Shown here: positions 1-64,000 of the stretch, in pieces
Layout: every line of letters starts with the position of its first letter
How positions within the stretch are numbered: the first letter of the stretch is position 1
NCBI GenBank assembly: GCA_035536775.1
Contig: DATLNM010000037.1
Location: forward strand, 28,526 to 92,525
Direction of reading: 5' to 3'
Origin: Actinomycetota bacterium
Lineage (GTDB): Bacteria; Actinomycetota; CADDZG01; WHSQ01
Length of the DNA: 64,000 nucleotides
Program-made: the position numbers and the translations under genes
The notes under the pieces: generated by a model
Database searches by the model: none
Seen by the model: the letters and a program-made list of their open reading frames with translations, nothing else
What the model was told of the DNA's origin: nothing

Positions 1-1
1 G

Positions 2-1126
2 CCGCAGCGCTACGCCGAGCAGTTCGACAAGAAGAAAGACTCCGACTACGACAACCACGTCGTCGCATCAGGCCCGTACTTCATCGAGGAGTGGAAGACA
101 GAGGAGCGAATCACTTTCGCCCGGAACGAGCATTGGAGCGCGGAAACCGACGAGGTGCGCCACGCCTACGCGGACCGTGTTGAGGTGCGTATCGGATTCG
201 ATCCCAACATCGCGGTCAAGAAGATTCAGGATGGTGAGTTCACGATCGGGTGGCCCGACGCGCAGCCGACTGAAGCTCTCCTCGAGAAGACCGTCACCGA
301 CCCAACCCTCAGCAAGCAGTACGTCGAGGGTCCGTCGGGTTGTACGCGCTACATCTACATGAACACCACCGAGAAGCCCTTCGATGATCCGCTTGTACGA
401 CAGGCTGTCAATTACGCTATCGACCGCGCCAACCTCAAGCGTCTCCAGGGTGGTGAAGTCACCGGTGACATCGCAACGAGCATCATCCCGCCGGGACTGA
501 ACGGCCACCTTGCGACTTCGGAGTTCGACCCCTTCCCCTCCGAGAATCTCGCTGGTGACATGGATAAGGCCAAAGAGCTGATGGCCGAGGCTGGGTTCGC
601 TGACGGTTACGACGAGGAGATCTTCGTCGTGGGTTCGTCGACTCCGCCGCACGACAAGTACTTCGAGTCCGTGCGTTCGGACCTCGAGGAGCTGGGCTTC
701 ACCAACATCAAAGAGAAGCTGCCGGAGTTCCCGTTCCAGTACTCGCAGTTCTATGGGATCCCCGCGAAGAACGTCGACATCGGCATCTCTGCCGGTTGGT
801 GCAAGGACTACAACGATGCCTTCACCTTCTTCGACCCCCTCTTCCACGGAGAGAACATCCTCGAGTCCGGGAACAGCAACTACGCGGAGACCGATGACCC
901 CGCCCTCAACGACGCGATCGATGCAGCAGCGCGGCTGACCGATCCGGAGGAGCGTGACTCGGCGTGGTCCGATGTCAACAAGCAAGCATCCGAGCTTGGG
1001 GTGTGGGTGCCGTGGAGCTGGGACTCGGACATCGTGGTGTTCAGTGAGCACGCTGTAGGTGCCTACTACCACACGTTCTACAACGCGATCGACTGGGTCA
1101 ACGTCGGCATCTTGGACGCAGAGTAA
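2..1126 (+). CDS. ABC transporter substrate-binding protein, family 5 (peptide/nickel, DppA/OppA/NikA-like); 5' end outside window
   Basis: The frame is open from base 2 (PQRYAEQFDKK...GPYFIEEWK...), upstream of the first Met at 155. The C-terminal half is typical of family-5 SBPs. It is followed by a cognate permease and two ATPases. Confidence 0.85.
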   Translation, partial: PQRYAEQFDKKKDSDYDNHVVASGPYFIEEWKTEERITFARNEHWSAETDEVRHAYADRVEVRIGFDPNIAVKKIQDGEFTIGWPDAQPTEALLEKTVTDPTLSKQYVEGPSGCTRYIYMNTTEKPFDDPLVRQAVNYAIDRANLKRLQGGEVTGDIATSIIPPGLNGHLATSEFDPFPSENLAGDMDKAKELMAEAGFADGYDEEIFVVGSSTPPHDKYFESVRSDLEELGFTNIKEKLPEFPFQYSQFYGIPAKNVDIGISAGWCKDYNDAFTFFDPLFHGENILESGNSNYAETDDPALNDAIDAAARLTDPEERDSAWSDVNKQASELGVWVPWSWDSDIVVFSEHAVGAYYHTFYNAIDWVNVGILDAE

Positions 1127-1135
1127 GGATCTAAG

Positions 1136-1165
1136 GAAGGGTGGGGCCGAGAGGCCCCACCCTTC
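1136..1165 (+). terminator. GC-rich stem-loop (13-bp perfect stem, GAGA loop) between SBP and permease genes; candidate intra-operon attenuator or mRNA stabiliser
   Basis: gaagggtggggcc-gaga-ggccccacccttc read directly from the sequence. It starts 10 nt after the SBP stop. Confidence 0.5.
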
Positions 1166-1196
1166 ACTCGCGTGAACGAACCGGGATAGGGGAAAC

Positions 1197-2168
1197 GTGT
1201 TCCAGTACTTCATCAGGCGCCTGCTGTGGTCCGTAGTGATGCTGTGGTTGGTCATCTCGGCGGTCTTCGTGATCTTCTTCATCGTCCCTGGCGGCGCGGG
1301 CGGGAAGTGCGGCGAGCACCGGTGCGTGGCCGTCATGATGGCGGGCCGCAACCCGCGTGCATCGGTGTTGAAGAGCGTCGAGAATCGTCTCGGACTGAAT
1401 GAGCCTGTGTACGTGCAGTACGGCCGTTACATCGGCAACGCACTCCAAGGGGATCTCGGCCGATCGTTCCAGACGCAGGAGAACGTTACCGACGCCATCC
1501 TTTCTCGCCTTCCCGCTACGGCGTCGGTTGCGTTCGGCGCCTCGTTCGTCTGGCTAGTCGCCGGCGTCTCGATCGGTGTCATCTCGGGACTCAAACGCAG
1601 GTCATTGCTCGACCGAGGTTCGATGGTGTTCGCCCTCATCGGTGTATCGATGCCAACGTTCTGGCTCGGGCTTCTCGCGATCTTCTATTTCGACTTCAGA
1701 CTCCAGATGTACGACACGGGCTCCTACGTTCCGCTCACCGAGGATCCTTTCGGCTGGTTCAAGATCATGTGGCTCCCGTGGCTCGTCCTCGCATTCACTA
1801 CGGCGGCTATCTATGCACGGATGGTGCGGGGCAACATCCTCGAGATCAAGGGCGAGGACTACATCCGGACCGCGCGTGCGAAAGGGCTGAAGGAACGCTC
1901 GATCGTTCGTCACACTCTCCGCAGCGCCCTTACACCGGTCGTGACCATGTACGGGCTCGACCTCGGCATCCTTCTCGGAGGCACGGTCATCACCGAACGG
2001 ATCTTCAACATCCCCGGGGTGGGGAGCTATACGGTTCAAGCGATCCTTAGCTCGAACCTGCCGATCATCCTCGGAACCACGACCTTTGCGGCGGCATTCG
2101 TGATCCTCGCCAACCTCGCGGTCGACATGTTGTACGCGGTGCTGGACCCGAGGGTGCGTTACTCCTAG
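1197..2168 (+). CDS. ABC transporter permease, DppB/OppB/NikB type
   Basis: 323 aa with a GTG start. N-terminus MFQYFIRRLLWSVVMLWLVISAVFVIFF, EAA-like loop YIRTARAKGLKERSIVRHTLRSAL, C-terminus VDMLYAVLDPRVRY. Confidence 0.9.
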   Translation: MFQYFIRRLLWSVVMLWLVISAVFVIFFIVPGGAGGKCGEHRCVAVMMAGRNPRASVLKSVENRLGLNEPVYVQYGRYIGNALQGDLGRSFQTQENVTDAILSRLPATASVAFGASFVWLVAGVSIGVISGLKRRSLLDRGSMVFALIGVSMPTFWLGLLAIFYFDFRLQMYDTGSYVPLTEDPFGWFKIMWLPWLVLAFTTAAIYARMVRGNILEIKGEDYIRTARAKGLKERSIVRHTLRSALTPVVTMYGLDLGILLGGTVITERIFNIPGVGSYTVQAILSSNLPIILGTTTFAAAFVILANLAVDMLYAVLDPRVRYS

Positions 2169-2232
2169 AGGGGCGAATCACAGACAGCTATGCTGACCTG
2201 CAGAATCCGATGTTGCGGGGGACAGGAGAACG

Positions 2233-3254
2233 GTGAGCGCTGAAGTCCTGCTGGACGTGAAGGACCTGCACGTCCACTTCCCTACCGGCGACGGTGTGGT
2301 GAAAGCCGTTGATGGTCTCTCGTTCCAAGTCCGCCGCGGCGAGACGTTCGGAATCGTCGGCGAGTCAGGTTCGGGAAAAAGCGTGACGTGTCTGACCGCG
2401 CTGGGACTCACCGACTTGACGCGCGCGAAGGTGACGGGCGAGGTCCTCTTCAAGGGCCGTGATCTCCTGAAGCTCGAGAAGGAAGAGATGAGGGATCTCC
2501 GCGGCAAAGAGCTCTCGATGATCTTCCAGGATCCGTTCGCGTGTCTGCACCCCTACTATCGGGTGGGCGACCAGATCGTCGAAGCGATCCAATGTCACGA
2601 GAAGATCCCGAAGAGGCAAGCTGCAGAGCGAGCCATCGATCTGTTGTCTGCAGTGGGCATCCCCCAGCCCAAGGACAGGTTCCGTGGCTATCCGCATGAG
2701 TACTCCGGTGGGATGCGCCAGCGAGCGATGATCGCGATGGCGCTTGCCCACAATCCCGACCTGCTCATCGCCGACGAGCCAACGACCGCGCTCGACGTGA
2801 CCGTTCAGGCGCAGATCCTCGAGTTGATCGATGAGCTGAAACGACAGTTCAACATCGGCGTCATCCTCATCACGCACGACCTTGGTGTCGTTTCGGATGT
2901 CGCTCAGACGGTCATGGTCATGTATGCGGGGCGCGCCGTGGAGCTCGGCACAAAGGATGAGGTGTTCGGGAAGCCGCTGCACCCCTACACGTGGGGTCTG
3001 CTGCAGTCGATACCTCGGCTCGAGATGAAGGGCGAGCGTCTCGTGCCGATCGAAGGTTCGCCGCCATCGCTGATCTTCGTGCCGCCGGGCTGTCCCTTCC
3101 ACCCCCGCTGTCCGCACCGTTTCGAGCCATGCGACAAGGACCGTCCTGACCTCGTCGATCGCGGCGGAGGTCATCCGGACGCGTGCCACCTCACGATCGA
3201 CCAGAAGCGCAAGTTGTGGAAGCAGCGCCAGTCGGGACGCGTGAAGGCACGCGT

Positions 3255-3258
<4 letters not shown>
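2233..3258 (+). CDS. ABC transporter ATP-binding protein, DppD/OppD type
   Basis: Walker A GESGSGKS, signature YSGGMRQR, Walker [13 protein letters not shown], and the oligopeptide-type C-terminal domain (PYTWGLL...GCPFHPRCP). RBS aggaga precedes the GTG. Confidence 0.93.
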
Positions 3259-4400
<1,142 letters not shown>

Positions 4401-5507
4401 GCGGTAAGCCGGTCGCACGCGCAACGCGGACTGCATCGTCGTATTCAGGGGAGCTGGTCACAACCTCGCCACCTCTCGTCCCAAGCTTCATGCGCACGGG
4501 GTGCCCCTCGACGATGACCTCTTTCCATGACCGGTCGAGAACCTCGCGCTGCGCGTCGTACTGCCGCACGCCGAAAGTTGTCGTTTCGTAGAGAAGCATG
4601 TTCGTCACACGACCGGCTTCTGAGGGGTCGGCGAGCGCCGAGATGACGTAGCCCAGACGCCCCTTCTTCATCGACACGGGTGCGACCCACGCGTCGAGCG
4701 CGCCGTTCTCCAGGAGGCGTTCGAGCACGAACGCGACGATCTCGGGAGTCATGTCGTCGATCGTCGCCTCGATCACGGTTACGTGATCTGTTTCTTCAGC
4801 TGTGGTTTCTCCGATGAGAACCCTGACACTGTTTGGATGAACCATCTCGCGATCACCGGCGCCCCAACCCGTCGCGTGGATCTGCAACGGCGGGGTCACT
4901 CCGAAGCTCTCACACACGGACACGAGGAACGCGGCTCCGGTGGGGGTCACGGTCTCACCTTCGCCCGATAGCGTGACGGGCACGCCTGCGAGGAGCTCGG
5001 TGACCGCCGGGACCGGCACCGGCATGATGCCGTGTGCGGTCTCGACGAAGCCCGACCCGAGTGGGAGCGGCGAACAGAAGGCCTCCTCGAGGCGAAGGGC
5101 GAGAAAGGCCGACGCGCATCCGACGATGTCGATGATGGAATCCACGGCCCCCACCTCGTGGAAGTGCACGTGATCTGGTGACATGCCGTGGACCGTCGCT
5201 TCGGCCTTCGCCAGGTGCTCGAATACCCGGAGCGACAGCTGTTTCACCGGAGCGTCCAGGCCGGACTCCTCGATGAGCGCAGCGATCGCCGCGTGGTCCC
5301 GCTCCTCGGACGGCTCGGTCTGGGTGACGCTCACCTTGGTCGCGCGTATCCCGGCCCGGGTGACCGCGCTCACATCGAGTCCGGCGCCTGGAAGCCGGAG
5401 CTGCGCGATATCGGCGCGCACGGCCTCGATCGGGGCTCCGGCGTCGAGAAGGGCGCCTAGGAGCATGTCGCCCGAGGCCCCAGCGAAGCAGTCGAAGTAG
5501 GCGATCC

Positions 5508-6266
5508 TCACGATCGCATCCCGCCATTGAGGATGCGCACCGCGGCACAGGCAGCGCCGTACCCATTGTCGATATTCGTAACCACGACCCCCGCTGCGCA
5601 CGAGTTGAGCATCGTGAGCAATGCGGCCAGGCCTTCGAACGATGCGCCGTATCCAATGCTCGTTGGGACCGCGATGACCGGTGCCGGTGTGACCCCCCCG
5701 ACGACGCTGGCAAGCGCTCCCTCCATCCCGGCGACGACGATCACGACGTCTGCCTCGCGTAACTCGGCTTCTGATGCGAGGACGCGGTGGATGCCTGCAA
5801 CACCGACATCGGTGACTCGCCCGACCACCGCACCGAGTGCGTCCGCGGTCACGGCCGCCTCGTCCGCCACCGGAAGGTCCGACGTCCCGGCGCATACGAC
5901 GACGATCCGACCGGTGAGTTCGTTCTGGGCGCGCCGGAACACGATCATGCGCGCCCGTTCATGGTGCAAAGCATCTGGGAAGGCCGCCACGATCGAACTA
6001 GCCGACTTCGCATCGACCCGCGTCGCCACTACGGGTGATGACGTCACACTGAGCATCCTGTGTGCGATCTCGATGATCTCGTCTGACGTCTTGCCCGCGC
6101 CGTAGATCGCTTCGGGAATGCCCTGACGCAACTCCCGATGCGTATCGAGACGCGCGAAACCGAGGTCTTCGACCGGGCTGCGTCCCAATGCGGAGGCAGC
6201 GTCCTCGAGTGAGACGCGCCCCTCGCGCGTGGCTCTGAGCAGGTCTTTCAGCTCATCTGGGCGCAT
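5508..6266 (-). CDS. larB: Nickel-pincer cofactor biosynthesis protein LarB (AIR-carboxylase/PurE-like)
   Basis: Starts MRPDELKDLLRATREGRVSLEDAA at ATG 6266. PurE-like core VVCAGTSDLPVADEAAVTA...VVAGMEGALASVVGG. Confidence 0.85.
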   Translation of the reverse strand: MRPDELKDLLRATREGRVSLEDAASALGRSPVEDLGFARLDTHRELRQGIPEAIYGAGKTSDEIIEIAHRMLSVTSSPVVATRVDAKSASSIVAAFPDALHHERARMIVFRRAQNELTGRIVVVCAGTSDLPVADEAAVTADALGAVVGRVTDVGVAGIHRVLASEAELREADVVIVVAGMEGALASVVGGVTPAPVIAVPTSIGYGASFEGLAALLTMLNSCAAGVVVTNIDNGYGAACAAVRILNGGMRS

Positions 6267-6291
6267 CTTCCAAGTGTAGGATGCCCGACCG

Positions 6292-6816
6292 ATGCCAGAC
6301 CTGACGCCCCAACAGACAACGACCGCGCTCGCCGCCGTGGCGGCAGTCGCATTGTTGGCGCTGCTGTTGGCGGCGTTCCTTTGGGCCCGCCTCTCGAAGC
6401 TTCGCAAGAACTATCTGATCCTGCGCGGTGACGGTGAAGCGACCGAGATCTTCGCCGTGGTTGGCCGCAGCATCAAAGAGCTTCAGACCCTCGGCGAGAG
6501 CGTGCGTGAGCTCAAGGCGGATCACGATCTTCTTGCCGAAGTGAACCGCTCCGCGATACAGAAGTTCGCGATGGTTCGGTACGACGCATTCGACGATATG
6601 GGCGGGCGGTTGTCCTTCTCGGCGGCTCTCCTTGACGATCGCGGCGACGGCATCGTCATCACCTCGATCAACGGTCGCACCGAGACGCGCACATATGCGA
6701 AGCCCATCAAACAGACGAAATCCCAACACAACCTCTCTCAGGAGGAGGCCGCAGCCATCGCGGCGGCCATGGCGGGCCAGGGTCGCAGCGAGGCCCTCAC
6801 CTCCGCGGCGCGCTAG
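6292..6816 (+). CDS. DUF4446 family membrane-anchored protein
   Basis: One N-terminal TM segment, then VRYDAFDDMGGRLSFSAALLDDRGDGIVITSINGR, as I recall for DUF4446. Confidence 0.7.
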   Translation: MPDLTPQQTTTALAAVAAVALLALLLAAFLWARLSKLRKNYLILRGDGEATEIFAVVGRSIKELQTLGESVRELKADHDLLAEVNRSAIQKFAMVRYDAFDDMGGRLSFSAALLDDRGDGIVITSINGRTETRTYAKPIKQTKSQHNLSQEEAAAIAAAMAGQGRSEALTSAAR

Positions 6817-6823
6817 AGACCCC

Positions 6824-8083
6824 ATGATCGACCTGAAGCTCTTGCGCGACCAACGCGCGGATGTCGAGGTTGCCTATGCCAAACGTGGGGGCGTGGAAGG
6901 GCTCGATGAGATCGTCGAGCTCGATGCTCGCCATCGCGAGATGCTGGCCGAGGTCGAGACCCTGCGTGCAGAGCACAACCGATCGGCGAAGGCGATCGGC
7001 CAAGCTGAACCGGCGGACCGCCCGGCGGCCATCGCAGCCGCAAAGGAGATGTCGGACCGACTGAAGGGGCTCGAACCTGAGCTCGAGGACGTCGCCCAGA
7101 GGCTCCGCGACGCTGCGGCTCACCTCCCAAACCTTCCCCACGACTCTGTCGTTCCAGGCCGGTCCGAGGCCGACAACGTCGTCGAGCGCGAAGTCGGTGA
7201 CAGACCCGAGCTCGACTTCGAGCCGAAGGATCACGTCGAGATCGGCGAACGACTCCAGCTGTTCGACTCGGACCGCGCCGCTCGCACCTCCGGCAGTCGG
7301 TTCGTCTATCTGACGGGTCGCGGTGTCATCCTCGAGCTTGCCCTCGTGCGCTTCTGCATCGACTTCTTATCCGAGCGCGGGTTCACGCCCGTCGTCCCTC
7401 CCGTGCTCGTGCGACGCCCGGCGATGTACGGCACCGGTTTCTTCCCTGCGGACGAGAACGAGTTCTACACGCTCGAGAAAGACGAGCTCTATCTCACGGG
7501 AACGTCGGAGGTGGCATTGGCTGCCATGCACGCCGACGAGATCCTCCCCGACGACGGCTTGCCGCGACGCTACGCGGGGTTCTCGTCTTGCTTCAGGCGC
7601 GAGGCCGGTAGCTACGGCGCTGAGACGAAAGGATTGATCCGGGTCCATCAGTTCGACAAGGTCGAGCAGTTCTCGTTCGCGCACCCCGACGATTCTTGGG
7701 ACGAGTTCGCGACGATCCGTGCGAACCAAGAGAAGATCCTGCAGCTTCTGGAGATCCCCTACCGCGTGCTCGTGATGTGCGCCGGCGATCTGGGCTCGTC
7801 GGCCGCCAAGAAAGTGGACAACGAAGCGTGGCTTCCCGGCGCGCAGCGCTGGCTCGAGCTCACCTCGGCGACGAATGCGACGGATTACCAGGCGCGCCGC
7901 CTGCAGATAAGGCTTCGTGACAAGGGAGGCACACGTCTGGTCCACACGCTGAACGGGACGGCATGCGCAGTGGGGCGAATGATCGTCGCCCTCCTCGAGA
8001 ACCATCAACGCGCCGATGGCGGCGTCGACATCCCCGAAGCTCTTCGCCCCTATACGGGCTTCGCGGAGATAGCTCCCGCCTGA
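6824..8083 (+). CDS. serS: Seryl-tRNA synthetase
   Basis: Starts MIDLKLLRDQRADVEVAYAKRG. Coiled-coil arm, then a class II core (FSSCFRREAGSYG, GTACAVGRMIVALLENHQ). The upstream part of the track ORF (6632-6823) is rejected. Confidence 0.95.
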   Translation: MIDLKLLRDQRADVEVAYAKRGGVEGLDEIVELDARHREMLAEVETLRAEHNRSAKAIGQAEPADRPAAIAAAKEMSDRLKGLEPELEDVAQRLRDAAAHLPNLPHDSVVPGRSEADNVVEREVGDRPELDFEPKDHVEIGERLQLFDSDRAARTSGSRFVYLTGRGVILELALVRFCIDFLSERGFTPVVPPVLVRRPAMYGTGFFPADENEFYTLEKDELYLTGTSEVALAAMHADEILPDDGLPRRYAGFSSCFRREAGSYGAETKGLIRVHQFDKVEQFSFAHPDDSWDEFATIRANQEKILQLLEIPYRVLVMCAGDLGSSAAKKVDNEAWLPGAQRWLELTSATNATDYQARRLQIRLRDKGGTRLVHTLNGTACAVGRMIVALLENHQRADGGVDIPEALRPYTGFAEIAPA

Positions 8084-8107
8084 ATCAAGAGCCGTAGGCT
8101 GCCGGGC

Positions 8108-8190
8108 GGAGGGCTACGGTAATTGGCAACCGGACGGTCTTGAAAACCGTTGCCCGCAAGGGCTTGTGGGTTCGAGTCCCACGCCCTCCG
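8108..8190 (+). tRNA. tRNA-Ser (anticodon UGA), long variable arm, no encoded CCA
   Basis: Acceptor GGAGGGC/GCCCTCC, anticodon stem-loop acggt-CTTGAAA-accgt, T arm gtggg-ttcgagt-cccac. Lies 24 nt after the serS stop. Confidence 0.9.
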
Positions 8191-8221
8191 CAAAAGACCC
8201 TGTTGTCCAAGGAGGAATCGA

Positions 8222-8671
8222 ATGGGGAGCAATGAGGAACTCGACAAGGAGTGGATAGAGCTTCTTAACGAACTGCGCGTGGTCTTGCCCGGCGTTCAGG
8301 TGCTGTTTGCCTTTCTGCTGGCCGCGCCATTCAGTCAGCGATTCACGAGCATCACCGACGTTCAGCAGAACGCATACTTCCTGTCCTTACTTTTCACGAC
8401 GATCTCGGCGGCTCTCCTGACGGCGCCCCCCACGTTTCATCGCCTGCGCTGGCGCCAGGGTGACAAGGAAGAGATGTTGCGGATCATGAACCGGCTGGTC
8501 ATCACGGGTGGTGTGTTCCTGGCCCTGGCCATGACGGCAGCGTTCTTCGTCATCACCGATGTCATCTTCGGCGGTTTCGTCGCCGCCCTTTGGACGACCT
8601 TAGCCAGCGCGACCCTCTTCGGACTGTGGTACGGCCTTGCCCTCATGCGAAAGATCGACGAAGCCGAGTGA
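8222..8671 (+). CDS. DUF6328-like membrane protein
   Basis: RBS aggagg then ATG 8222. Motif WIELLNELRVVLPGVQVLFAFLLAAPFSQRF plus later TM segments. The track ORF start at 8150 would overlap the tRNA and is rejected. Confidence 0.65.
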   Translation: MGSNEELDKEWIELLNELRVVLPGVQVLFAFLLAAPFSQRFTSITDVQQNAYFLSLLFTTISAALLTAPPTFHRLRWRQGDKEEMLRIMNRLVITGGVFLALAMTAAFFVITDVIFGGFVAALWTTLASATLFGLWYGLALMRKIDEAE

Positions 8672-8682
8672 GCCGGAACCCG

Positions 8683-9366
8683 CTAGGAGGTTCGGCGGCT
8701 CGCCACGACCGCGGCTAACGCGCTGACCGAGTTGATCCCTCCATGCAACATCACGGGTGCGAGCAAACCTCCGCTACGAAGCCGCACCCAAGTGAGGGCG
8801 AGACCGGCGATGGCAGTGGCAAGCACGGCGCCCGCCACCGCCATCTGCAGCTTGTGAGTTGAGGGATCGGGGTCGTTGATGCGGACCCCCAGGATCGTGG
8901 GGGAGACGTGCCACAGTCCGAAGGCGAAGGATGCGCATAGCGCCGCGCCGAGTGGAGAAACACCGGCATCTCGCCATACTGCGAATAGAACGCCTCGGAA
9001 GAGCACCTCTTCGGCGACCGCCGTCCCGATCGGGATGCGCGCCAGTACGTAGTAGGCGAGCTGTGCTCTCCGTAGACCGGTCACTCGCTTGTCGGCGATG
9101 CGGTGGGCGTGGCGCGACCGGGCGAGCGCCAACGCCCCCACGCCGAATAGCGCGGTCGCCGTCAACGCGATCCCCGCATCGACCAGGCCGCCATGTAATC
9201 CAAGGTCGGTCCTCGAGAGCCCCAATCTTGCCGTTGCGAGGAGCACGATCGAACCGGTAAAGATCACGTTCAGGGGCACATAGGCGGGGCCATGGAACGG
9301 ACCCCACCTGTTGACCAGGTTGTTGTAGGCAACGATCAACGACGAGAGCGCCAACGCGACCCACAT
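8683..9366 (-). CDS. CPBP family intramembrane glutamic endopeptidase (CAAX protease-like)
   Basis: Motifs EEVLFRG, FGLWH and HGGINS in a polytopic membrane protein. Confidence 0.85.
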   Translation of the reverse strand: MWVALALSSLIVAYNNLVNRWGPFHGPAYVPLNVIFTGSIVLLATARLGLSRTDLGLHGGLVDAGIALTATALFGVGALALARSRHAHRIADKRVTGLRRAQLAYYVLARIPIGTAVAEEVLFRGVLFAVWRDAGVSPLGAALCASFAFGLWHVSPTILGVRINDPDPSTHKLQMAVAGAVLATAIAGLALTWVRLRSGGLLAPVMLHGGINSVSALAAVVASRRTS

Positions 9367-9376
9367 GCGCTAGGAG

Positions 9377-10522
9377 TCAGGCAGCGGGTCGCACACGCTT
9401 GGTGGCCGCGAGGAGCGGCACCGTCAGCAGCGCCGGCCCGATCACCCACAGGGGTCTCATCACCCACCACAGCAGGCTGGGCTCCTCCGGGACGGCCCAG
9501 ACGAAGCGCATCAGTCCGTAGAACATGGCGAAACCGACGGTGTGCCAAAGAAACAGCGGCATGGCGTTGGCCGATAGCCACGCAACGAAGCGCTCCATCC
9601 CCGGACGTTCTGCGACGCGCAGGATGCGCTCGCGTTGCGCTACAACCAGGCCCACCTGAAACGTCAAGAGCGCCACGATGGGAAGTGTCGGCGGCCCCAT
9701 GTTCGAGAATCGGTCCACCGCCGAGGTCGTTCCCACCATCGACCGTGGATACAGCCCCATGTTGGTAAGCCCCACCAAACCTGCGAATCCGATCAGCATG
9801 AGCGCATGCCCAAAGCGCGCCGGCGCGTTGCGCAGACGCTCCCACGACCACCCGACCTGATGGGCCGCTCCCCACACAAAGACCATGTTGAACCATGCGA
9901 AGTGGGGCTGGCCGTAGCGGAAACGCACCAGATCGATCCCCATCGTCATCACCGCCAGCCCGATGGGGACGAGGTAACCCCAGCGCCGGTCGAGTCGGTC
10001 CCAGATGGGAACGGTGGCAACGAGAGCCATGTAGACGATCAGGAACCACAGAGGCGAAAGGACAAGAGTGACAGCGCGGGTTACCCATGGATCAGGCCCC
10101 TCGTGGAGGAATGCCGCGGCGGTCCCTACGCCGGCCACGACGCCTATCAACACCAGGGCCGGCACCCCGAGCTGTATCGCGCGCCGTTTGAGGAAGCTCG
10201 CCCACGCGCCCGGTTTACCCCGGTCGCGCGCCCATGCCCGCGCATGGACGAAGCCGCCGGCCACGAAGAAAAGCGGCATGACCTGCAGCACCCACGTGAG
10301 GCTCCACAACCCCGACACGTAGCCGATCGGGTTGTCGGCATGGGGACCGTCGGTCCGCCACACAAGGATCGTGAAGACCCAGTGCCACAGCACGACGGTT
10401 GTGGTGGCAAGTGAACGCAACAGATCCAGCAGTTCGTCGCGGCCTCCGCCGGGCTGCGCGGGCGGCAGCATCGTGGGGTGGGTCGGTTGCGCCGTCAACC
10501 GGGGCTCGCTCATGGTCTGCAC
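9377..10522 (-). CDS. Acyltransferase family 3 membrane protein
   Basis: 381 aa, about 10 TM segments. N-terminal DLLRSLATTTVVLWHW is typical of Acyl_transf_3. Confidence 0.8.
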   Translation of the reverse strand: MQTMSEPRLTAQPTHPTMLPPAQPGGGRDELLDLLRSLATTTVVLWHWVFTILVWRTDGPHADNPIGYVSGLWSLTWVLQVMPLFFVAGGFVHARAWARDRGKPGAWASFLKRRAIQLGVPALVLIGVVAGVGTAAAFLHEGPDPWVTRAVTLVLSPLWFLIVYMALVATVPIWDRLDRRWGYLVPIGLAVMTMGIDLVRFRYGQPHFAWFNMVFVWGAAHQVGWSWERLRNAPARFGHALMLIGFAGLVGLTNMGLYPRSMVGTTSAVDRFSNMGPPTLPIVALLTFQVGLVVAQRERILRVAERPGMERFVAWLSANAMPLFLWHTVGFAMFYGLMRFVWAVPEEPSLLWWVMRPLWVIGPALLTVPLLAATKRVRPAA

Positions 10523-10607
10523 GCAACTCTAGATGGGTCGGTCTGCGAAAGGGTGCATTCGCCGCCGCGTGATCGCGCAGTCATCAAGTCCCCTCTAGGG
10601 TGCCTCG

Positions 10608-11201
10608 GTGGATGCTGCAGCCGCCTTGGGCGGACTTGGAACTTTCATCGGGCTCGTTCGCGCTCTGCCCCAGTTCATTCGATTGCTCAGAGCGAAGGAC
10701 GCGCACGGGGTTTCGCTGGACAGCGCCGCGACTAGTTGCGTGGTCAGCTCGGCGTGGGCTACATACGGTGTGCTCACCGACCAGCTTGCGGTCGTGCTCG
10801 CGTCGGGGCTCTCTGCAGTGGTGTTCGCGATGATCACCATCCTCGCCCTGCGGTTCGGCCGACGAACGAGAGAGCTCCGAGCTGCTCCAGCGTGGCTGAC
10901 CGTCGTTACCGTTGTCCTCGCCATCGCTGGGTCGGCTGGGCTCGGCGTTGTCCTTGCGGTTAGCGCCCTGGTGGCCAACCTGCCTCAGGTCGTCGTCGCG
11001 TACCGGGAACGCGACCTGACGGGACTGTCACCGTCTACGTGGGCGTTGACAGCATCAGACGGAGCGGTGTGGTCTCTTTATGGAGTCGTCTCTGGTGATG
11101 TTCCGATACTGATCAACAACCTCTTCCAGTTCTCGACGAGCGCCGCGATCGTTGCCCGACGTGTTTCGTGGGATCGGCAACGGCGGATGAGCAGCGACTA
11201 A
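10608..11201 (+). CDS. Double PQ-loop (SWEET/SemiSWEET-related) membrane protein, predicted 7 TM (3+1+3)
   Basis: Two internal repeats: ...RALPQFIRLLRAKDAHGVSLDS...WATYGVL... and ...ANLPQVVVAYRERDLTGLSPST...WSLYGVV..., separated by one extra hydrophobic segment. Confidence 0.7.
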   Translation: MDAAAALGGLGTFIGLVRALPQFIRLLRAKDAHGVSLDSAATSCVVSSAWATYGVLTDQLAVVLASGLSAVVFAMITILALRFGRRTRELRAAPAWLTVVTVVLAIAGSAGLGVVLAVSALVANLPQVVVAYRERDLTGLSPSTWALTASDGAVWSLYGVVSGDVPILINNLFQFSTSAAIVARRVSWDRQRRMSSD

Positions 11202-11809
11202 GACTTTGCGATGTGGGCCTTGGCGTCCTCGTACGTGGCGTCCGCCGGTGGGACGGTCGGCCCATAGATGAGGTCCAGAACGCCCGTCTCGAAGGTCTCG
11301 GACGAGATCACCTTCAGGGGGATGGGACTACCGCCATCTTCGAACAGCCGCATCCCTTTGCCGACGACTATCGGATGCACCAACAGGTGCAGTTCGTCGA
11401 GAAGCCCTGCGGCCAAGAGCTGGCGGACCACCGATGGGGAACCGCTCATCGCGATGTGCGTATCGCCCGGCTCGTTCTTCAGCGCGATCACGGCGGCCAC
11501 AAAGTCGCCCTTCAACAACTCTGAATTCCGCCAGCTCAGCTCGAGCTGTCGGCTCGACACGACGACCTTCCGGGCGTCGCCTAGCTTCTTGGCGAAATCG
11601 GCGTCCTCGCCGCCGCCGGCCTCTCGGTCCGGCCATGCTCCCGCGAAGCTGTCGTAGGTCTCCCGACCGATGAGCAGGGTGTCCGACGTCCCGAGCACTC
11701 GATCGACGGCCGCGCCCATCTCGTCGTTGAAGTAGGGGAAATGCCACTCGTTCGGCGCCTCGACGACTCCGTCGAGCGAGATGAACATGCTGGCCTTGAT
11801 CTTTCTCAC
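11198..11809 (-). CDS. Dihydrofolate reductase-like protein (RibD C-terminal domain family)
   Basis: GTG 11809 is preceded by gaggagga. VRKIKASMFISLDGVVEAPNEWHFPYF...LLIGRETYDSFAGAWP...HLLVHPIVVGKGMRLF. Confidence 0.8.
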   Translation of the reverse strand: MRKIKASMFISLDGVVEAPNEWHFPYFNDEMGAAVDRVLGTSDTLLIGRETYDSFAGAWPDREAGGGEDADFAKKLGDARKVVVSSRQLELSWRNSELLKGDFVAAVIALKNEPGDTHIAMSGSPSVVRQLLAAGLLDELHLLVHPIVVGKGMRLFEDGGSPIPLKVISSETFETGVLDLIYGPTVPPADATYEDAKAHIAKS

Positions 11810-12136
11810 GGTTCCTCCTCCTGAAGATGGTGGTCGCGCTCTGCGTTCTCCACTTAGACGACCCGGGGTCGACCAACTAATCGGTGGCGGGTCCATGATG
11901 ACGTCCCTGGAAGCGATTCAGGGAAGTGAGGCGCGGCTAGCCCGACTGAGCCTCCCTGCCGTGTGCGGCCCTGCCGCTCAAGGGGTTCGAGTACCCGATG
12001 AAGTAGAGGTTCGGGCGAGGGGGTGCGTGACGTCACCGTGTACGGCCGGCGTCCCCCCACCTCAAGTACGCGGCACTCACCCTCGTATGGTTGCGGCCTT
12101 AGGGGGATCGGCGTCTCGAGCGCTATCGTCCAGCGT

Positions 12137-12976
12137 ATGACAGAGCACACCAGTGAGAAGAGCCGGGCGCTTTGGGATGAGATGGCACCCGGGTGGGAGC
12201 GGCACCGAGCGTACATGTGGAGCACGACCAGACACGTCGCCGAGTGGCTCGTCGACAACGTCGGTGCGCGCGAGGGCGACACGATCCTCGATCTCGCCGG
12301 TGGACCTGGCGACAACGGGTTCCTCGCGGCCGAGCGAGTGGGGCCGGCCGGCAGAGTCATAGCGACTGATTTCGCGCCACAGATGGTCGAGACCGCACAA
12401 CGTCGTGCCGTCGAGCTCGAACTAGACAATGTCGAAACGCGCGTGCTCGACGCAGAGAAGATGGACCTTCCCGATGACAGTGTCGACGGCATCATTTGTC
12501 GCTGGGGCTTCATGCTGATGCTGGATCCTGCGACCGCACTGACGGAGTGCCGGCGCGTGCTGAAGGATGGACGTCGTCTCGCCCTGTCGGTGTGGGGCGG
12601 TCCCGAAAAGAACCCCTGGGTGACGGTTACCGGAATGACGATGACGCAACTCGGCTACCCGCCTAGCGGAGATCCATTCGGTCCTGGTGGCATGTTTTCG
12701 ATGGCGAACCACGAGACGGTCCGCTCGATGCTCACTGAAGCAGGCTTCACTGACATCACGATCGAGGACATCTCGGTCGATTGGAGCTTCGCCTCCTTCG
12801 ACGAGATGTGGGACTGGAAGAGACAGGTCGCCGGTGCGATCGCGACCGTCATCAAGCAGCTTTCTCCCGAGAAGATAGACGAGTTGCGTGAAGCGCTCCG
12901 CGAGAACGTAGCGATGTTCCAGACGGATTCTGGGTTGACGCTTCCGGGCGTGACCGTCAACGCGACCGCTGTCTAG
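12137..12976 (+). CDS. Class I SAM-dependent methyltransferase
   Basis: Starts MTEHTSEKSRALWDEMAPGWE. Motif I ILDLAGGPGDNG and post-I ATDFAPQMV. Confidence 0.85.
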   Translation: MTEHTSEKSRALWDEMAPGWERHRAYMWSTTRHVAEWLVDNVGAREGDTILDLAGGPGDNGFLAAERVGPAGRVIATDFAPQMVETAQRRAVELELDNVETRVLDAEKMDLPDDSVDGIICRWGFMLMLDPATALTECRRVLKDGRRLALSVWGGPEKNPWVTVTGMTMTQLGYPPSGDPFGPGGMFSMANHETVRSMLTEAGFTDITIEDISVDWSFASFDEMWDWKRQVAGAIATVIKQLSPEKIDELREALRENVAMFQTDSGLTLPGVTVNATAV

Positions 12977-13014
12977 GCGTTCTCAACTTCTGCGGCAGCG
13001 CTGACCTTTAGCGC

Positions 13015-13043
13015 GTAGGCGCCGCGCTAGCAACGGCGCCTAC
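13015..13043. terminator. Perfect 10-bp GC-rich hairpin (gtaggcgccg-N9-cggcgcctac) between convergent units; candidate bidirectional terminator
   Basis: Read directly from the sequence. It lies 38 nt after the methyltransferase stop and 15 nt after the stop of the small Cys-rich ORF. There is no U-tract, which is common in high-GC genomes. Confidence 0.6.
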
Positions 13044-13057
13044 TGGTTCAGCTCACT

Positions 13058-13120
13058 TCAGCAGCAGTCAGTCGCGGTGTTGCACGGACACTCGGGCCCG
13101 CAGTCACATGGTGTAGTCAT
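13058..13120 (-). CDS. Unannotated 20-codon Cys-rich ORF (MTTPCDCGPECPCNTATDCC), candidate mini-metallothionein
   Basis: ATG (13120..13118) shares one base with the merR-family stop TGA (13122..13120). 6 of 20 residues are Cys, in the pattern CxC-x3-CxC-x5-CC. Stop TGA at 13060..13058, followed by a hairpin. The ORF is below the 60-aa cutoff of the ORF track. Confidence 0.55.
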   Translation of the reverse strand: MTTPCDCGPECPCNTATDCC

Positions 13121-13530
13121 CACTCACCCCCTCTCGCTCCGAACTTGATCTCGCATGCCCAGAGGTCTGAATCTGTCGTGGCCGGACAGTCCAGCTCCGC
13201 GAGTTTCTCGAGCTCAGCCTTGAGGTGCGCCAGCCGTTTCATCTCCGCGTCGATCTCAGCGATACGACGCACCACCAACGTCCGTGTGTGGCCGCACGGG
13301 CACGCGCCTCGATCTTGGATCTCGAGTAGCTCCCCTATCTCGGCGAGCTTGAGCCCCATCTCTTGGGCGTTCTTGATGAAGCGGACCCGCTGCGGCGTCG
13401 TCTCATCAAAGGCGCGGTATCCCGACGCCGAACGCGGAGGCGCGGGAAGGAGGCCCTCCTTCTCGTAGAAGCGGATCGCGTCTGCGGAGACCCCCGCTCG
13501 TCGCGCCACTTCGGACACCTTGAGACCCAT
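13120..13530 (-). CDS. MerR family transcriptional regulator, heavy-metal-responsive subtype
   Basis: Starts MGLKVSEVARRAGVSADAIRFYEKEGLL (HTH). Dimerisation helix. Candidate metal ligands are C77-P-C79-G-H81 and C115/C126, with spacing like MerR/ZntR/CadR/PbrR. Confidence 0.9.
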   Translation of the reverse strand: MGLKVSEVARRAGVSADAIRFYEKEGLLPAPPRSASGYRAFDETTPQRVRFIKNAQEMGLKLAEIGELLEIQDRGACPCGHTRTLVVRRIAEIDAEMKRLAHLKAELEKLAELDCPATTDSDLWACEIKFGARGGE

Positions 13531-13536
13531 GGCTCC

Positions 13537-13568
13537 ACGGTAAACCTTGGAGTGCACTCCAAGGTCAA
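13537..13568 (-). promoter_or_regulatory. MerR-type promoter/operator: -35 TTGACC (13568..13563), 20-nt spacer containing the 22-bp perfect dyad ACCTTGGAGTGCACTCCAAGGT (13544..13565), -10 TACCGT (13542..13537)
   Basis: Read directly on the minus strand. The -10 ends 6 nt before the merR ATG (13530), which implies a leaderless or near-leaderless transcript. Confidence 0.7.
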
Positions 13569-13626
13569 GAAGAAGTTTGACTCCCGCTCCCTCGATGAGT
13601 TTGGGCATGTCCCGAGGTCTCTATCT

Positions 13627-13932
13627 GTGAAGCCAGAGGGGAAGGAGCCTTCGATCGTCATCGTCATACGCGGCAGGGTGGATCGGGCCGATATCCCCCG
13701 ACTCTGTGAGGACGCGCGCTCCCGCCTCTGCGCGAGTAGCGGGGATGTCGTGCTCTGTGACGTTGCCGCCCTTAGCGACCCAGATGTGGTGGTGGTCGAT
13801 GCCCTCGCGCGGCTTCAGCTGACCGTGAGGCGACTCGGCCGCGAGCTCGAGATACGCGGCGCTTCGAAGGAGCTCCAGGAGCTACTCGCGCTATCGGGGC
13901 TTTCCGACGTGCTCCCCATCGAGGGTGGCTAG
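13627..13932 (+). CDS. STAS domain protein (anti-sigma-factor-antagonist-like)
   Basis: GTG 13627. SIVIVIRGRVDRADIPRLCEDARSRL...VVLCDVAALSDPDVVVVDALARLQLTVRRLGRELEIRGASKELQELLALSGL. The start codon is uncertain. Confidence 0.65.
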   Translation: MKPEGKEPSIVIVIRGRVDRADIPRLCEDARSRLCASSGDVVLCDVAALSDPDVVVVDALARLQLTVRRLGRELEIRGASKELQELLALSGLSDVLPIEGG

Positions 13933-14960
13933 GCGTCGAGGCGCTCCGGCAGCCCGAACAACGGGAACAGTGTGGCCGTGTCCAGGAAGAAGCAGATCCC
14001 GGTGATCGAGCCGCCCGAGATCTCTAGGACCTGTAGCGACCAAGGGGCGAGACTGCCGTCGCCAGCAGGCTTGTACTGACCGAAGGCCGGGGAGCCGTTG
14101 GCGGTCATGGTCGGGATCAACCGGGACCCCATACATCCGATCCCGGTCCCGAGACACCATTTGCGGATATCGAGGTGGGTCTGAAGCCAGAGGTCGTACG
14201 GAGGCATCGACCACGTCGCATCCTCGTGCAGCAATGCCGTGAGCGCATCCATGTCATAGCGCTCGAAGGCATCGACGTAGCGGGCGAGCAGTGCCTCCTG
14301 CTCCGGGTCCATCGGCTGTGGAGGGGTCTGCATCCCATCGTGCGTAGCGATAGCGGATCGCGCTCGCTGCAGCGCGCTGTTGACGGCGGCAACCGACGTG
14401 TCGAGGAGCTCGGCGACCTCGGATGCCTTCCACCGCAGGACCTCGCGAAGGATCAGGACCGCGCGTTGCTGAGGGGGGAGATGTTGCAATGCGGCGATGA
14501 ACGCGAGGCGGATCGACTCGCGGAGCTCGGCGACCTCGGCGGGATCGCCGTTGGTTGGGACGACGCGGTCGTCGGGCACCGGTCCGATCCATGTCACCTC
14601 GGGGAGGGCATCGGGCAGCGGCGTATCTGCCGACTGCGCCGGGCCGAGGTCCATCGGACGCGCCCTGCGTTCTTTTCCGTTGAGCATGTCGAGGCAGACG
14701 TTGGTGGTGATCTTGTACAGCCATGACCGCAGTGCCGAGCGTCCCTCGAAACCGTCGAAGCTCCGCCACGCTCTGAGCAACGCTTCCTGGACGGCGTCCT
14801 CGGCTTCGAACGCCGAGCCCAGCATCCGATAGGCATAGGCGGTGAGCTCCAGCCGGTGCCCCTCGAGCTGTCGCTCGAGGTCGTCGGCCCCCTGTGGGAG
14901 GGTGCTCGACGGGACGCCCGCCGCCGCTCCTGTCGTCAGTAGGTCTGTCATGGCTATCAA
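13929..14960 (-). CDS. ECF-type RNA polymerase sigma factor with fused C-terminal SnoaL/NTF2-like domain (SigG/SigJ-like, TIGR02960-type)
   Basis: Region 2 LTAYAYRMLGSAFEAEDAVQEALLRAW, region 4 LPPQQRAVLILREVLRWKASEVAELLDTSVAAVNSALQRAR, then an extension of about 130 aa (YVDAFERYDMDALTALLHEDATWSMPP). Confidence 0.88.
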   Translation of the reverse strand: MIAMTDLLTTGAAAGVPSSTLPQGADDLERQLEGHRLELTAYAYRMLGSAFEAEDAVQEALLRAWRSFDGFEGRSALRSWLYKITTNVCLDMLNGKERRARPMDLGPAQSADTPLPDALPEVTWIGPVPDDRVVPTNGDPAEVAELRESIRLAFIAALQHLPPQQRAVLILREVLRWKASEVAELLDTSVAAVNSALQRARSAIATHDGMQTPPQPMDPEQEALLARYVDAFERYDMDALTALLHEDATWSMPPYDLWLQTHLDIRKWCLGTGIGCMGSRLIPTMTANGSPAFGQYKPAGDGSLAPWSLQVLEISGGSITGICFFLDTATLFPLFGLPERLDA

Positions 14961-15107
14961 CCATATGACGGACCACGGAGGGGAAAATGAGCGCTCTGAG
15001 CCGATGATTTTCGGCTGGCTTCCCGGTCTTAGGAACAGAGCGAGTAGTGGGCTTGTTTAGCTCGCCGGAGGCTCTTAACTTCTTGGAAACCGAAGAAAGG
15101 TGATGCC

Positions 15108-16109
15108 TTGACAGACATGATCCGAACCGAAGGGCTGGTCAAGCGCTACGGGGACGTAGTCGCTCTCGACGGCCTCGACCTGGCAGTTCCCAAAGGGACG
15201 ATCCTGGGGCTCCTCGGGCCAAACGGAGCGGGTAAGACGACTGCCGTCCGCATCCTGACCACGCTGCTTCTCCCCGACGAGGGGACCATCGAGGTCGCCG
15301 GACTCGACGTGCTCAAGCAGCCCGGCCAGGTTCGGGAGCGCATCGGCCTTTCGGGTCAGAATGCCGCAGTCGACGAGCACCTGACTGGATTCGAGAACCT
15401 CGAGATGGTGGGACGGCTCTACCACCTGGGCCGCGCGAAAGCACGCGATCGCGCCCGCACGCTCCTCGACCAGTTCGAGCTAGATGAGGCCGCGGACCGT
15501 CCGGCGAAGACCTATTCGGGCGGCATGCGCCGGCGTCTCGACCTCGCAGCAGCTCTCGTCGCCGAGCCCGACGTCATCTTTCTCGACGAACCGACGACGG
15601 GCCTCGACCCGCGGAGCCGGGTGCAGTTGTGGGGGCGTATCCAGGACCTCGTCGCTGAGGGCGCCACGGTTCTTCTCACGACGCAGTACATGGAAGAAGC
15701 CGACCGCCTCGCTGACGACATCGTGGTGATCGACAAAGGACGGAAGATCGCACACGGCACCGCTGACGAGCTCAAGACCCAGATCGGTGGCGAGCGCGTC
15801 GAGCTCGTGCTCGCCGATGCGGATTCGATCCCGAAAGCCCATCGAGTGCTAGCCAAGCTGGCCGTCGACGAGGTTCAGATCGATGTGCAGGCGCGCCGGC
15901 TGACGGCGGGCGTAACGGACGGCGCCGAATCGCTTAGGCAGGTCCTTCAAGGACTGAAGAAGGGCAACATCGACGTGGTCGACGTCGGCCTCCGCCGCCC
16001 GACACTCGATGACGTATTCCTCTCACTGACGGGTCACGCGGCCGAAGACGTGGCCGAGGCCGAAGGGGACGGCTCCGAACTCGACATCACTGAAAGGGAG
16101 GCCGTCTGA
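15108..16109 (+). CDS. ABC transporter ATP-binding protein (DrrA/ABC-2 exporter type)
   Basis: Walker A GPNGAGKTT, signature YSGGMRRR, Walker B IFLDEPTTGLD, plus a C-terminal DrrA-type domain. Confidence 0.92.
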   Translation: MTDMIRTEGLVKRYGDVVALDGLDLAVPKGTILGLLGPNGAGKTTAVRILTTLLLPDEGTIEVAGLDVLKQPGQVRERIGLSGQNAAVDEHLTGFENLEMVGRLYHLGRAKARDRARTLLDQFELDEAADRPAKTYSGGMRRRLDLAAALVAEPDVIFLDEPTTGLDPRSRVQLWGRIQDLVAEGATVLLTTQYMEEADRLADDIVVIDKGRKIAHGTADELKTQIGGERVELVLADADSIPKAHRVLAKLAVDEVQIDVQARRLTAGVTDGAESLRQVLQGLKKGNIDVVDVGLRRPTLDDVFLSLTGHAAEDVAEAEGDGSELDITEREAV

Positions 16110-16912
16110 TGAGGCAGCTGGCTCTGGCGCTCGGAGACGGTGCCGTCGTCGCTAAGCGGAACCTGATCAAGATCAAGCGCGTCCCTGAGATCCTTATCTG
16201 GACGCTCATGTCACCGATCATGTTCGTCGTTCTGTTCGCGTACGTGTTCGGCAGCAACATCCCATTGCCCGGGATCTCTTACCGCGAGTACCTCATCGGC
16301 GGCATCTTCGTCCAGACCGTGATCTTCGGTTCGACGTTCACCGGTGCGGGCTTGGCCGAGGACATGACGAAGGGAATCATCGACCGCTTCCGTTCACTAC
16401 CGATGGCGCAGTCCGCGGTGCTCATCGGCCGCACGGGCAGTGACATCTTCTATAACTCAGCCTCCATCGTGGTCATGTCGATCACTGGCCTCATCGTCGG
16501 ATGGCGCATCCGCAACGGTTTGGTGGATGCCATAAGTGGATTCCTGCTGCTGCTGCTCTTCGCGTATGCCTGTTCGTGGATCATGGCCTACGTCGGGCTC
16601 AAGGTGCCGAGCGTCGAGGTCGTCAACAACGTGTCGTTCATGTTCATCATGCCGTTGACCTTCATTGCCAACACGTTCGTGCGCGTCGATGTTCTTCCCG
16701 GTCCACTCAGGACGTTCGCCGAGTGGAACCCGGTATCGTCGGTCGCACAAGCGATCCGAGAGGCGTTCGGCAACACGAGCGACAAGCTCCCCATAGGTGA
16801 CGCCTGGTCGCTACAGAATCCGTTCGCCTACACGCTCATATGGGTCGCGGTCATCCTCGCGATCTTCGTGCCGCTGTCGATCAGGCAGTACAAGAAGACC
16901 GCCGCGCGCTAG
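16109..16912 (+). CDS. ABC-2 type transporter permease (DrrB-like)
   Basis: ATGA overlap with the ATPase gene. 267 aa, 6 TM segments, typical N-terminus AVVAKRNLIKIKRVPE. Confidence 0.88.
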   Translation: MRQLALALGDGAVVAKRNLIKIKRVPEILIWTLMSPIMFVVLFAYVFGSNIPLPGISYREYLIGGIFVQTVIFGSTFTGAGLAEDMTKGIIDRFRSLPMAQSAVLIGRTGSDIFYNSASIVVMSITGLIVGWRIRNGLVDAISGFLLLLLFAYACSWIMAYVGLKVPSVEVVNNVSFMFIMPLTFIANTFVRVDVLPGPLRTFAEWNPVSSVAQAIREAFGNTSDKLPIGDAWSLQNPFAYTLIWVAVILAIFVPLSIRQYKKTAAR

Positions 16913-16926
16913 CCGGGATCCATCGG

Positions 16927-17862
16927 TCACGCGCGCGAGGGCAGGTGACGGAGCTCAGTGGGATCGGGTAGAGGAGTGACGGTCCTCTCGATCTCCGCGC
17001 GCATCGGCTCGAACGTGGGGGGGAGGGTCAGCTTTTCACCGAGCGCCTCGAGCGGCTCATCAGTCGTGAAACCTGGTCCCAGTGTCGCGATCTCGAACAG
17101 CACGCCGGACGGTTCGCGGAAGTAGATCGAACGGAACCAGAAGCGGTCGATGACGGGAGTGACGCTCACACCTGCCTCGGCCACCTTCGCTCGCCAGGCG
17201 TCGTGGTCGGCCATCTCGGATGCCCACGCGATGTGATGGACGGTGCCCGCACCGCTGAGACCACGGAGAGAGGGGGGCGCGTCGAAAGTGAACCTGCCGC
17301 CACGCGTCGCTCCGCGTATCTCCCACTCCCTGGTGCCGACCTGGTTGGCCCCGAGGGTGGTTGCAAGTAACGCAGCACTGTCCGTCATGTCGTCCGAATA
17401 TGCGCGCGCGGCGTCGAATCCCAGCAGCGCGTGCTCGGACGGGATCTCGCCGTGTGTCGCGCGGAGTGGAGTGTCACTGCCGTCGTCGATCTTGAGCTCG
17501 TGCGTCAGCCCTTCCGGGTCACTGAAGCGAAGCGTGGACCCCGAGCGCTCGACGACGATGTCGCGATCGCGCAGCCTGTCGGCCCAGAAGTCCAGGGAGT
17601 CGGTCGACCCCACGCGCCACACGATCGTGTGGATCATCCCGGCTCCTGCCCGCCCACGCGGAACACCCGGATACTCGAAGAAAGTGATGTCACTTCCCGC
17701 GCTTCCGCTCTCGTCTGCATAGAAGAGGTGGTAGACGCTGGGGTCGTCTTGGTTGACTGATTTCTTCACCATCCTCAGACCCATCGTTCCAACGTAGAAC
17801 TCGACGTTGCGCGGGGCGTCGGCCGTGATGCAAGTGATGTGGTGGATGCCCTCTAGCTGCAT
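16927..17862 (-). CDS. Ring-cleaving dioxygenase, glyoxalase/VOC superfamily (MhqA/MhqO-like, two-domain)
   Basis: RBS gaggag then ATG 17862. MQLEGIHHITCITADAPRNVEFYVGTMGLRMVKKSVNQDDPSVYHLFYAD, and a second VOC repeat ...GTVHHIAWAS... Confidence 0.85.
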   Translation of the reverse strand: MQLEGIHHITCITADAPRNVEFYVGTMGLRMVKKSVNQDDPSVYHLFYADESGSAGSDITFFEYPGVPRGRAGAGMIHTIVWRVGSTDSLDFWADRLRDRDIVVERSGSTLRFSDPEGLTHELKIDDGSDTPLRATHGEIPSEHALLGFDAARAYSDDMTDSAALLATTLGANQVGTREWEIRGATRGGRFTFDAPPSLRGLSGAGTVHHIAWASEMADHDAWRAKVAEAGVSVTPVIDRFWFRSIYFREPSGVLFEIATLGPGFTTDEPLEALGEKLTLPPTFEPMRAEIERTVTPLPDPTELRHLPSRA

Positions 17863-18024
17863 CGGATGCTCCTCTGGTTGGGCCCCCAACTAGTGGTTAC
17901 TTAGTCTCCGATCGGGGGTAAGGTCGAGTCACCGCTTCCAACAAGAACACTGTCCACCCATGTGGACGATAGCTGCCTAGGCTAGCTCCCTTCCCAGCAT
18001 TCGTCTGGGAAAGAAGGCGCCTCC

Positions 18025-18744
18025 GTGTCACAGCTCTTCGTCTCACAAGAACTCGTCGACGCGCTGCATTCCTTGTCCTCGATACTCGACCAGGAGAATG
18101 TGCTTGCAGGCACGTTGAACAACGTTGTCAATCTCTCCGTTGCCACGCTGCCTGGGTGTGACTCCGCTGGCGTGACTTTGCGCATCGGCAACAGAGACAC
18201 GACCGCGGCTGCGTCGGACGAGTACACGCTGGAGATCGACAAGATCCAATATGGCGAAGCCCAAGGCCCCTGCGTCGCGGCCATCGACGACAGCGAGCCC
18301 AAACAGATCCATGCGGTCGCGGAAGAAACCAGATGGCCAGACTTCTGTAAGCGCGCCGCGGCTAAGGGTTTCCGCAGCAGTCTGTCGTTCCCTCTGAACG
18401 GTGATGGATCCTCAGGAGCGTTGAACCTCTATTCCACCCGCGACCATGGGTTCGATGATGAGTCGAGCTTCGCGGTCGCGGAGATCTTCGCGAGGCAGGC
18501 CGCTATCGCTCTTAGGAACGCGAGTACGTACGCGGCCGCCCGCCGAGTCGCTGATCAGCTACATGACGCGCTTCTGTCCAGAGACCTGATCGGGCAGGCG
18601 AAGGGGATCTTGATGGAACGTGAGGGCGTCACGGACGACCAGGCTTTCGGGATGCTGAAGACGATCTCTCAGAACTCGAACATCAAACTCAGGGATGTCG
18701 CTCAGCGGCTGGTCGAAGAGCGGGTGGCGGCCTCAGCAACGTAG
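18025..18744 (+). CDS. GAF plus ANTAR domain RNA-binding regulator
   Basis: GAF core (ATLPGCDSAGVTLR...GPCVAAID). ANTAR motif LLSRDLIGQAKGILMEREGVTDDQAFGMLKTISQNSNIKLRDVAQRLV. Confidence 0.88.
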   Translation: MSQLFVSQELVDALHSLSSILDQENVLAGTLNNVVNLSVATLPGCDSAGVTLRIGNRDTTAAASDEYTLEIDKIQYGEAQGPCVAAIDDSEPKQIHAVAEETRWPDFCKRAAAKGFRSSLSFPLNGDGSSGALNLYSTRDHGFDDESSFAVAEIFARQAAIALRNASTYAAARRVADQLHDALLSRDLIGQAKGILMEREGVTDDQAFGMLKTISQNSNIKLRDVAQRLVEERVAASAT

Positions 18745-18764
18745 GTGTCAGGTCCACAGTGGAA

Positions 18765-19415
18765 TCAGCTATCAGCCCGAAGCATCAACGTGATCGCCCC
18801 GTACTGGCATGCGCTCGCGAGGACAACGAGCGCGTGCCAGACTTCGTGGTACCCGAACACGCGAGGGTTCGGATCGGGACGCCTCCGTAAGAGGACCAGC
18901 GCGCCGGCGGTATACATCAACCCGCCTGCCGCGATGAGGACCAGCGGCCAAACGCCGGCTTCTCTCAGGGCCGCCGGCATCGTTGCAACGCCTAGCCAGC
19001 CAAGTGCTATGTACAGAGTGCCGCCAACCCTCGAAAAGCCGTCGATCCTGATGAGCTTGAAGGCGATCCCGAGAGTGGTCCCCGCCCACACCAGGCTGAG
19101 AACGATCCACCGCCATACGCCGTCTAGAACCATCATCGCGAACGCCGTGTGCGTCGCCGCGATCAGAAAGAAGATCATGCTGTGGTCGAGACTTCGCATG
19201 ATGCGAAGAGCGCGCGGCGACCAGCGCAAGCGATGGTAGGCAGCGCTCGTACCGAACAGCCCGATAAGCGCGACGGCATAGATGGCGACGCCGATCCGCA
19301 CCGCTCCAGGAGGCGCTGCAGCCAGAAGATAGATCGCTGCTGGGACCGCGAGAACTACGGCGCCTTGATGAAGCCAACCTCGCAATAGCGGCTTGGGAGC
19401 CGGTACCCCAATCAC
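18765..19415 (-). CDS. Hemolysin III / PAQR family channel protein
   Basis: 7-TM protein with LRGWLHQ...SAAYH...LDHSMIFFLIAATHT...GYHEVWHALV. Confidence 0.85.
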   Translation of the reverse strand: MIGVPAPKPLLRGWLHQGAVVLAVPAAIYLLAAAPPGAVRIGVAIYAVALIGLFGTSAAYHRLRWSPRALRIMRSLDHSMIFFLIAATHTAFAMMVLDGVWRWIVLSLVWAGTTLGIAFKLIRIDGFSRVGGTLYIALGWLGVATMPAALREAGVWPLVLIAAGGLMYTAGALVLLRRRPDPNPRVFGYHEVWHALVVLASACQYGAITLMLRADS

Positions 19416-19547
19416 GATCTCATGCTACCGGCGGAATGTTTTTACTAGGGCGCGTTACGAGCGTGGGTTCGCGCATTCAACTATCCTGAGGTTGGTGAGC
19501 CGGGAAGCCTGGTCGGCGCTCGTCAAGACGCGCTCGAGGAGGCACAG

Positions 19548-20798
19548 GTGAACGCCGAACCGCCCTACACCGGGGATTCCTGGCTGAGCAGCGACCGTTC
19601 CGTCCCGCGCTTGATCGCCCGGCCAGTCCTGACGTTCCTTCACACCGAAGCAGCCGGCGGAATGGTTCTTCTGGCCGCCACCCTCGTTGCACTTGTGTGG
19701 GCCAACTCCCCCTTCGCAGAGAGCTACCGGACGCTGTGGCACACAGAGGCATCGGTTTCGATGGGCAGCTTCGAGCTCGCCCACGACCTTAGGCATTGGG
19801 TGAATGAAGGGCTCATGACGATCTTCTTCTTCGTCGTGGCTCTCGAGATCAAGCGTGAGCTCGTGGTCGGAGAGCTCAACGACCCCCGCAAAGCAGCCCT
19901 GCCCGTGGTGGCCGCGTTCGGCGGGATGGTCGTCCCGGCCGCGATCTACGCGTTGCTCAACTGGGCCGGCCCCGGGGCCTCCGGATGGGGCATCCCTATG
20001 GCAACGGACATCGCGTTCGCCCTCGGGGTGCTGGCCCTTCTCGGCGACCGCATCCCCTCGGGACTGAAGGTCTTCCTGCTGAGCCTCGCGATCGTCGACG
20101 ATGTCGGCGCGATCCTGGTCATCGCGCTCTTCTACAGCGCTGGTATCGACCTGCAGTGGGTGGCGCTCGCAGCCTTTGTCGTCGGCATTGTGGCGCTGTT
20201 GAAGAAGATGGACGTCAAGTCGATCCCTGTCTTCGTCTTCCTGGGCTTCGTCATGTGGGTCGGGATGCTGGAATCCGGCGTGCATGCCACCATCGCCGGC
20301 GTCGTGTTGGGACTCATGACTCCTGCCATCCCCACGGGCGACAACGGAACCTCAGTGGCTGAGTGGCTTGTGAGCCGGTTGCATCCATGGACCAGCTTCA
20401 TCGTCATCCCCCTCTTCGCGCTGGCGAATGCGGGACTCTCGGTCAGCCTCGAGCTTTTCGGTGCCGCTGCGCGGTCTCCGGTGACATTAGGGATCGTGGG
20501 TGGGCTGGTCCTTGGGAAGGTCATCGGCATCGCGGGCGCGTCATGGCTAGCTATGCGTCTCAAGCTGGTGGCGCGTCCGGAAGGGATGTCGGCTCACGAG
20601 CTGCTCGGAGCTTCCGCGCTGGCGGGGATCGGCTTCACTGTCTCGTTGTTCATCGCGTCTCTGGCGTTCACATCCGATGAGCTCCAAGACGCTGCCAAGG
20701 TCGGGATCTTCCTCGCGTCGGCTATCGCGGGGGCCGCGGGGATCTTGATCCTGCGCGCCGATCGCGGCGATGAAGAAGACATCGCGGAAAGTTCTTGA
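19548..20798 (+). CDS. nhaA: Na+/H+ antiporter NhaA
   Basis: RBS gaggagg then GTG. WVNEGLMTIFFFVVALEIKRE, GWGIPMATDIAFALGVL, LLSLAIVDDVGAILVIALFY. Confidence 0.93.
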   Translation: MNAEPPYTGDSWLSSDRSVPRLIARPVLTFLHTEAAGGMVLLAATLVALVWANSPFAESYRTLWHTEASVSMGSFELAHDLRHWVNEGLMTIFFFVVALEIKRELVVGELNDPRKAALPVVAAFGGMVVPAAIYALLNWAGPGASGWGIPMATDIAFALGVLALLGDRIPSGLKVFLLSLAIVDDVGAILVIALFYSAGIDLQWVALAAFVVGIVALLKKMDVKSIPVFVFLGFVMWVGMLESGVHATIAGVVLGLMTPAIPTGDNGTSVAEWLVSRLHPWTSFIVIPLFALANAGLSVSLELFGAAARSPVTLGIVGGLVLGKVIGIAGASWLAMRLKLVARPEGMSAHELLGASALAGIGFTVSLFIASLAFTSDELQDAAKVGIFLASAIAGAAGILILRADRGDEEDIAESS

Positions 20799-20849
20799 GT
20801 TGTTTTTCGGACGCCTGACCTGCACTGCGTCACAGCGCGCCTCGTCGCG

Positions 20850-21164
20850 TTGCAACCCGACAAGCAACTTGGCTTTGTTGCGCGCGGTCATGCCGCACGC
20901 ATGGCTGAGCGTCGTTCGGTGTTTCATGACCCCGCTCTCGAACAGAAGGTGACCAGGTGGAAGACGCTCGGCGAGAACTCGGGCGCGGGACAGAGCTGCA
21001 TGAGTCTGATGCGATCGTTCTTGAATTCCGGCCCTCATCGCCACCAGATCTTGGGACCCTTCCGTTTCCAGGGGATCGGCGCTGTCCGGCGCGACGGCCG
21101 CCTCCATGTTCAACACATCTTCGAGGCGCGACGCGACCCGGGCAACATCTACGACTACCCCTGA
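20850..21164 (+). CDS. CAP/SCP (YkwD-like) domain protein lacking a signal peptide; possibly a remnant or a read-through extension of nhaA
   Basis: CAP motifs ARGHAARMA..FHD, LGENSGAG, NSGPHRHQIL, FQGIGAV. The frame is open back to the nhaA TGA (20796-20798) and is the same frame as nhaA. The only start candidate is TTG 20850. Confidence 0.4.
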   Translation: MQPDKQLGFVARGHAARMAERRSVFHDPALEQKVTRWKTLGENSGAGQSCMSLMRSFLNSGPHRHQILGPFRFQGIGAVRRDGRLHVQHIFEARRDPGNIYDYP

Positions 21165-21232
21165 TCTCGGAAGGTTTCCGGCTCCCTCTCTGTTCTAGCA
21201 ACGGTGGTGTTGTATGACCCACCTAGGGAGAG

Positions 21233-22150
21233 ATGGAGGGCGGGACCGTGACCACGCGAGCGTCGCTGATCCACAGCACGTTGATCGACCACATCGCGCG
21301 CGTCGATCTGCGCGTGCGGGACATCGATAGGTCGCTTTCGTTCTATCGATCGGTCGTCGGTCTCGAGGTTGCCGAGGCGACCGCCACCCGTGCGGCCCTG
21401 AGGAGTCCAGAGGGCGAGGTCTTCATCGAGCTCAGTTCCGAGGGCGTGTCACGGCCCGCTGCTCCTGGGGCCACCGGCTTGTTCCACATCGCGATCAGGT
21501 TCCCGACGCGCTCTTCGCTCGGAGATGCTCTTGCACGCCTAGCGGATACGGGTATGGAGATAGGGGCGGGCGACCATCTCGTCAGTGAAGCTCTCTACAT
21601 CAATGACCCCGATGGAAACGGCGTCGAGCTCTATCGTGATCGGCCTATCGATCAATGGCCTCCACCCTCCGGGGACATGGCGATCCCGATGGCGACCCTG
21701 CCCGTCGATCTGCGCGCTCTCCTCGAGGATGGTCACGGACGGGATGCGATCGGCGAGGCGGCGCCCGCGGGGACTGACATGGGTCACGTCCATCTCCAAG
21801 TCTCAGACATCCACGCGACAACGGGCTTCTATTCCGACGTGCTTGGACTCGACCGCACCGCGATGCTCGGCGACAGTGCCGGGTTCTTCTCATCGAACGG
21901 CTATCACCATCACATCGGAGTGAACACGTGGCGCTCACGAGGGGCGACTCCGGTTGACGCGTCACACGCGGGCTTAGAGCGCATCGTGTTCGCGGTTGCG
22001 GACCCAGGTCAGCTTGACGACCTGAGCTCCCGTCTGGGTTATCAGCCGGTTGCCGAGTCCGACGGTTCTGAGGTCCTGACGGCACGTGACCCCGACGGTG
22101 TCGAGATGCAGTTCACTCTCACGAACATGGCGACGGCGAAACGAGAGTGA
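21233..22150 (+). CDS. VOC/glyoxalase family protein, two-domain (catechol 2,3-dioxygenase-like)
   Basis: RVDLRVRDIDRSLSFYRSVVGLEV...LFHIAIRFP...EALYINDPDGNGVELY, and a second repeat GHVHLQVSDIHATTGFYSDVLGLD...GYHHHIGVNTW. Confidence 0.82.
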   Translation: MEGGTVTTRASLIHSTLIDHIARVDLRVRDIDRSLSFYRSVVGLEVAEATATRAALRSPEGEVFIELSSEGVSRPAAPGATGLFHIAIRFPTRSSLGDALARLADTGMEIGAGDHLVSEALYINDPDGNGVELYRDRPIDQWPPPSGDMAIPMATLPVDLRALLEDGHGRDAIGEAAPAGTDMGHVHLQVSDIHATTGFYSDVLGLDRTAMLGDSAGFFSSNGYHHHIGVNTWRSRGATPVDASHAGLERIVFAVADPGQLDDLSSRLGYQPVAESDGSEVLTARDPDGVEMQFTLTNMATAKRE

Positions 22151-22157
22151 CCTGAGC

Positions 22158-23486
22158 ATGGTGACGTCCGTCTCTTTCGGCGACGCGTGCCGGTATTGGG
22201 CGCGCCTTGGGTTCATCAATTTCGGCGGACCCGCGGGTCAGATCGCGATCATGCACGACGAGCTCGTCGATCGGCGAGGGTGGATCAGCAACTCGCGTTT
22301 CCTGCATGCCCTCAACTACTGCATGTTGCTTCCCGGCCCCGAGGCGCAGCAGCTCGCCATCTACATCGGGTGGCTCTTGAACGGGACACTCGGCGGCCTT
22401 GTGGCCGGGATCCTCTTCGTGCTCCCCGCGTTCTTCTTGATCCTGGGGCTCTCCTGGACCTACGCCGTTCATGGAGATATCGGGTGGGTAGCCGCCATCT
22501 TCTTCGGCCTGCGGTCGGTAGTCATAGGCATCGTCGCCGCTGCCGTTATCCGAGTTGGTGCGAAGGCGCTGGCCAACGTCGCGTTGCAGACACTCGCGGT
22601 CGCGTCGTTCATCGCGATCTTCTTCGTGAAGGTCCCGTTCCCGTTCATCATCCTGGCTGCCGGTCTGATCGGCGCCGCCGGCGCACGCATCGCACCCAGG
22701 CTGTTTCCCGCACCGCACCACGGAGACGAAGACGACGACGCAGTGGAAGTGGATGCCGGGCCGAAACGAGGACACCTATGGAGGAGTGTGCGGACGCTCG
22801 GCGTCGGACTTCTGATCTGGTGGGGGCCGCTCGCGATCGTCTTCATCGCTCGCGGCGGAAGCGACACGCTCACCAAAGAGGCGATCTTCTTCAGCCAGAT
22901 GGCGATGGTCACTTTCGGCGGAGCGTACGCGGTGCTTGCGTACGTGAACCAGGCTGCAGTCCACCATTACGGTTGGCTGGAGCCTGGCCAGATGGTGACC
23001 GGCTTGGGCTTGGCCGAATCGACACCGGGGCCGTTGATCATGGTCACGCAGTTCGTCGGATTCATGGGCGCGTACCGCTTCCCGGGAGGCCTCGATCCTG
23101 TTCTTGCCGGGATCCTCGGTGCGACCGTCACGGTGTGGGCGACGTTCGCGCCCTGCTTCCTGTGGATCTTCTTGGGCGCGCCGTATATCGAGCGCTTACG
23201 AGGCAACAAGACGCTGGGTTCAGCGCTCGCGGCGATCACGGCAGCGGTCGTTGGGGTTATCGCCAACCTTGCCGTCACCTTCGCGATCGCGGCGTTGTTC
23301 TCGGGCGTTCGTGGCGGGGCCCTCGGTCAGATCACGTTCCCGGTCCCCGTGCTGCCCTCGATCGATCCGTGGGCGGCGGTACTCGCGGCAGGCGCATTCA
23401 TCGCCCTGTGGCGATTCCGTCTGAACGTCCTTTGGGTCGTGTCCACCGGGGCCCTAGCCGGTCTGGGGCGTGTCGCGTTTCAGTGA
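22158..23486 (+). CDS. chrA: Chromate ion transporter ChrA (two fused CHR domains)
   Basis: Starts MVTSVSFGDACRYWARLGFINFGGPAGQIAIMHDELVDRRGWI. Second-half repeat FSQMAMVTFGGAYAVLAYV...TPGPLIMVTQFVGF. Confidence 0.9.
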   Translation: MVTSVSFGDACRYWARLGFINFGGPAGQIAIMHDELVDRRGWISNSRFLHALNYCMLLPGPEAQQLAIYIGWLLNGTLGGLVAGILFVLPAFFLILGLSWTYAVHGDIGWVAAIFFGLRSVVIGIVAAAVIRVGAKALANVALQTLAVASFIAIFFVKVPFPFIILAAGLIGAAGARIAPRLFPAPHHGDEDDDAVEVDAGPKRGHLWRSVRTLGVGLLIWWGPLAIVFIARGGSDTLTKEAIFFSQMAMVTFGGAYAVLAYVNQAAVHHYGWLEPGQMVTGLGLAESTPGPLIMVTQFVGFMGAYRFPGGLDPVLAGILGATVTVWATFAPCFLWIFLGAPYIERLRGNKTLGSALAAITAAVVGVIANLAVTFAIAALFSGVRGGALGQITFPVPVLPSIDPWAAVLAAGAFIALWRFRLNVLWVVSTGALAGLGRVAFQ

Positions 23487-23516
23487 GATGACGCCGCAGG
23501 TGTCGTGCTGCGATAG

Positions 23517-24683
23517 TTGGGCCCAGTGAGCGAGAGGGCGACAGGCAGGAAGACCGCAGCGCGCAAGGCAACGGCACGCAAGCCAACGCGCCGTCGGTCC
23601 ACGGACCCCTCACCTCCACCCGAAGTAGCGCAAGAGAGGGACCTCGAGGAGCGCTCGATCCCGTTCAGCACGGTGAGCATCATGCGCGTCGTCTTTGCTG
23701 TAGCTGGGGCGCTGTTGCTGCTGTACAGCCTCTACATCCTGCGAAGCGTTCTCGTACTCGTCTTCGTCGCGGCCTTCCTCGCGGTCGGTATAGACCCTGC
23801 GGTGTCAAAGCTCGAAGCGAGGGGTCTCAAACGAGGTGCTGCGGTAGCACTCATCATCGCGGGCATCGTCGTTTTCATAGTCGGGTTTTTCGCCGCGGTT
23901 GTTCCACCTCTCGTCACGCAGGTAACGAGCTTCGCGACGGACCTTCCTGAATATGTTCAGGACATCGCCGAGAGCAATCCTCGGATCCGCGACTACGTGA
24001 GGGACAACGACGTTGCTGAGAAGCTACGTGAGGCTACTGAGGATGCCCCCGCGAAGATCGCAGGATCGATAGGCGGCGTCTTGGGAGTCGCGGGTTCTGT
24101 GTTGTCGAGCATCTTCCGCGTCGTAACGATCATCGTGCTCACGATCTATTTCTCGTCGAGTCTCGCTCGCATCCGTGAGGGAGGCTTGATGCTGGTTCCC
24201 CGCAGCAAACGAGCGCGTGTCAAGGAGCTCTTGGATCCGATTCTCGAGAAGATCGGGGGCTACATCGCCGGCAACATCATCATCTCTCTGATAGCCGGGA
24301 GCCTCGCCTTCATCTTCTTGACGATCGCCGGCGTGCCCTTTCCGGTGGCCCTCGCTCTATGGGTGGCCATCGCGGACCTGCTTCCGCTCGTAGGTGCGAC
24401 GCTGGGGGCGATCCCCGCGGTCATCGTCGCGTTCTTCGTGTCGGCCCCGGTTGGTTTGGCCGCGTTGGTGTACTTCGTGCTCTATCAGCAGGTCGAGAAC
24501 TATCTGATCGCCCCGCGCGTGATGACAAAGGCCGTCGACCTCTCGCCTGCAGCGGTCCTACTCGCGGCGCTCTCAGGGGCCGCGCTGCTTGGCTTCGTGG
24601 GCGCGCTCATGGCGATCCCCGCGGCCGCGGCCGTGAAGCTGATCGTCTACGAGGTGGTCCATCCTCATGTCGAGGAGAGCTGA
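23517..24683 (+). CDS. AI-2E family transporter (UPF0118/PerM-like)
   Basis: 8-TM protein with LWVAIADLLPLVGATLGAIPAVIVAFF and YQQVENYLIAPRVM. The basic N-terminal tail makes the start uncertain. Confidence 0.85.
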   Translation: MGPVSERATGRKTAARKATARKPTRRRSTDPSPPPEVAQERDLEERSIPFSTVSIMRVVFAVAGALLLLYSLYILRSVLVLVFVAAFLAVGIDPAVSKLEARGLKRGAAVALIIAGIVVFIVGFFAAVVPPLVTQVTSFATDLPEYVQDIAESNPRIRDYVRDNDVAEKLREATEDAPAKIAGSIGGVLGVAGSVLSSIFRVVTIIVLTIYFSSSLARIREGGLMLVPRSKRARVKELLDPILEKIGGYIAGNIIISLIAGSLAFIFLTIAGVPFPVALALWVAIADLLPLVGATLGAIPAVIVAFFVSAPVGLAALVYFVLYQQVENYLIAPRVMTKAVDLSPAAVLLAALSGAALLGFVGALMAIPAAAAVKLIVYEVVHPHVEES

Positions 24684-25308
24684 GCCCACGAAGGAGCATC
24701 GCCCGGGCAAGGATCTCCGAGAGAGGGGAGCCGCGGGCGTCGCGCTGATCGCCCTGAGTCCCGTCTTCGCGGTCTGCATCGTTGCGATCCGGGCGGAGGC
24801 GATGTTTCGTCAAGAGGCGCGCGGTCCCGTGTTCTTCCGAGAGAAGCGGATGGCGCGCGGGCGCGTTATCGAGCTCCTGAAGTTTCGGACCCTGACGGCC
24901 AGCGCGCTTGCATCGCTCGGCCCGGGCCCGACCCATATAGCGCGTCTCGAGGAGCAAGGGATGCTCACCGGGACCGGGCGCGTCCTTAAGAAGTGGTACC
25001 TCGACGAGCTGCCTCAGTTGTGGAACATCGTCAGGGGCGATATGGGGCTCATCGGAACCCGCCCCTACCCGATCGAGCTTTATGAAGCGGAGCTCGCCAG
25101 AGGCATCACCCGCAAACGAGACATGCCGACGGGGTTGATCGGGCCGGTGCAGGCCCACAAAGGGGCAACCGACGGACGCAGCGACGTGGATCTGGACCTC
25201 GAGTACTGGGAGGAATACCGAACCGCGTCGGGGTCCCGCCTCCTGCGTATCGATCTCGGGATCGTGGCCCGCTCCCTGAAGGTGCAACTCGAGCATCGAG
25301 GTCTCTAA
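24667..25308 (+). CDS. Small polyprenyl-phosphate glycosyl-phosphotransferase (bacterial sugar transferase family)
   Basis: GPVFFREKRMARGRVIELLKFRTL, LDELPQLWNIVRGDMGLIGTRPYP. 17-nt overlap with the upstream gene. Confidence 0.88.
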   Translation: MSRRAEPTKEHRPGKDLRERGAAGVALIALSPVFAVCIVAIRAEAMFRQEARGPVFFREKRMARGRVIELLKFRTLTASALASLGPGPTHIARLEEQGMLTGTGRVLKKWYLDELPQLWNIVRGDMGLIGTRPYPIELYEAELARGITRKRDMPTGLIGPVQAHKGATDGRSDVDLDLEYWEEYRTASGSRLLRIDLGIVARSLKVQLEHRGL

Positions 25309-25374
25309 AGCGATCGCTAAAGGTTTCGGGGCTTCTGCCGATACCCCTTCCAAGAACCGGTTCTGGAGGATGAA

Positions 25375-26961
25375 GTGCCCCCGCAGACCAGCAGGTCAGA
25401 GGTGTCTTTGGGGACAAGCCGCGAACAAGACGTGGCTATCCCTTCTTTCGGCGCGTCCGGTGCGCCGCAGGCCTCTGACCTGACCTTGGATGTCACCGAA
25501 GCCGTCACTGTGGGCGAGGCGCTCAGCGCCAGCCGTGGGCTCTTGGCGCCGCTGTTCAATGCCGTCCCCGAGCTCATCGTCGTCCTGGAGACCGAAAACA
25601 CGTCTTCCGGCATCTTCTTCCGCTACGTCACTGCCAACAGTGCCTACCTGGCGATCACCGAGCTCCAGTCCGATGACCTCCACGGCGAGCGACTCGATCT
25701 GCTCCCGCCGTCACTGGCGCCCGTGGCGAGCGAGCGATGCCTCCAGGCCATAGCCGAACACGGCCCTTTCCGGTACGAGCAGGTCATACACAAGGGCTCC
25801 GACCGCCTCGTCTTGGACGCGACCGCTACGCCGATCTTCGATGCCGCCGGGACCTGCACGCACATCCTGTGGGTGGCGCGTGACATCACAGAGATGACCG
25901 ACGCCGCCGAGTTGCTGAGGAAGAAAAGCGCCACCCTTCACCTCCTCCAGAAGGCGTCCGCCGCCGCCAACAAGGCCTCGTCGCTGGAAGAAGCCGTTCG
26001 TATCGTTCTCCGTCAGATCTGCCGGCACACCCAGTGGCCCACAGGTCATCTGTACACCGTCGGTGAATCCGGAGGCCTGTTCCCCACACCGGTTTGGCAT
26101 CTCGAGAACCCAAAGGCCTTGGCGCACTTCCGCAAGGTGACCGAGACGACCGAGTTCGGGGTCGGCAGGGGTGTTGCAGGGTGGGCCCACCTGAGCGGTA
26201 ATCCCCAGTGTGTCCGGGATGTCAGCGAGAACGAGCACTTCGAGCGCTCCGGGCTCGCGCGTGACCTCGGCCTGAAAGGCGCATACGCGTTCCCGATCTC
26301 CGTTGGGCGCAACGTTGTCGCCGTCCTCGAGTTCTTCTCTCGCGCTCCGGCCGATCTCGACGAGACGCTCCTGGAGGTCATGGACATGATCGGCAGTCAG
26401 CTCGCGCGTGTCGTCGAGCGCGATATCGCGCGCACGGCACTCGAGCAGAACGCGAAGAAGATGCTTACCCTTTCTCAGCGTGACGACCTGACGGGCCTCA
26501 ACAACCGTCGCGGATTTATCAAGATGTCGCAGTTCCAGCTGAAGCTCGCGAAGAGGACCGGTAAGAGCCTCGCGCTGTTGTTCGTCGACCTCGACAACAT
26601 GAAGGAGATCAACGATCAGCTGGGCCATAGCCACGGCGACCTTGCGCTTACGGATTTGTCGGCGATCCTGTGTGAAACGTTCCGCGAGTCAGACATCCTC
26701 TCGCGCGTGGGTGGCGACGAGTTCTGCGTGCTGCTGACCGAGGGCGGACCGGATTGCGCGCAACGGGCGCTGATCCGGCTCGACGATGCCGTGGGCGATT
26801 ACAACGAGAACAAGGGCAGGCCGTTCGAACTTTCTCTCAGCGTCGGTGTTGCGAAGTACGACCCGCGTGACCCGGTGACGGTGGAAGAGCTCATCGACCG
26901 GGCCGACGGTGAGATGTATCGGGTCAAGGTCGAGAAGCGGGCGCTTGCGCAGGCAGACTGA
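25375..26961 (+). CDS. PAS-GAF-GGDEF diguanylate cyclase
   Basis: RBS ggagga then GTG. PAS (ILWVARDITEM), GAF (GRGVAGWAH...AYAFPI) and GGDEF (DDLTGLNNRRGF...RVGGDEFCVLL). Confidence 0.9.
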   Translation: MPPQTSRSEVSLGTSREQDVAIPSFGASGAPQASDLTLDVTEAVTVGEALSASRGLLAPLFNAVPELIVVLETENTSSGIFFRYVTANSAYLAITELQSDDLHGERLDLLPPSLAPVASERCLQAIAEHGPFRYEQVIHKGSDRLVLDATATPIFDAAGTCTHILWVARDITEMTDAAELLRKKSATLHLLQKASAAANKASSLEEAVRIVLRQICRHTQWPTGHLYTVGESGGLFPTPVWHLENPKALAHFRKVTETTEFGVGRGVAGWAHLSGNPQCVRDVSENEHFERSGLARDLGLKGAYAFPISVGRNVVAVLEFFSRAPADLDETLLEVMDMIGSQLARVVERDIARTALEQNAKKMLTLSQRDDLTGLNNRRGFIKMSQFQLKLAKRTGKSLALLFVDLDNMKEINDQLGHSHGDLALTDLSAILCETFRESDILSRVGGDEFCVLLTEGGPDCAQRALIRLDDAVGDYNENKGRPFELSLSVGVAKYDPRDPVTVEELIDRADGEMYRVKVEKRALAQAD

Positions 26962-26986
26962 CCGTCGCCCGGAGTAAAACGCTAGG

Positions 26987-28099
26987 TCAGCGCGGGATGA
27001 TCCGGTAGATGGCGTCGGGCGTCATGAAATAGAGCCACCCCTTGGGCCCCTTGGATACATCGACGATGCCGTCGTTCGCGTCGTAGATGATGCGGTCCGC
27101 GGTGATGCGCCGACCGGACTCGTCCATGACGAGCCGGTGGAGACGACCCGTCCCGAAGTCACCCATGTAAAGGGAGCCTGAAAGGCTCGCCATCCGGCCC
27201 GTGTACCAGAAGAGATCCGTCGGAACGATCGGAGGGGTCCATCTACGCAACGGCGCGATGGGGTTCGCCCCGCGTCCCTCGCCACCGCACTCGTACGACG
27301 CACCCCATCCGTAGTTGCCGCCGCGCGAAATGAGGTTCACTTCGTCGTCGCAACTCGGCCCGTTCTCACTCTCGTAGAGGATTCCGGTGCTCCGGTTAAC
27401 GGCAAGTCCGAAGGGGTTCCGATGGCCATACGACCACACGGGGTTGGGCGCACCTGGTCTGGAGAACGGGTTGTCGGCTGGGATCGTGCCGTCGTCGTTG
27501 AGCCGCAGGATCTTCCCCAGCCGGTTATCCGTGGACTGTGCTTCCGCCGGATCGTGAGCCTCACCGGTTGAGACGAACAGCTTGTCCCCGATGAACTCGA
27601 GCTGTCCGCCGTTGTGATAGCCGGAGGCTGACGCGTCGATGCCCTTCACGATGATCTTGCGGTCCGTGCACCGGTTATCCGAGACGGTGAAGCGCACGAC
27701 CCTGTTCTCGAGGGGGTCTGCGTTGGTGAAAAAGACATACAGCCAGCGGTTGTCCTTGAAGTCGGGATGGAGGGCAAGACCTAGAGCCCCCCTCTCGCCC
27801 GAGCTCGTGACGTCGAGTCGAGTGCATGCCCGATCGAGGAGATGGGGTCCCATCATCACCCTTATCTTCCCGCTGTTCTTTTCGGTGAAGAAGATCTTCT
27901 GAGTCCGCGGAACCCATGCCATATCCACGGGGAACGAGAGGTCCTCGCGAAAGGTCTGCACCCGGGCCCCCGTGGGCAGCGTGTCGGTCGAGAGCGCCCG
28001 GCGATGGTCGGCGGAGCCCGCCATCGTGGGTGCAGGTGGCGGCGCGAGCGCGATAGCGAGCATCACGAGGCATGCGATCACGGCACCCGACTTCAGCAC
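26987..28099 (-). CDS. Secreted PQQ-dependent sugar dehydrogenase (soluble glucose/sorbosone dehydrogenase family)
   Basis: Signal peptide. HNGGQLEF, WSYGHRNPFGLA, GGNYGWG. Confidence 0.85.
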   Translation of the reverse strand: MLKSGAVIACLVMLAIALAPPPAPTMAGSADHRRALSTDTLPTGARVQTFREDLSFPVDMAWVPRTQKIFFTEKNSGKIRVMMGPHLLDRACTRLDVTSSGERGALGLALHPDFKDNRWLYVFFTNADPLENRVVRFTVSDNRCTDRKIIVKGIDASASGYHNGGQLEFIGDKLFVSTGEAHDPAEAQSTDNRLGKILRLNDDGTIPADNPFSRPGAPNPVWSYGHRNPFGLAVNRSTGILYESENGPSCDDEVNLISRGGNYGWGASYECGGEGRGANPIAPLRRWTPPIVPTDLFWYTGRMASLSGSLYMGDFGTGRLHRLVMDESGRRITADRIIYDANDGIVDVSKGPKGWLYFMTPDAIYRIIPR

Positions 28100-28137
28100 G
28101 CTCGAAGCCTAATGGGGGCGCTGGTTATGATAATCGT

Positions 28138-28226
28138 GGAGGCGTGCCCGAGCGGCCGAAGGGAGCGCACTGCTAATGCGTTAAGGGGTGTAAACCCCTT
28201 CCGGGGTTCAAATCCCCGCGCCTCCG
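28138..28226 (+). tRNA. tRNA-Ser (anticodon GCU), long variable arm
   Basis: Acceptor GGAGGCG/CGCCTCC, anticodon stem-loop gcgca-CTGCTAA-tgcgt, T arm cgggg-ttcaaat-ccccg. Confidence 0.9.
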
Positions 28227-28280
28227 CGCTCATCGACAAGAACGGACGGCTGTTGATAGACGGTTAGAGTTCCACCGCAC

Positions 28281-28354
28281 GCGCCCGTAGCTCAGTGGAT
28301 TAGAGCGTCCGGCTACGGACCGGAAGGTCGGGGGTTCGAATCCCTCCGGGCGTA
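28281..28354 (+). tRNA. tRNA-Arg (anticodon ACG)
   Basis: Acceptor GCGCCCG/CGGGCGT (G1-U72), D arm gctc-agtggatta-gagc, anticodon stem-loop tccgg-CTACGGA-ccgga. Confidence 0.9.
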
Positions 28355-30111
28355 CTGTTGTTAGGACTTGCTACCTGACTCCAAGTAATACGCATCGCCG
28401 GGAATAGGACCTCAAACCAATGATGCTCTCCCCGATAGCGCGGCGGCACTTCGAAAGAAGCCTTGCCTGCCGAGTCAGATGCAGCTGCTCCCAGGTAGTG
28501 GTCATCCGCGTAGAACTGGATAGCGCGTCCCGTTATCGGAGACTCCGCGTCTGGATCCGTCAGTGTCGCCATCACTGTCCGGTCGGCTCCCGGTTTGCCT
28601 ACATCGATTGATGTGATCGTGTCCTCTTGTTCAACAACAAAGGGAGTGACCATCTCAGAGCCCGCGTATTCGGATGGCCCCCCCTCGTATCGCGCGGAAA
28701 GAACGTATGAGCCAGGGCGCTCCCAAAGAAACATCTGGCAGACCGCGATACCGGAAGAGTCAGTGATGCCCTGCTCGCTAAAGACTTCAGCACCTCCCTC
28801 AGTCCTGAGACTGAAGGTGATCGAAGCACCCTCTATGGGGTTCCCGTCCTCATCGACCAGACTCGCAGAAAAAGTCGCGGCATCCGAGAACTGAGCGGAG
28901 TTCGGAGATGCCTGCTCAAACTCCAGGGTGGTTTCAGTCGGCACAGTAGGAGCCGAGATGCCCGGTAGCGATCCATCCCATCGAAATACTCGGCCGTCTC
29001 GCGCCCCGAGATAGACCCGACCTTCGAGGAATCCAATGCTCCACGCGTCGTCCGGCACGGCTCCGATCCCCACGTAGTCACTCGGGCCAAGCTGGTCGAG
29101 GTCAACCTCACCGAATTCCATCGCCCCGTCCTGGAGGCGACGCAGAACGTAGGCAACCTCTCGTCCTGAATCATCCTTGCCTCCCGTAAGATCAACGGCT
29201 TGATCAACGATCGACAGCGCGTTCGACACCCCGTCGAAGCGCATCAACGTTCCCACTGATTCGGGGCGATCGCGACGACTAAAGAACTGGCGCGCGATGT
29301 AAACCGCTTCACCAGCGACCACCTCATCCCGATAGCTGGGACCAGGTGCGCCGAGCGATAGAGGAGAGGGCGCCCAGTCTTGACCGTCATAGGACCAAGA
29401 GAGTTGCCTCGTCTGGTCGGAGAACCAAACCTTCCCGTTCGCTTGGACGAACCCGTAGCCCAGCAAGGGGCTAACGACCTGCGTGGGGGGCTCGCAGGCC
29501 CACCGCCCCGCGAGTCCATCCCTGGTTCCCGCGACGACCTTCCCATCAAGGGGCCCACCGCATGAACTCAAAGAGCCCGTAGTGCCGAAGGCGCTTGCTG
29601 CAGCTGTCCCCACAAGGAAATAGTCATCAGGTCCGTGGCCGGCGACATCGAAGACGTGGGAAAGGCTGACACCGACGGACTCGCGATCGGCCCACGAGTC
29701 AGCTGTGCGAACCGCGAACTCGGGGCCTTCGACTCGCCCATGAGCATCGGCAAAGGGGGTGAAGAGTGACCCTCCAATGTTCTTGAAGAGGCCGATCTCC
29801 TCGGTGGCAGCAACGTGTTCGGTAACCCATTCGGACACGGAAGGGTCCCAAGCCGCGATCGTGATGGGCCCGGTGTTGGCCGCAAAGTCACCGTAACCGG
29901 CATAAAGGCGTCCCTCAAAACCTTCGAGGGTGTGGATCGTCCTTGCATGTTGCGTCGGTTGATCTGGCGCGGTCGGGTGGAGCGGAAGCAGGGTCCAAGA
30001 CTCCCCGGCGTGGGCAGCCGGGGGGCCTGGCACGATGCAGCTGAGAGTCAGAAAAGTCAGAACCAGCAGGGTCCGACACACGCCGCGGCGCATTCGCTTG
30101 GGAATCTTCAT
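28300..30111 (-). CDS. Secreted protein of unknown function: N-terminal propeller-like region plus two C-terminal Ig-like (invasin/Big-like) domains
   Basis: Signal peptide MKIPKRMRRGVCRTLLVLTFLTLSCIVPGPPAAHA. Ig-like repeats ATFSASLVDEDGNPIEGASITFSL...SGIAVC and VMATLTDPDAESPITGRAIQFYAD...GKASFEV. The last 55 nt are antisense to tRNA-Arg. Confidence 0.6.
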   Translation of the reverse strand: MKIPKRMRRGVCRTLLVLTFLTLSCIVPGPPAAHAGESWTLLPLHPTAPDQPTQHARTIHTLEGFEGRLYAGYGDFAANTGPITIAAWDPSVSEWVTEHVAATEEIGLFKNIGGSLFTPFADAHGRVEGPEFAVRTADSWADRESVGVSLSHVFDVAGHGPDDYFLVGTAAASAFGTTGSLSSCGGPLDGKVVAGTRDGLAGRWACEPPTQVVSPLLGYGFVQANGKVWFSDQTRQLSWSYDGQDWAPSPLSLGAPGPSYRDEVVAGEAVYIARQFFSRRDRPESVGTLMRFDGVSNALSIVDQAVDLTGGKDDSGREVAYVLRRLQDGAMEFGEVDLDQLGPSDYVGIGAVPDDAWSIGFLEGRVYLGARDGRVFRWDGSLPGISAPTVPTETTLEFEQASPNSAQFSDAATFSASLVDEDGNPIEGASITFSLRTEGGAEVFSEQGITDSSGIAVCQMFLWERPGSYVLSARYEGGPSEYAGSEMVTPFVVEQEDTITSIDVGKPGADRTVMATLTDPDAESPITGRAIQFYADDHYLGAAASDSAGKASFEVPPRYRGEHHWFEVLFPAMRITWSQVASPNNSTPGGIRTPDLPVRSRTL

Positions 30112-30151
30112 AGCCGTCTCGCTAACTCGCGCTATTCGAAATCTTCCGCCG

Positions 30152-30640
30152 CTAACGCCGGACTCCAGCCTTGTAGGTGAAGGTCGCGGCGACTCCGCCT
30201 GGAGGCGTCATCCCTCCATCAGCGAACATGCAAACGATCGCTTTCTCAGCGGTCCTGGGAACCAATCCCTTCTCACCCGCGGTATTGCGATCCGCGTACG
30301 TCCTGTTCGCCGGAGATGTGGACGGGTCCAGGTCGCCGAAGTCGTAGTAGAAAGTGATGTCGAGGTCAACAGTGCCTTGCCCCCCGGTCGGCTCGAGCAC
30401 GAAGCGCTTGTTCCAGGTAGCGGAGTCGATATCGAAGACGTAGCCCGTCACACCATTGATCGCACCATTCGATGCGATCGCCAACCTCCTAGCCAGACCT
30501 GGGTAGCACGTACCGTCCGGGTAGGTAGCCGATATAGCCACGCTGCCTTCGACTCTCTGACCTGTTTGTGCTGCCTGCGACGCCAACGGCACCAACGCAA
30601 CCACGGTGGCCAGCCCAACTGCGCTAAACATCCTTCTCAT
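30152..30640 (-). CDS. Small secreted protein, unknown function
   Basis: 162 aa with signal peptide MRRMFSAVGLATVVALVPLASQAA. No motif I recognise. Same strand as, and tightly spaced with, its flanking genes. Confidence 0.55.
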   Translation of the reverse strand: MRRMFSAVGLATVVALVPLASQAAQTGQRVEGSVAISATYPDGTCYPGLARRLAIASNGAINGVTGYVFDIDSATWNKRFVLEPTGGQGTVDLDITFYYDFGDLDPSTSPANRTYADRNTAGEKGLVPRTAEKAIVCMFADGGMTPPGGVAATFTYKAGVRR

Positions 30641-30682
30641 TTCAGCCTCCTGTCCGCACGGTCGCCCGCGCGTTACCGGCGA

Positions 30683-32356
30683 TCAACTGGGTGGCGTCTT
30701 GAAACGAGGGCCTCTGACCTGCACCGCGACGGAACCGCGGGATGAGAAGCCCTCCGAATCAGGAACCGGCTCCGGGCAACTCTCGAGGCAAAGATCCACG
30801 AATGAAACCCAGATCCGCCCGTCCATGGGACTCACTGCGATCCCAGCGTAGTCATACATACCTTCGGGAACCGATGGCTGAGCGCAGGACTGCTCCTGAA
30901 CACACCCATTCCAAGCTCTTTCGTAGCAGCGGTCGTCACAGGGGCCACGTTTCAGTGGATCGGAGGGCACATTTGCAAGTGCTGTCGCGAACACCGGCGA
31001 CTCGGAGAAGACGTCGAGCGATGTACCTATGTAACCGTTCCAGATCGCGTTCGCCTTGTCCTCATCCACAGCTTGATGACCCCCGGGGACGTTCGATGCG
31101 ACATAGAAGAAGGCGACTTGGCCCGGACGGCCTACGGAGATCGCAGGGTTGTTGGCGGCCGTGAGCCCGGGCAAGCTCGCGCGCATCGGTTCGCTCCACG
31201 TCTTGCCAGAATCGCGGCTGAACGCGAGTCTCGGGAGACTTTCCTCACCGAGCCAGACATAGTACGCGTTCCCCGCTTGGTCGACCACGATCTGACCATG
31301 GTTGGCGGAGAAAGGCCGGTCCACCCCAGGTCCTACTTCGACCTGTTCCCAGGCATCCCCGCCGTCATGGCTAACAGCAACGCGCGCCTTGCCCGCAACC
31401 GTACGAGGCACATAAAGGGTCCCGTGGACTGGTGACGCGGCGGCAAACCCAATCGTGTGTCCCGAGGGGCCGAGGTTGTCCGGATAAGGCAGAGCTGTGG
31501 GGGTCCACACCGAGCCACCGTTAGTGCTGCGCTTGCATCTGACAGATATCAAGCCGTTGTAGCAGAGATAGAGAACGGTTGGATAGCCGCTCGTGGTGAT
31601 TCCGGCAGGGGCGGGGCCCGAGAACAGAGTTGGTTTGTCGGTTCCGGGACCCTCGTCGCAGACGCGCGTGAAGTCCCAGGAGGCGCCGTCATCATCGGTC
31701 CAGTGGATGAGAGTGCAACCGCCTGTATAGACCCCGAAGAAGAACCGGCCCGCGATCCGATCGAGGTAGGTGATCGGGTCCCCGCCTTGGAGCGTCTCTG
31801 CGACCGCGATGGCTGGAAGCTTCCCAGCGATGTCTTCCCAGCTGTTCCCTTGGTCCTTACTTTGGAACAGGTAGAAACGCCGATCAACACCGAGAGCGTT
31901 CTCAGGGTAGGGCGCTCCGCGCGTATAGACGCTCGGGAAGTAGGCGGTGCCATCGGGGGCGAACCCGACCTGGGGTTCAACGGCCGGCCTGTCGGAAACG
32001 TAACGCTGCACGAAGCTCGGTAGGCCGCCCTTGAAAGCACTTCGTGGCAGGACGTTGTCGTGAGCGTCGTGAACAACTGCCGCTTGCGTCGGGACCGCGG
32101 TGGCCGGGGGTGCTTCCGGAGGGGGACCAGAATCTCGGGGTCCCACGTGCCACGGTGCCGCGAGCCGCAACTCGCCGCCGACCGAATAATGGGTTGGGCT
32201 GGAACCGTGGCCCAGGTTTGCCAATAGAAGAGTGCTGGCAAGAACACAGCGGATCGCTGTGCCAATGGATCGCTCAAGCACCGCTCGGCTGTTTGGCGGT
32301 TTGCTCACGCGCGCGCTGCCATCCGAATATCGCCGCTTAGAAATAGATGAGTGCAT
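30683..32356 (-). CDS. Secreted BNR/Asp-box repeat protein (sialidase-superfamily beta-propeller), Cys-rich C-terminus
   Basis: Five Asp-boxes: SKDQGNSW, TDDDGASW, STNGGSVW, SHDGGDAW, SRDSGKTW. N-terminal hydrophobic signal. Confidence 0.8.
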   Translation of the reverse strand: MHSSISKRRYSDGSARVSKPPNSRAVLERSIGTAIRCVLASTLLLANLGHGSSPTHYSVGGELRLAAPWHVGPRDSGPPPEAPPATAVPTQAAVVHDAHDNVLPRSAFKGGLPSFVQRYVSDRPAVEPQVGFAPDGTAYFPSVYTRGAPYPENALGVDRRFYLFQSKDQGNSWEDIAGKLPAIAVAETLQGGDPITYLDRIAGRFFFGVYTGGCTLIHWTDDDGASWDFTRVCDEGPGTDKPTLFSGPAPAGITTSGYPTVLYLCYNGLISVRCKRSTNGGSVWTPTALPYPDNLGPSGHTIGFAAASPVHGTLYVPRTVAGKARVAVSHDGGDAWEQVEVGPGVDRPFSANHGQIVVDQAGNAYYVWLGEESLPRLAFSRDSGKTWSEPMRASLPGLTAANNPAISVGRPGQVAFFYVASNVPGGHQAVDEDKANAIWNGYIGTSLDVFSESPVFATALANVPSDPLKRGPCDDRCYERAWNGCVQEQSCAQPSVPEGMYDYAGIAVSPMDGRIWVSFVDLCLESCPEPVPDSEGFSSRGSVAVQVRGPRFKTPPS

Positions 32357-32523
32357 CTGTGTGCTCCATTTGCAAGCCTGGTTGTCTGGCTCGGGATTTG
32401 CCCCTCCAGTTCCTGCTCCTCGCAGAGAGTTAGTTGGATGGGGGAAGAACCTCTCCCCCCGCCTAGGTAGGCGTATTTACGCCAATGGCATAAAGTACTG
32501 CCCAAAGGCGAGGAGGGGTAAGT

Positions 32524-33525
32524 GTGCTCACCGATCTAGGGCTCACCAGTGAAGAAGAGCAGCTCTACAGGTGGCTCCTTGGTCGCCTCGAACCGTCGAC
32601 GCCCGAGATGGCAGCATCCGCAAACTTGGATGCAAAGAGGCCACTAAGAACCTTCGAAAAACTGGAATCCAAGGGGTTGGTGTCGAGGCTTCCCTCAGAA
32701 GACCTCACTTTCAGTGCCGTCGCGCCCGACGTTGGTCTTGAACCCCTACTCCATTCCCGCACCCAAGAGCTGCTCGCCGTCAAATCCGAGATCGAGAGCT
32801 TGCAGGAGGATTACAGGAGGGCGGCTCGTCAAAGAAGCGAAGGCCTTCCAATACACCTTGTCCGAGGCGTCGACGCCGTTGCGATGGCACTCAGGCAAGT
32901 TGCGAATTCAGTGACCGAACAAATCCTTGTCCTTGACCGTCCCCCTTACGCGATCTATCGCAATCCCGAGCAACTGGAACATCTCGAGCGAGGTATTCGC
33001 TACAGAACTATCTATGACAGACAGGCTCTGGAGGATGAGGGCTACGTGGATTGGATCCTCACACTGGCCGCGGCGGGCGAACGCGCGCGCGTGCTGGACA
33101 AGATCCCCATGAAGATGATGCTTGTCGACAAGCGCAGGGCAATGCTTCCACTCGACCCCGGAAGGGGGCGGCCCGTCGATCAAGGGCTCATCGTCGAATC
33201 GCCTGAGGTCATCGAACTACTAAGTGCGACGTTCGAAAGCCTATGGTCCCGCGCTGTGCCGATGGAGGTGGCCGAACGAGGGGGGACTGAAGACGGAAGC
33301 GATTTAGGCCAGATGGAAACTCGGATCCTCATGATGATGTCGGCGGGAATAAAGGACCGCGCAATCGCTAATCAGCTCGGTGTGGGACATCGCACTGTCC
33401 AGAGGAAGATCCAGCAGCTGATGCAGCAGATGGGCGCCAGCACACGATTCCAAGCGGGAATTCAGGCAGCTCATCAGGGCTGGATCAAGCTGGATCAAGA
33501 GGGCAGCCACCGATCGCTGACGTGA
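32524..33525 (+). CDS. Transcriptional regulator with N-terminal TrmB-like wHTH and C-terminal LuxR-type HTH
   Basis: RBS gaggagggg then GTG. N-terminus LGLTSEEEQLYRWLLGR...LESKGLVSRL. C-terminus ETRILMMMSAGIKDRAIANQLGVGHRTVQRKIQQLMQQMGASTRFQAG. Confidence 0.8.
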   Translation: MLTDLGLTSEEEQLYRWLLGRLEPSTPEMAASANLDAKRPLRTFEKLESKGLVSRLPSEDLTFSAVAPDVGLEPLLHSRTQELLAVKSEIESLQEDYRRAARQRSEGLPIHLVRGVDAVAMALRQVANSVTEQILVLDRPPYAIYRNPEQLEHLERGIRYRTIYDRQALEDEGYVDWILTLAAAGERARVLDKIPMKMMLVDKRRAMLPLDPGRGRPVDQGLIVESPEVIELLSATFESLWSRAVPMEVAERGGTEDGSDLGQMETRILMMMSAGIKDRAIANQLGVGHRTVQRKIQQLMQQMGASTRFQAGIQAAHQGWIKLDQEGSHRSLT

Positions 33526-33608
33526 TGCCCAGGCCCCCTCCGGCGTACTGTTATCTCCAGAGTCGTTGAGTCGACGTCGGTGTGCCGCTCCGAGGGGGTA
33601 CCCAAGCC

Positions 33609-34280
33609 ATGGGAATCATGAGATCGCTTGCCGAGCAGCGATGGAAGCACATCGTCTCTCAAGCGGAGCCGTTCCTCCCCGAGGGGGACGAGGTCATCCT
33701 CTGGGTTCGGGCACGCCACCCCGGTCACCGCGGTGAGGGCTTCGCGTACCTCTCCTCGACTCGGTTCATATCGCTGCTGACCGGCCGCAACGGCTCCCAC
33801 AAAGTGGTCGAGCTCGAGAACATCGAGCGCTGGGGCGCCGATCACGAGGCCAAAGGCGGTCCTCTTCTTCGTATCGAGTCCGCCGACGACGAGGTCGTCA
33901 TCAAGATGCCCGTGGCGACTCCCGCCACCGCGATGAAGGTCAGGGACTTCCTTGCGAACTTCTCGCGCTCGGTGCCCAGCCCCCCCGGCGGACTGAGGCG
34001 CGCGGACGAGGAGTTCGTGATCGACGACGTGACGGTTCCGGTGTATCGGCGGTCCGTCGCCGATCAGACGAAGCGGATAGCGGTGACGACGATCGGGGCG
34101 ATCTTGGTCGTCGCGGGGATCCTCATCACTCCCCTTCCTGGCCCGTGGTCGTTCCCCATCATCTTCGCCGGCTTGGCGGTGCTGTCGTCCGAGTACGACT
34201 GGGCTCAGGACCTCAGGACTTGGGGGAAGCAGAAGTACACGCAGACGAAGAACCGTCTGACCCGGCGCCCGGCGGAGTGA
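33609..34280 (+). CDS. PGPGW-motif transmembrane protein (TIGR02611-like) with N-terminal soluble domain
   Basis: RBS gaggggg then ATG 33609. C-terminus ILITPLPGPWSFPIIFAGLAVLSSEYDWAQ. Confidence 0.7.
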   Translation: MGIMRSLAEQRWKHIVSQAEPFLPEGDEVILWVRARHPGHRGEGFAYLSSTRFISLLTGRNGSHKVVELENIERWGADHEAKGGPLLRIESADDEVVIKMPVATPATAMKVRDFLANFSRSVPSPPGGLRRADEEFVIDDVTVPVYRRSVADQTKRIAVTTIGAILVVAGILITPLPGPWSFPIIFAGLAVLSSEYDWAQDLRTWGKQKYTQTKNRLTRRPAE

Positions 34281-34762
34281 GCGCGGGAGCGCCAGGCGAC
34301 GAGCATTTCATGGCGGCCGCACTCGAGGAGGCAGCCGGCGCGCTCGGCCATGACGACGTCCCGATAGGCGCTGTGCTCGTGCGCGACGGCGCGATCGTCG
34401 CCAGGGCGCGCAACGAACGCGAGCTCGCGCAGGATCCGACCGCGCATGCGGAGATCATCGTGTTGCGACGCGCGTCGGAGGAGCTGCGCACGAGGCGTCT
34501 GGAGGGCTCGACGTTGTATGTCACTCTCGAGCCGTGCGCGATGTGCGCGGGAGCTCTCCTGCTCGCACGTGTCGATAGGCTCGTTTACGGCGCGTCCGAC
34601 CCGAGGGCGGGTGCCGCGTTCTCGCTCTACAACATCCCGCAGGACCCGCGGCTGAACCACTTCGTCGAGATCGAGCCGGGGGTCATGGCCGAGGATTCGG
34701 CGGTGCTGTTGAACGGATTCTTCGAACGCCGTCGCGCCGTCTCCGACGGAGGCAGCGGGTAG
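34277..34762 (+). CDS. tadA: tRNA adenosine(34) deaminase TadA
   Basis: GTG 34277 overlaps the upstream stop (GTGA). DEHFMAAALEEA..., HAEIIVLR, TLEPCAMCAGAL. Confidence 0.9.
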   Translation: MSAGAPGDEHFMAAALEEAAGALGHDDVPIGAVLVRDGAIVARARNERELAQDPTAHAEIIVLRRASEELRTRRLEGSTLYVTLEPCAMCAGALLLARVDRLVYGASDPRAGAAFSLYNIPQDPRLNHFVEIEPGVMAEDSAVLLNGFFERRRAVSDGGSG

Positions 34763-34797
34763 GCTTGCCCATCCCGGGCCGGGATCGGCCGGGACCT

Positions 34798-34885
34798 GGT
34801 GGGGTACCGAAGCGGCCATAACGGGATCGCCTCGAAAGCGATTGGGGGTTCACGCCCCCCGCGGGTTCAAATCCCGCCCCCACCG
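34798..34885 (+). tRNA. tRNA-Ser (anticodon CGA), long variable arm
   Basis: Acceptor GGTGGGG/CCCCACC, anticodon stem-loop atcgc-CTCGAAA-gcgat, T arm gcggg-ttcaaat-cccgc. Confidence 0.9.
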
Positions 34886-34903
34886 CCCAGCAGCCGCTCT
34901 CCG

Positions 34904-36415
34904 TCACCCTATGGGGGAGCAGGGAGCTCCACCTCTTTGGATCAGCGCAACCTGCCCGCGCTGAACGGTCATGCAACTGCGCTCGCCGTCGGGCCACGTC
35001 ACGACAACGTCGGCAACCGTCGACGTCCCGATCCCGAACAGCGTTCGGCCGGGACTCGACTGGCTGTGAAACACGACCTCGTCCGTCAGCTCGTCCGTCT
35101 GGACGATGCCATCAGCAGTCACTTCAACGTGCGCCCCGAGCCCCCATGGGTTCCACGACCCATCGGACACCTGCACGCCCACGGTAGCTCCCGCCGTGAC
35201 CTGGGCGAGCGCTATCGGCCGTGCAGCGTCTTCGAGGTAGCCGGCGGTCACGAGGACATCCGGGATGAGGTCACCGTCTAGGTCGCCGATCGTGGCGTCC
35301 TCCCCGTTGCCATTGGCAACGCGATGCAGCTTTGTCGGCGCGACGAATGCCCCGCCTGCTTGCTCGATAAGCAGATCCGGTCTGTCCGCGGCCTCCTCAC
35401 CGGCCGGATCGTCGAGGGGCGACCTGCCGGTCCGTCCTTGAACGACGACGATGTCCAAGTCGCCGTCGCTTCCGATGTCGATCCACTTCCCGGCGCGTCC
35501 GGCAGCGAGCCGCCACGTCGCTACCTCGACCAAGCTCTGCCCCTCGAGGTTGCGCAACACGGCGGCGCGCCGACGGCCAGTGACGAGGAGGTCCCCCCAG
35601 CCATCGCCGTCATAGTCGCCCCACGCTGCCGACAAGAGTTCGACGCCGCTCACCCCGTCGATCCGACGTGACGAGAAGCTCGCGTCGGTGTTCTCCAGAA
35701 AGACCGATCCGACGTAACCATGTCCGAGGACCACGAGGTCCGGATCGCCATCCCTGTCCCAGTCGGACCAACTCGAGCTGACTGTGCCCATCTCGAGGTC
35801 CACGCCCGCGTCGGCGATCTCGAAGCCGCCCCTCGTGTTCTGGAACATGACATTCGGGTGACCGCGTCTCTCCTCGTTTCCGACGAAGAGGTCGAGATCA
35901 CCATCCGAGTCGTAGTCCAGCCAGTTGATCGAGCGCCCCCGCCCCAATTCGTCCCGGACACCCCAGCGACGCGCGACATCCCTCAGCCCGCCGTCTTCTT
36001 GGAGCAGGAGCTGGTTGGGCCCGGTGCCCTCGCCACCCCGCGCACCTGAAACGCAATAGAGATCGGGCTCGGGATGGCCGTCGGCCTCGCCGAACGCGCA
36101 AGTGTGACGGTCGTAGTAGCTCTGGCCGCGGGGCGCGTCCTCCAAGGCCGGGTACCGGACCCGCCGCAAACCTCGCTCGGAGCCCAAGAACACCTTCGGT
36201 GACTTGAGATGCCGGCCGAGGAGGAGGTCGCTCCAACCGTCGGAGTCGATATCCGCGATGACTGCCCCCCAGGTCCTCGTGGGGCGACCTGCGATACCCC
36301 AATCGTCGGCGACCCTTCGGAAATGGCGTGTGCCGCCCCCCGAGGCAGGACCTGGCGGCAGCGCCATGAGGAGTGCCACTCCGGCGGCAACCAACCGTCC
36401 AACATTGATGCTCAT
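34904..36415 (-). CDS. Secreted FG-GAP/VCBS repeat protein with ASPIC/UnbV-like C-terminus (CRTAC1 family)
   Basis: Signal peptide MSINVGRLVAAGVALLMALPPGPASG. Repeated DxDxDGxxD motifs (DIDSDGWSDLLLG, DYDSDGDLDLFVGN, DWDRDGDPDLVV, DYDGDGWGDLLV, DIGSDGDLDIVVV). Confidence 0.85.
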   Translation of the reverse strand: MSINVGRLVAAGVALLMALPPGPASGGGTRHFRRVADDWGIAGRPTRTWGAVIADIDSDGWSDLLLGRHLKSPKVFLGSERGLRRVRYPALEDAPRGQSYYDRHTCAFGEADGHPEPDLYCVSGARGGEGTGPNQLLLQEDGGLRDVARRWGVRDELGRGRSINWLDYDSDGDLDLFVGNEERRGHPNVMFQNTRGGFEIADAGVDLEMGTVSSSWSDWDRDGDPDLVVLGHGYVGSVFLENTDASFSSRRIDGVSGVELLSAAWGDYDGDGWGDLLVTGRRRAAVLRNLEGQSLVEVATWRLAAGRAGKWIDIGSDGDLDIVVVQGRTGRSPLDDPAGEEAADRPDLLIEQAGGAFVAPTKLHRVANGNGEDATIGDLDGDLIPDVLVTAGYLEDAARPIALAQVTAGATVGVQVSDGSWNPWGLGAHVEVTADGIVQTDELTDEVVFHSQSSPGRTLFGIGTSTVADVVVTWPDGERSCMTVQRGQVALIQRGGAPCSPIG

Positions 36416-36418
36416 GAG

Positions 36419-36503
36419 CGGAGGCGAAGGGATTTGAACCCTTGGACCCTCTCAGGTCACACGATTTCCAGTCGTGCCGATTCGGCCGCTCTCGCACGCC
36501 TCC
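36419..36503 (-). tRNA. tRNA-Ser (anticodon GGA), long variable arm
   Basis: Reverse complement reads GGAGGCG...cacga-CTGGAAA-tcgtg...aaggg-ttcaaat-ccctt-CGCCTCC-G. A TAAACT -10 box lies 7 nt upstream of the 5' end. Confidence 0.9.
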
Positions 36504-36560
36504 GGGCGGGAGTTTAGTGCCGCCCCGATCGCTCGAGACTCGCGGAGCGTTATCCTGTCC

Positions 36561-36836
36561 CCGGCCGTGCTAGGCGGGGGGCTCGGGGTCCCCTGTACCG
36601 GAAACCCTCGATACGCCGGGCTGACTACTCGTCCGCGGCTTCCTGTGTGACCGGGCAGCTCCCGGTGTGCAGCGTTGATGGTCGGGTCCTGCGCGACCCG
36701 GAGCCGTGAACCCGGTCAGGCCCGGAAGGGAGCAGCCGTAAGCGGTGTCCCGGGAGTGCCGCAGGGCAGCCCGGCCGGAGCCGGCTGCCGGGGAAGCGAC
36801 GGCCACCAGGAAGTCCAGGACGGGGCGCACGGCCAT
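36561..36836 (+). ncRNA. ffs: Signal recognition particle RNA, long (Bacillus-type, Alu-domain-containing) form; ends are about +/-10 nt
   Basis: Domain IV motif cccggtcaggcccggaagggagcagccgtaagc. 5' Alu-like segment ccGTGCTAGGCGGGGGGCTCGGGGTCCCCTGTACCGGAAACCC resembles B. subtilis scRNA GUGCUAGGUGGGGAGG...CCCUGUACC. The 5' ggccgtgc pairs with the 3' gcacggcc. A TATCCT -10 box lies upstream, and the element sits in the classic position before dnaX. Confidence 0.8.
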
Positions 36837-36854
36837 TTCTATATCCTGCGGGAC

Positions 36855-38600
36855 ATGAGCCACCTCTCCCTCTATAGGAAGTACCGCCCGCAGACGTTCG
36901 CCGAGATCCTCGGTCAGGATCACGTCTCGACGACGCTGACTCACGCGATCACCGAGGACCGCGTCGCGCACGCTTATCTCTTCACCGGCCCGCGCGGAAC
37001 GGGAAAGACGAGCACCGCGAGGATCCTGGCGAAAGCCCTCAACTGTGCGCAGGGCCCGACGCCGAGCCCATGTGGGGTGTGCGCGTCGTGCGTCGCCATC
37101 ACCGAAGGCTCATCGATGGACGTTATCGAGATGGACGCCGCGTCGCACTCCAAGGTTGAAGAGACGAGAGAGATCCTGGCCGGCGTCCCGCTAGCGGCGT
37201 CGTCGGGACAGCGCAAGGTGTACGTCATAGACGAGGTCCACATGCTCTCGACGAGCGCCTTCAACGCGCTTCTGAAGACCCTCGAGGAACCTCCGTCTCA
37301 TGTCGTCTTCGTACTTGCGACGACGGAGCCCCACAAGGTGCTTCCGACGATCATCTCGCGCACGCAACGCTTCGATTTCCGGCGTGTGTCGGCTGACGTG
37401 CTCGAGGGGCATCTCGGTGCGATCTCCAAGCTCGAACAGATCGATATAGAACCCGATGCCCTGGCCCTCATCGCACGGCACGCGGATGGCGGCGTCCGCG
37501 ATGCACTCTCCGTGCTCGACCAGCTCAGCAATTGGGGAGAGCGCATCTCCGTCGAGGATGTGTCGTCACTGCTGGGCGGTCGACGCGACGAGGACCTTCT
37601 CGGCCTCTTCGATGCCATCTCATCCGGTGACGTCGCCGGTGTCTTCCAGTCGGTCGCGACCGCCGTCGGTGAAGGTGCCGACGTCAGGCAGATGGCGATC
37701 AGTGTGCTCGATCACACGCGCAACCTCTTGTTCCTCAAGGCCGTTCCTGGAGCGGAGAACTCACTCGATGTGGGTGAGGGCGATATCCCTAGGTTCCTCC
37801 AGCAAAGCGGGGCGTTCACCAATGCTTCGCTGTTGCGTATCCTCGAGCTCGTTACCAAGGCGCTCGCAGAGATGCGCAACGTGGCCAACCATCGGCTCCT
37901 CCTCGAGGTAGCTCTCATCCGCTCAACCGACCCCGACACGGACTCGTCGGTCGAGGCTTTGCTGGGACGGATCGAACGTCTTGAGCGAAGGGCGGGGATC
38001 AGCGCGGGCGAGACGTCTGCCGGAGACACGGTCACGCCGGCAACGGTCGCGACCAGCCCGCCCCCGAGCAAAGCGCCACCCCGCGCCACGCCGTCGCCCG
38101 CGCCACGTGCGCCTAAGGCCGCTCCCAAGGCCACGGTGACGGCGAGCCCCGTCGAGGCGAGCCCACCCTCGGAAGACATCCCCTCCACCGTCGAGGTGCC
38201 GCCGATCCCCGCTTCGGGCATCGGACTCGGCCACATCAAGGACGCGTGGACCGCGACCCTTCAAGAGGTGAGCAAAAGAGGGAAACGCGTGGCCGCGTAC
38301 CTCAATCCGTCGACGCCGGTACGCCTCGAGGACGATCGACTCGTGGTCGAGGTGCAGTCAGAGTTCCACACGACTGCGATGGCAGAACAGAAGAGCATGA
38401 GCATGCTCCAGGACGCGATCCATGCCGCTCTCGGCGTGCGACTGAGGTTGCAGTTCGTAGCGCGCGGAGCCGAGCCGGCGCCCGAGCCGGATTCCGAGGC
38501 CGACCTCGAGGGAGCGGTTCCGATCGAAGACCATGATCCCGTGGAGCTGATCAAGAAGGGTTTCTCCGCCGAGGTGGTCGAAAAGGGGAGTAGTAGTTGA
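36855..38600 (+). CDS. dnaX: DNA polymerase III subunits gamma/tau
   Basis: Starts MSHLSLYRKYRPQTFAEILGQDHV. Walker A GPRGTGKTS, zinc module CGVCASC, DEVHMLS. Pro/Ala-rich linker and tau C-terminal domain. The upstream 60 codons of the track ORF overlap ffs and are rejected. Confidence 0.95.
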   Translation: MSHLSLYRKYRPQTFAEILGQDHVSTTLTHAITEDRVAHAYLFTGPRGTGKTSTARILAKALNCAQGPTPSPCGVCASCVAITEGSSMDVIEMDAASHSKVEETREILAGVPLAASSGQRKVYVIDEVHMLSTSAFNALLKTLEEPPSHVVFVLATTEPHKVLPTIISRTQRFDFRRVSADVLEGHLGAISKLEQIDIEPDALALIARHADGGVRDALSVLDQLSNWGERISVEDVSSLLGGRRDEDLLGLFDAISSGDVAGVFQSVATAVGEGADVRQMAISVLDHTRNLLFLKAVPGAENSLDVGEGDIPRFLQQSGAFTNASLLRILELVTKALAEMRNVANHRLLLEVALIRSTDPDTDSSVEALLGRIERLERRAGISAGETSAGDTVTPATVATSPPPSKAPPRATPSPAPRAPKAAPKATVTASPVEASPPSEDIPSTVEVPPIPASGIGLGHIKDAWTATLQEVSKRGKRVAAYLNPSTPVRLEDDRLVVEVQSEFHTTAMAEQKSMSMLQDAIHAALGVRLRLQFVARGAEPAPEPDSEADLEGAVPIEDHDPVELIKKGFSAEVVEKGSSS

Positions 38601-38926
38601 AAGATATGCAGAGGATGTTGAAGGAAGCGCAGAAGATGGCGGCCGAGATGCAGAAGGCCCAGGCTGAGCTCGCCGACGTCGAGGTGGATGGCTCGGCCGG
38701 TGGAGGAGCCGTGAAGGTGGTCGCGACTTGTGACATGCAGATCACTTCCGTGACGATCGCCTCATCGGTCTTTGAGGGCACCCCCGATGCCGACGACCTC
38801 GAGATGCTGGGCGACACGGTTACGGCCGCTGTCAACGACGCGTTGAACAACGCCCGCGCGGCTCAGGAGAAAGCGCTCGGGCCTCTCGCTGGTGGGATGG
38901 GTGGCCTCGGAATGCCCGGTCTGTAG
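38597..38926 (+). CDS. ybaB: Nucleoid-associated protein YbaB/EbfC
   Basis: MQRMLKEAQKMAAEMQKAQAEL...GGGAVKVVATCDMQITSVTI. The TTG start overlaps the dnaX stop; ATG 38606 is an alternative. Confidence 0.9.
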   Translation: MKDMQRMLKEAQKMAAEMQKAQAELADVEVDGSAGGGAVKVVATCDMQITSVTIASSVFEGTPDADDLEMLGDTVTAAVNDALNNARAAQEKALGPLAGGMGGLGMPGL

Positions 38927-38932
38927 CAGAGC

Positions 38933-39547
38933 GTGTTCGCAGGTCCCATTCAAGCGCTGATCGACGAGCTCGCACGACTCCCAGGGATCGGCCCGAAGAG
39001 CGCGCAGCGCGTCGCATTTCATCTTTTGAGAGCATCCGATGAGGAGGCTCGTTCTCTCGCTCGCTCGATCGTCGAAGCCAAAGAGAAGGTTCGGTTCTGC
39101 TTACGTTGTTTCAACGTGGCCGACCAAGAGCTATGTGAGTACTGCCGCGATACGCGGAGGGACGCGACCGTCATCTGTGTCGTTCAGGATCCCCCCGACA
39201 TCGTCGCGATCGAGAGGACGCGCGAGTTCCGCGGCTTGTATCACGTGCTCCAAGGCGCGATCAGCCCTATAGAAGGCGTAGGCCCCGATGATCTGCGCGT
39301 CGCCGAGCTGCTCGCTCGACTGGGGCCGAACGGCGCCGGTCCGGAAGGGACACCTGTGACCGAGGTGATCCTCGCGACCAACCCGAACACCGAGGGCACT
39401 GCGACCGCGATGTACCTCGGGCGCCTGATCGCGCCACTCGGGATCGTCGTGACGCGTCTGGCGAGCGGCCTCCCCGTGGGCGGCGACCTCGAGTATGCCG
39501 ACGAGGTCACCCTCGGCCGCGCCTTGGAAGGCCGCCGCCCCGTCTAA
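38933..39547 (+). CDS. recR: Recombination protein RecR
   Basis: [25 protein letters not shown]4 zinc finger CLRCFNV..CEYC, Toprim domain. Confidence 0.95.
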
Positions 39548-39556
39548 TCTGAGGCG

Positions 39557-40861
39557 ATGGCCACCCTGGTACAGAAATACGGTGGGACGTCGGTCGGGGA
39601 TGCGGCGCGGATAAAGCGTGTCGCGCAGCGTGTCGTCGCCGCCGTTGATGCAGGCAACGAGGTTTGTGTGGTCGTCTCCGCCATGGGTCACACGACCGAC
39701 GAGCTTCTCCTGCTCGCCGAACAGATCACCGACGAGCCGCACGCGCGCGAGCTCGACATGCTCCTCACGGCCGGTGAGCGCATCTCGATGGCGCTGCTGT
39801 CGATGGCCATCCACGATCTCGGTCACGACGCCATCTCGTTGACCGGCTCACAGGCTGGCATCGTGACGGATACGAGTCACGGCAAAGCTCGCATCGTCGA
39901 GGTGCGTGCCAAACGGGTCCGCGATGCCCTCGATGCCGGAAAGGTGGCCATCGTGGCGGGATTCCAGGGCGTGTCCACGGAGTTCGATGTCACTACGCTC
40001 GGCCGTGGGGGATCCGACACCACCGCGGTGGCACTGGCGGCGGCACTCGAAGCCGACGTCTGCGAGATCTTCACCGACGTGGATGGGGTTTTTACCGCCG
40101 ACCCCCGGTTGGTTCCGTCGGCGAGGAAGCTTCATGCGGTGTCTTATGAGGAGATGCTCGAGATGTCGGCCAGCGGAGCGAAGGTCCTCATGCTCCGGTC
40201 TGTCGAATACGCTCGTAACCACCGCGTACTCGTCCATGTGCGATCGTCGTTCCACGACGAGGAGGGGACGTGGATCCGCGAGGAGGACGAGCGCATGGAG
40301 CAGGCAATCATCTCGGGAATCGCCCATGACACTTCGGAAGCGAAGGTCACGATCCTCGGCGTGCCCGACCATCCGGGCGTGGCGGCTCGGGTATTCCGCC
40401 CGCTCGCCGACGGCGAGGTCAACGTAGACATGATCGTCCAGAACGCATCGGCTTCGGGCAGAACCGACATCTTCTTCACTCTTCCAAAAGAGGACCTTCA
40501 TCGAGCCCGCACGATCCTCGAATCCGTTTGCAGCGACGTTGGAGCAGAGTCTTTCGTGACCGACTCTGACATCGCGAAGGTCTCCCTCATCGGTGCTGGG
40601 ATGAAGACACACCCCGGTGTTGCCGCCGAGATGTTCGAAGCTCTCGGGGAGGAATCGATAAACATCGAGATCCTCTCGACCTCATCGATCCGTATCTCCT
40701 GTGTCATCCGCGCTACCGACGTCGAGCGCGCAGTCGTCGCCTTGCATGAGAAGTTCAACCTCCCCGAGGAGGCAGCGATCCGCGAACGTCACCCTGCCGG
40801 CACGGGCATTCCCGGAGAGCTGAGGATCATCCACAGCGACGACGCGACGGGGCAGGCTTGA
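39557..40861 (+). CDS. ask: Aspartate kinase (alpha subunit reading frame)
   Basis: [29 protein letters not shown], two C-terminal ACT domains. Confidence 0.95.
40295..40861 (+). CDS. Aspartate kinase beta subunit (nested in-frame internal start)
   Basis: An internal RBS aggagga sits 7 nt before in-frame ATG 40295 ([23 protein letters not shown]). This is the same position as the lysC-beta start known in Corynebacterium and Mycobacterium. Confidence 0.6.
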
Positions 40862-40862
40862 G

Positions 40863-41897
40863 ATGAAGCTCGCCGTCGTCGGCGCAACCGGCGCCGTGGG
40901 AACGGAGATCCTTCGCATCCTCGACGAACGCGCCTTTCCCTTCACAGAGCTCGTTCCGGTCGCATCCCCGCGTTCAGCCGGGAGGCGGTTGTCATGCCAA
41001 GGTCAGGAATGGACCGTGGTTGCGCTCGCGGAGAGCGTGTTCGAGGGCGTCGACGTCGCGCTCTTCGATGTGTCGGATGAGTTGACGCAAGAGTGGGCTC
41101 CTGTCGCCGCGTCTCGGGGCGCACTCGTAATCGATAACTCGGCGGCATTCCGGATGGACCCAGACGTACCGCTCGTCGTCCCGGAGGTCAACCCTGGAGA
41201 CGCGCACGAGCACCCCAAGGGCATCATCGCGAGTCCCAACTGCACGACGCTCGCCATGGTGGTACCGCTCGCTGCGCTTCATCGGGAGGTTCCCGTGGAA
41301 CGACTCATCCTCGCGTCGTATCAAGCGGCGTCGGGATCGGGCCGGCCCGGCGTCGAGGAGCTATGGGATCAGATCGAGAGGGTCGCGAAGGAGCCCGACC
41401 TCGCCCGTGAGGGGCGCGCTGGAGAGGTCCTGTCTGCAGGGTCGACTTTCGCACACCCCATCGCGATGAACGTCATTCCACAGTGCGGTTCGGTCAAGCA
41501 GGATGGCTACACGAGCGAAGAGCTCAAGCTGTGCGACGAGACGCGCAAGATCATGGGTCTTCCCGACCTGCGCGTCACCGCGACGTGCGTGAGGGTGCCC
41601 GTCGTCGTGGGACACGGCGTCGCGGTGCATGTGGAGTTCGCAGGGCCGTTGTCGCCCGAACGGGCTCGCTCGATCCTCGCGGACGCTCCTGGTGTCGAGC
41701 TGTTGGACGATCCCAGCGAAGCGAACTACCCCACACCGCTGCACGCGGCGGGCAAGGACCCCTGTTACGTGGGCCGAGTCAGACAGGATCGATTCGACCC
41801 CAACGCGATCGAGATGTTCTGCGTCACCGACAACCTGCGCAAGGGAGCCGCCCTCAACACCGTCCAGGTCGCCGAGTTGGTGCTCGATCCGCGTTGA
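40863..41897 (+). CDS. asd: Aspartate-semialdehyde dehydrogenase
   Basis: MKLAVVGATGAVG, active-site SPNCTT, starts 1 nt after the ask stop. Confidence 0.95.
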   Translation: MKLAVVGATGAVGTEILRILDERAFPFTELVPVASPRSAGRRLSCQGQEWTVVALAESVFEGVDVALFDVSDELTQEWAPVAASRGALVIDNSAAFRMDPDVPLVVPEVNPGDAHEHPKGIIASPNCTTLAMVVPLAALHREVPVERLILASYQAASGSGRPGVEELWDQIERVAKEPDLAREGRAGEVLSAGSTFAHPIAMNVIPQCGSVKQDGYTSEELKLCDETRKIMGLPDLRVTATCVRVPVVVGHGVAVHVEFAGPLSPERARSILADAPGVELLDDPSEANYPTPLHAAGKDPCYVGRVRQDRFDPNAIEMFCVTDNLRKGAALNTVQVAELVLDPR

Positions 41898-42619
41898 CGG
41901 ATCGACCTTCGCAAGAGCAGTCAGACGCTCTTGCCGAGAAGAACGCGTTCATCGCGGTCTTTGCTCACGACCTTAAGTCGCCGATGGCGATCATTGGGGG
42001 CTTCGCCGAGACGCTCGTCGATTCGTGGGACAGGTTCGATGACAACACGCGCAAGGATTTCGTCAGGCGCATCGGCAAGAGCATCGCGTCGCTCTCCAAG
42101 CTCGTCGACGACGTCCTCCAGGTGACCCGGATCGAGGGTGGAACCCTCGAGTACGACCTGGTGGACGTGGACCTCGTTGCACTGGTGGCCGAAGCCACCC
42201 GGGATGCATCCCTCGGAGACGCCACCGCCAGGATGAAGACCGTGCTCGCTGCCGATACCCCGGCGGTGCGAGCCGACCCCGATCGAGTGTGGCTCGTCTT
42301 GCTCAATCTGCTGTCGAACGCGGCGAAGTTCTCATCTGAGTCTGAGATCGTCGTAGAGGTCGTGCCGCGCTCTGGATCCGTCGAGGTCTCCGTCGTCGAT
42401 CGAGGGGTTGGGATCAGACCCAACGACCTTCCCCGCGTGTTCGACAAGTTCGCTGCGATAGAGCCGCCAAAAGGGGGGAAGCCGAAGGGAACGGGGCTCG
42501 GTCTCTACATCTGTAAAGCCATCATCGAGGCACAGGACGGTACCCTCACCGCCGCCAGCGAGCCGGGCGAAGGATCGACGTTCACCTTCACCCTGCCCGT
42601 CGCAGGAGGAGGCAGCTAG
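41894..42619 (+). CDS. Sensor-less histidine kinase core (DHp/HisKA plus HATPase_c only)
   Basis: TTG 41894 overlaps the asd stop (TTGA). H-box FIAVFAHDLKSPM about 20 aa from the start. N box LLNLLSNAAKF, G1 DRGVGI, G2 GTGLGLYICK. No TM or sensor domain. Confidence 0.75.
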   Translation: MTDRPSQEQSDALAEKNAFIAVFAHDLKSPMAIIGGFAETLVDSWDRFDDNTRKDFVRRIGKSIASLSKLVDDVLQVTRIEGGTLEYDLVDVDLVALVAEATRDASLGDATARMKTVLAADTPAVRADPDRVWLVLLNLLSNAAKFSSESEIVVEVVPRSGSVEVSVVDRGVGIRPNDLPRVFDKFAAIEPPKGGKPKGTGLGLYICKAIIEAQDGTLTAASEPGEGSTFTFTLPVAGGGS

Positions 42620-42689
42620 CGTCAGCCAAGATGCGGTAGCTCGTCATTTCGAGCATGAGTTCACGAGCCTCCAGTCCGGCGACCTCGAT

Positions 42690-43511
42690 ATGGACTCTTC
42701 GGAGCTCCTCGAGTTCTTCTTCGTCTCCCGTACCGGTATCGACCCGGGGCTCGACGGCGTCGTCGCCGACCCCTATGTAACTGATATGTCGGACCTGCCC
42801 GATGGGTATCGACCCGATACAAGCTTCGTGCGCGGCAAGGTGGTCCTCGATGCCGGCTGTGGACCGGGACGGTTCACGCGCGTGGCTGCGAACGCAGGAG
42901 CAGCTTTCGTTGTCGGCCTCGATGTTGCTGGTCACCTCGCTCGTACCGCGCGGCGTTGCGCCGACCTTCCCAACGTCGCTCTGGTCCAAGGCTCGGTGCT
43001 AGCTCCACCTTTCAAGGAAGGTGCGTTCGACTTCGCCTTTTCGATCGGGGTTCTGCACCACACCGACGATCCTGAACGGGGTGTGGCAGAGCTGAGCCGC
43101 GTTGTGACTCCCTCGGGCTCACTGTCTATTTGGGTTTACCCCCCGGACTACTGGGGTGGCCGGCTACGCGGACCCGTCAACCGGTTCATTCACGGCCGAT
43201 TGCGGAGATGGGAGCCTCAGAGGGCGTGGCGGTTCTGCAGCCGTTATCTCTTCGCGCTCGGTCGCATCCAGCTGCGCCTCGCTGCTCGACGCTGGACCAA
43301 GATCCTGTGTGCGCCTCTCTTCCTGGTCTCCGTCCCTCGTCACCCGAGCCCAGAGGTGATGCGCGTGACGATCTTTGACTACTTCGCGGCGCCGGTCATC
43401 TCGACGCATACCTTCGAGGAGGTCGAGTCATGGCTGCGCGTAGCCGGGTTGTCCGATGTATCCCGGAGTTCGGTGCCGGCCGGCTGCCTCGCCAGAGGAT
43501 CGAGCCTGTAG
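42690..43511 (+). CDS. Class I SAM-dependent methyltransferase
   Basis: [12 protein letters not shown] motif [13 protein letters not shown]. The frame is open upstream of 42690 without an ATG/GTG/TTG, so the true start is uncertain. Confidence 0.8.
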
Positions 43512-43528
43512 TTGATGCGATGGGTCCT

Positions 43529-43605
43529 TGGTCGGGAAGGGGGGACTTGAACCCCCGACCTCTGCGTCCCGAACGCAGCGCGCTGCCAAACTGCGCCACT
43601 TCCCG
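43529..43605 (-). tRNA. tRNA-Pro (anticodon CGG), CCA encoded
   Basis: Reverse complement reads CGGGAAG-tg-gcgc...ctgcg-TTCGGGA-cgcag...ggggg-ttcaagt-ccccc-CTTCCCG-A-CCA. Confidence 0.9.
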
Positions 43606-43716
43606 TTCCCCCCAGCATAAGCCCATGACTTGCGGAGGATGGAGATGGCAGTCAGGTGCCCTAGCCAGCCCCTTCGTCTTCGTGTCATGGTTGGGTGAAT
43701 CGAGATAGGAGGACAC

Positions 43717-45183
43717 ATGCGGAATCCGACGCGCTTCCGGCCGATCGCGCTGCTCATCTTGCTCGCACTCCTGCCGCTCGCCGTTCCTTCCCCTGCGGCC
43801 GCCGCTCGCCCACCTTGTCTCGGACAGCGCGCGACCGTGCTCGGAACGGGAGGAAACGACGAGCTCGTCGGCACGCGCAGAGCGGACGTCATCGTAGGTC
43901 TGGGCGGCGACGACTTCATCAGTGGCGGCGGGGGGAACGACATCATCTGTGGCGGCACCGGTGTCGACTCGATCTCCGGTGGAGGTGGTGTGGACCGCGT
44001 CGTCGCCGGCAAAGGGGACGACCTGCTTTCCGGTGACGGCGGAGACGACCGTCTGCTCGGGGGAGCGGGATTCGATCTTCTGTTCTACGGGACTTCGCCG
44101 GTCGGGGTGAACGTCGACCTTCCCAACGGGATCTCCACCGGCCAGGGACGTGACACTCTGCGCAGCGTCGAGCACGTGGCGGGCAGCCCGCTTGCAGATC
44201 ACATCATCGGTACCGACGACTTCACGATCGCATTCGGCGGTGAGGGCAATGACGTCATCGAAGGTCGTGGCTTCATCGATTTTCTCGTGGGTGAAGGCGG
44301 CGACGATCAGATCTTGGGTGGCGAAGGCTTCGATTTCATGGTGTTTTCGTCTGCCCCCGGTCCCGTCGGAGTAGACCTGTCGGCAGGTACCGCGACGGGT
44401 GAGGGCAACGACGTCCTGGCGGAAGTCGAGTCACTCTTGGGGAGTCCCTTCGATGACACCCTCATAGGGGACGGTGGCTCGAATTTTCTCTACGGGGCCG
44501 AAGGTAACGACTCCCTCGACGGAGGCGGCGGATCGGATGCAGCCCTCTACTGGTTCGCGACGCAAGCCGTAACGGTCGATCTCTCCGCCGGAACCGCGAC
44601 CGGCGACGGCAGCGACACGCTCACCGGCATCGAGAACCTTTTCGGCTCGGAGGGCTTCGGCGACACCCTCATCGGGAATGAGAGCCATAACTATCTCGAC
44701 GGTGATGCGGGCAACGATCAGCTTTCCGGCGGAGGTGGCGACGATTGGATCGTGGGCGGTCCGGGCGACGACCATGTCGACGGCGGTGAAGGCGACTATG
44801 ACCTCGCAGACTTCATCGGACCCGCGGCGGTAGATGCGAACCTGGAACGAGGGACCGCCACCGGTGAAGGTAACGACGTGCTCGTGTCGCTGGAGGCGTT
44901 ATATGGCACGGAGCACAATGATGTTCTCGTCGGCGATGGAGGGATCAACTATCTGTTCGGGTGGTTCGGCGATGATCAGCTGTCCGGTGGCGCGAACAAC
45001 GATTTCCTTGACGGTGAAAACGGAGCGGATCTAGCGGACGGTGGAGAGGGGTTCGATAATTGCCTGAACCTCGAGTCGGCCCCGCTGGCATGCGAAGGCA
45101 CCACCGCGTCACCCTTGCATCCGCTCGCTGCGTACTCGGCTTCGGCGCAGTCGGTCAGATCGTTCCGTCCACCGCGTCAGTGA
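43717..45183 (+). CDS. Secreted calcium-binding protein with many RTX-type GGxGxD nonapeptide repeats
   Basis: RBS aggagga, then a Sec-type signal peptide MRNPTRFRPIALLILLALLPLAVPSPAAA. Repeats such as GLGGDDFISGGGGNDIICGGTGVDSISGGGGVD run through most of the protein. Confidence 0.85.
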   Translation: MRNPTRFRPIALLILLALLPLAVPSPAAAARPPCLGQRATVLGTGGNDELVGTRRADVIVGLGGDDFISGGGGNDIICGGTGVDSISGGGGVDRVVAGKGDDLLSGDGGDDRLLGGAGFDLLFYGTSPVGVNVDLPNGISTGQGRDTLRSVEHVAGSPLADHIIGTDDFTIAFGGEGNDVIEGRGFIDFLVGEGGDDQILGGEGFDFMVFSSAPGPVGVDLSAGTATGEGNDVLAEVESLLGSPFDDTLIGDGGSNFLYGAEGNDSLDGGGGSDAALYWFATQAVTVDLSAGTATGDGSDTLTGIENLFGSEGFGDTLIGNESHNYLDGDAGNDQLSGGGGDDWIVGGPGDDHVDGGEGDYDLADFIGPAAVDANLERGTATGEGNDVLVSLEALYGTEHNDVLVGDGGINYLFGWFGDDQLSGGANNDFLDGENGADLADGGEGFDNCLNLESAPLACEGTTASPLHPLAAYSASAQSVRSFRPPRQ

Positions 45184-45187
45184 TGGT

Positions 45188-46813
45188 CTAAGGCCGCAAG
45201 CGACCCTCGACCGTAAAGGGGAACGAGAAGTAGCGGCCTCTGTTACCCAGCTTGTCTCGGAGGCCCGCGGCGTAGAAGCGATAAGTCGCGCCGCTCCGCA
45301 ATGGTCGTGACGGCGTGAACGTGAGCACCCGCGGAGTGAACAGACGCAGGGTGCCCCTAACATGGGGCGTTCCGAGAGAGAGGTGGACCCTGGTCGGGTC
45401 GATGCTCGCGGGATCGATCGCTTCGTCGAAGCGGATGACGATCCGGATGCCGCGCCCTACTCCGACTGCCCCTCTGTCCGGGGTGAGGTGCACCGGTGTC
45501 GGACCTCGAGCGTCGGCCTCTGCCCTCGCAGCGAACGACTCGAGTCCTTGGCCACCATCACTACCTACCGCCGCGATGGCGTACCGGTAGTGGGTGGCGT
45601 GGGCGGTTTCGATGTCGGTGTATCCCACGGTTTCGGCGGGAAGGTGGGCGAGCTCCCTGTAGGGCTCGCCTTGACGGGCCCGGTACAAGATCCATCCCTG
45701 GGCCCCCGGGATGGGCTCCCATGCCAGAGCGATCTCACCTTGGGCGCGTGACTCGATCTCGGGCTTTAGGGCCTGTGGCGTCGGGGTGATGACGAATCGA
45801 CCCCACACGAACCTGTGGTCGGAGTACCGATAGTTCCTGGGATGCAGCGTTCCTGCGTGTGGGCCCGCCCACCCCGGGTGATCCGCATGGGCTTCGGCAA
45901 CGAGGGCCCCCGAGGTGAAGAGGTAGTCGATGCGCGTGCGACGCTTGCGTTCCGACGCATCGCACACCATCGTCGTGCGCTTCTGCTCGTGCGTCCATTC
46001 CCGCGTCATGAACATCCCATGGCTACGATGCCATGACCTGACAGCGTCGCTGTAGGCGCGCCCTCCGTCGGAGGGATCGGTCAGCAACAGCCACCAATCG
46101 TTGGGAGCGGACTCTTCGTTGCGATCACACTCGCGCAGCTCGGTAGTGGCGCGGCGGTTGAAGTCGCCGCCGATGATGACCGCGCCCATCTCATCGGCCA
46201 ACTGGGTGCGAAGCTCGGTGATGTTCTGTTCCACGCAGTTCCTCTTGTTGCTGGTGCGGTAGTTCTTGGCGAAGTGGATGCCCGCAACCGTCACCAACGC
46301 CGACGTGTTCACGTCTACGAGGCGCGCGATCGGATAGTCACGATTGGCTCGGCCGTCGGTCGGGGTTTCAGCGGTCGTGCAAACATCGCCCCATTGTTCG
46401 AACGACTCGAGTTGCAGCGTGTTGCTATTGAAGATGATCGAGGCAGCCAGCTCAGGTTCCCCTGCGATCTTGTATTTGTAGTCGGGATAGCGCTGGCGAA
46501 GGAGGCGTTCGAAGATCTCCAAGTTGGAGGGACGCATCTCTTCGATGATCACGACGTCTGGTGGCATCACCGCCCCGGTGCTTCCACCGTCGAACGCGGG
46601 GGGGCGGAACCGCAGCGCTCGCCCCAGCTCGAACATCGCCAGGAATCGCTTGAGTCCGAGCACACGCTGCTGCTTGGCGTTGACCGCCACGACCGAGATC
46701 TGCCCTGGAGGGCTGAGGCGATGCGGCGGCGGACCCTGACGGCGCGCGCCTACACCCCCGATGCTTGTGGCCACGAGGAGCGACGCGACGAAAAGAACCA
46801 AGATCTTTCGCAT
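45188..46813 (-). CDS. Secreted endonuclease/exonuclease/phosphatase (EEP) family protein with C-terminal FN3/Ig-like domains
   Basis: ATG 46813 gives signal peptide MRKILVLFVASLLVATSIGG. EEP motifs IIGGDFNR, RIDYLF, SDHRFVW. C-terminal beta-sandwich repeats. Confidence 0.8.
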   Translation of the reverse strand: MRKILVLFVASLLVATSIGGVGARRQGPPPHRLSPPGQISVVAVNAKQQRVLGLKRFLAMFELGRALRFRPPAFDGGSTGAVMPPDVVIIEEMRPSNLEIFERLLRQRYPDYKYKIAGEPELAASIIFNSNTLQLESFEQWGDVCTTAETPTDGRANRDYPIARLVDVNTSALVTVAGIHFAKNYRTSNKRNCVEQNITELRTQLADEMGAVIIGGDFNRRATTELRECDRNEESAPNDWWLLLTDPSDGGRAYSDAVRSWHRSHGMFMTREWTHEQKRTTMVCDASERKRRTRIDYLFTSGALVAEAHADHPGWAGPHAGTLHPRNYRYSDHRFVWGRFVITPTPQALKPEIESRAQGEIALAWEPIPGAQGWILYRARQGEPYRELAHLPAETVGYTDIETAHATHYRYAIAAVGSDGGQGLESFAARAEADARGPTPVHLTPDRGAVGVGRGIRIVIRFDEAIDPASIDPTRVHLSLGTPHVRGTLRLFTPRVLTFTPSRPLRSGATYRFYAAGLRDKLGNRGRYFSFPFTVEGRLRP

Positions 46814-46823
46814 GACGGGCACC

Positions 46824-47705
46824 TTATGTGAGAGGTGGGCCCAATCGGAGGATGGTCGCCTCGGGTCTGCAGTTGAAGCGGATGGGGGCGTATCTGCCCG
46901 TGCCGAGCCCCGGACTGACATGCAGCCACATCGCCCCGATCTGATGAGGCCCCGCCGCGAGGGCCGCCGGCAGCGTGCAGTTGGTAACGATCGCCCCCAT
47001 CATGGGGACTCGGACCTGCCCGCCGTGCGTATGGCCGGCAAGTGCCAGATCGAAGCCGGCAAGGGCGACGTTCGAGACGAGGTCGGGCGCGTGCATCACG
47101 GCGATGGCGAGATCGTCCCCCGGCATCCGCGTCAGATGATCGGTCCGGTGCCGGCCGAGGTAGGGGTCGTCGACGCCACAAAGCCGGACGCGCCCGAGAT
47201 CGGTCTCCAGCACCTCGGTCGAGTTCGTGAGCGGAACCCATCCCGCTGCTTTCAGGCCTGTCTCGAGATCACCCGTCGCTGCGGCGCGCGCCGACCGCTG
47301 CTCCCGCCCAGGGTGGAGATACTTCAGATAGGTCTCGAATCTCGCCTGGTAGTAGTCGTGCGAGCCGAGCACGTAGAAGCTCCCCCACCGCCCCTCGAGG
47401 CCGCCGAGGGCCTCCACCGCAGGGGCGATCCCCGAGTCGTCGTTGATGAGGTCCCCGGTAGCGATCACGAGGTCGGGTTGGGAGGAGATGCGCTCGGGCA
47501 ACGACCGCACCCAGCGGGCCCTGGCGGTATCGGAGGCGCTGAGATGCGTGTCCGAGACGTGCAGGACGGTTACCGGCGGCACCTGCGCCCCACCCACGAG
47601 CCGGTGCTCGACGAGCCGGAAGAGGTACGGCTCGAGGAAGCTGTATGTCGCCCCGGCCGCGCCCAGCCCGACCGCCGTGCCCAGAAACGTCTTCGCTCTC
47701 ATCAC
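46824..47705 (-). CDS. Metallophosphoesterase (YkuE-like)
   Basis: HVSDTHL, TGDLIND, GSHDYY, LAGHTHGGQV. Confidence 0.88.
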   Translation of the reverse strand: MMRAKTFLGTAVGLGAAGATYSFLEPYLFRLVEHRLVGGAQVPPVTVLHVSDTHLSASDTARARWVRSLPERISSQPDLVIATGDLINDDSGIAPAVEALGGLEGRWGSFYVLGSHDYYQARFETYLKYLHPGREQRSARAAATGDLETGLKAAGWVPLTNSTEVLETDLGRVRLCGVDDPYLGRHRTDHLTRMPGDDLAIAVMHAPDLVSNVALAGFDLALAGHTHGGQVRVPMMGAIVTNCTLPAALAAGPHQIGAMWLHVSPGLGTGRYAPIRFNCRPEATILRLGPPLT

Positions 47706-47733
47706 CCAAGGCTAAGCCAGGCATACTCGCGCG

Positions 47734-49344
47734 GTGAGATTGTCGCTCCGCTGGAAGCTCGTCGGGGGCTTCGGCCTGATGCTCACCCTGATAGCCGTCC
47801 TGGGATGGGTCACTTACGCGCTCTTCGGGTCGTTCCGAAACGTCCAGAGGAAGGTCTTCAACGACGCCATCCCCGGACTCATCGCGGTCGACGAGATGGT
47901 TCGGTCCTATACCGCCCAGTCCGCCGCGGTGCGTGGCTATCTGATCGGTAGCGAGATCGCCCTGCTCGACCAGTACAACAACGAGGTCTCGGTGACCGAC
48001 CTCTGGGACGAGCGCGCGGCATCGCTGTTCACAGCGGCCGACGAGCGGCGCAAGCTCGATCAGCTCGAGGCCGCGGGCGAGGAATTCCAGGATCTCGTCG
48101 ACAACGAAGTCATCCCACTTGCACGCGAAGGAAAGCGTTCACAGGCGTTCCGCGTCCTCAGCCAGGAGGGCACGCCTCTAATCGCGCGCATCGAGACGCT
48201 CGGGGGTGAGCTCGCGAACGCCCAGGACTTGGTCGTCTCCGAGAGCCAGACCGAGCTGAGGTTGAGGGCGAACCAGACCCTCGTCATCCTGCTGATCGTG
48301 ACGGTCTCGGCGTTGGGCATAGGGGTGTTCCTCGCAGTGGTCTTGCCGCGCCGGTTGTCGAGGAACATCTCGAAGCTCGTCGAAGCAACGCGCGCGATCG
48401 GACGTGGTGACTTCAATCAGACGATCGACATCCGATCCGGTGACGAGGTCGAGGAGCTTGCCGGACGATTACGTGAGATGCAGTCGGGACTCCAGAGGCT
48501 CCAGCAGCTCGCGCTCCAAGACAAAGAGCTCGAGATCGCGGCGTCGATCCAACACAACCTCTTGCAACGCACCCTGCCCGACCCGCCGGGGATCAAGCTC
48601 GTTCCGTCGCAGCGCTTGGCGAACCTCGTCGGGGGGGATTGGTACGACGTCGACCTGTCAGGACGCCTCCTCACGGTCGTCGTCGGTGACGCGTCCGGCA
48701 AAGGCATCGCCGCGGCATTGATGGCGACGGTTGCTCTCTCGGTGCTGCGCGCCGAGCGCGGACTCGGAGCGGGGCCCAAGAGGATCCTGGAACGAGCCAA
48801 CCAGGCACTCAAGGACGCGACCGACCCTGAGTCCTTCACGACGTGCGTTTACGCGACGATCGATCACGTCTCGGGTGAGGTGCGATTGCTCAACATGGGC
48901 CACACCTCACCTTTCGTTCTCCAGGCTCACGACGAGGCCGGTCCCCGCGGTTACTACGTGGAGGGCCCCCGGAACCGGGTTCTCGGGTGGTGGGATGACC
49001 CGGGTGTCGTCGAGACGGTTCTGACCTTGAGCCCAGGCGATCGAATCGTCTTCTACACGGACGGCTTCCTCGAGGCGAAATCCGCCGAGGGCGAGGTTTT
49101 CGGAGAGCATCGTCTGGCCGATGCACTCTTCGCCCTCTCCCCGCTCGGGTGCGAGACGATCGTCGACGAGCTGCTGGCAGATGTGGAGCGGTTCGCAGCG
49201 GGTAAGCTCGACGACGACCTCACGATGCTCGTTCTGGAGTTCCGGGGCCTGGAATCTCAGGATCTGGAATCTCAGGGCAGCCCTGCCCGGGCCGGCATCT
49301 CTGTCGAGCAAACAGGAGAACAAGCGTGGCCCAGCAGAAGATAG
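47734..49344 (+). CDS. Membrane sensor PP2C (SpoIIE/RsbU-type) phosphatase with extracytoplasmic four-helix/CHASE3-like domain and HAMP
   Basis: Two TM segments flank a sensor region of about 170 aa. HAMP (RRLSRNISKLVEATRAIGRGDF). PP2C (GGDWYDV, VVGDASGKG, FYTDGFLEA, DDDLTMLVLE). Confidence 0.88.
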   Translation: MRLSLRWKLVGGFGLMLTLIAVLGWVTYALFGSFRNVQRKVFNDAIPGLIAVDEMVRSYTAQSAAVRGYLIGSEIALLDQYNNEVSVTDLWDERAASLFTAADERRKLDQLEAAGEEFQDLVDNEVIPLAREGKRSQAFRVLSQEGTPLIARIETLGGELANAQDLVVSESQTELRLRANQTLVILLIVTVSALGIGVFLAVVLPRRLSRNISKLVEATRAIGRGDFNQTIDIRSGDEVEELAGRLREMQSGLQRLQQLALQDKELEIAASIQHNLLQRTLPDPPGIKLVPSQRLANLVGGDWYDVDLSGRLLTVVVGDASGKGIAAALMATVALSVLRAERGLGAGPKRILERANQALKDATDPESFTTCVYATIDHVSGEVRLLNMGHTSPFVLQAHDEAGPRGYYVEGPRNRVLGWWDDPGVVETVLTLSPGDRIVFYTDGFLEAKSAEGEVFGEHRLADALFALSPLGCETIVDELLADVERFAAGKLDDDLTMLVLEFRGLESQDLESQGSPARAGISVEQTGEQAWPSRR

Positions 49345-49679
49345 ACATCGACATCTCGGACGCGTCGGACTACCGGGTCCTTAAGCCGACTGGCGACCTC
49401 GACGTCTACACGGTTGGGTCGCTGCGCGACGCCATCGGGATGATGATCGAGGAGGCCACGACCAAAGTCGTCGTGGACCTCGACGGCGTGCCGTTCATGG
49501 ATTCCTCAGGCCTCGGTGCACTCATGGGCGGTGTCAGGCGCCTGCGGGAGGCCGGCGGTGACCTTGCGATCGCTTGCACACGTGAACAGCATCTGAAGCT
49601 GTTCAACATCACCGGCTTCGGCGAAGGGGTGTCGATCTCCCCGACCGTCGACGAGGCCGCGAAGGGCTTCCGCGTCTAG
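49326..49679 (+). CDS. STAS domain anti-sigma-factor antagonist (RsbV/SpoIIAA-like)
   Basis: VLKPTGDLDVYTVGSLRDAI...VVVDLDGVPFMDSSGLGALMG (phosphorylatable Ser context DSSGLG). Overlaps the phosphatase gene by 19 nt. Confidence 0.88.
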   Translation: MAQQKIDIDISDASDYRVLKPTGDLDVYTVGSLRDAIGMMIEEATTKVVVDLDGVPFMDSSGLGALMGGVRRLREAGGDLAIACTREQHLKLFNITGFGEGVSISPTVDEAAKGFRV

Positions 49680-49987
49680 CGCTTCTTGCGCGTCGCAGGT
49701 GCCTTACGGGCCGGCGTCTTCTTTGAAGTGGCTTTCTTCGCGGTGGTCTTCTTGGCGGTGGTTTTCTTGGCAGGCGTCTTCTTGGCCGGCGTCTTCGTCG
49801 GTGCGCTCACAACTGCTGCAGGCGCCTCCTCAACAGCCATGAGCTGTTGGGCGACAGGATGTATCACCGGCTTGAGCTCGTCATCGTCGCGCGTCCGGGC
49901 GCGCCGCAGCGTGGCTACGAACAGCATCGTGAAAACGGAGATCAACGCCGACGTCACCGCCACAAGGATCAGCTGCGATGAAGTCAT
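49676..49987 (-). CDS. Single-pass membrane protein with Lys/Thr/Ala/Pro-rich histone-H1-like C-terminal tail
   Basis: N-terminal TM segment SSQLILVAVTSALISVFTMLFVATL, then RRARTR. C-terminus TKTPAKKTPAKKTTAKKTTAKKATSKKTPARKAPATRKKR. Confidence 0.6.
   Translation of the reverse strand: MTSSQLILVAVTSALISVFTMLFVATLRRARTRDDDELKPVIHPVAQQLMAVEEAPAAVVSAPTKTPAKKTPAKKTTAKKTTAKKATSKKTPARKAPATRKKR
49679..49798 (-). repeat. Imperfect tandem 15-nt (5-codon) repeats encoding the AKKT(T/P) tail
   Basis: Plus strand reads ...ggtggtcttcttggc ggtggttttcttggc aggcgtcttcttggc cggcgtcttcgtcgg... Confidence 0.7.
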
Positions 49988-50065
49988 GGGACACTCCTTG
50001 GGCTTGGCGGGACTTATGAAATCGGGCGCCGTGACGCGTCGCTATCTTAGGGGAACGAGGATGTC

Positions 50066-51136
50066 GTGGACGTAGAGGACGCGCTCCGTTCGATAGCGCT
50101 CCCGCTCGTGCGCTTCGGCGGTTTCGCAGCCACTGCTCTCGTCATGGGCATCCCGGCGATCATCCTGCTGGTCCTGCGCCCGAGCTTCTCGGGCCTGGAG
50201 GGTCATGACTGGGACGCGGGCCGCGCAGGCGTCGCAGCTCGCCTCGAAGGTTTCGTGCGAGCGGCTCTGATCTCGTCGGTTGCCACGACTGCCCTCTATC
50301 TCCTGCTCCAGGCGACCGTCGTATCGGAGTTGCGTGACACCGACATGGGCGGGGACACGCTCACGTCTGTCGTCGAAACGAGCTTCGGCCGGTGGCAAGC
50401 GATCCGTTTTCCCATCCTCGCCGGCTTGGCCGCGATCCTCGTCGGCAAGGTCCGCGGTTCACTACGGCCGGGAGGGATGCGCGCATGGTGGGCATTGTGG
50501 CTTGGGTTGGGAGTCGCCCTTACCGCGACCAGCTCGATGTCCGGTCACGCCGCGGTGTCATCTCCTCGCACACTCGCGATCCTCAACGACGTCGTTCATC
50601 TCGTGTCGGGTTCCATCTGGTTCGCCGGGATCGTGGTCCTCGCCGTCGTTCTGCCCGACGGGTGGAGAAATCGCAGTCAGGAGGACGGTGTCAAGTTGCT
50701 CGCGCCTGCCGTCACCGCGTTCTCACGCGTCGCGCTCGTGTCGATCAGCGTCGTTGCGGTGACCGGGACGCTGAACTCGTTGTTCAATGTTGAGTCGCCC
50801 GGCGACCTCCTCAGCTCAGGCTACGGGCGGACCCTCGCGTTGAAGATCATCTTGTTCCTAGGCATTCTGGCACTGGGAGGGATCAATCACTTCGTCCTGC
50901 GCCGCAAGTTGGAGCTATCACTCGCGGGGGGACGCCCGGGAGGCGCACATCGCGCGTTCCGACGGACCATCGCCATCGAGCTCGCGATCGCCATCGGGCT
51001 CATGGCCCTGACCGGTTTGCTCACAGGTCTTGCGCGGACTCGGCCTTCGGTGGCGGTGGGGGTTCCGGGAAGCGCTGGGTCAGTCGCGCTAGACGCGCAA
51101 CATCCACCCGCCCAGGCTTCCAACCAGACCCGCTAG
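50066..51136 (+). CDS. copD: Copper resistance protein CopD family membrane protein
   Basis: 8-TM protein with SGHAA...HLVSGSIWFAGIVVL and the typical CopD C-terminal half (LALKIILFLGILALGGINHF). Confidence 0.8.
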   Translation: MDVEDALRSIALPLVRFGGFAATALVMGIPAIILLVLRPSFSGLEGHDWDAGRAGVAARLEGFVRAALISSVATTALYLLLQATVVSELRDTDMGGDTLTSVVETSFGRWQAIRFPILAGLAAILVGKVRGSLRPGGMRAWWALWLGLGVALTATSSMSGHAAVSSPRTLAILNDVVHLVSGSIWFAGIVVLAVVLPDGWRNRSQEDGVKLLAPAVTAFSRVALVSISVVAVTGTLNSLFNVESPGDLLSSGYGRTLALKIILFLGILALGGINHFVLRRKLELSLAGGRPGGAHRAFRRTIAIELAIAIGLMALTGLLTGLARTRPSVAVGVPGSAGSVALDAQHPPAQASNQTR

Positions 51137-51901
51137 TGCAAGCGCCGTAAGGACGGCCTCACGTTCGACCGGGGGCGGATCGACGGGCGGCGGTGCGGCG
51201 GCAGGTCCGAATGTCGGTGAAGGGGACGGCACGGGCGAAGGGGTGACAACGGTCTCGTCCGGCTCCCGGTGGCCTTTGCCCTCATGCTTTCCGTGGCGTC
51301 CCTCGTGTTTGGGCCGATCGTCCGTGCCATCGTGCTCGCCCTCGTGATCCCCCATGCCGTCGTCTCCGTGGGTCCCGGGGTCGCCTTCGTGGTCGTCGTC
51401 GGAATGATCGCCCATCCCCTCGCCGTCCTCGTCCCTGTCACCATGGTTGTGGTCCGGAGGTTCGGGCTCTTCGTGGCCGCCATGGTCACCATGACCGCCG
51501 GCGCAGGGCGTGCCGGAGTCGACGATGAAGTGGAATTTGCCGCGCGAATCTCCGGTTAGGCCGTTCAAGCTGCGAGCGAGGTACTCGACGACGTAGTGCC
51601 CGCTGGGCCCGTCGGAGATACCGACGCGCATCGTCATCAGCTCAACGGTGACGGCGCGGTCGTCGATCCTCTCTCCGCACTCGTTCACTACCTGCATCCC
51701 CGACGAGGGATCGACAGGCTCGGAGAATGTGATCGACACTTCTGTAGGCGGCGCGGCGACGTGGGAATCGGGAGCGGGATCGCTGCCGGTGCGCTCGGGC
51801 GCAGCCGTGGGCGATGCCGGAGCCGCGGCCGCGTGGCCCGATGCCCACAACGGCACGAGAAGGCAGGTCGCGAGCAGGAATAGGCGGCGGATATCCATCA
51901 T
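51089..51901 (-). CDS. copC: CopC-domain protein with a long His/Asp/Glu/Gly-rich tract and C-terminal membrane anchor
   Basis: Signal peptide, then a CopC-like beta-sandwich (VSITFSEPVDPSSGMQVV...GHYVVEYLARS...GKFHFIVD). His-rich tract at 51257..51493. C-terminal TM segment AVLTALALAGLVGSLGGWML. The start (51901 or 51898) is uncertain. Confidence 0.7.
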   Translation of the reverse strand: MMDIRRLFLLATCLLVPLWASGHAAAAPASPTAAPERTGSDPAPDSHVAAPPTEVSITFSEPVDPSSGMQVVNECGERIDDRAVTVELMTMRVGISDGPSGHYVVEYLARSLNGLTGDSRGKFHFIVDSGTPCAGGHGDHGGHEEPEPPDHNHGDRDEDGEGMGDHSDDDHEGDPGTHGDDGMGDHEGEHDGTDDRPKHEGRHGKHEGKGHREPDETVVTPSPVPSPSPTFGPAAAPPPVDPPPVEREAVLTALALAGLVGSLGGWMLRV

Positions 51902-51971
51902 CTCTAGTACGTAAGAAGGTTCGCCGCCGGATCGAACCAACCTCTCCCGGGCTGCCCCAGACCCCCTCCTC

Positions 51972-52835
51972 TTAACTAAGAGGGGTCAATTCCAGGATCT
52001 CGCAGTCGTCGCGCCAGCGGCGGGCGGTTGCCTCGGGCGCGCCGGGGATGTTGAGTCGCTTCTCGGCGATCCTCTCGGCGATGGCGTCCCAGTCGTCGTC
52101 CTTGGGAAGCACCCGCACGGCCGCAGGGATCTCCCCGACGCGCGAGTTCTTGCCCTTCCACCGGAAGATGATGTCGCAGCGACGGAGCTGCGCCGCGTTG
52201 GGGATGGTCTGCTGTCGTTCACCTGAGATGACATAAAGGGTGCCGCCCTTGTCGTTCAGGTACCAGACCGGCATCGTGCGCTGCACGCCGTCCTCGTTCC
52301 ACCGCAGCCAGATGATCGTGGACTTCTTCAGCGACTCCTGGACCGCGTCGGTCGCGGTGTTGCCCGACACCGATGACATCGGGTCTGCCCAGTCGAGACG
52401 CTCGTCGACCTTGTAGAGCACGTCGCTCCATGTTGTATCGGTCGCGGTGAGGAGATACCAGGAAGCCTGCGTGAAGAACTCGTCGATCGCTTCGGTAGGC
52501 GTCGCGTAGTCGCCATAGTGGGCCAGCTGTATCTCGCCGTCGGGACGTTCGACGAAGAAGAACACCCAGTTGCGGTAGTCGGGCGAGAGGTACGCCTCGC
52601 CCCAGTGGACGTGGGGTTCTGCGATCTCGAGATGTAGACCGATGGACGCGCCGGGGACGTCGGCCTGGAAGCCGGTCCAGTAGACCTGGACGCTCCGCTT
52701 GACGTCCTGCTCGAGCTCCACCCGCAGGATGCCCCGTGCAGCGACGGTCTCTTCCTTCAGGACCCCGTGTTGAGCGATCTCGCGCGCCACGAGGTCGCGG
52801 ATCGCCGCGAGCCGGTCGGTCTCAGTGATGGCCAT
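51972..52835 (-). CDS. Hypothetical cytoplasmic protein, two domains; C-terminal half resembles a split-beta-barrel (PNPOx/deazaflavin-oxidoreductase-like) fold
   Basis: 287 aa with no TM segment or signal peptide. C-terminus STIIWLRWNEDGVQRTMPVWYLNDKGGTLYVISGE.... The fold assignment is only by pattern resemblance. Confidence 0.5.
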   Translation of the reverse strand: MAITETDRLAAIRDLVAREIAQHGVLKEETVAARGILRVELEQDVKRSVQVYWTGFQADVPGASIGLHLEIAEPHVHWGEAYLSPDYRNWVFFFVERPDGEIQLAHYGDYATPTEAIDEFFTQASWYLLTATDTTWSDVLYKVDERLDWADPMSSVSGNTATDAVQESLKKSTIIWLRWNEDGVQRTMPVWYLNDKGGTLYVISGERQQTIPNAAQLRRCDIIFRWKGKNSRVGEIPAAVRVLPKDDDWDAIAERIAEKRLNIPGAPEATARRWRDDCEILELTPLS

Positions 52836-52859
52836 ATACCGACCCTACCTGTCCCCTTC

Positions 52860-52885
52860 GAGCAACCACTTAGCGTTGGTTGCTC
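52860..52885 (-). terminator. 9-bp perfect stem-loop (gagcaacca-N8-tggttgctc) downstream of the SdhC-like gene
   Basis: Read directly from the sequence. Located in the 152-nt gap between 52988 and 52835. Confidence 0.4.
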
Positions 52886-52987
52886 TGCGCCGGCATCGTC
52901 TTCGACGCTGCCTTTGCGGCGCGATCGTCGACGAGATTGAGGATTCCGCCCCCGGCGGAGCCGCGACGATCGCTTGTTCTGGAACGC

Positions 52988-53470
52988 TCATGCGAACGGA
53001 GACGTTTCCCATGCCGATCGCAGCATGAAGAACGCGGCGGGCGAGAACGCGGCCAAGAAGAGGACGAGCTCCGCGTACGCGAACCCTTTCTGTCGCAGCG
53101 CAAGCTTGGGCCAGAAGTCGAACAGGATGATCCGCAGACCGTTGAACGCGTGGTAGATCACCGCGCCCACGAGCATGACTTCGAAGGGCTTGAACCACCA
53201 CTGCTTATAGAGCTCGATCGTCTCGTCGTAGAGCTCGGGTCCGAACCCGATCGCGAAGGTGTCCACGATGTGTCCGAACAGGAACGCGACGACGAGTACA
53301 CCCGTGATCCGGTGCGCCGCCCAGCTCCACTGACCGATGCCGCCCTTGTAGATAGGTCCCTTGGCGGACTTGCGGAGCCGGAGCAGATCGACGAGGAGGT
53401 AGAGCACGAATAGCCCGGACCCCGCGGTCAGCAGGAAGACGAAGCCCTCGATCGCTCGTGCGGCAAGCAT
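52988..53470 (-). CDS. SdhC-like cytochrome b (succinate dehydrogenase cytochrome b556 subunit family), orphan
   Basis: ATG 53470 (the track start at 53563 would overlap the upstream gene). Motifs WAAHRITGVLVVAFLFGHIV and YHAFNGLRIILFDF. No sdhA, sdhB or sdhD nearby. Confidence 0.65.
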   Translation of the reverse strand: MLAARAIEGFVFLLTAGSGLFVLYLLVDLLRLRKSAKGPIYKGGIGQWSWAAHRITGVLVVAFLFGHIVDTFAIGFGPELYDETIELYKQWWFKPFEVMLVGAVIYHAFNGLRIILFDFWPKLALRQKGFAYAELVLFLAAFSPAAFFMLRSAWETSPFA

Positions 53471-53481
53471 CGTGAGGAATA

Positions 53482-54606
53482 TTAGTGGAAGAGCTGCTCC
53501 GATATGGCGAGGAGCCCCGGGAGGTCCACTGCTTCCTGCTCGAGATATGGGACCCGCACCCACATGTGGCTTGGGATCTTGCGCGCTAGTTCCTTGAGGT
53601 TGGCCTCTTCGAGCTCGACCACCCTGCGGAACGACTGTTCGTTCTCGATGAGCTTCGCCAATAGGCGGCCGGCCCCATCCTCGGATTCGAGCTTCGCCAG
53701 CTGCCTGGGCTTGAGCTCTACCGGGTCACCTATCTGGGGATGGACGCGGTTGACCACGAGGGCACCGAAGGGGAGGCCTGATTCGTTGAGGCGAGTCGCG
53801 AAGAACGTGGCTTCGGCGACGGAGTCCTCCGCGGGCGACGTGACGATCACGAACGTCGTTTCGTTCGACTGTAGGAGCCGTGCCACGGCGCGGGCGCGCT
53901 CCTTGAACCCCTCGTACATCCCTTCGAGGTTCCCGAAGAACTCAGCGGTGTCTTCGAGAACCTCCGTCCCGACGATGCGCTTCACGATCTTGAGAAACGT
54001 CGTCGCTGCGACGTTGGCCATCCTCATGACGCCTCCACCCGCCTTCATGTAGGGCAGGAGGAACCATCGGAGGACGCGGCTTTCGAAGAAGTCCGTCATG
54101 CGCTTGGGCGCCTCTAGGAAGTCGAGCGCGTTGCGCGTCGGCGGCGTGTCGATGACGATGACGTCATAGCCACCGTCGGCGTGAAGCTCGTAGAGCTTCT
54201 CCATCGCCATGTACTCCTGGGTGCCCGAAAGCGTTCCGGAGATGTTCCTGTAGAAGCGGTTCGCGATGATCCTCTCGGCCTGCTCGGGCGTGGGTGCGTA
54301 CTGCTGAACCACCTTGTCGAACGTCGTCTTGGTGTCGAGCATCGCGGCCCACAGCTCACCCTTTACCTTGATGCCTGTCTTCTCGAACGTCTTGACGTCG
54401 ACGCGCGTCGGGTCGTTTGAAAGTGCCTTCAGACCCAGTGATGACGCAAGGCGGCGCGCAGGGTCGATCGTCAGGACCGCCGCCTTCTTCCCGTCGATCG
54501 CCGCGCGCAGGGCGATGGAAGCTGCGGTCGTGGTCTTGCCGACCCCACCGGAGCCGGCGCACACGATGACCTCCTTCTCTTGGATGATGCTCGGCAGGAT
54601 GCTCAC
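53482..54606 (-). CDS. ArsA/Get3-family P-loop ATPase (second of a pair)
   Basis: Deviant Walker A VCAGSGGVGKTTTAASIAL, DPARRL, VIVIDTPPT. 4-nt overlap with the upstream paralogue. Confidence 0.88.
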   Translation of the reverse strand: MSILPSIIQEKEVIVCAGSGGVGKTTTAASIALRAAIDGKKAAVLTIDPARRLASSLGLKALSNDPTRVDVKTFEKTGIKVKGELWAAMLDTKTTFDKVVQQYAPTPEQAERIIANRFYRNISGTLSGTQEYMAMEKLYELHADGGYDVIVIDTPPTRNALDFLEAPKRMTDFFESRVLRWFLLPYMKAGGGVMRMANVAATTFLKIVKRIVGTEVLEDTAEFFGNLEGMYEGFKERARAVARLLQSNETTFVIVTSPAEDSVAEATFFATRLNESGLPFGALVVNRVHPQIGDPVELKPRQLAKLESEDGAGRLLAKLIENEQSFRRVVELEEANLKELARKIPSHMWVRVPYLEQEAVDLPGLLAISEQLFH

Positions 54607-55595
54607 GCGTCCGTCTCCTCGATTCCCCGTTGGATGACGTCGGCGAGCACCTCGATGTCGGGGAGCCCGAGTCCGGCAGAGAACAGATACGGCAGCTCGA
54701 CGACGGGTGCCTCGGTCTTGGCCTTGAGCTTTTTCAGGTGTCGGGACTGGATCTTGCGACGCGCCGTCAGGAACCGCGCGTAACCGATCAGTCCGTCGAT
54801 GTCTTCCTCCTCGAGCTCGACGCCCACGGCCTTAGCCGCAACGGCTAGCTCTCCATCGAGCTCCCCGCGCTTCGCCAACCGCGATTCCTCGGTGGGGGTG
54901 AACAGACGCGTATAGACGGCGTTGGCGAACACCATGCCTTCGTTGAGCCCAACCGAGGTCCTCAGTGCTTCAGAGGTCTCGATCGTCTCGGTCACCGGCA
55001 TCTCTTCGGCGAGTGTCACGAGATGTACGCGTGTGCGCGCTGGGTCGCGCAACATCTCGATCATCCAGTCGGACTGCTTCCTCACGGGACCGACGCGGAG
55101 CGCGTCGGAGAGCCCCATCGGTGCGGAGAGGAAGGTCAGCATGTGACCTGCAGCCGGCGCGTCGAGGATGATCGTGTCGAACCGGTGTCCGGCCGCTCCG
55201 GCCTTTCCTTCTTCGAGGTACCAGACCTTGCCGAGGACGAGGATGTCCTTTAGCCCCGGGGCCGCGGTGGTGACGTAGTCGACGAAGTGTGTGCTCGTGA
55301 AGACCTTAGAGATCCGGCGCATGTGGTACTGGACGCGGAGGTATTCCTCCATCGCCTCCTCGGGGGTGATCTTGAGTCCCCACACCCCTGGGGACATCTC
55401 CTTGGGGGTGAAGCCCGGATGCGCCCCGCCGAAGAGCTTCGGGAGGGTCCCTTTCTGATCGACCTCGGCGATGCATACCTTGCGGCCACCCCGAGCCGCG
55501 AGGACGGCCAAAGCGGCGGCCACGGTCGTCTTCCCTACGCCTCCTTTTCCGGAGACGATGAGGATCTTGGGCGCGAAGAACTCATCCAGCGTCAC
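54603..55595 (-). CDS. ArsA/Get3-family P-loop ATPase (first of a pair)
   Basis: ILIVSGKGGVGKTTVAAALAVLAA, TIILDAPAAGH. The pair arrangement matches M. tuberculosis Rv3679/Rv3680. Confidence 0.88.
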   Translation of the reverse strand: MTLDEFFAPKILIVSGKGGVGKTTVAAALAVLAARGGRKVCIAEVDQKGTLPKLFGGAHPGFTPKEMSPGVWGLKITPEEAMEEYLRVQYHMRRISKVFTSTHFVDYVTTAAPGLKDILVLGKVWYLEEGKAGAAGHRFDTIILDAPAAGHMLTFLSAPMGLSDALRVGPVRKQSDWMIEMLRDPARTRVHLVTLAEEMPVTETIETSEALRTSVGLNEGMVFANAVYTRLFTPTEESRLAKRGELDGELAVAAKAVGVELEEEDIDGLIGYARFLTARRKIQSRHLKKLKAKTEAPVVELPYLFSAGLGLPDIEVLADVIQRGIEETDA

Positions 55596-55671
55596 CGCCC
55601 AGTTCTATCCCACATCGCCGGTTCTACCCCCCAGTGCTCCGTCTCGGGTGACGCGTGGGAACATCGGCCCG

Positions 55672-56997
55672 ATGAGGAAGCTCAGATCATTCATCGTGCT
55701 GGTGGGCCTCGCTGCAATAGTGCTGGGGTCGGGCGCGATGGCTCAGGGGTCGTCGCCCATCGTCGATCTCGTCGAGGTTCGGGGCCTCATCGACGCGCCC
55801 ACGGCGGATTACATGTCGACGCGGCTGGAGGCCGCGGCTGAGTCATCCGACGTCATCGTCATTCAGCTCGACACGCCCGGCGGCCTCGACGTACCGATGC
55901 GATCGATCATCCAGGAGATGCTGGACTCGCCTATCCCAGTCGTCGTGTGGATCGCGCCTCGTGGAGCGCGCGCTGCGTCGGCGGGTGTCTTCATCACCTA
56001 CGCCGCCGACCTCGCGTTCATGGCAGCGACGACCGAGATCGGAGCTGCCACACCGGTCAACCTCGGTGGTCGTCTCGATCCAACGCTGGCTCGCAAGGTG
56101 ACCGAGGATGCGGCGGCTTTCCTAGGCGAGCTCGCACGTACCAACCGGCGTGACGAGACGTTCGCGGCCGAGGCAGTCCGTGATGCGACATCGATCGGCG
56201 TCACCGAGGCCGTGGAGCGCGGGGTCGTCGACGGTCAAGCGTCTTCGCTCGAGGATCTGTTGCGCGCTATGGACGGACGCTCGATCTCTATCGAAGGCGA
56301 TATGGCCGAGACGGTCATCGAATCATGGGACGAGGAGCGAGGCGTTCCGAGCGCGACGGTGCGCTTCCAACAGATGAATCTGTTGCAGAGGTTGCTGCAC
56401 GCGATCACCGATCCTGAGGTCGCGTTCTTCCTGGTGCTGATCGGTGCGTTCGGAATCATCTTCGAGCTCTACAACCCTGGCATCGGGCTCGCCGGGATGC
56501 TCGGTGGCGTCGGGATACTGATGGGGTTCTATGCACTGAGCGCGTTGCCGACGAACTGGGCTGCCGCTGCACTGGTGGTGCTTGGAGTCGCTCTCTTCCT
56601 GGTCGACCTCCACATCGCGGGACTTGGTGTGTGGACCGCGGGTGGCGTGGTTGCTCTCGTCTCGGGTGGCTTGTTGCTGTTCTCGGGCGCGCCCGATGTA
56701 TTGCGTCTCAGTCCGATCTCTATCGCGGTTGCGGTCGTTGTGACGCTGCTGTTCTTCATCTCTGTGATGACCGCCGCGTTACGGGTGCGCCTGCGTCGTC
56801 CGATCACGGGCGAGGAAGGCATCGTCGGCACGATCGGTGAGGCGACGACCGATATCGCGCCGGAGGGCACGGTCATGACCAAGGGGACGCTGTGGCGCGC
56901 TCGCACGATGGAGACTGGGATCGCGGCTGGTTCCAAGGTTCAGGTCAAGGCGACCGAAGGCCTCGTTCTCCTGGTCGAGCCTCTCCACGACGAGTAG
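55672..56997 (+). CDS. NfeD family membrane-bound ClpP-class serine protease
   Basis: ATG 55672 gives signal peptide MRKLRSFIVLVGLAAIVLGSGAMA. VIQLDTPGGL, ARAASAGVFI, central TM bundle, C-terminal OB domain (TLWRARTMETGIAAGSKVQV). Confidence 0.88.
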   Translation: MRKLRSFIVLVGLAAIVLGSGAMAQGSSPIVDLVEVRGLIDAPTADYMSTRLEAAAESSDVIVIQLDTPGGLDVPMRSIIQEMLDSPIPVVVWIAPRGARAASAGVFITYAADLAFMAATTEIGAATPVNLGGRLDPTLARKVTEDAAAFLGELARTNRRDETFAAEAVRDATSIGVTEAVERGVVDGQASSLEDLLRAMDGRSISIEGDMAETVIESWDEERGVPSATVRFQQMNLLQRLLHAITDPEVAFFLVLIGAFGIIFELYNPGIGLAGMLGGVGILMGFYALSALPTNWAAAALVVLGVALFLVDLHIAGLGVWTAGGVVALVSGGLLLFSGAPDVLRLSPISIAVAVVVTLLFFISVMTAALRVRLRRPITGEEGIVGTIGEATTDIAPEGTVMTKGTLWRARTMETGIAAGSKVQVKATEGLVLLVEPLHDE

Positions 56998-57079
56998 CCA
57001 CCGGTTCGGCAGCAACGAGGATTTGTCCCTCCGGATGCCCGCCTACTAAGGTTGCTTGCCGGCACGAGAAGGAGGACAC

Positions 57080-57997
57080 ATGAACTTCGCGATCCTCGGA
57101 TTTGTGGTCTTCATATTCATCATCTTCTTGGCGACCGCGGTCCGAGTCGTGCAGGAGTACGAGCGAGGTGTGATCTTCCGCTTGGGACGCGTTATCCCCG
57201 AGCCGAAGGGCCCCGGGCTCTTTTTCCTGGTGCCATTCATCGACAGGATGGTGAAGGTCAACCTTCAGATCGTGACGCTCGACGTCCCTCCACAGGACGT
57301 CATCACCAAGGACAACGTAACGGTGCGCGTGAACGCGGTCTGTTACTTCCAGGTGTTTCAACCGGTCAAGGCGATCGTCGAGGTCGAGAACTACCTCTAC
57401 GCAACCTCACAGATCGCGCAGACGACGCTGCGGGCGATCTTGTGCAAGGTCGATCTCGATCAGATCCTCACCGAACGCGACAACCTCAACCAGGAGCTGC
57501 AGCGGATCATCGACGGACTCACCGATCCTTGGGGGGTCAAGGTCGCGCTCGTCGAGATCAAGGATGTGGACCTTCCGGTCGAGATGCAGCGCGCCATGGC
57601 CAAGCAGGCTGAAGCCGAGCGCGAGCGACGCGCCAAGATCATCAACGCTGAAGGTGAGTTCCAAGCTTCGGAGCGACTTGCCCAGGCAGCCGAGGTCATC
57701 GCTCGGCACCCGATCGCATACCAGCTGCGCTACCTGCAGACGGTCACCGAGGTCGCGGTCGAGAAGAACTCGACACTGGTGATCCCGATACCGATCGAGA
57801 TGCTCGGACCGTTCCAGGCTGCGTTCGGGAAGGACCTCAGCGCGTTCGACGTCGGTCCTGCGGTGCCGGGCGTGCCGGCGCCTGCTGCGCAACCGACCTC
57901 TTCAGGTCCTCCAGCCACGAAACCGGCTCCCGCCAGTCAGCCTGCCCCCGCGAGCCAACCTGCACCTGCGAGCCAGCCTCCGCCCTCGACGTCTTAG
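57080..57997 (+). CDS. SPFH/band 7 (stomatin/slipin-like) protein with Pro/Ala/Ser/Gln-rich repeat tail
   Basis: RBS gaaggagga then ATG 57080. [54 protein letters not shown]. Confidence 0.92.
57923..57976 (+). repeat. Three tandem 18-nt repeats encoding PAPASQ
   Basis: ccggctcccgccagtcag cctgcccccgcgagccaa cctgcacctgcgagccag, read directly from the sequence. Confidence 0.8.
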
Positions 57998-58012
57998 GGC
58001 GCGAGGGGCGTC

Positions 58013-58549
58013 CTAGCGGACAACCTCGAAGGCTTCGGGGAGCTTTAGCGTCCCGACCTCCCAGATGACTGCGCACCGCTGGGGGTCCTCGTGAACGAGT
58101 TTCTTCGCGAGGCCCCACGCGGATGCTGAGCCCGGCTTCACGTAGCGCGGGATCTTGACGGGGATGCGGGCGATGCCACCTTGCCCGGTGATTCCCCCGC
58201 CAGAGAGGAAGACGTCGTTCGAACCAGCCACCACGCCGATCGACATCGAGACGCCGGGGGCGGGCTCGCGGTCGGGCTGGATCGGAAGCGGTATCCCCAG
58301 GCCGAGCGGATCGTGCTCGGCGGGGCGCGACACCTTCACGACGAAGGTGACCGTCTCACCCACGCGATAGGTCGCCCGCAACGGCTCGTCCAGCTCCACG
58401 TGAAGGGTCCAAAGGTAGTAGTCGTTGAAGCCGCAATGAGGAGCGGGGGCGGGCGCTGCCGCCGGTGCTGCGGGGGCCGCTGAGGGAACGAGGGCGAGAG
58501 CTGATGCGAGCGCTGCAGCGAGACAAGCAGAGAGGATGCGCCGCCTCAT
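58013..58549 (-). CDS. Secreted protein, unknown function (paralogue B of a tandem pair)
   Basis: Ala/Pro-rich signal region. Conserved core TYRVGETVTFVVKVSRPAEHDPLGLGIPLP. Two Cys are conserved with its neighbour. Confidence 0.6.
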   Translation of the reverse strand: MRRRILSACLAAALASALALVPSAAPAAPAAAPAPAPHCGFNDYYLWTLHVELDEPLRATYRVGETVTFVVKVSRPAEHDPLGLGIPLPIQPDREPAPGVSMSIGVVAGSNDVFLSGGGITGQGGIARIPVKIPRYVKPGSASAWGLAKKLVHEDPQRCAVIWEVGTLKLPEAFEVVR

Positions 58550-58621
58550 ACCGTGCTCCTAGCCCGTTGGCGTGACAAACCCTAGGTTACCCGCCGCGGG
58601 CCTCAGACCTGCAGAAGCGAG

Positions 58622-59149
58622 TTACTTGATCACCTTGAAGGCGTCGGGCATCGGGCGATAGCCGATCTCGTCGATGACGAGGCACGGGCTGTCTGCGACG
58701 TTCTTCTTTGCGAATGCCCTTGCTTGGGCCATCCCTGCCGGCGTGTAGGACTTCAGCTTGACCTTGATCGAGGACTTGCCCTCCGTGTCGGTGACACCGA
58801 GGCCAAAGAGGTAGACGTCGTCAATGATGAGGCCCACTCCGATGCTGACCCCCTCCGCGGGCTCGGACTGCGGCGGGTCGACCGGGATGCCGTTACCAAG
58901 AGGGTCCTCGTGCGCTGGGCGAGTGACGGTCATGTTGAAGATGGCCGTCTGTCCGACACGGTAGGTCTTCTTGGGGATCTGGACATCGACGTAGAAAGTG
59001 CGCAGCTGGACGATCTCCATCCCGCCGCTCGCGCCGCAGGGCAGTGGTGCCGACGCCGGAGCCGGAGTCGCAGAGGCCGGGACAGCGAGCGCGCCGATGA
59101 GCAGGCAGGCTGCAGCCACGCTCCCAAGCATCCTTCTGATCTCGATCAC
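58622..59149 (-). CDS. Secreted protein, unknown function (paralogue A of a tandem pair)
   Basis: Signal peptide MLGSVAAACLLIGALAVPASA. Core TYRVGQTAIFNMTVTRPAHEDPLGNGIPVD. C-terminus PDAFKVIK versus PEAFEVVR in the paralogue. Confidence 0.6.
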   Translation of the reverse strand: MIEIRRMLGSVAAACLLIGALAVPASATPAPASAPLPCGASGGMEIVQLRTFYVDVQIPKKTYRVGQTAIFNMTVTRPAHEDPLGNGIPVDPPQSEPAEGVSIGVGLIIDDVYLFGLGVTDTEGKSSIKVKLKSYTPAGMAQARAFAKKNVADSPCLVIDEIGYRPMPDAFKVIK

Positions 59150-59174
59150 TCGAACCTCTGTCTCCCTCGAACGG

Positions 59175-61061
59175 TTAGTGGCCGTGGCCCGTGCCCGCGA
59201 ACAGGTCGTGCACGTTCGCCGGAGCGTTGACTATCGGCAGGATAAGCCTCGTCTTTGATTCCTCCCAGTGGACGCGGAAAGTCAGGCAGTCGTCCTCGCT
59301 GCCGGTCGCGGTCGGCGCGTTGGGGTCTGGTGGCACCGCCGGGCCCGGCGGCTTGTCGCAGCCCGGGTACAGCTTGGGGACCATCCACTCGTTGATCTCG
59401 GTCTGGAGGTTGATCCCGATGTAGTGGCCCTTCTTGAAGGTGTAGTCCTGCGGCTTCGCAACGACCTTCGCCTTGAACGGCTCGCCTGGGACGATCTCCT
59501 CTTGGGTCGCCAGGCTGTTGCGGTAGCGCGAGTCGAGGAACCCTCGGGTCACCCCGACCATGGCGTGCGAGCACGTCTCGGGGGCGTCCGGGGGACAGGT
59601 GACCACATGGTTGGGGCCAACGCTCACATGCTCTGAGGGGTCGACGTCGGCGATCGTCGGCGTGAGCGTGATCCATTTGCGCTGGATGCTCGAGTACATC
59701 TTCACCTTGATCTGGCCAAAGATACGTGTGTCCTCCTTGAGGACGGGCGTCTCGAACCAGAACCAGTCGTGGTTGCTCCGGGCGTGGTGGAGAGCATGCG
59801 CTTCCGTGTTGGCGAAAGCCGAGGTGAACGTCGCCGTGGTCGCTTCGCCGAACGCGGTCAGGATCTTCATGTTGGGCTCGTCGGGCAGCATCTGCCATTG
59901 CCAGTCCTCGATCTGTGTAGCGATGGTCTGTTGCGCGATGAGCTCGACATTGGTGACATTCGGTGCCTTCTTGTGACGGAACCACCTACCCGGACCGTCG
60001 GCATCCGAGGTCTGCGTGACGATCGCCGCCATGTTTTCGACGCCGTTGTCGATCCCCATCAGGTAGTGGTCGAACCAGGCGCGCACCGTGTTGGCGTAAT
60101 GCTCGGCCGAAGGCGCACCGTGGCCTTCCCACCTCGTGCCCATGTAGAGGACGCGCTTCTCGGAGTTCTTCAGCGCCTTGAACCAGTTCCAGCTCTCTTC
60201 CTGCTTGACGTTCCAGTCACCCCAGTTCGATGCAACCAGGACCGGGATCGTCACTTTCTTGGCGTGGCGCAGGTAGTCGCGCTCGATCCAGAACTCGTCG
60301 TAGTCGGGGGTGTCGTCGTAGCCGTGCTGCGTATGGGAGATCTCGTCACAAGGCGTGATCGTTGATGCGACGCGGTCCTGCCATCCCGGTCCGGCAGGGT
60401 CTGTAGGCGGTGGAACCGCGAGGCCACCGTCGAACAACAGCGGCGTGTCGATTCCCTCGTCGGCGACCGCACCCGGTCCCTGTGGGCCGAGCGCCTCGTT
60501 ATTCAAGGAATACCGGATCCCGCCCGAATAGGCGTAGCCGTACCAGCGCGAGATGGCGGCTTCGGGAACGATCGTCGTTAGATGCGGCGGTCGCATGACT
60601 GCGGCGGCGTTGGCGGTCGTGCCGTTATACGACCCACCGATCATGCCGACCTTGCCGGTCGACCAGTCTTGCTTGGCGACCCACTCGACGAGGTCGTACG
60701 CGCTTTCCTTCTCGCGGATGCCGCCGTAGTCCCAGCATCCGCCGGAGTTCCCGGTCCCGACGACGTCGGCGAAGACGCGGACGTAACCGGCGCTGACGTA
60801 GTCCTCCCAGCCGGCTGTGCGTCCTCCGGGGCTGAGGATCGAGTAAGGGGAGTACGTGAGGATGGCGGGGCCCTTGACCATTTTGGTTCCGTCCACGGGC
60901 CGAGCGACCTCGACGAAGACGTCTCCGTGGCGGGTCTCGACGACGTGGCTCTCGGTGACGATCTCGAAGGCCGCGGCGGTAGCCGGGGTCACCGGGACGA
61001 CGAACAGACCGGCCGCGACGGCTCCGAGGAGGGTCAGGGCGGTCTTGCGGGTGCGGCGCAC
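59175..61061 (-). CDS. Secreted CocE/NonD family hydrolase (peptidase S15, Xaa-Pro dipeptidyl-peptidase-like)
   Basis: Signal peptide. Nucleophile elbow MIGGSYNG. Alpha/beta-hydrolase N-terminal part plus a C-terminal jelly-roll domain. Confidence 0.85.
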   Translation of the reverse strand: MRRTRKTALTLLGAVAAGLFVVPVTPATAAAFEIVTESHVVETRHGDVFVEVARPVDGTKMVKGPAILTYSPYSILSPGGRTAGWEDYVSAGYVRVFADVVGTGNSGGCWDYGGIREKESAYDLVEWVAKQDWSTGKVGMIGGSYNGTTANAAAVMRPPHLTTIVPEAAISRWYGYAYSGGIRYSLNNEALGPQGPGAVADEGIDTPLLFDGGLAVPPPTDPAGPGWQDRVASTITPCDEISHTQHGYDDTPDYDEFWIERDYLRHAKKVTIPVLVASNWGDWNVKQEESWNWFKALKNSEKRVLYMGTRWEGHGAPSAEHYANTVRAWFDHYLMGIDNGVENMAAIVTQTSDADGPGRWFRHKKAPNVTNVELIAQQTIATQIEDWQWQMLPDEPNMKILTAFGEATTATFTSAFANTEAHALHHARSNHDWFWFETPVLKEDTRIFGQIKVKMYSSIQRKWITLTPTIADVDPSEHVSVGPNHVVTCPPDAPETCSHAMVGVTRGFLDSRYRNSLATQEEIVPGEPFKAKVVAKPQDYTFKKGHYIGINLQTEINEWMVPKLYPGCDKPPGPAVPPDPNAPTATGSEDDCLTFRVHWEESKTRLILPIVNAPANVHDLFAGTGHGH

Positions 61062-61230
61062 TCGGGCTCCTTTTTCTAGCCGACGTTCTCAGATCAGACG
61101 TCGATCGAGTCGGTTCGAACGTCCGCGCCCGTGCGGATGTTCTTGGGTTCGTTTTTCCTGCGTCCAGCCTTAGTACTGTTCTCCCCACGGTGGGTCACTC
61201 CTCCCACCGCCGCCGAGCCGGGGGGCCTCG

Positions 61231-62421
61231 TTGAACATCGCTTTCAGCCCGTCTGAGAAACCCACACTGGGTGTGGAGATCGAAGTACAGGTCGTGGACG
61301 AGGCGGGAGCGCTCGCCACAGATACCGCCGCCACCAAGATCCTCGCCGAGCTCGGGGAGGGCCCGGGTTACAAACACGAGCTCCTCGAATGCACCATCGA
61401 GGTCATAACGGGCGTGTGCGCCAACGTCGACGAAGCCCGCCGGGACCTCCAGAGCAAGCTCGATCGCCTCGTCGAGGTCGCTGAGGGTCAGGGCTACAGG
61501 ATCCTGTGCACCGGGACGCACCCGTTCTCTTCCTGGGCGGATCAGACGGTCTCGCCCGATCCTCGCTACTACCGCTTGATCGAGAACTGTCAATGGACGG
61601 CCCGCCGGCTCCTCATATTCGGGGTCCACACCCACGTCGGGGTCGGATCGGGCGAAGAGGCGATCGCCATCTCCAACAGCCTTGCGACGTTCATTCCGCA
61701 CTTCCTCGCGCTGTCGTCCTCGAGTCCGTTCTGGCAGGGTCGGGACACGGGCCTTGCGTCCGTTCGCTCCAAGATCTTCGAGTCGCTGCCCACTGCGGGG
61801 CTCCCCTACATGATGGAGAACTGGGGGCAGTTCCAGCGGTTCATGCGCACGCTCATCGGCGCGGGCACGATCCGCAGCATCCGAGAGGTGTGGTGGGACA
61901 TCAGGCCCCACCCGACGTTCGGAACGCTCGAGCTGCGGATCTGTGACGGCATCCCCACCATGGATGAGCTGTGTGCGATCGTCGCGCTGTCCCAATCGCT
62001 TGTGGTGTGGATGTCCGACCGTTACAACTCAGGGCTCGAGCTTCCTAAGCACCAAGCGTGGACCATCCGTGAGAACAAGTGGCGCGCGGCGCGCTACGGC
62101 CTCGAAGCCGAGATCATCCGCGACGAGGAAGGAAACCTGCTGTCGCTGAGGCGGTCTCTCGACGATCTCGTCGAGACGCTATGTCCCGTCGCGGAGCGGC
62201 TTGGGTGCTTGGAAGACCTTCGGCGCATCGAGGAGATCCTCGAGCGTGGAACATCCGCGACGAGACAGCGTGAGGTCCATGGGAGGACCCGTGACCTGTC
62301 GAAGGTCGTCGATTCGCTGGTCGAGGAGCTTCGCAACGGGAAGCCCTCTCCTCTGCCCCCCGGGGACCTCGTCGGAGGGACGGTCGTTCACGGTCATCCC
62401 CTCGCAGGAGAAGCCGGCTAG
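61231..62421 (+). CDS. Carboxylate-amine ligase, glutamate-cysteine ligase family 2 (YbdK-like)
   Basis: TTG start. FSPSEKPTLGVEIEVQVVD, CTIEVITGVC, GTHPF, WWDIRPHPTFGTLELRICD. Confidence 0.88.
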   Translation: MNIAFSPSEKPTLGVEIEVQVVDEAGALATDTAATKILAELGEGPGYKHELLECTIEVITGVCANVDEARRDLQSKLDRLVEVAEGQGYRILCTGTHPFSSWADQTVSPDPRYYRLIENCQWTARRLLIFGVHTHVGVGSGEEAIAISNSLATFIPHFLALSSSSPFWQGRDTGLASVRSKIFESLPTAGLPYMMENWGQFQRFMRTLIGAGTIRSIREVWWDIRPHPTFGTLELRICDGIPTMDELCAIVALSQSLVVWMSDRYNSGLELPKHQAWTIRENKWRAARYGLEAEIIRDEEGNLLSLRRSLDDLVETLCPVAERLGCLEDLRRIEEILERGTSATRQREVHGRTRDLSKVVDSLVEELRNGKPSPLPPGDLVGGTVVHGHPLAGEAG

Positions 62422-62621
62422 AGACGGCTGGGTCGAGGGGACATGGCGTGGCCGATGTGCCACCCGCCGCAGAACGCGCACGGATAGGCCTCGAGATCGG
62501 TCTCGCCGCTCTCTGAGCGCCGGTGCGCGGCCATCTCTTTAGCGGCTTTGCCGGTCGCGTAACGCTTCTTCGCGTTGCACGACTTCTCTCGATGCGTAGG
62601 TGGGAGAGGAGGCGGCATCAA
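62418..62621 (-). CDS. Small basic protein with a C...CxxC/His zinc-ribbon-like arrangement, unknown function
   Basis: SCNAKKRYATGKAAKEMA...YPCAFCGGWHIGH. No clear RBS. ATG 62618 is an alternative start. 14 nt downstream of selB. Confidence 0.45.
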   Translation of the reverse strand: MMPPPLPPTHREKSCNAKKRYATGKAAKEMAAHRRSESGETDLEAYPCAFCGGWHIGHAMSPRPSRL

Positions 62622-62635
62622 TCCAGGATAGGCCC

Positions 62636-64000
62636 CTACTCATGCGGACCGATGTCGCGAACGTCGCCTTTACGCCTCGTCGCACCCGTCGTATCAAGCC
62701 ACTCGCACAAGGGCACCGCGTACTTCCTGGTCGTGTCGAGCAGATCGCGGATCTGTGCGACCGTCATCGGACCTTCGGTAGCGATCGCGCTGCGCACCAT
62801 CGCTCGAGCTCGCCCTGCCTGCGCCGCTGTGAGGTAGAAGCCGCCGACCGGGACGAGCTCTCCCGCAGTCACTAGAGCCCGTACGAGGTCTCTCGGCGCG
62901 TCCAGCTCTGACGCCAGCGGGGGGCTGAAGCCGCTCTGTTCGATCCGATCCAAAAGCCTGGTGCGTGCCGCAGATGCGTCTGGATCGAGGATGACTTGGT
63001 GCGATCGCGTCCGCACGACTGTCGTATCCGCGATGATCTCGGGGATCGCTCCGATGAGCGCGTCGAATGTTTCGGGATCGATGTCCAGGGTCCCGCGGAG
63101 CCCTTCGCGTTGCATTCCGAGGTCAAGGGGCCGGTCTGCATGATGGGCGTTCAAGATCCTCAACGTGTCTTCGCGGAGGTGTTTGAAGCGCGTTCGCGAG
63201 AAGACGGACGAGCCGAGGATGTGTGCCCCTTCGGGTGCGCGATCGAGACCTGACCGAAAGAGAGCATCGGTGAGTGCGATCGCGCCCTCCGCTTCCACGA
63301 CCGCGTTGAACGCCGCGTGCGGGGTCGCTCCCCAGAGATCGCCGAGGAGGTCGAGGCGCCAGGGATCGTTCATACGAGTCCGTGACGGTGCGGGATCGAG
63401 CACCACGCCGCCGCCGAACGTCAGCACGCGGCCTGCGTCGCGCAACACGAAACGGTCTCCCCGCTCGAGCGGCAGTGGATCGCGCAAACGGAGTTGGGCG
63501 AAGCCTTCGGTCCCCGAGGTCAATTCGGACATGCCGAGAAGTCTGATGGTCACGGGCGTCTCCGCAGATCCCGTATAGAGGATGTGCGCGCCTCTGTCGG
63601 TTAGCCGGTGATCGTGACCCGATATGTCTCTTGGAAGCACCCTGAGGGTGACGTCGACGCGCTGCGTCGCGCGCCACTCCCCCGGTCGCGCGATCGCGTC
63701 TCCTCGCTGTGCACTCCACTTGGGCAGTCCGGCGAGGTTCAAGGCGACGCGGTGACCCGGCTCGACCTCATCTACGTAGCGCTTGTGGGTCTGGATCCTT
63801 CGGATGCGAGCGCGCAGGCCCCGGGGGGCGATCTCAACCTCTTCGCCCCCGGTCAGGCGTCCACCGGCCAGCGTCCCAGTCACCACCGTGCCCGCACCGA
63901 TGATCGTGAAGACCCGATCGACCCACAGGCGGGGACGATCGACATCTCGAACTGGCGGAGCTGCGGCGACGACGCGGTCGAGGGTTTCGACGAGCTCCTC
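62636..64000 (-). CDS. selB: Selenocysteine-specific translation elongation factor SelB (GTPase domain lies beyond the window end)
   Basis: The frame is open to base 64000 (..DRPRLWVDRVFTIIGAGTVVTGTLAGG.. is domain II). The C-terminal winged-helix repeats end in MTVAQIRDLLDTTRKYAVPLCEWLDTTGATRRKGDVR. Confidence 0.88.
   Translation of the reverse strand, partial: EELVETLDRVVAAAPPVRDVDRPRLWVDRVFTIIGAGTVVTGTLAGGRLTGGEEVEIAPRGLRARIRRIQTHKRYVDEVEPGHRVALNLAGLPKWSAQRGDAIARPGEWRATQRVDVTLRVLPRDISGHDHRLTDRGAHILYTGSAETPVTIRLLGMSELTSGTEGFAQLRLRDPLPLERGDRFVLRDAGRVLTFGGGVVLDPAPSRTRMNDPWRLDLLGDLWGATPHAAFNAVVEAEGAIALTDALFRSGLDRAPEGAHILGSSVFSRTRFKHLREDTLRILNAHHADRPLDLGMQREGLRGTLDIDPETFDALIGAIPEIIADTTVVRTRSHQVILDPDASAARTRLLDRIEQSGFSPPLASELDAPRDLVRALVTAGELVPVGGFYLTAAQAGRARAMVRSAIATEGPMTVAQIRDLLDTTRKYAVPLCEWLDTTGATRRKGDVRDIGPHE

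What the first reader, a model, noticed from the sequence alone, without database searches (positions are those of the whole stretch)
13058..13120. Unannotated 20-codon, 6-cysteine ORF translationally coupled to a heavy-metal MerR regulator: candidate MerR-controlled mini-metallothionein
On the minus strand the regulator's stop TGA (13122..13120) shares one base with an ATG (13120..13118). That ATG opens ATG ACT ACA CCA TGT GAC TGC GGG CCC GAG TGT CCG TGC AAC ACC GCG ACT GAC TGC TGC TGA, which translates to MTTPCDCGPECPCNTATDCC.

Cys makes up 30% of the peptide, in a CxC-x3-CxC-x5-CC pattern, and there are no hydrophobic or aromatic residues. Both features are typical of metallothioneins. The ORF is invisible in the ORF track because it is under 60 aa.

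Fifteen nt after its stop sits a perfect 10-bp GC hairpin (13015..13043), so the transcription unit appears built to include this ORF. The upstream regulator has MerR/ZntR/CadR-like ligand positions (C77, C79, H81, C115, C126).

The bacterial metallothioneins I know (SmtA/BmtA at about 55 aa, mycobacterial MymT at 53 aa) are much longer. A 20-residue thiolate peptide under direct control of a metal-sensing MerR would be a minimal sensor-plus-buffer module. Alternatives are a RiPP-like precursor or a chance ORF in a 3' UTR.
Basis: partly seen in the sequence, partly recalled or inferred. Interest (0 to 1): 0.8.

Follow-up and report, generated by a model that had tools for sequence, protein, structure and literature searches.

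The report
Tiny cysteine-rich peptide gene behind MerR
A real, conserved but never-annotated 20-codon gene with six cysteines sits directly behind a heavy-metal sensor gene in an uncultured soil actinobacterium, and it most likely makes one of the smallest metal-binding (metallothionein-like) peptides known, switched on by the sensor itself.

Summary
On the minus strand, merR (13530..13120) ends in TGA, which shares one base with the ATG of a 20-codon ORF (13120..13058, MTTPCDCGPECPCNTATDCC). A 10-11 bp hairpin follows.

This is the only small Cys-rich ORF in the 64 kb window; shuffled sequence gives about 0.02.

All 17 orthologous merR loci, fetched by MerR alone, carry a Cys-rich mini-ORF with a Shine-Dalgarno site at the same place. 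Core codons change almost only synonymously (pS 0.68, pN 0.07). Five outgroup merR genes have none.

An independent metagenome scan for C[DE]CGP[DE]CPC found about 40 more 16-23 aa genes. They lie behind two MerR subfamilies, divergent from a third MerR and from an ArsR, after ArsM-like genes, or alone.

merR is preceded by a conserved ZntR-type promoter with a 20-bp spacer and is leaderless. The bicistron is therefore probably metal-activated and autoregulated.

No Pfam, NCBIfam, PDB, protein-database or literature match exists for the peptide.

Best reading: a new, unannotated family of mini-metallothionein-like peptides co-expressed with their sensor. Metal binding, induction and translation remain untested.

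The parts
13563..13568 (-). -35 hexamer TTGACC of the merR promoter
   Evidence: Read directly. It is conserved as cTTGACC in all 15 orthologous loci that have upstream DNA.
13544..13565 (.). MerR-type operator: perfect dyad ACCTTGGAGT-GC-ACTCCAAGGT inside a 20-bp promoter spacer
   Evidence: Unique in the window, with 0 expected by chance. It is conserved in the orthologous loci and occurs once per locus, always before merR. It matches E. coli PzntA (cTTGACTCTGGAGTCGACTCCAGAGTgTATCCT) in sequence and in the 20-bp spacing.
13537..13542 (-). -10 hexamer TACCGT (actinobacterial TANNNT type), 6 nt before the merR ATG, implying a leaderless mRNA
   Evidence: TA(C/G)NNT followed by 6 nt and then ATG in all orthologous loci. 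The transcription start is inferred, not measured.
13120..13530 (-). merR: 136-aa heavy-metal-type MerR regulator (stop TGA 13122..13120)
   Evidence: Family assignment. The closest solved structure is Bacillus Hg-MerR 4ua1, where C79/C115/C126 align with its C79/C114/C123. C77, C79, H81 and C126 are invariant and C115 is present in 132 of 135 homologues. The protein is identical to an NCBI MAG protein named 'heavy metal-responsive transcriptional regulator'.
13124..13133 (-). Shine-Dalgarno GAGGGGGTGA for the mini-ORF, embedded in the last merR codons (R-G-G-E)
   Evidence: GGAGGTGA-like sequence lies 5-7 nt before the start codon in every orthologous locus. Nearly all of 120 homologous MerR proteins end in GGE/GGD plus 0-3 residues.
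13058..13120 (-). 20-codon ORF MTTPCDCGPECPCNTATDCC (6 Cys; CxC-x3-CxC-x5-CC); its ATG overlaps the merR stop by 1 nt
   Evidence: Sequence and chance test. Conservation is shown, codon-level purifying selection, and family-wide invariance of C..CGP.CPC.
13015..13043 (-). Terminal hairpin, 10-11 bp stem, apex CG-UUGCUAG-CG; probable terminator or 3'-end stabiliser of the bicistron
   Evidence: Seven of 11 stem pairs show compensatory changes in 11 loci, and 0 of 500 shuffles reach the covariation score. A convergent methyltransferase gene ends at 12976, so nothing lies downstream on this strand.

Best explanation
The locus is a self-contained two-gene cassette: a metal-sensing MerR activator plus a 20-residue thiolate peptide.

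The MerR dimer sits on the dyad inside an over-long (20-bp) promoter spacer. When a thiophilic divalent metal (Zn, Cd, Pb or Hg class) binds its Cys site (C79 from one subunit, C115/C126 from the other, plus C77/H81), it remodels the promoter and turns on a leaderless merR-peptide mRNA.

Ribosomes finishing merR, or binding the Shine-Dalgarno site buried in its last codons, translate the peptide. The hairpin then ends or stabilises the transcript. The peptide's six cysteines wrap metal ions in a small thiolate cluster, for example M(II)2Cys6 or Cu(I)4Cys6. This lowers free metal and so feeds back on the sensor.

Shown here: the gene is real and under purifying selection as a protein; the coupling signals and the MerR-type promoter are conserved; the peptide family recurs next to independent metal sensors.

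Inferred: metal activation, translation in vivo, metal binding, stoichiometry, and which metal.
For: - Reality of the gene: it is the only such ORF in 64 kb, against 0.02 expected. A Shine-Dalgarno-led Cys-rich mini-ORF sits at the merR stop in 17 of 17 MerR-retrieved loci. Five outgroup merR genes lack one.
- Protein-level selection: Cys, Gly and Pro codons vary only at wobble positions, with pS 0.675 and pN 0.066. C..CGP.CPC is invariant across 35 distinct family members.
- Link to metal sensing, independent of the window: a pattern scan of metagenomes found the peptide behind close MerR orthologues (13 loci) and behind a second MerR subfamily at about 40% identity (8 loci). It also found it divergent from a third MerR with a MerR-type promoter (L075), divergent from an ArsR-family gene with a palindromic operator (L024), directly after ArsM-like methyltransferases (L067, L068) and 1.3 kb upstream of a multicopper oxidase (L030).
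- Functional equivalence of Cys-rich sequences: different peptide types (CDCGPECPC..CC; CPCCGCPCGDCGG; others) replace each other or sit in tandem at the same position.
- Regulation: the operator and promoter are conserved, unique per locus, and have PzntA-like sequence and 20-bp spacing. The sensor's ligand residues are invariant. C79 aligns with the Cys of Hg-MerR and with Ser77 of CueR, which points to a divalent-metal sensor.
- Genomic setting: there is no conserved neighbour gene. CDF, P1B-ATPase/HMA and LMWPc (ArsC-like) genes recur near the cassette in some loci.
- Composition: 30% Cys, CxC and CC motifs, no aromatic residues, acidic. This matches the metallothionein definition (established knowledge).
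Against: - There are no expression, ribosome-occupancy or metal-binding data for any family member.
- No sequence similarity to any known metallothionein family or solved structure was found, so the functional call rests on composition and context.
- A peptide made in step with a low-abundance regulator may be too scarce to act as a bulk buffer.
- Recurrent in-frame fusions to MerR fit a sensor-associated role better than a free buffer.
- The metal cannot be named. The ligand set is MerR(Hg)/CadR-like, the operator is ZntR-like, and family members elsewhere sit in arsenic and copper contexts.
- The hairpin has no U-tract, so termination there is assumed.
Confidence: 0.6

Rival explanations
1. 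The peptide is a dedicated partner of its MerR rather than a general buffer. It would be a mini-metallochaperone or reset factor that hands metal to the sensor site or strips it off, setting the sensor's threshold, selectivity or switch-off kinetics. It would still bind metal, but its target is the regulator.
For: - The tight one-to-one genetic coupling with merR is kept across two MerR subfamilies.
- At least two independent in-frame fusions put the peptide on the MerR C-terminus, next to the metal-binding loop.
- The cassette has no other conserved gene and only one operator.
Against: - The same peptide family also occurs as standalone leaderless genes, with an ArsR, and after ArsM-like genes without any MerR.
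- Fusions are rare (3 of 120) and keep the internal Shine-Dalgarno site and ATG, so free peptide could still be made.
- Very different Cys-rich sequences substitute for each other, which argues against a specific docking surface.
Confidence: 0.2
2. The ORF is a cysteine-codon translational sensor, like the polycysteine leaderless short ORFs of mycobacteria. Ribosome stalling at Cys codons when Cys-tRNA or thiols are depleted (for example under metal stress) would alter the fate of the merR mRNA, and the peptide itself would be irrelevant.
For: - Cys-rich short ORFs acting as cysteine-responsive attenuators are documented in Actinobacteria (bioRxiv 10.1101/834739).
- Interchange of different Cys-rich peptide types is also what a codon-count sensor would allow.
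- Some family members are leaderless first ORFs.
Against: - Here the ORF is the last cistron. It is followed by a hairpin and a convergent gene, so there is nothing downstream to attenuate.
- No Cys-metabolism genes are linked to it.
- Non-Cys residues (G, P, D/E, P) are invariant over deep divergence.
- In-frame fusions to MerR make no sense for a pure stalling device.
Confidence: 0.07
3. The ORF encodes a RiPP precursor, that is, an exported or modified metallophore such as a methanobactin- or bufferin-like peptide.
For: It is small, Cys-rich and metal-linked. Metal-binding RiPPs made from Cys-rich precursors exist (own knowledge).
Against: - No modifying enzyme, transporter or any other gene is conserved next to the cassette.
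- Only 3-6 residues precede the first Cys, so there is no leader or signal peptide.
- The peptide is fused to a cytoplasmic regulator in some genomes.
Confidence: 0.04
4. It is a chance ORF, or a conserved non-coding 3' UTR element, and is not translated.
For: It is below gene-caller thresholds and absent from a 15-billion-protein collection.
Against: - The shuffle expectation is 0.02.
- The substitution pattern is wobble-only.
- The Shine-Dalgarno site and start codon are conserved.
- No Rfam match was found.
- The ORF is present in 17 of 17 orthologous loci and absent in the outgroups.
Confidence: 0.02

Closest known systems
SmtB-SmtA of Synechococcus (metal sensor plus bacterial metallothionein; BmtA family, Pfam PF02069)
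   Same: The logic is the same: a cytoplasmic metal sensor directly controls a Cys-rich sequestering protein encoded beside it. One family member here (L024) even has the divergent ArsR/SmtB-type arrangement.
   Different: - SmtA is about 56 aa with a zinc-finger-like fold and His ligands. It is controlled by a repressor and is divergently transcribed.
- The peptide here is 20 aa and all-Cys, with no Pfam or PDB similarity.
- It is co-transcribed with, and translationally coupled to, a MerR activator.
Fungal family-8 Cu-thioneins (Neurospora crassa / Agaricus bisporus MT, 26 aa, 7 Cys)
   Same: Size class and design are similar: one tiny Cys-rich domain built from CxC motifs separated by small residues. 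These were long regarded as the shortest metallothioneins (PMC4755600). Type B peptides here (GGCPCCGCPCGDCGGSGSKK) look compositionally similar.
   Different: - No detectable sequence relationship: a family-profile search against PDB, which I expect (own knowledge, not checked) to include the N. crassa MT structure, found nothing at E up to 10.
- The peptides here are bacterial, shorter (16-23 aa) and acidic.
- They are regulated by MerR/ArsR-type sensors.
Plant metallothionein Cys-rich domains / wheat Ec-1 gamma domain (M(II)2Cys6 cluster)
   Same: The standalone relatives (ACDCGPDCPCGPDCDC) have the CxC-x3-CxC-x3-CxC spacing that I recall from plant type-1 MT C-terminal domains. A six-Cys, roughly 25-residue domain holding two divalent ions is the recalled precedent for the stoichiometry proposed here (own knowledge, not tested).
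   Different: The resemblance is of pattern only. No Pfam plant-MT match was found, the window peptide ends in CC rather than CxC, and it is a free peptide rather than a domain.
ZntR / PzntA of E. coli and other heavy-metal MerR activators (MerR, CadR, PbrR, CueR)
   Same: - The regulator has the MerR HTH and dimerisation helix and the conserved Cys ligands.
- The promoter is nearly the PzntA sequence, with the same 20-bp spacer.
   Different: - It scores below every NCBIfam equivalog cut-off.
- Its ligand set C77-P-C79-G-H81 + C115 + C126 matches none of the characterised sensors exactly.
- The known regulators control transporters or reductases. This one appears to control only itself and a 20-aa peptide.
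CadR-activated zrd of Pseudomonas aeruginosa (PMC12301328)
   Same: A MerR-family Zn/Cd sensor activates a small Cys-rich protein that the authors propose sequesters metal in a metallothionein-like way.
   Different: Zrd is a longer zinc-ribbon protein with two mononuclear Cys4 sites, expressed from its own promoter. It is not a 20-aa peptide translationally coupled to the regulator.
Polycysteine leaderless short ORFs of mycobacteria (cysteine-responsive attenuators; bioRxiv 10.1101/834739)
   Same: They are unannotated, very short, Cys-rich ORFs in Actinobacteria, on transcripts that are often leaderless.
   Different: Those are the first ORF of the transcript, upstream of cysteine-metabolism operons, and they act through stalling and RNA structure. 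This one is the last ORF, lies before a terminator-like hairpin, has no downstream gene, and has invariant non-Cys residues.

Membership tests
Heavy-metal-responsive MerR-family activators (the regulator) | N-terminal MerR HTH plus dimerisation coiled-coil | tested here: met
   PF13411, PF00376 and PF09278 at E 1e-16 to 1e-18.
Heavy-metal-responsive MerR-family activators (the regulator) | Metal-ligand Cys at the start of the dimerisation helix and two Cys in the C-terminal loop | tested here: met
   C79/C115/C126 align with C79/C114/C123 of Bacillus MerR 4ua1. They are invariant or nearly so in 135 homologues.
Heavy-metal-responsive MerR-family activators (the regulator) | Operator dyad inside a promoter with a 19-20 bp spacer | tested here: met
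   TTGACC, a 20-bp spacer containing ACCTTGGAGTGCACTCCAAGGT, then TACCGT. The geometry is the same as PzntA.
Heavy-metal-responsive MerR-family activators (the regulator) | Membership of a named equivalog (ZntR, MerR, CadR/PbrR, CueR) | tested here: not met
   Best scores are 83-99 bits against cut-offs of 143-168 bits. It is a distinct clade.
Heavy-metal-responsive MerR-family activators (the regulator) | Metal-dependent activation of transcription | not testable with these tools
   This needs in vitro transcription or reporter assays.
Metallothionein (functional class) | Low molecular weight, 15-30% or more Cys, no or few aromatic residues, Cys in CxC/CC/CxxC motifs | tested here: met
   20 aa, 30% Cys, CxC-x3-CxC-x5-CC, no aromatic residues.
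Metallothionein (functional class) | Binds metal ions in thiolate clusters | not testable with these tools
   This needs ESI-MS, UV/CD titration or NMR of the peptide.
Metallothionein (functional class) | Expression induced by metal | tested here: inconclusive
   Supported only indirectly, by the MerR-type promoter and by linkage to MerR/ArsR sensors. There are no expression data.
BmtA/SmtA bacterial metallothioneins (Pfam PF02069) | Sequence match to the family model, or to SmtA among the solved structures (its presence in PDB is recalled, not checked) | tested here: not met
   No Pfam or NCBIfam hit at E up to 10. The family profile finds nothing in PDB at E up to 10.
Eukaryotic metallothionein families (fungal family 8, plant, animal) | Sequence match to family models or solved MT structures | tested here: not met
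   The only signal is a sub-threshold hit of one 34-aa relative to Metallothio_5 (E 0.08, 13.5 bits against a cut-off of 25).
Polycysteine leaderless attenuator sORFs | First ORF of the transcript, upstream of the regulated (cysteine-metabolism) genes | tested here: not met
   It is the second and last cistron. It is followed by a hairpin and a convergent methyltransferase gene.
Polycysteine leaderless attenuator sORFs | Run of consecutive Cys codons | tested here: inconclusive
   There is only a terminal CC. The other Cys are spaced as CxC. The paper accepts two or more consecutive Cys.
RiPP metallophore precursors (methanobactin, bufferin types) | Adjacent maturation enzymes and/or exporter | tested here: not met
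   No gene other than merR is conserved near the cassette. Neighbours in the window are a methyltransferase, a STAS protein, an ECF sigma factor, an ABC transporter and a RibD_C protein. Pooled neighbours of 25 loci show no RiPP enzyme family.
RiPP metallophore precursors (methanobactin, bufferin types) | Leader or signal peptide before the core | tested here: not met
   Only 3-6 residues precede the first Cys.

The most novel reading that the evidence does not exclude
These 16-23-residue peptides would be the smallest gene-encoded metallothioneins in any organism. They would form a large, completely unannotated family in soil Actinomycetota that works as an integrated part of the sensor. The peptide would exchange metal directly with its MerR, as foreshadowed by the natural MerR-peptide fusions, so the two-gene cassette would be a minimal, portable, self-resetting metal homeostat rather than a sensor plus passive sponge.
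Probability: 0.2. Interest if true: 0.8.

Novelty: new variant of a known kind. Interest (0 to 1): 0.66.

Why it matters
Bacterial metallothioneins are considered rare and are known from only a few families (SmtA/BmtA, MymT, Pseudomonas MTs). If these peptides bind metal, a whole family has been missed only because it lies below gene-caller length limits. The MerR clade alone has more than 300 database homologues, and nearly all of the 120 best homologues, whose sequences were inspected, carry the embedded ribosome-binding site.

It would also change how MerR regulons are read, since here the output is a peptide rather than a pump or reductase. It would set a new lower size limit for a genetically encoded metal-thiolate cluster.

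The cassette is about 550 bp and self-contained: operator, sensor, chelator and terminator. That makes it attractive for biosensing and bioremediation designs.

More generally, it is a clean example of a functional sub-25-codon gene that can be recognised by comparative genomics alone.

Tried and rejected
- A 44-aa relative shares no words with any of 5.8 billion clusters.
- Exact look-up of 10 family peptides found none among 15 billion proteins.
- Pfam and NCBIfam scans of the window peptide and nine relatives gave nothing significant.
- A family-profile search against all PDB sequences gave nothing at E up to 10.
- Rfam found no family in 12900-13700. Across the whole window only SRP RNA and tRNAs were found.
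- Literature: no paper contains the strings CGPDCPC, CGPECPC and similar. Keyword searches found no description of this family.
- Plasmid collection: only distant Streptomyces, Rhodococcus and Afipia merR genes were found. The one hit inspected, a Streptomyces gene, sits next to merB and has no coupled Cys-rich ORF.
- The look-up of encoding contigs had no record for the window's MerR.
- The consensus terminator and promoter scans call neither the hairpin nor the 20-bp-spacer promoter. This is expected for these non-canonical signals.
- A long-range pairing partner for the invariant hairpin loop was looked for in the transcript and not found.
- The idea of a conserved partner gene (transporter, reductase, RiPP enzyme) was rejected after clustering neighbours and a pooled Pfam scan.
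- The idea that the peptide is made by read-through of merR in the window was rejected. The merR frame has two stops in a row (TGA TGA) and the peptide is in another frame.
Full report
**1. The observation**

- merR starts at ATG 13530 and stops at TGA 13122..13120.
- The A of that stop is the A of an ATG (13120..13118). That ATG opens a 20-codon ORF ending at TGA 13060..13058, which encodes MTTPCDCGPECPCNTATDCC.
- This is a perfect 10-bp stem, or 11 bp with a U-G closing pair. It has no T-tract, so the consensus terminator scan misses it.
- The ORF listing shows the ORF only as a 21-aa GTG-start version.

The ORF is not a chance product of composition. It is the only ORF of 12-60 aa in the 64-kb window with at least 5 Cys and at least 25% Cys. 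One hundred dinucleotide shuffles gave a mean of 0.02 such ORFs, and none at the window's level of 6 Cys and 30%.

**2. The regulator and its promoter**

The upstream gene is a 136-aa heavy-metal-type MerR.
- It has Pfam MerR, MerR_1 and MerR-DNA-bind domains. NCBIfam ZntR, MerR, CadR/PbrR and CueR score at 1e-24 to 1e-28, all far below the equivalog cut-offs.
- Its best solved relative is Bacillus Hg(II)-MerR (4ua1). C79, C115 and C126 align with that protein's C79, C114 and C123.
- In the CueR alignment, C79 falls on CueR's Ser77. By the established rule (my knowledge) this marks sensors of divalent rather than monovalent ions.
- C77, C79, H81 and C126 are invariant, and C115 is present in 132 of 135 homologues.

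In front of merR lies cTTGACC-ttggagtgcactccaaggtt-TACCGT-ggagcc-ATG.
- This is a -35 hexamer, a 20-bp spacer filled by the perfect dyad ACCTTGGAGT-GC-ACTCCAAGGT, an actinobacterial-type -10 (TANNNT), and the start codon 6 nt later, which implies a leaderless mRNA.
- The dyad is unique in the window.
- It is conserved in all 15 orthologous loci that have upstream DNA.
- It occurs once per locus, always before merR.
- It is nearly the E. coli zntA promoter (cTTGACTCTGGAGTCGACTCCAGAGTgTATCCT), with the same 20-bp spacing.

The merR-peptide bicistron therefore sits behind a classic MerR-activatable promoter. Metal-dependent positive autoregulation is inferred from this architecture, not shown.

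**3. Is the small ORF a gene?**

I fetched loci with MerR alone, so the set is unbiased with respect to the peptide. This gave 17 close orthologues (63-75% identity), all from uncultured Actinomycetota MAGs.

Every one carries at least one mini-ORF (17-27 codons; 5-8 Cys) at the merR stop.
- The start codon overlaps the stop (TGATG or ATGA) or lies a few nucleotides away.
- It is preceded at 5-7 nt by GGAGGTGA, which is buried in the last merR codons.
- That embedded ribosome-binding site explains why nearly all of 120 homologous MerR proteins end in GGE/GGD plus 0-3 residues.

Eleven loci carry the window's type, C[DE]CGP[DE]C.C-x3-5-CC. In their nine core codons TGT/TGC, GGT/GGC/GGG and CCC/CCG/CCT alternate freely while the amino acids stay fixed. 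The figures are pS = 0.675 (saturated) and pN = 0.066, a ratio of about 0.1.

Other loci carry a second type (GGCPCCGCPCGDCGG), a third type (L014, L012), or two types in tandem (L004, L012). L008 and L010 carry what look like decayed remnants upstream of a type A ORF.

Five outgroup merR genes have no such coupled ORF. These are four myxobacterial genes and a Streptomyces plasmid Hg-type merR next to merB.

**4. Independent evidence from the peptide side**

A metagenome scan for the back-translated core TGYGANTGYGGNCCNGANTGYCCNTGY returned 54 loci. About 40 are terminal 16-23-aa ORFs of the same design. The rest are chance hits inside long ORFs or rRNA-like DNA.

Contexts of the genuine hits:
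- 13 lie behind close MerR orthologues.
- 8 lie behind a second MerR subfamily, at about 35-48% identity over the HTH only, again with EEGGE and a Shine-Dalgarno site.
- 1 (L075) is divergent from a third MerR, with a MerR-type promoter.
- 1 (L024) is divergent from an ArsR/SmtB-family gene, with a palindromic operator between them. This is the smtB-smtA arrangement.
- 2 (L067, L068) lie directly after ArsM-like methyltransferases.
- 1 (L030) lies 1.3 kb upstream of a multicopper oxidase with heavy-metal-binding domains.
- About a dozen are standalone genes whose ATG lies 6-7 nt after a TANNNT box, so they are leaderless.

Across 35 distinct members, C, G, P, C and C of the core are invariant. 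The first Cys, the second Pro and the last Cys are conserved in at least 90%.

Repeated, independent association with three kinds of metal-sensor arrangement is the strongest argument for a metal-related role.

**5. What else belongs to the cassette**

Clustering all ORFs around 31 loci shows no conserved neighbour besides merR.

In the window the neighbours are a convergent SAM methyltransferase, a divergent STAS-domain gene, an ECF sigma factor, a RibD_C protein and an ABC transporter.

A pooled Pfam scan of 112 neighbouring ORFs from 25 loci shows recurrent but non-universal metal(loid) genes:
- LMWPc/ArsC-like in 4 members.
- Cation_efflux in 3 members.
- E1-E2 ATPase with HMA in 2 members.

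The unit is therefore promoter/operator, merR, peptide and hairpin. It is a portable module of about 550 bp, often found in metal-resistance neighbourhoods.

The hairpin is part of it. In 11 loci the outer stem covaries, with 7 of 11 pairs showing compensatory changes and 0 of 500 shuffles reaching the observed covariation score. The apex CG-UUGCUAG-CG is invariant. Why the loop sequence is fixed is unexplained.

**6. Mechanism**

Most likely (confidence 0.6), metal-loaded MerR activates its own leaderless bicistron and translational coupling delivers the peptide. The six thiolates chelate the inducing metal in a small cluster, which lowers free metal and closes a negative feedback loop on a positively autoregulated sensor.

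The main rival (0.2) is that the peptide is a sensor accessory that exchanges metal with MerR.
- For: in-frame MerR-peptide fusions arose at least twice (L007/L015, and P0019).
- Against: standalone and ArsR-linked relatives exist, fusions are rare (3 of 120), and unrelated Cys-rich sequences are interchangeable at this position.

A cysteine-codon stalling sensor, as in mycobacterial polycysteine short ORFs, is unlikely (0.07). The ORF is the last cistron, with nothing downstream, and its non-Cys residues are invariant.

A RiPP precursor (0.04) lacks any conserved enzyme or leader peptide.

A chance or non-coding origin (0.02) is excluded by sections 1 and 3.

The metal cannot be named. The ligand set is Hg-MerR/CadR-like with an extra C77/H81, and the operator is ZntR-like. 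Relatives elsewhere sit in arsenic and copper contexts.

**7. Comparison with what is known, and novelty**

The peptide matches no Pfam or NCBIfam family and no solved structure's sequence.

It is absent from a 15-billion-protein collection (the homology search also found nothing), and its motif strings appear in no searchable paper. The MerR of this same contig is annotated in NCBI as 'heavy metal-responsive transcriptional regulator'.

Functionally it fits the metallothionein definition by size, Cys content, CxC/CC motifs and lack of aromatic residues. It would undercut the 26-aa fungal Cu-thioneins that were long cited as the shortest MTs. From memory, Magnaporthe MMT1 is 22 aa.

The sensor-plus-sequestering-protein logic is known from SmtB/SmtA. 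For a MerR-family sensor it was recently proposed for CadR and zrd.

I therefore rate it a new variant of a known kind. What is new is:
- an unannotated family;
- a new minimal size;
- a new genetic architecture: coupled to, and sometimes fused with, a MerR activator in an autoregulated leaderless operon.

**8. Verdict**

Function remains to be shown experimentally. Interest is 0.66.

Noticed in passing
window 13015-13043 (minus); also L001, L003, L006, L007, L015, L017, L051, L056, L059, L066: The hairpin after the mini-ORF has an invariant apex CG-UUGCUAG-CG while its outer stem covaries, even though merR synonymous sites are saturated. The loop seems to be under sequence-specific selection. 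No partner sequence in the transcript and no Rfam match were found.
   Followed up: partly
L007 2752-3228, L015 3001-3477 (P0002, P0001) and P0019: Natural in-frame fusions of the Cys-rich peptide to the MerR C-terminus arose at least twice. The internal Shine-Dalgarno site and ATG are retained, so both fused and free forms may be made.
   Followed up: partly
L048, L038, L055, L069 (second MerR subfamily): The merR reading frame has no stop before the peptide ORF. It runs through the ORF in the +2 frame to a 'ccTAG' just after the peptide stop, so the peptide gene is nested in the merR 3' end. A similarly placed ccTAG also follows standalone peptide genes (L032 group, L040).
   Followed up: partly
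L032, L033, L044, L045, L064, L065, L071, L040, L028, L030, L058: These are standalone relatives (MPNACDCGPDCPCGPDCDC and similar) whose ATG lies 6-7 nt after a TANNNT box, so they appear to be leaderless single-gene transcripts. In L040 the gene directly follows what looks like a tRNA gene. Their regulators are unknown.
   Followed up: no
L026 and L034: Longer (43-44 aa) relatives carry an N-terminal Ser/Thr/Ala-rich extension. They lie just upstream of an ECF-type sigma factor whose C-terminus is itself Cys-rich (ACGTCSEHGCLDCRC).
   Followed up: no
L067 and L068: The peptide gene follows an ArsM-like SAM methyltransferase. In L067 that enzyme itself ends in CCGGTGCCG.
   Followed up: partly
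window 13537-13932 and 13929-14960: A STAS-domain gene is divergent from merR, and its upstream region contains the MerR operator. Its predicted start, about 13612, was estimated from the Pfam domain position and not checked. It abuts an ECF sigma factor with a SnoaL_2 domain on the opposite strand. This arrangement is not conserved in the orthologous loci, so any cross-regulation is local.
   Followed up: partly
L004, L041, L053, L073 (about 1.3-2 kb upstream of merR): One ORF looks like organomercurial lyase MerB (FTWCPADAVGIPAAL...CPYC). A YnfA-like small membrane protein sits right next to merR. Both were judged by eye only.
   Followed up: no
L015 about 3520-3700: A tandem array of an 18-nt unit (GTGGTCAGTGCGGTCGGC) lies immediately after the cassette's hairpin.
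   Followed up: no
L016 3001-3420: merR appears frameshifted in this MAG assembly, with an early stop at 3289. The peptide ORF with its Shine-Dalgarno site and ATGA overlap is still intact. This is either an assembly error or a decaying regulator.
   Followed up: no
L077 2237-2463 (Streptomyces anulatus plasmid NZ_CP086103.1): The last roughly 113 bp of the annotated Hg-type merR, including its stop, are directly duplicated immediately downstream.
   Followed up: no
window 36565-36832; 8108-8190; 28138-28354; 43532-43605: SRP RNA and four tRNA genes were found. SerRS (6632-8083) is identical to a protein of an NCBI 'MAG TPA: Actinomycetota bacterium' contig of 139,658 bp, which identifies the source of the window.
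   Followed up: yes

What the first reader, a model, noticed from the sequence alone, without database searches (positions are those of the whole stretch)
28300..33525. Lower-GC accessory module next to tRNA-Arg: three secreted proteins of unknown function plus a divergent TrmB/LuxR-type regulator
Three same-strand, tightly spaced genes sit between tRNA-Ser(GCU)/tRNA-Arg(ACG) and the PGPGW-tadA-tRNA-Ser(CGA) block:
- a 557-aa protein with five Asp-boxes (sialidase-type propeller) and a Cys-rich C-terminus (30683..32356)
- a 162-aa secreted protein with no recognisable motif (30152..30640)
- a 603-aa propeller-like protein with two Ig-like domains (28300..30111)

A two-HTH regulator is transcribed divergently from a 167-nt spacer. 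That spacer contains the small inverted repeat GGCGTA-tt-TACGCC.

Hand counts of single 60-nt lines give 29/60 G+C at 28361-28420 and 34/60 at 30841-30900. A typical backbone line (3781-3840) gives 43/60. tadA and its substrate tRNA-Arg(ACG) end up on either side of the segment. No integrase or transposase is present. The function is unknown; the module looks like a regulated cell-surface or extracellular glycan- or polymer-targeting unit.
Basis: partly seen in the sequence, partly recalled or inferred. Interest (0 to 1): 0.6.

Follow-up and report, generated by a model that had tools for sequence, protein, structure and literature searches.

The report
Small gene islet beside tRNA-Arg
A 5.2-kb block of four genes (one regulator plus three secreted proteins of unknown function) was inserted right behind a tRNA-Arg gene in one uncultured actinobacterium. 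It is a real but fairly ordinary acquired genomic islet.

Summary
Bases 28356-33581 carry three co-directional secreted-protein genes and a divergent TrmB/LuxR regulator.

**Insertion.** In 13 same-family genomes the order is tRNA-Ser(GCU), tRNA-Arg(ACG), PGPGW, tadA. In most of them only 15-60 nt separate tRNA-Arg from PGPGW. None carries these genes there.

**Composition.** The block is 60.3% GC against 64.4% for the genome (1.5th percentile). GC3 is 0.64-0.70 against a mean of 0.79. A 17/18-nt repeat of the tRNA-Arg 3' end flanks it (p about 0.002). No integrase is present.

**Second copy.** The same four genes occur together on one unrelated metagenome contig at 33-64% identity, so they form a conserved cassette.

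**The proteins**
- The Asp-box protein belongs to a family with 14 paralogs in this genome. It lacks the FRIP motif and arginine triad of sialidases.
- The 162-aa protein is a jelly-roll with no significant structural match.
- The 603-aa protein is a 7/8-bladed propeller of a widespread family without a Pfam model, followed by two Ig-like domains. A frameshift makes its ORF run into the tRNA. The conserved C-terminus ends 5 nt past the tRNA.

Function stays inferred: a self-regulated extracellular binding or hydrolytic set. I rate it a new member of a known kind, of modest interest.

The parts
28281..28355 (+). tRNA-Arg(ACG), the insertion target; identical or differing at one base across 13 same-family genomes
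   Evidence: ARAGORN; comparison of the relatives' genes
28343..28360 (+). Left direct repeat CCCTCCGGGCGTACTGTT: the last 13 nt of tRNA-Arg plus 5 nt downstream
   Evidence: Sequence. Local alignment against the right junction scores 15; 11 of 5000 shuffles and 34 of 20000 random genome 100-mers reach that score
28300..30111 (-). 603-aa ORF: signal peptide, a 7/8-bladed beta-propeller of a family without a Pfam model (residues ~30-395), and two Ig-like domains. An apparent 1-nt frameshift near 28398-28402 lets the ORF run 56 nt into tRNA-Arg antisense. The conserved C-terminus (PGDAYYLESGSKS) is in another frame and stops at TAA 28361-28363
30152..30640 (-). 162-aa secreted jelly-roll protein; 8 family members in this genome; no Pfam, NCBIfam or PDB assignment
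30683..32356 (-). 557-aa Asp-box (BNR) propeller with an N-terminal hydrophobic segment and a Cys-rich C-terminal part; one of 14 paralogs in this genome. The pipeline-called 442-aa start is probably too short
32357..32523 (.). 167-nt divergent promoter region with overlapping palindromes CGCCTA-GG-TAGGCG and GGCGTA-TT-TACGCC (32460-32483). This is the candidate operator
32524..33525 (+). 333-aa regulator: N-terminal TrmB winged helix, a middle domain of unknown function, and a C-terminal LuxR/GerE helix-turn-helix
33535..33551 (+). Right direct repeat CCCTCC-GGCGTACTGTT, starting 10 nt after the regulator's stop codon
33582..34762 (+). Backbone PGPGW membrane protein and tadA, which directly follow tRNA-Arg in relatives

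Best explanation
Bases 28356-33581 are a horizontally acquired genomic islet that carries no integrase. It was inserted exactly at the 3' end of tRNA-Arg(ACG), between that tRNA and the PGPGW-tadA genes that follow it in related genomes.

**Integration.** A 17/18-nt duplication of the tRNA 3' end marks the two borders, as left by site-specific integration. The recombinase has since been lost or acted in trans.

**Cargo.** The cargo is a conserved four-gene cassette. A hybrid TrmB/LuxR regulator is inferred to bind the unique palindromic site in the 167-nt divergent promoter region. It would control its own gene and a three-gene operon of Sec-exported proteins:
- an Asp-box propeller with a conserved acidic/histidine set, which is a candidate hydrolase or binder but not a sialidase;
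- a small jelly-roll protein;
- a second propeller carried on two Ig-like domains.

Together they most likely form an inducible extracellular unit that binds or degrades a polymer.

**Shown and inferred.** Shown here: the insertion, the composition, the repeat, conservation of the cassette, and the folds. Inferred: integration by a recombinase, operon control by the regulator, export, and the substrate class.
For: **Insertion**
- 13 of 13 same-family genomes have tRNA-Ser(GCU), tRNA-Arg(ACG), PGPGW and tadA in that order. In 10 of them no more than about 60 nt separate tRNA-Arg from PGPGW.
- The propeller domain of the 603-aa protein is found in 2 of 86 family genomes.

**Composition**
- GC is 60.3% against 64.4%, the 1.45th percentile.
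- GC3 is 0.64-0.70 against 0.787; three of the four genes fall at the 0.5th-2.2nd percentile of length-matched genes.
- The genome's own paralogs of the 557-aa and 162-aa genes have GC3 of 0.71-0.86.

**Borders**
- The flanking repeat has p about 0.002.
- The native stop codon of the 603-aa gene lies 5 nt from the tRNA end.

**Cassette**
- The same four genes, in the same order and orientation, are on contig L046. Identities are 33, 64, 60 and 48%, and that contig is also 60.3% GC.
- Regulators of this type sit divergently beside secreted Ig-domain proteins in two relatives. One of these also has a homolog of the 162-aa protein.
- The palindrome is unique in the genome.

**Folds.** The 162-aa model has pLDDT 84. 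The propeller model has pTM 0.83.
Against: - There is no integrase in the block, and no island-type integrase in the genome.
- The repeat is short and has one indel. Other insertions at this hot spot in relatives show no such repeat.
- The nearest sampled relative is distant: flanking proteins are about 57-60% identical. The time of acquisition is therefore open.
- The 603-aa gene carries an apparent frameshift.
- There is no expression data, no ligand and no substrate evidence.
- No structure or family match points to a specific activity.
Confidence: 0.6

Rival explanations
1. The block arrived without site-specific integration. It came either by homologous recombination through the highly conserved tRNA genes from a relative that already carried it, or by illegitimate recombination. 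On this reading the 17-nt repeat is chance.
For: - There is no integrase.
- The tRNA-Arg gene is identical or differs at one base across 13 same-family genomes.
- This tRNA cluster holds different cargo in several relatives, with no flanking repeats.
- The p value of the repeat is only about 0.002 before correction for five junctions tested.
Against: - The repeat sits exactly at both borders and includes the tRNA 3' end, the classic attachment core.
- No other sampled genome has the cassette next to tRNA-Arg.
- The only other copy, on L046, has no tRNA beside it.
Confidence: 0.25
2. The block is ancestral at this site and was lost in all sampled relatives.
For: The closest relative is distant, so many events are possible.
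Against: - It would need losses in 13 genera, most leaving a clean gap of 15-60 nt.
- GC3 is far below both the backbone and the genome's own paralogs.
- A repeat flanks the block.
- The 603-aa propeller domain is in 2 of 86 family genomes.
Confidence: 0.05
3. The block is an assembly or binning chimera of the metagenome-assembled genome.
For: - The genome is a 54-contig MAG with 3.3% contamination.
- The conserved tRNA could cause a mis-join at the left border.
Against: - Syntenic backbone genes lie on both sides within one 139.7-kb contig.
- The right border has no long repeat that could cause a mis-join.
Confidence: 0.05
4. The cassette acts on proteins or on the cell envelope, for example as a partner or inhibitor of secreted proteases or as an adhesin set, rather than on glycans.
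For: - In two relatives, regulators of this type sit beside S8 subtilases that carry the same Ig tandem. One of these also has a homolog of the 162-aa protein.
- Two of 14 members of the 162-aa family show a faint PPC (pre-peptidase C-terminal) hit, E 0.036.
- The top fold hits include the furin P-domain and the lysozyme inhibitor PliG, at non-significant scores.
- The propeller family of the 603-aa protein is fused to cadherin-like, Laminin_G_3 and Ig domains in giant proteins.
Against: - There is no protease in this cassette.
- All the matches are weak.
- Known Asp-box propellers are mostly glycosidases (PMC2716378).
Confidence: 0.3

Closest known systems
tRNA-associated genomic islands and islets (general knowledge of the class; not cited from a paper read here)
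   Same: - Inserted at the 3' end of a tRNA gene.
- Flanked by a short direct repeat of the tRNA end.
- Atypical GC and codon use.
- Absent from relatives.
- Carries accessory secreted-protein genes.
   Different: - Only 5.2 kb.
- No integrase or other mobility gene.
- The repeat is short (17/18 nt) and imperfect.
GH33 bacterial sialidases (for example pneumococcal NanA, PDB 2w20)
   Same: Asp-box beta-propeller. The family profile matches Asp-box blades of these structures (E 2e-16). Pfam BNR_2 also hits.
   Different: - The matches are local and not colinear.
- No FRIP motif occurs in 18 family members.
- Only one arginine is invariant, where sialidases have a triad.
- A Cys-rich C-terminal part is present.
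- Asp-boxes are structural and do not indicate function (PMC2716378).
TrmB-family sugar-responsive regulators and LuxR/GerE-type regulators
   Same: N-terminal TrmB winged helix and C-terminal GerE helix-turn-helix, both above the Pfam cut-offs. The gene is divergent from the genes it presumably controls.
   Different: - Both DNA-binding domains sit in one 333-aa protein.
- The middle domain gives only weak DUF6879, DUF7436 and Regulator_TrmB hits.
- There is no receiver or autoinducer domain.
- The ligand is unknown.
Jelly-roll accessory domains (PPC, furin P-domain, CBM16, PliG)
   Same: The 162-aa protein is modelled as a beta-sandwich (pLDDT 84). It has a (D/N)LD(I/L) motif like those recalled from PPC domains (own knowledge).
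   Different: - The best Foldseek E-value is 2e-3, with TM 0.36-0.46.
- PPC hits only 2 of 14 members, at E 0.036.
- It is a stand-alone secreted protein rather than a domain of an enzyme.

Membership tests
tRNA-integrated genomic island | Insertion at the 3' end of a tRNA gene, absent in relatives | tested here: met
   Synteny in 13 genomes. The native stop codon lies 5 nt after the tRNA end.
tRNA-integrated genomic island | Flanking direct repeats that include the tRNA 3' end | tested here: met
   The 17/18-nt repeat at 28343-28360 and 33535-33551, p about 0.002.
tRNA-integrated genomic island | Own integrase next to the tRNA | tested here: not met
   No PF00589 match on the window's contig. 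The genome has only two full-length, Xer-sized tyrosine recombinases and one fragment.
tRNA-integrated genomic island | Atypical base composition and codon use | tested here: met
GH33 sialidase | Asp-box repeats in a beta-propeller | tested here: met
   Four strict boxes plus one variant; BNR_2.
GH33 sialidase | N-terminal (F/Y)RIP motif and conserved arginine triad | tested here: not met
   No [FYWLIV]R[IVL]P in any of 18 members. R204 is the only invariant arginine; R470 is kept in 15 of 18.
GH33 sialidase | Colinear match to a solved catalytic domain | tested here: not met
   Profile matches to PDB sialidases are local and out of order.
TrmB family regulator | N-terminal TrmB winged-helix domain | tested here: met
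   PF01978, 32.5 bits against a cut-off of 25.6.
TrmB family regulator | C-terminal sugar-binding effector domain (PF11495) | tested here: inconclusive
   No hit in the window protein. The L046 ortholog scores 18.8 bits, below the cut-off of 22.2.
LuxR/GerE family | C-terminal GerE helix-turn-helix | tested here: met
   PF00196, 25.6 bits against a cut-off of 23.5.
PPC (pre-peptidase C-terminal) domain | Match to PF04151 | tested here: not met
   Only 2 of 14 family members match, at E 0.036. The window protein has no hit.
Bacterial Ig-like domains (Big_1 / Big_3_5) | Match above the Pfam cut-off | tested here: met
   43.2 and 39.8 bits at residues 401-487. The second domain is weak.

The most novel reading that the evidence does not exclude
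The four genes could be a self-contained, mobile 'sense and secrete' cassette of a so far undescribed kind. It would combine a dual-HTH TrmB/LuxR sensor with two unrelated secreted propellers and a jelly-roll adaptor that assemble into one extracellular machine for a specific soil polymer. It would move between actinobacterial genomes by borrowing a host recombinase at tRNA 3' ends. A neighbouring gene in the same tRNA cluster also abuts a tRNA 3' end.
Probability: 0.1. Interest if true: 0.6.

Novelty: new member of a known kind. Interest (0 to 1): 0.3.

Why it matters
This is a clean, well-delimited example of how a tRNA cluster serves as an insertion hot spot in an uncultured actinobacterial family. 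It also splits tadA from its substrate tRNA-Arg(ACG), which are otherwise adjacent in that family.

It points to three protein families that lack any functional or Pfam description:
- a widespread secreted propeller domain with the motif LYAGYGDYxANTGPI, found in about 800 clusters at 50% identity;
- a 162-aa jelly-roll family;
- an expanded Asp-box family that lacks the sialidase motifs, although some relatives are named 'sialidase family protein' in public annotation.

The cassette comes with its own regulator and a unique operator-like site, which makes it a tractable entry point for finding what these proteins do. Beyond that it is not surprising.

Tried and rejected
- **Sequence searches against solved structures.** All three secreted proteins gave nothing significant.
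- **Fold searches.** The two models gave only generic jelly-roll and WD40/Kelch-type propeller matches.
- **More copies of the cassette.** Patterns from the 603-aa protein found none in genome contigs or metagenome contigs. A scan with the Asp-box ortholog pair found only distant archaeal and Bacteroidota relatives. Only one other cassette, L046, is known.
- **Recurrent neighbourhood.** The 13 Asp-box and 7 jelly-roll paralogs elsewhere in this genome share no common neighbours. They lie close together only on contig C40.
- **Flanking repeats at other insertions.** None at four other junctions tested: the insertions at this hot spot in three relatives, and the orf503 insertion at tRNA-Ser(GGA) in the window.
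- **Promoter scan.** No sigma-70-type promoter in the block. The scan covers only that promoter type.
- **Naming the organism.** The cluster look-up returned no names.
- **Tool failures.** Two paper searches timed out.
- **Earlier scan notes.** Searches by sequence and by words added nothing on the cassette.
Full report
**What is there**

| Feature | Coordinates | Strand |
|---|---|---|
| tRNA-Ser(GCU) | 28138-28227 | + |
| tRNA-Arg(ACG) | 28281-28355 | + |
| 603-aa ORF | 28300-30111 | - |
| 162-aa ORF | 30152-30640 | - |
| 557-aa ORF | 30683-32356 | - |
| Spacer (167 nt) | 32357-32523 | . |
| 333-aa regulator | 32524-33525 | + |
| PGPGW protein | 33582-34280 | + |
| tadA | to 34762 | + |
| tRNA-Ser(CGA) | 34797-34889 | + |

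Pfam and NCBIfam results:
- The 557-aa protein hits BNR_2.
- The 603-aa protein hits Big_1 and Big_3_5.
- The 162-aa protein hits nothing.
- The regulator hits TrmB and GerE, both above their cut-offs.
- The two backbone genes are a PGPGW protein and TadA.

The window is contig C37:28526-92525 of a 2.6-Mb, 54-contig MAG. I could not name it further.

**Is it an insertion?**

The antisense tRNA-Arg tail of the 603-aa ORF served as a handle to locate tRNA-Arg(ACG) in 13 same-family genomes. All 13 share this order:
1. glucose/sorbosone dehydrogenase
2. tRNA-Ser(GCU)
3. tRNA-Arg(ACG)
4. PGPGW
5. tadA
6. tRNA-Ser(CGA)
7. tRNA-Ser(GGA)
8. dnaX

In ten of them no more than about 60 nt separate tRNA-Arg from PGPGW. 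None has a homolog of the four genes at this site.

Other cargo occupies the same cluster in some relatives:
- The same-genus genome has a 1.6-kb segment here with a GT2 glycosyltransferase.
- Another genome has a 1.4-kb segment of unknown function.
- Others carry insertions between the two upstream tRNAs: an S15 peptidase in one, and cox genes in another.

The tRNA cluster is therefore an insertion hot spot, and 28356-33581 is one such insertion. Across 86 genomes of the family, the propeller domain of the 603-aa protein occurs only here and, at 39% identity, in one other genome.

**Composition**
- The insert is 60.3% GC against 64.4% for the genome. The SD is 1.5% for same-size windows, which puts the insert at the 1.45th percentile.
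- GC3 of the four genes is 0.64, 0.70, 0.68 and 0.65. The genome mean is 0.787, and the flanking genes are at 0.78-0.84.
- Against length-matched genes, three of the four fall at the 0.5th-2.2nd percentile for GC3. All four fall at the 85th-99th percentile for codon-usage distance.
- Only four loci in the genome have four consecutive genes with GC3 below 0.70.
- The genome's own paralogs of the 557-aa and 162-aa genes have GC3 of 0.71-0.86. The deviation therefore belongs to this copy, not to the families.

**Borders**

The left border reads ...CCCTCCGGGCGTAC|TGTT... and contains the end of tRNA-Arg. The right border, 10 nt after the regulator's stop, reads CCCTCC-GGCGTACTGTT. A local alignment of the two junction windows scores 15. 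That score is reached by 11 of 5000 shuffles and by 34 of 20000 random genome segments.

This is the signature of integration into a tRNA 3' end. It is short, however, and four other junctions tested (the hot-spot insertions of three relatives and the orf503 insertion in the window) show nothing similar.

No tyrosine recombinase lies on the window's contig. The genome has two full-length, Xer-sized ones and one fragment.

**The 603-aa ORF is frameshifted**

Its ortholog on contig L046 ends ...FAGDDFYLPSDASKAT. In the window the matching ...PGDAYYLESGSKS* lies in a different frame and stops at TAA 28361-28363, which is 5 nt beyond the tRNA.

The shift falls near a short C/G run at 28398-28402. 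The ORF as listed then reads through junk and the antisense of the tRNA.

**A conserved cassette**

The closest homolog of the 162-aa protein (60% identity) lies on a 5.5-kb Logan contig, L046. That contig carries the same four genes in the same order and orientation:

| Gene | Identity to window copy |
|---|---|
| Regulator | 33% |
| Asp-box protein | 64% |
| Jelly-roll protein | 60% |
| Propeller-Ig protein | 48% |

L046 is also 60.3% GC and has no tRNA. No other copy turned up in the genome or metagenome collections.

Regulators of the same architecture sit divergently beside secreted S8 subtilases carrying the same Ig tandem in two relatives. In one of them a homolog of the 162-aa protein lies between the two.

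**The proteins**

*The 557-aa Asp-box protein*
- It belongs to a family with 14 copies in this genome and up to 14 in relatives. The copies are about 30-40% identical and scattered singly.
- Some members are named 'sialidase family protein' in public databases.
- A family profile hits PDB sialidases and GH74 xyloglucanases only through Asp-box blades, out of order.
- None of 18 members has a FRIP-like motif, and only one arginine is invariant. The conserved non-Asp-box residues are acidic or histidine: E127, D193, D199, D240/H241, H300, D466, D502 and D521.
- Asp-boxes are structural and occur in propellers with a wide range of functions (PMC2716378).
- The N-terminal 115 residues are conserved in the ortholog, so the longer start with its hydrophobic segment is the likely one.

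*The 162-aa protein*
- It has a signal peptide and a jelly-roll fold (AlphaFold2 pLDDT 84).
- It has no significant structural neighbour, and only a faint PPC hint.

*The 603-aa protein, N-terminal domain*
- The domain belongs to a family of 797 clusters at 50% identity, with the motif LYAGYGDYxANTGPI and no Pfam model.
- Family members are often stand-alone secreted proteins of about 340-400 aa. Others are fused to Laminin_G_3, cadherin-like or Ig domains.
- It models as a 7/8-bladed propeller (pTM 0.83) with only generic neighbours.

**Regulation**

The spacer holds overlapping palindromes at 32460-32483. The exact 14-mer GGCGTATTTACGCC occurs once in the whole genome. Binding and the ligand are untested.

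**Verdict**

The finding is a real, well-delimited accessory islet that carries a conserved, self-regulated cassette of secreted proteins. The mechanism of arrival is probably site-specific integration at the tRNA, with the integrase gone. The function is most likely inducible extracellular binding or hydrolysis of a polymer. Both are inferences. The element is a new member of a known kind and of modest interest.

Noticed in passing
window 34904-36503: A 503-aa FG-GAP/ASPIC secreted protein gene lies between tRNA-Ser(CGA) and tRNA-Ser(GGA), starting 3 nt after the 3' end of tRNA-Ser(GGA). That tRNA is inverted relative to tRNA-Ser(CGA) here, whereas the two are co-directional in 12 of 13 relatives. 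The gene has no homolog at this site in any of the 13. This is a second rearrangement in the same tRNA cluster, with normal GC3 (0.78).
   Followed up: partly
L039 (genome G022) 9992-10220: Three tandem 75-nt units, each starting with the last 14-16 nt of tRNA-Arg(ACG). They lie between the tRNA and PGPGW and hint at repeated recombination at this tRNA end.
   Followed up: no
L033, L034, L038 (genomes G001, G007, G011): The same tRNA cluster carries different cargo in relatives: a GT2 glycosyltransferase plus a small membrane protein, cox1/cox3 plus CtaG, and an S15 peptidase plus an unknown 434-aa protein.
   Followed up: partly
window 28930-30024 and loci L059-L073: The N-terminal propeller of the 603-aa protein defines a widespread secreted domain family without a Pfam model. 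It has 797 clusters at 50% identity and the motif LYAGYGDYxANTGPI.
   Followed up: partly
L047 538-6558: A Logan contig carries four tandem paralogs of the Asp-box family. In this genome the 13 other paralogs are scattered singly.
   Followed up: no
genome contigs C14:49630-53116, C14:63062-66516, C37:101608-122987 (outside the window): These are the only other runs of four or more genes with GC3 below 0.70. The first holds a 148-aa paralog of the regulator's LuxR helix-turn-helix. The third is a low-GC3 region of about 21 kb just beyond the window.
   Followed up: no
window 34145-34291: The longest tadA ORF overlaps the end of PGPGW by 136 nt. TadA homology starts near residue 52, so the real start is probably downstream, around 34292.
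   Followed up: no
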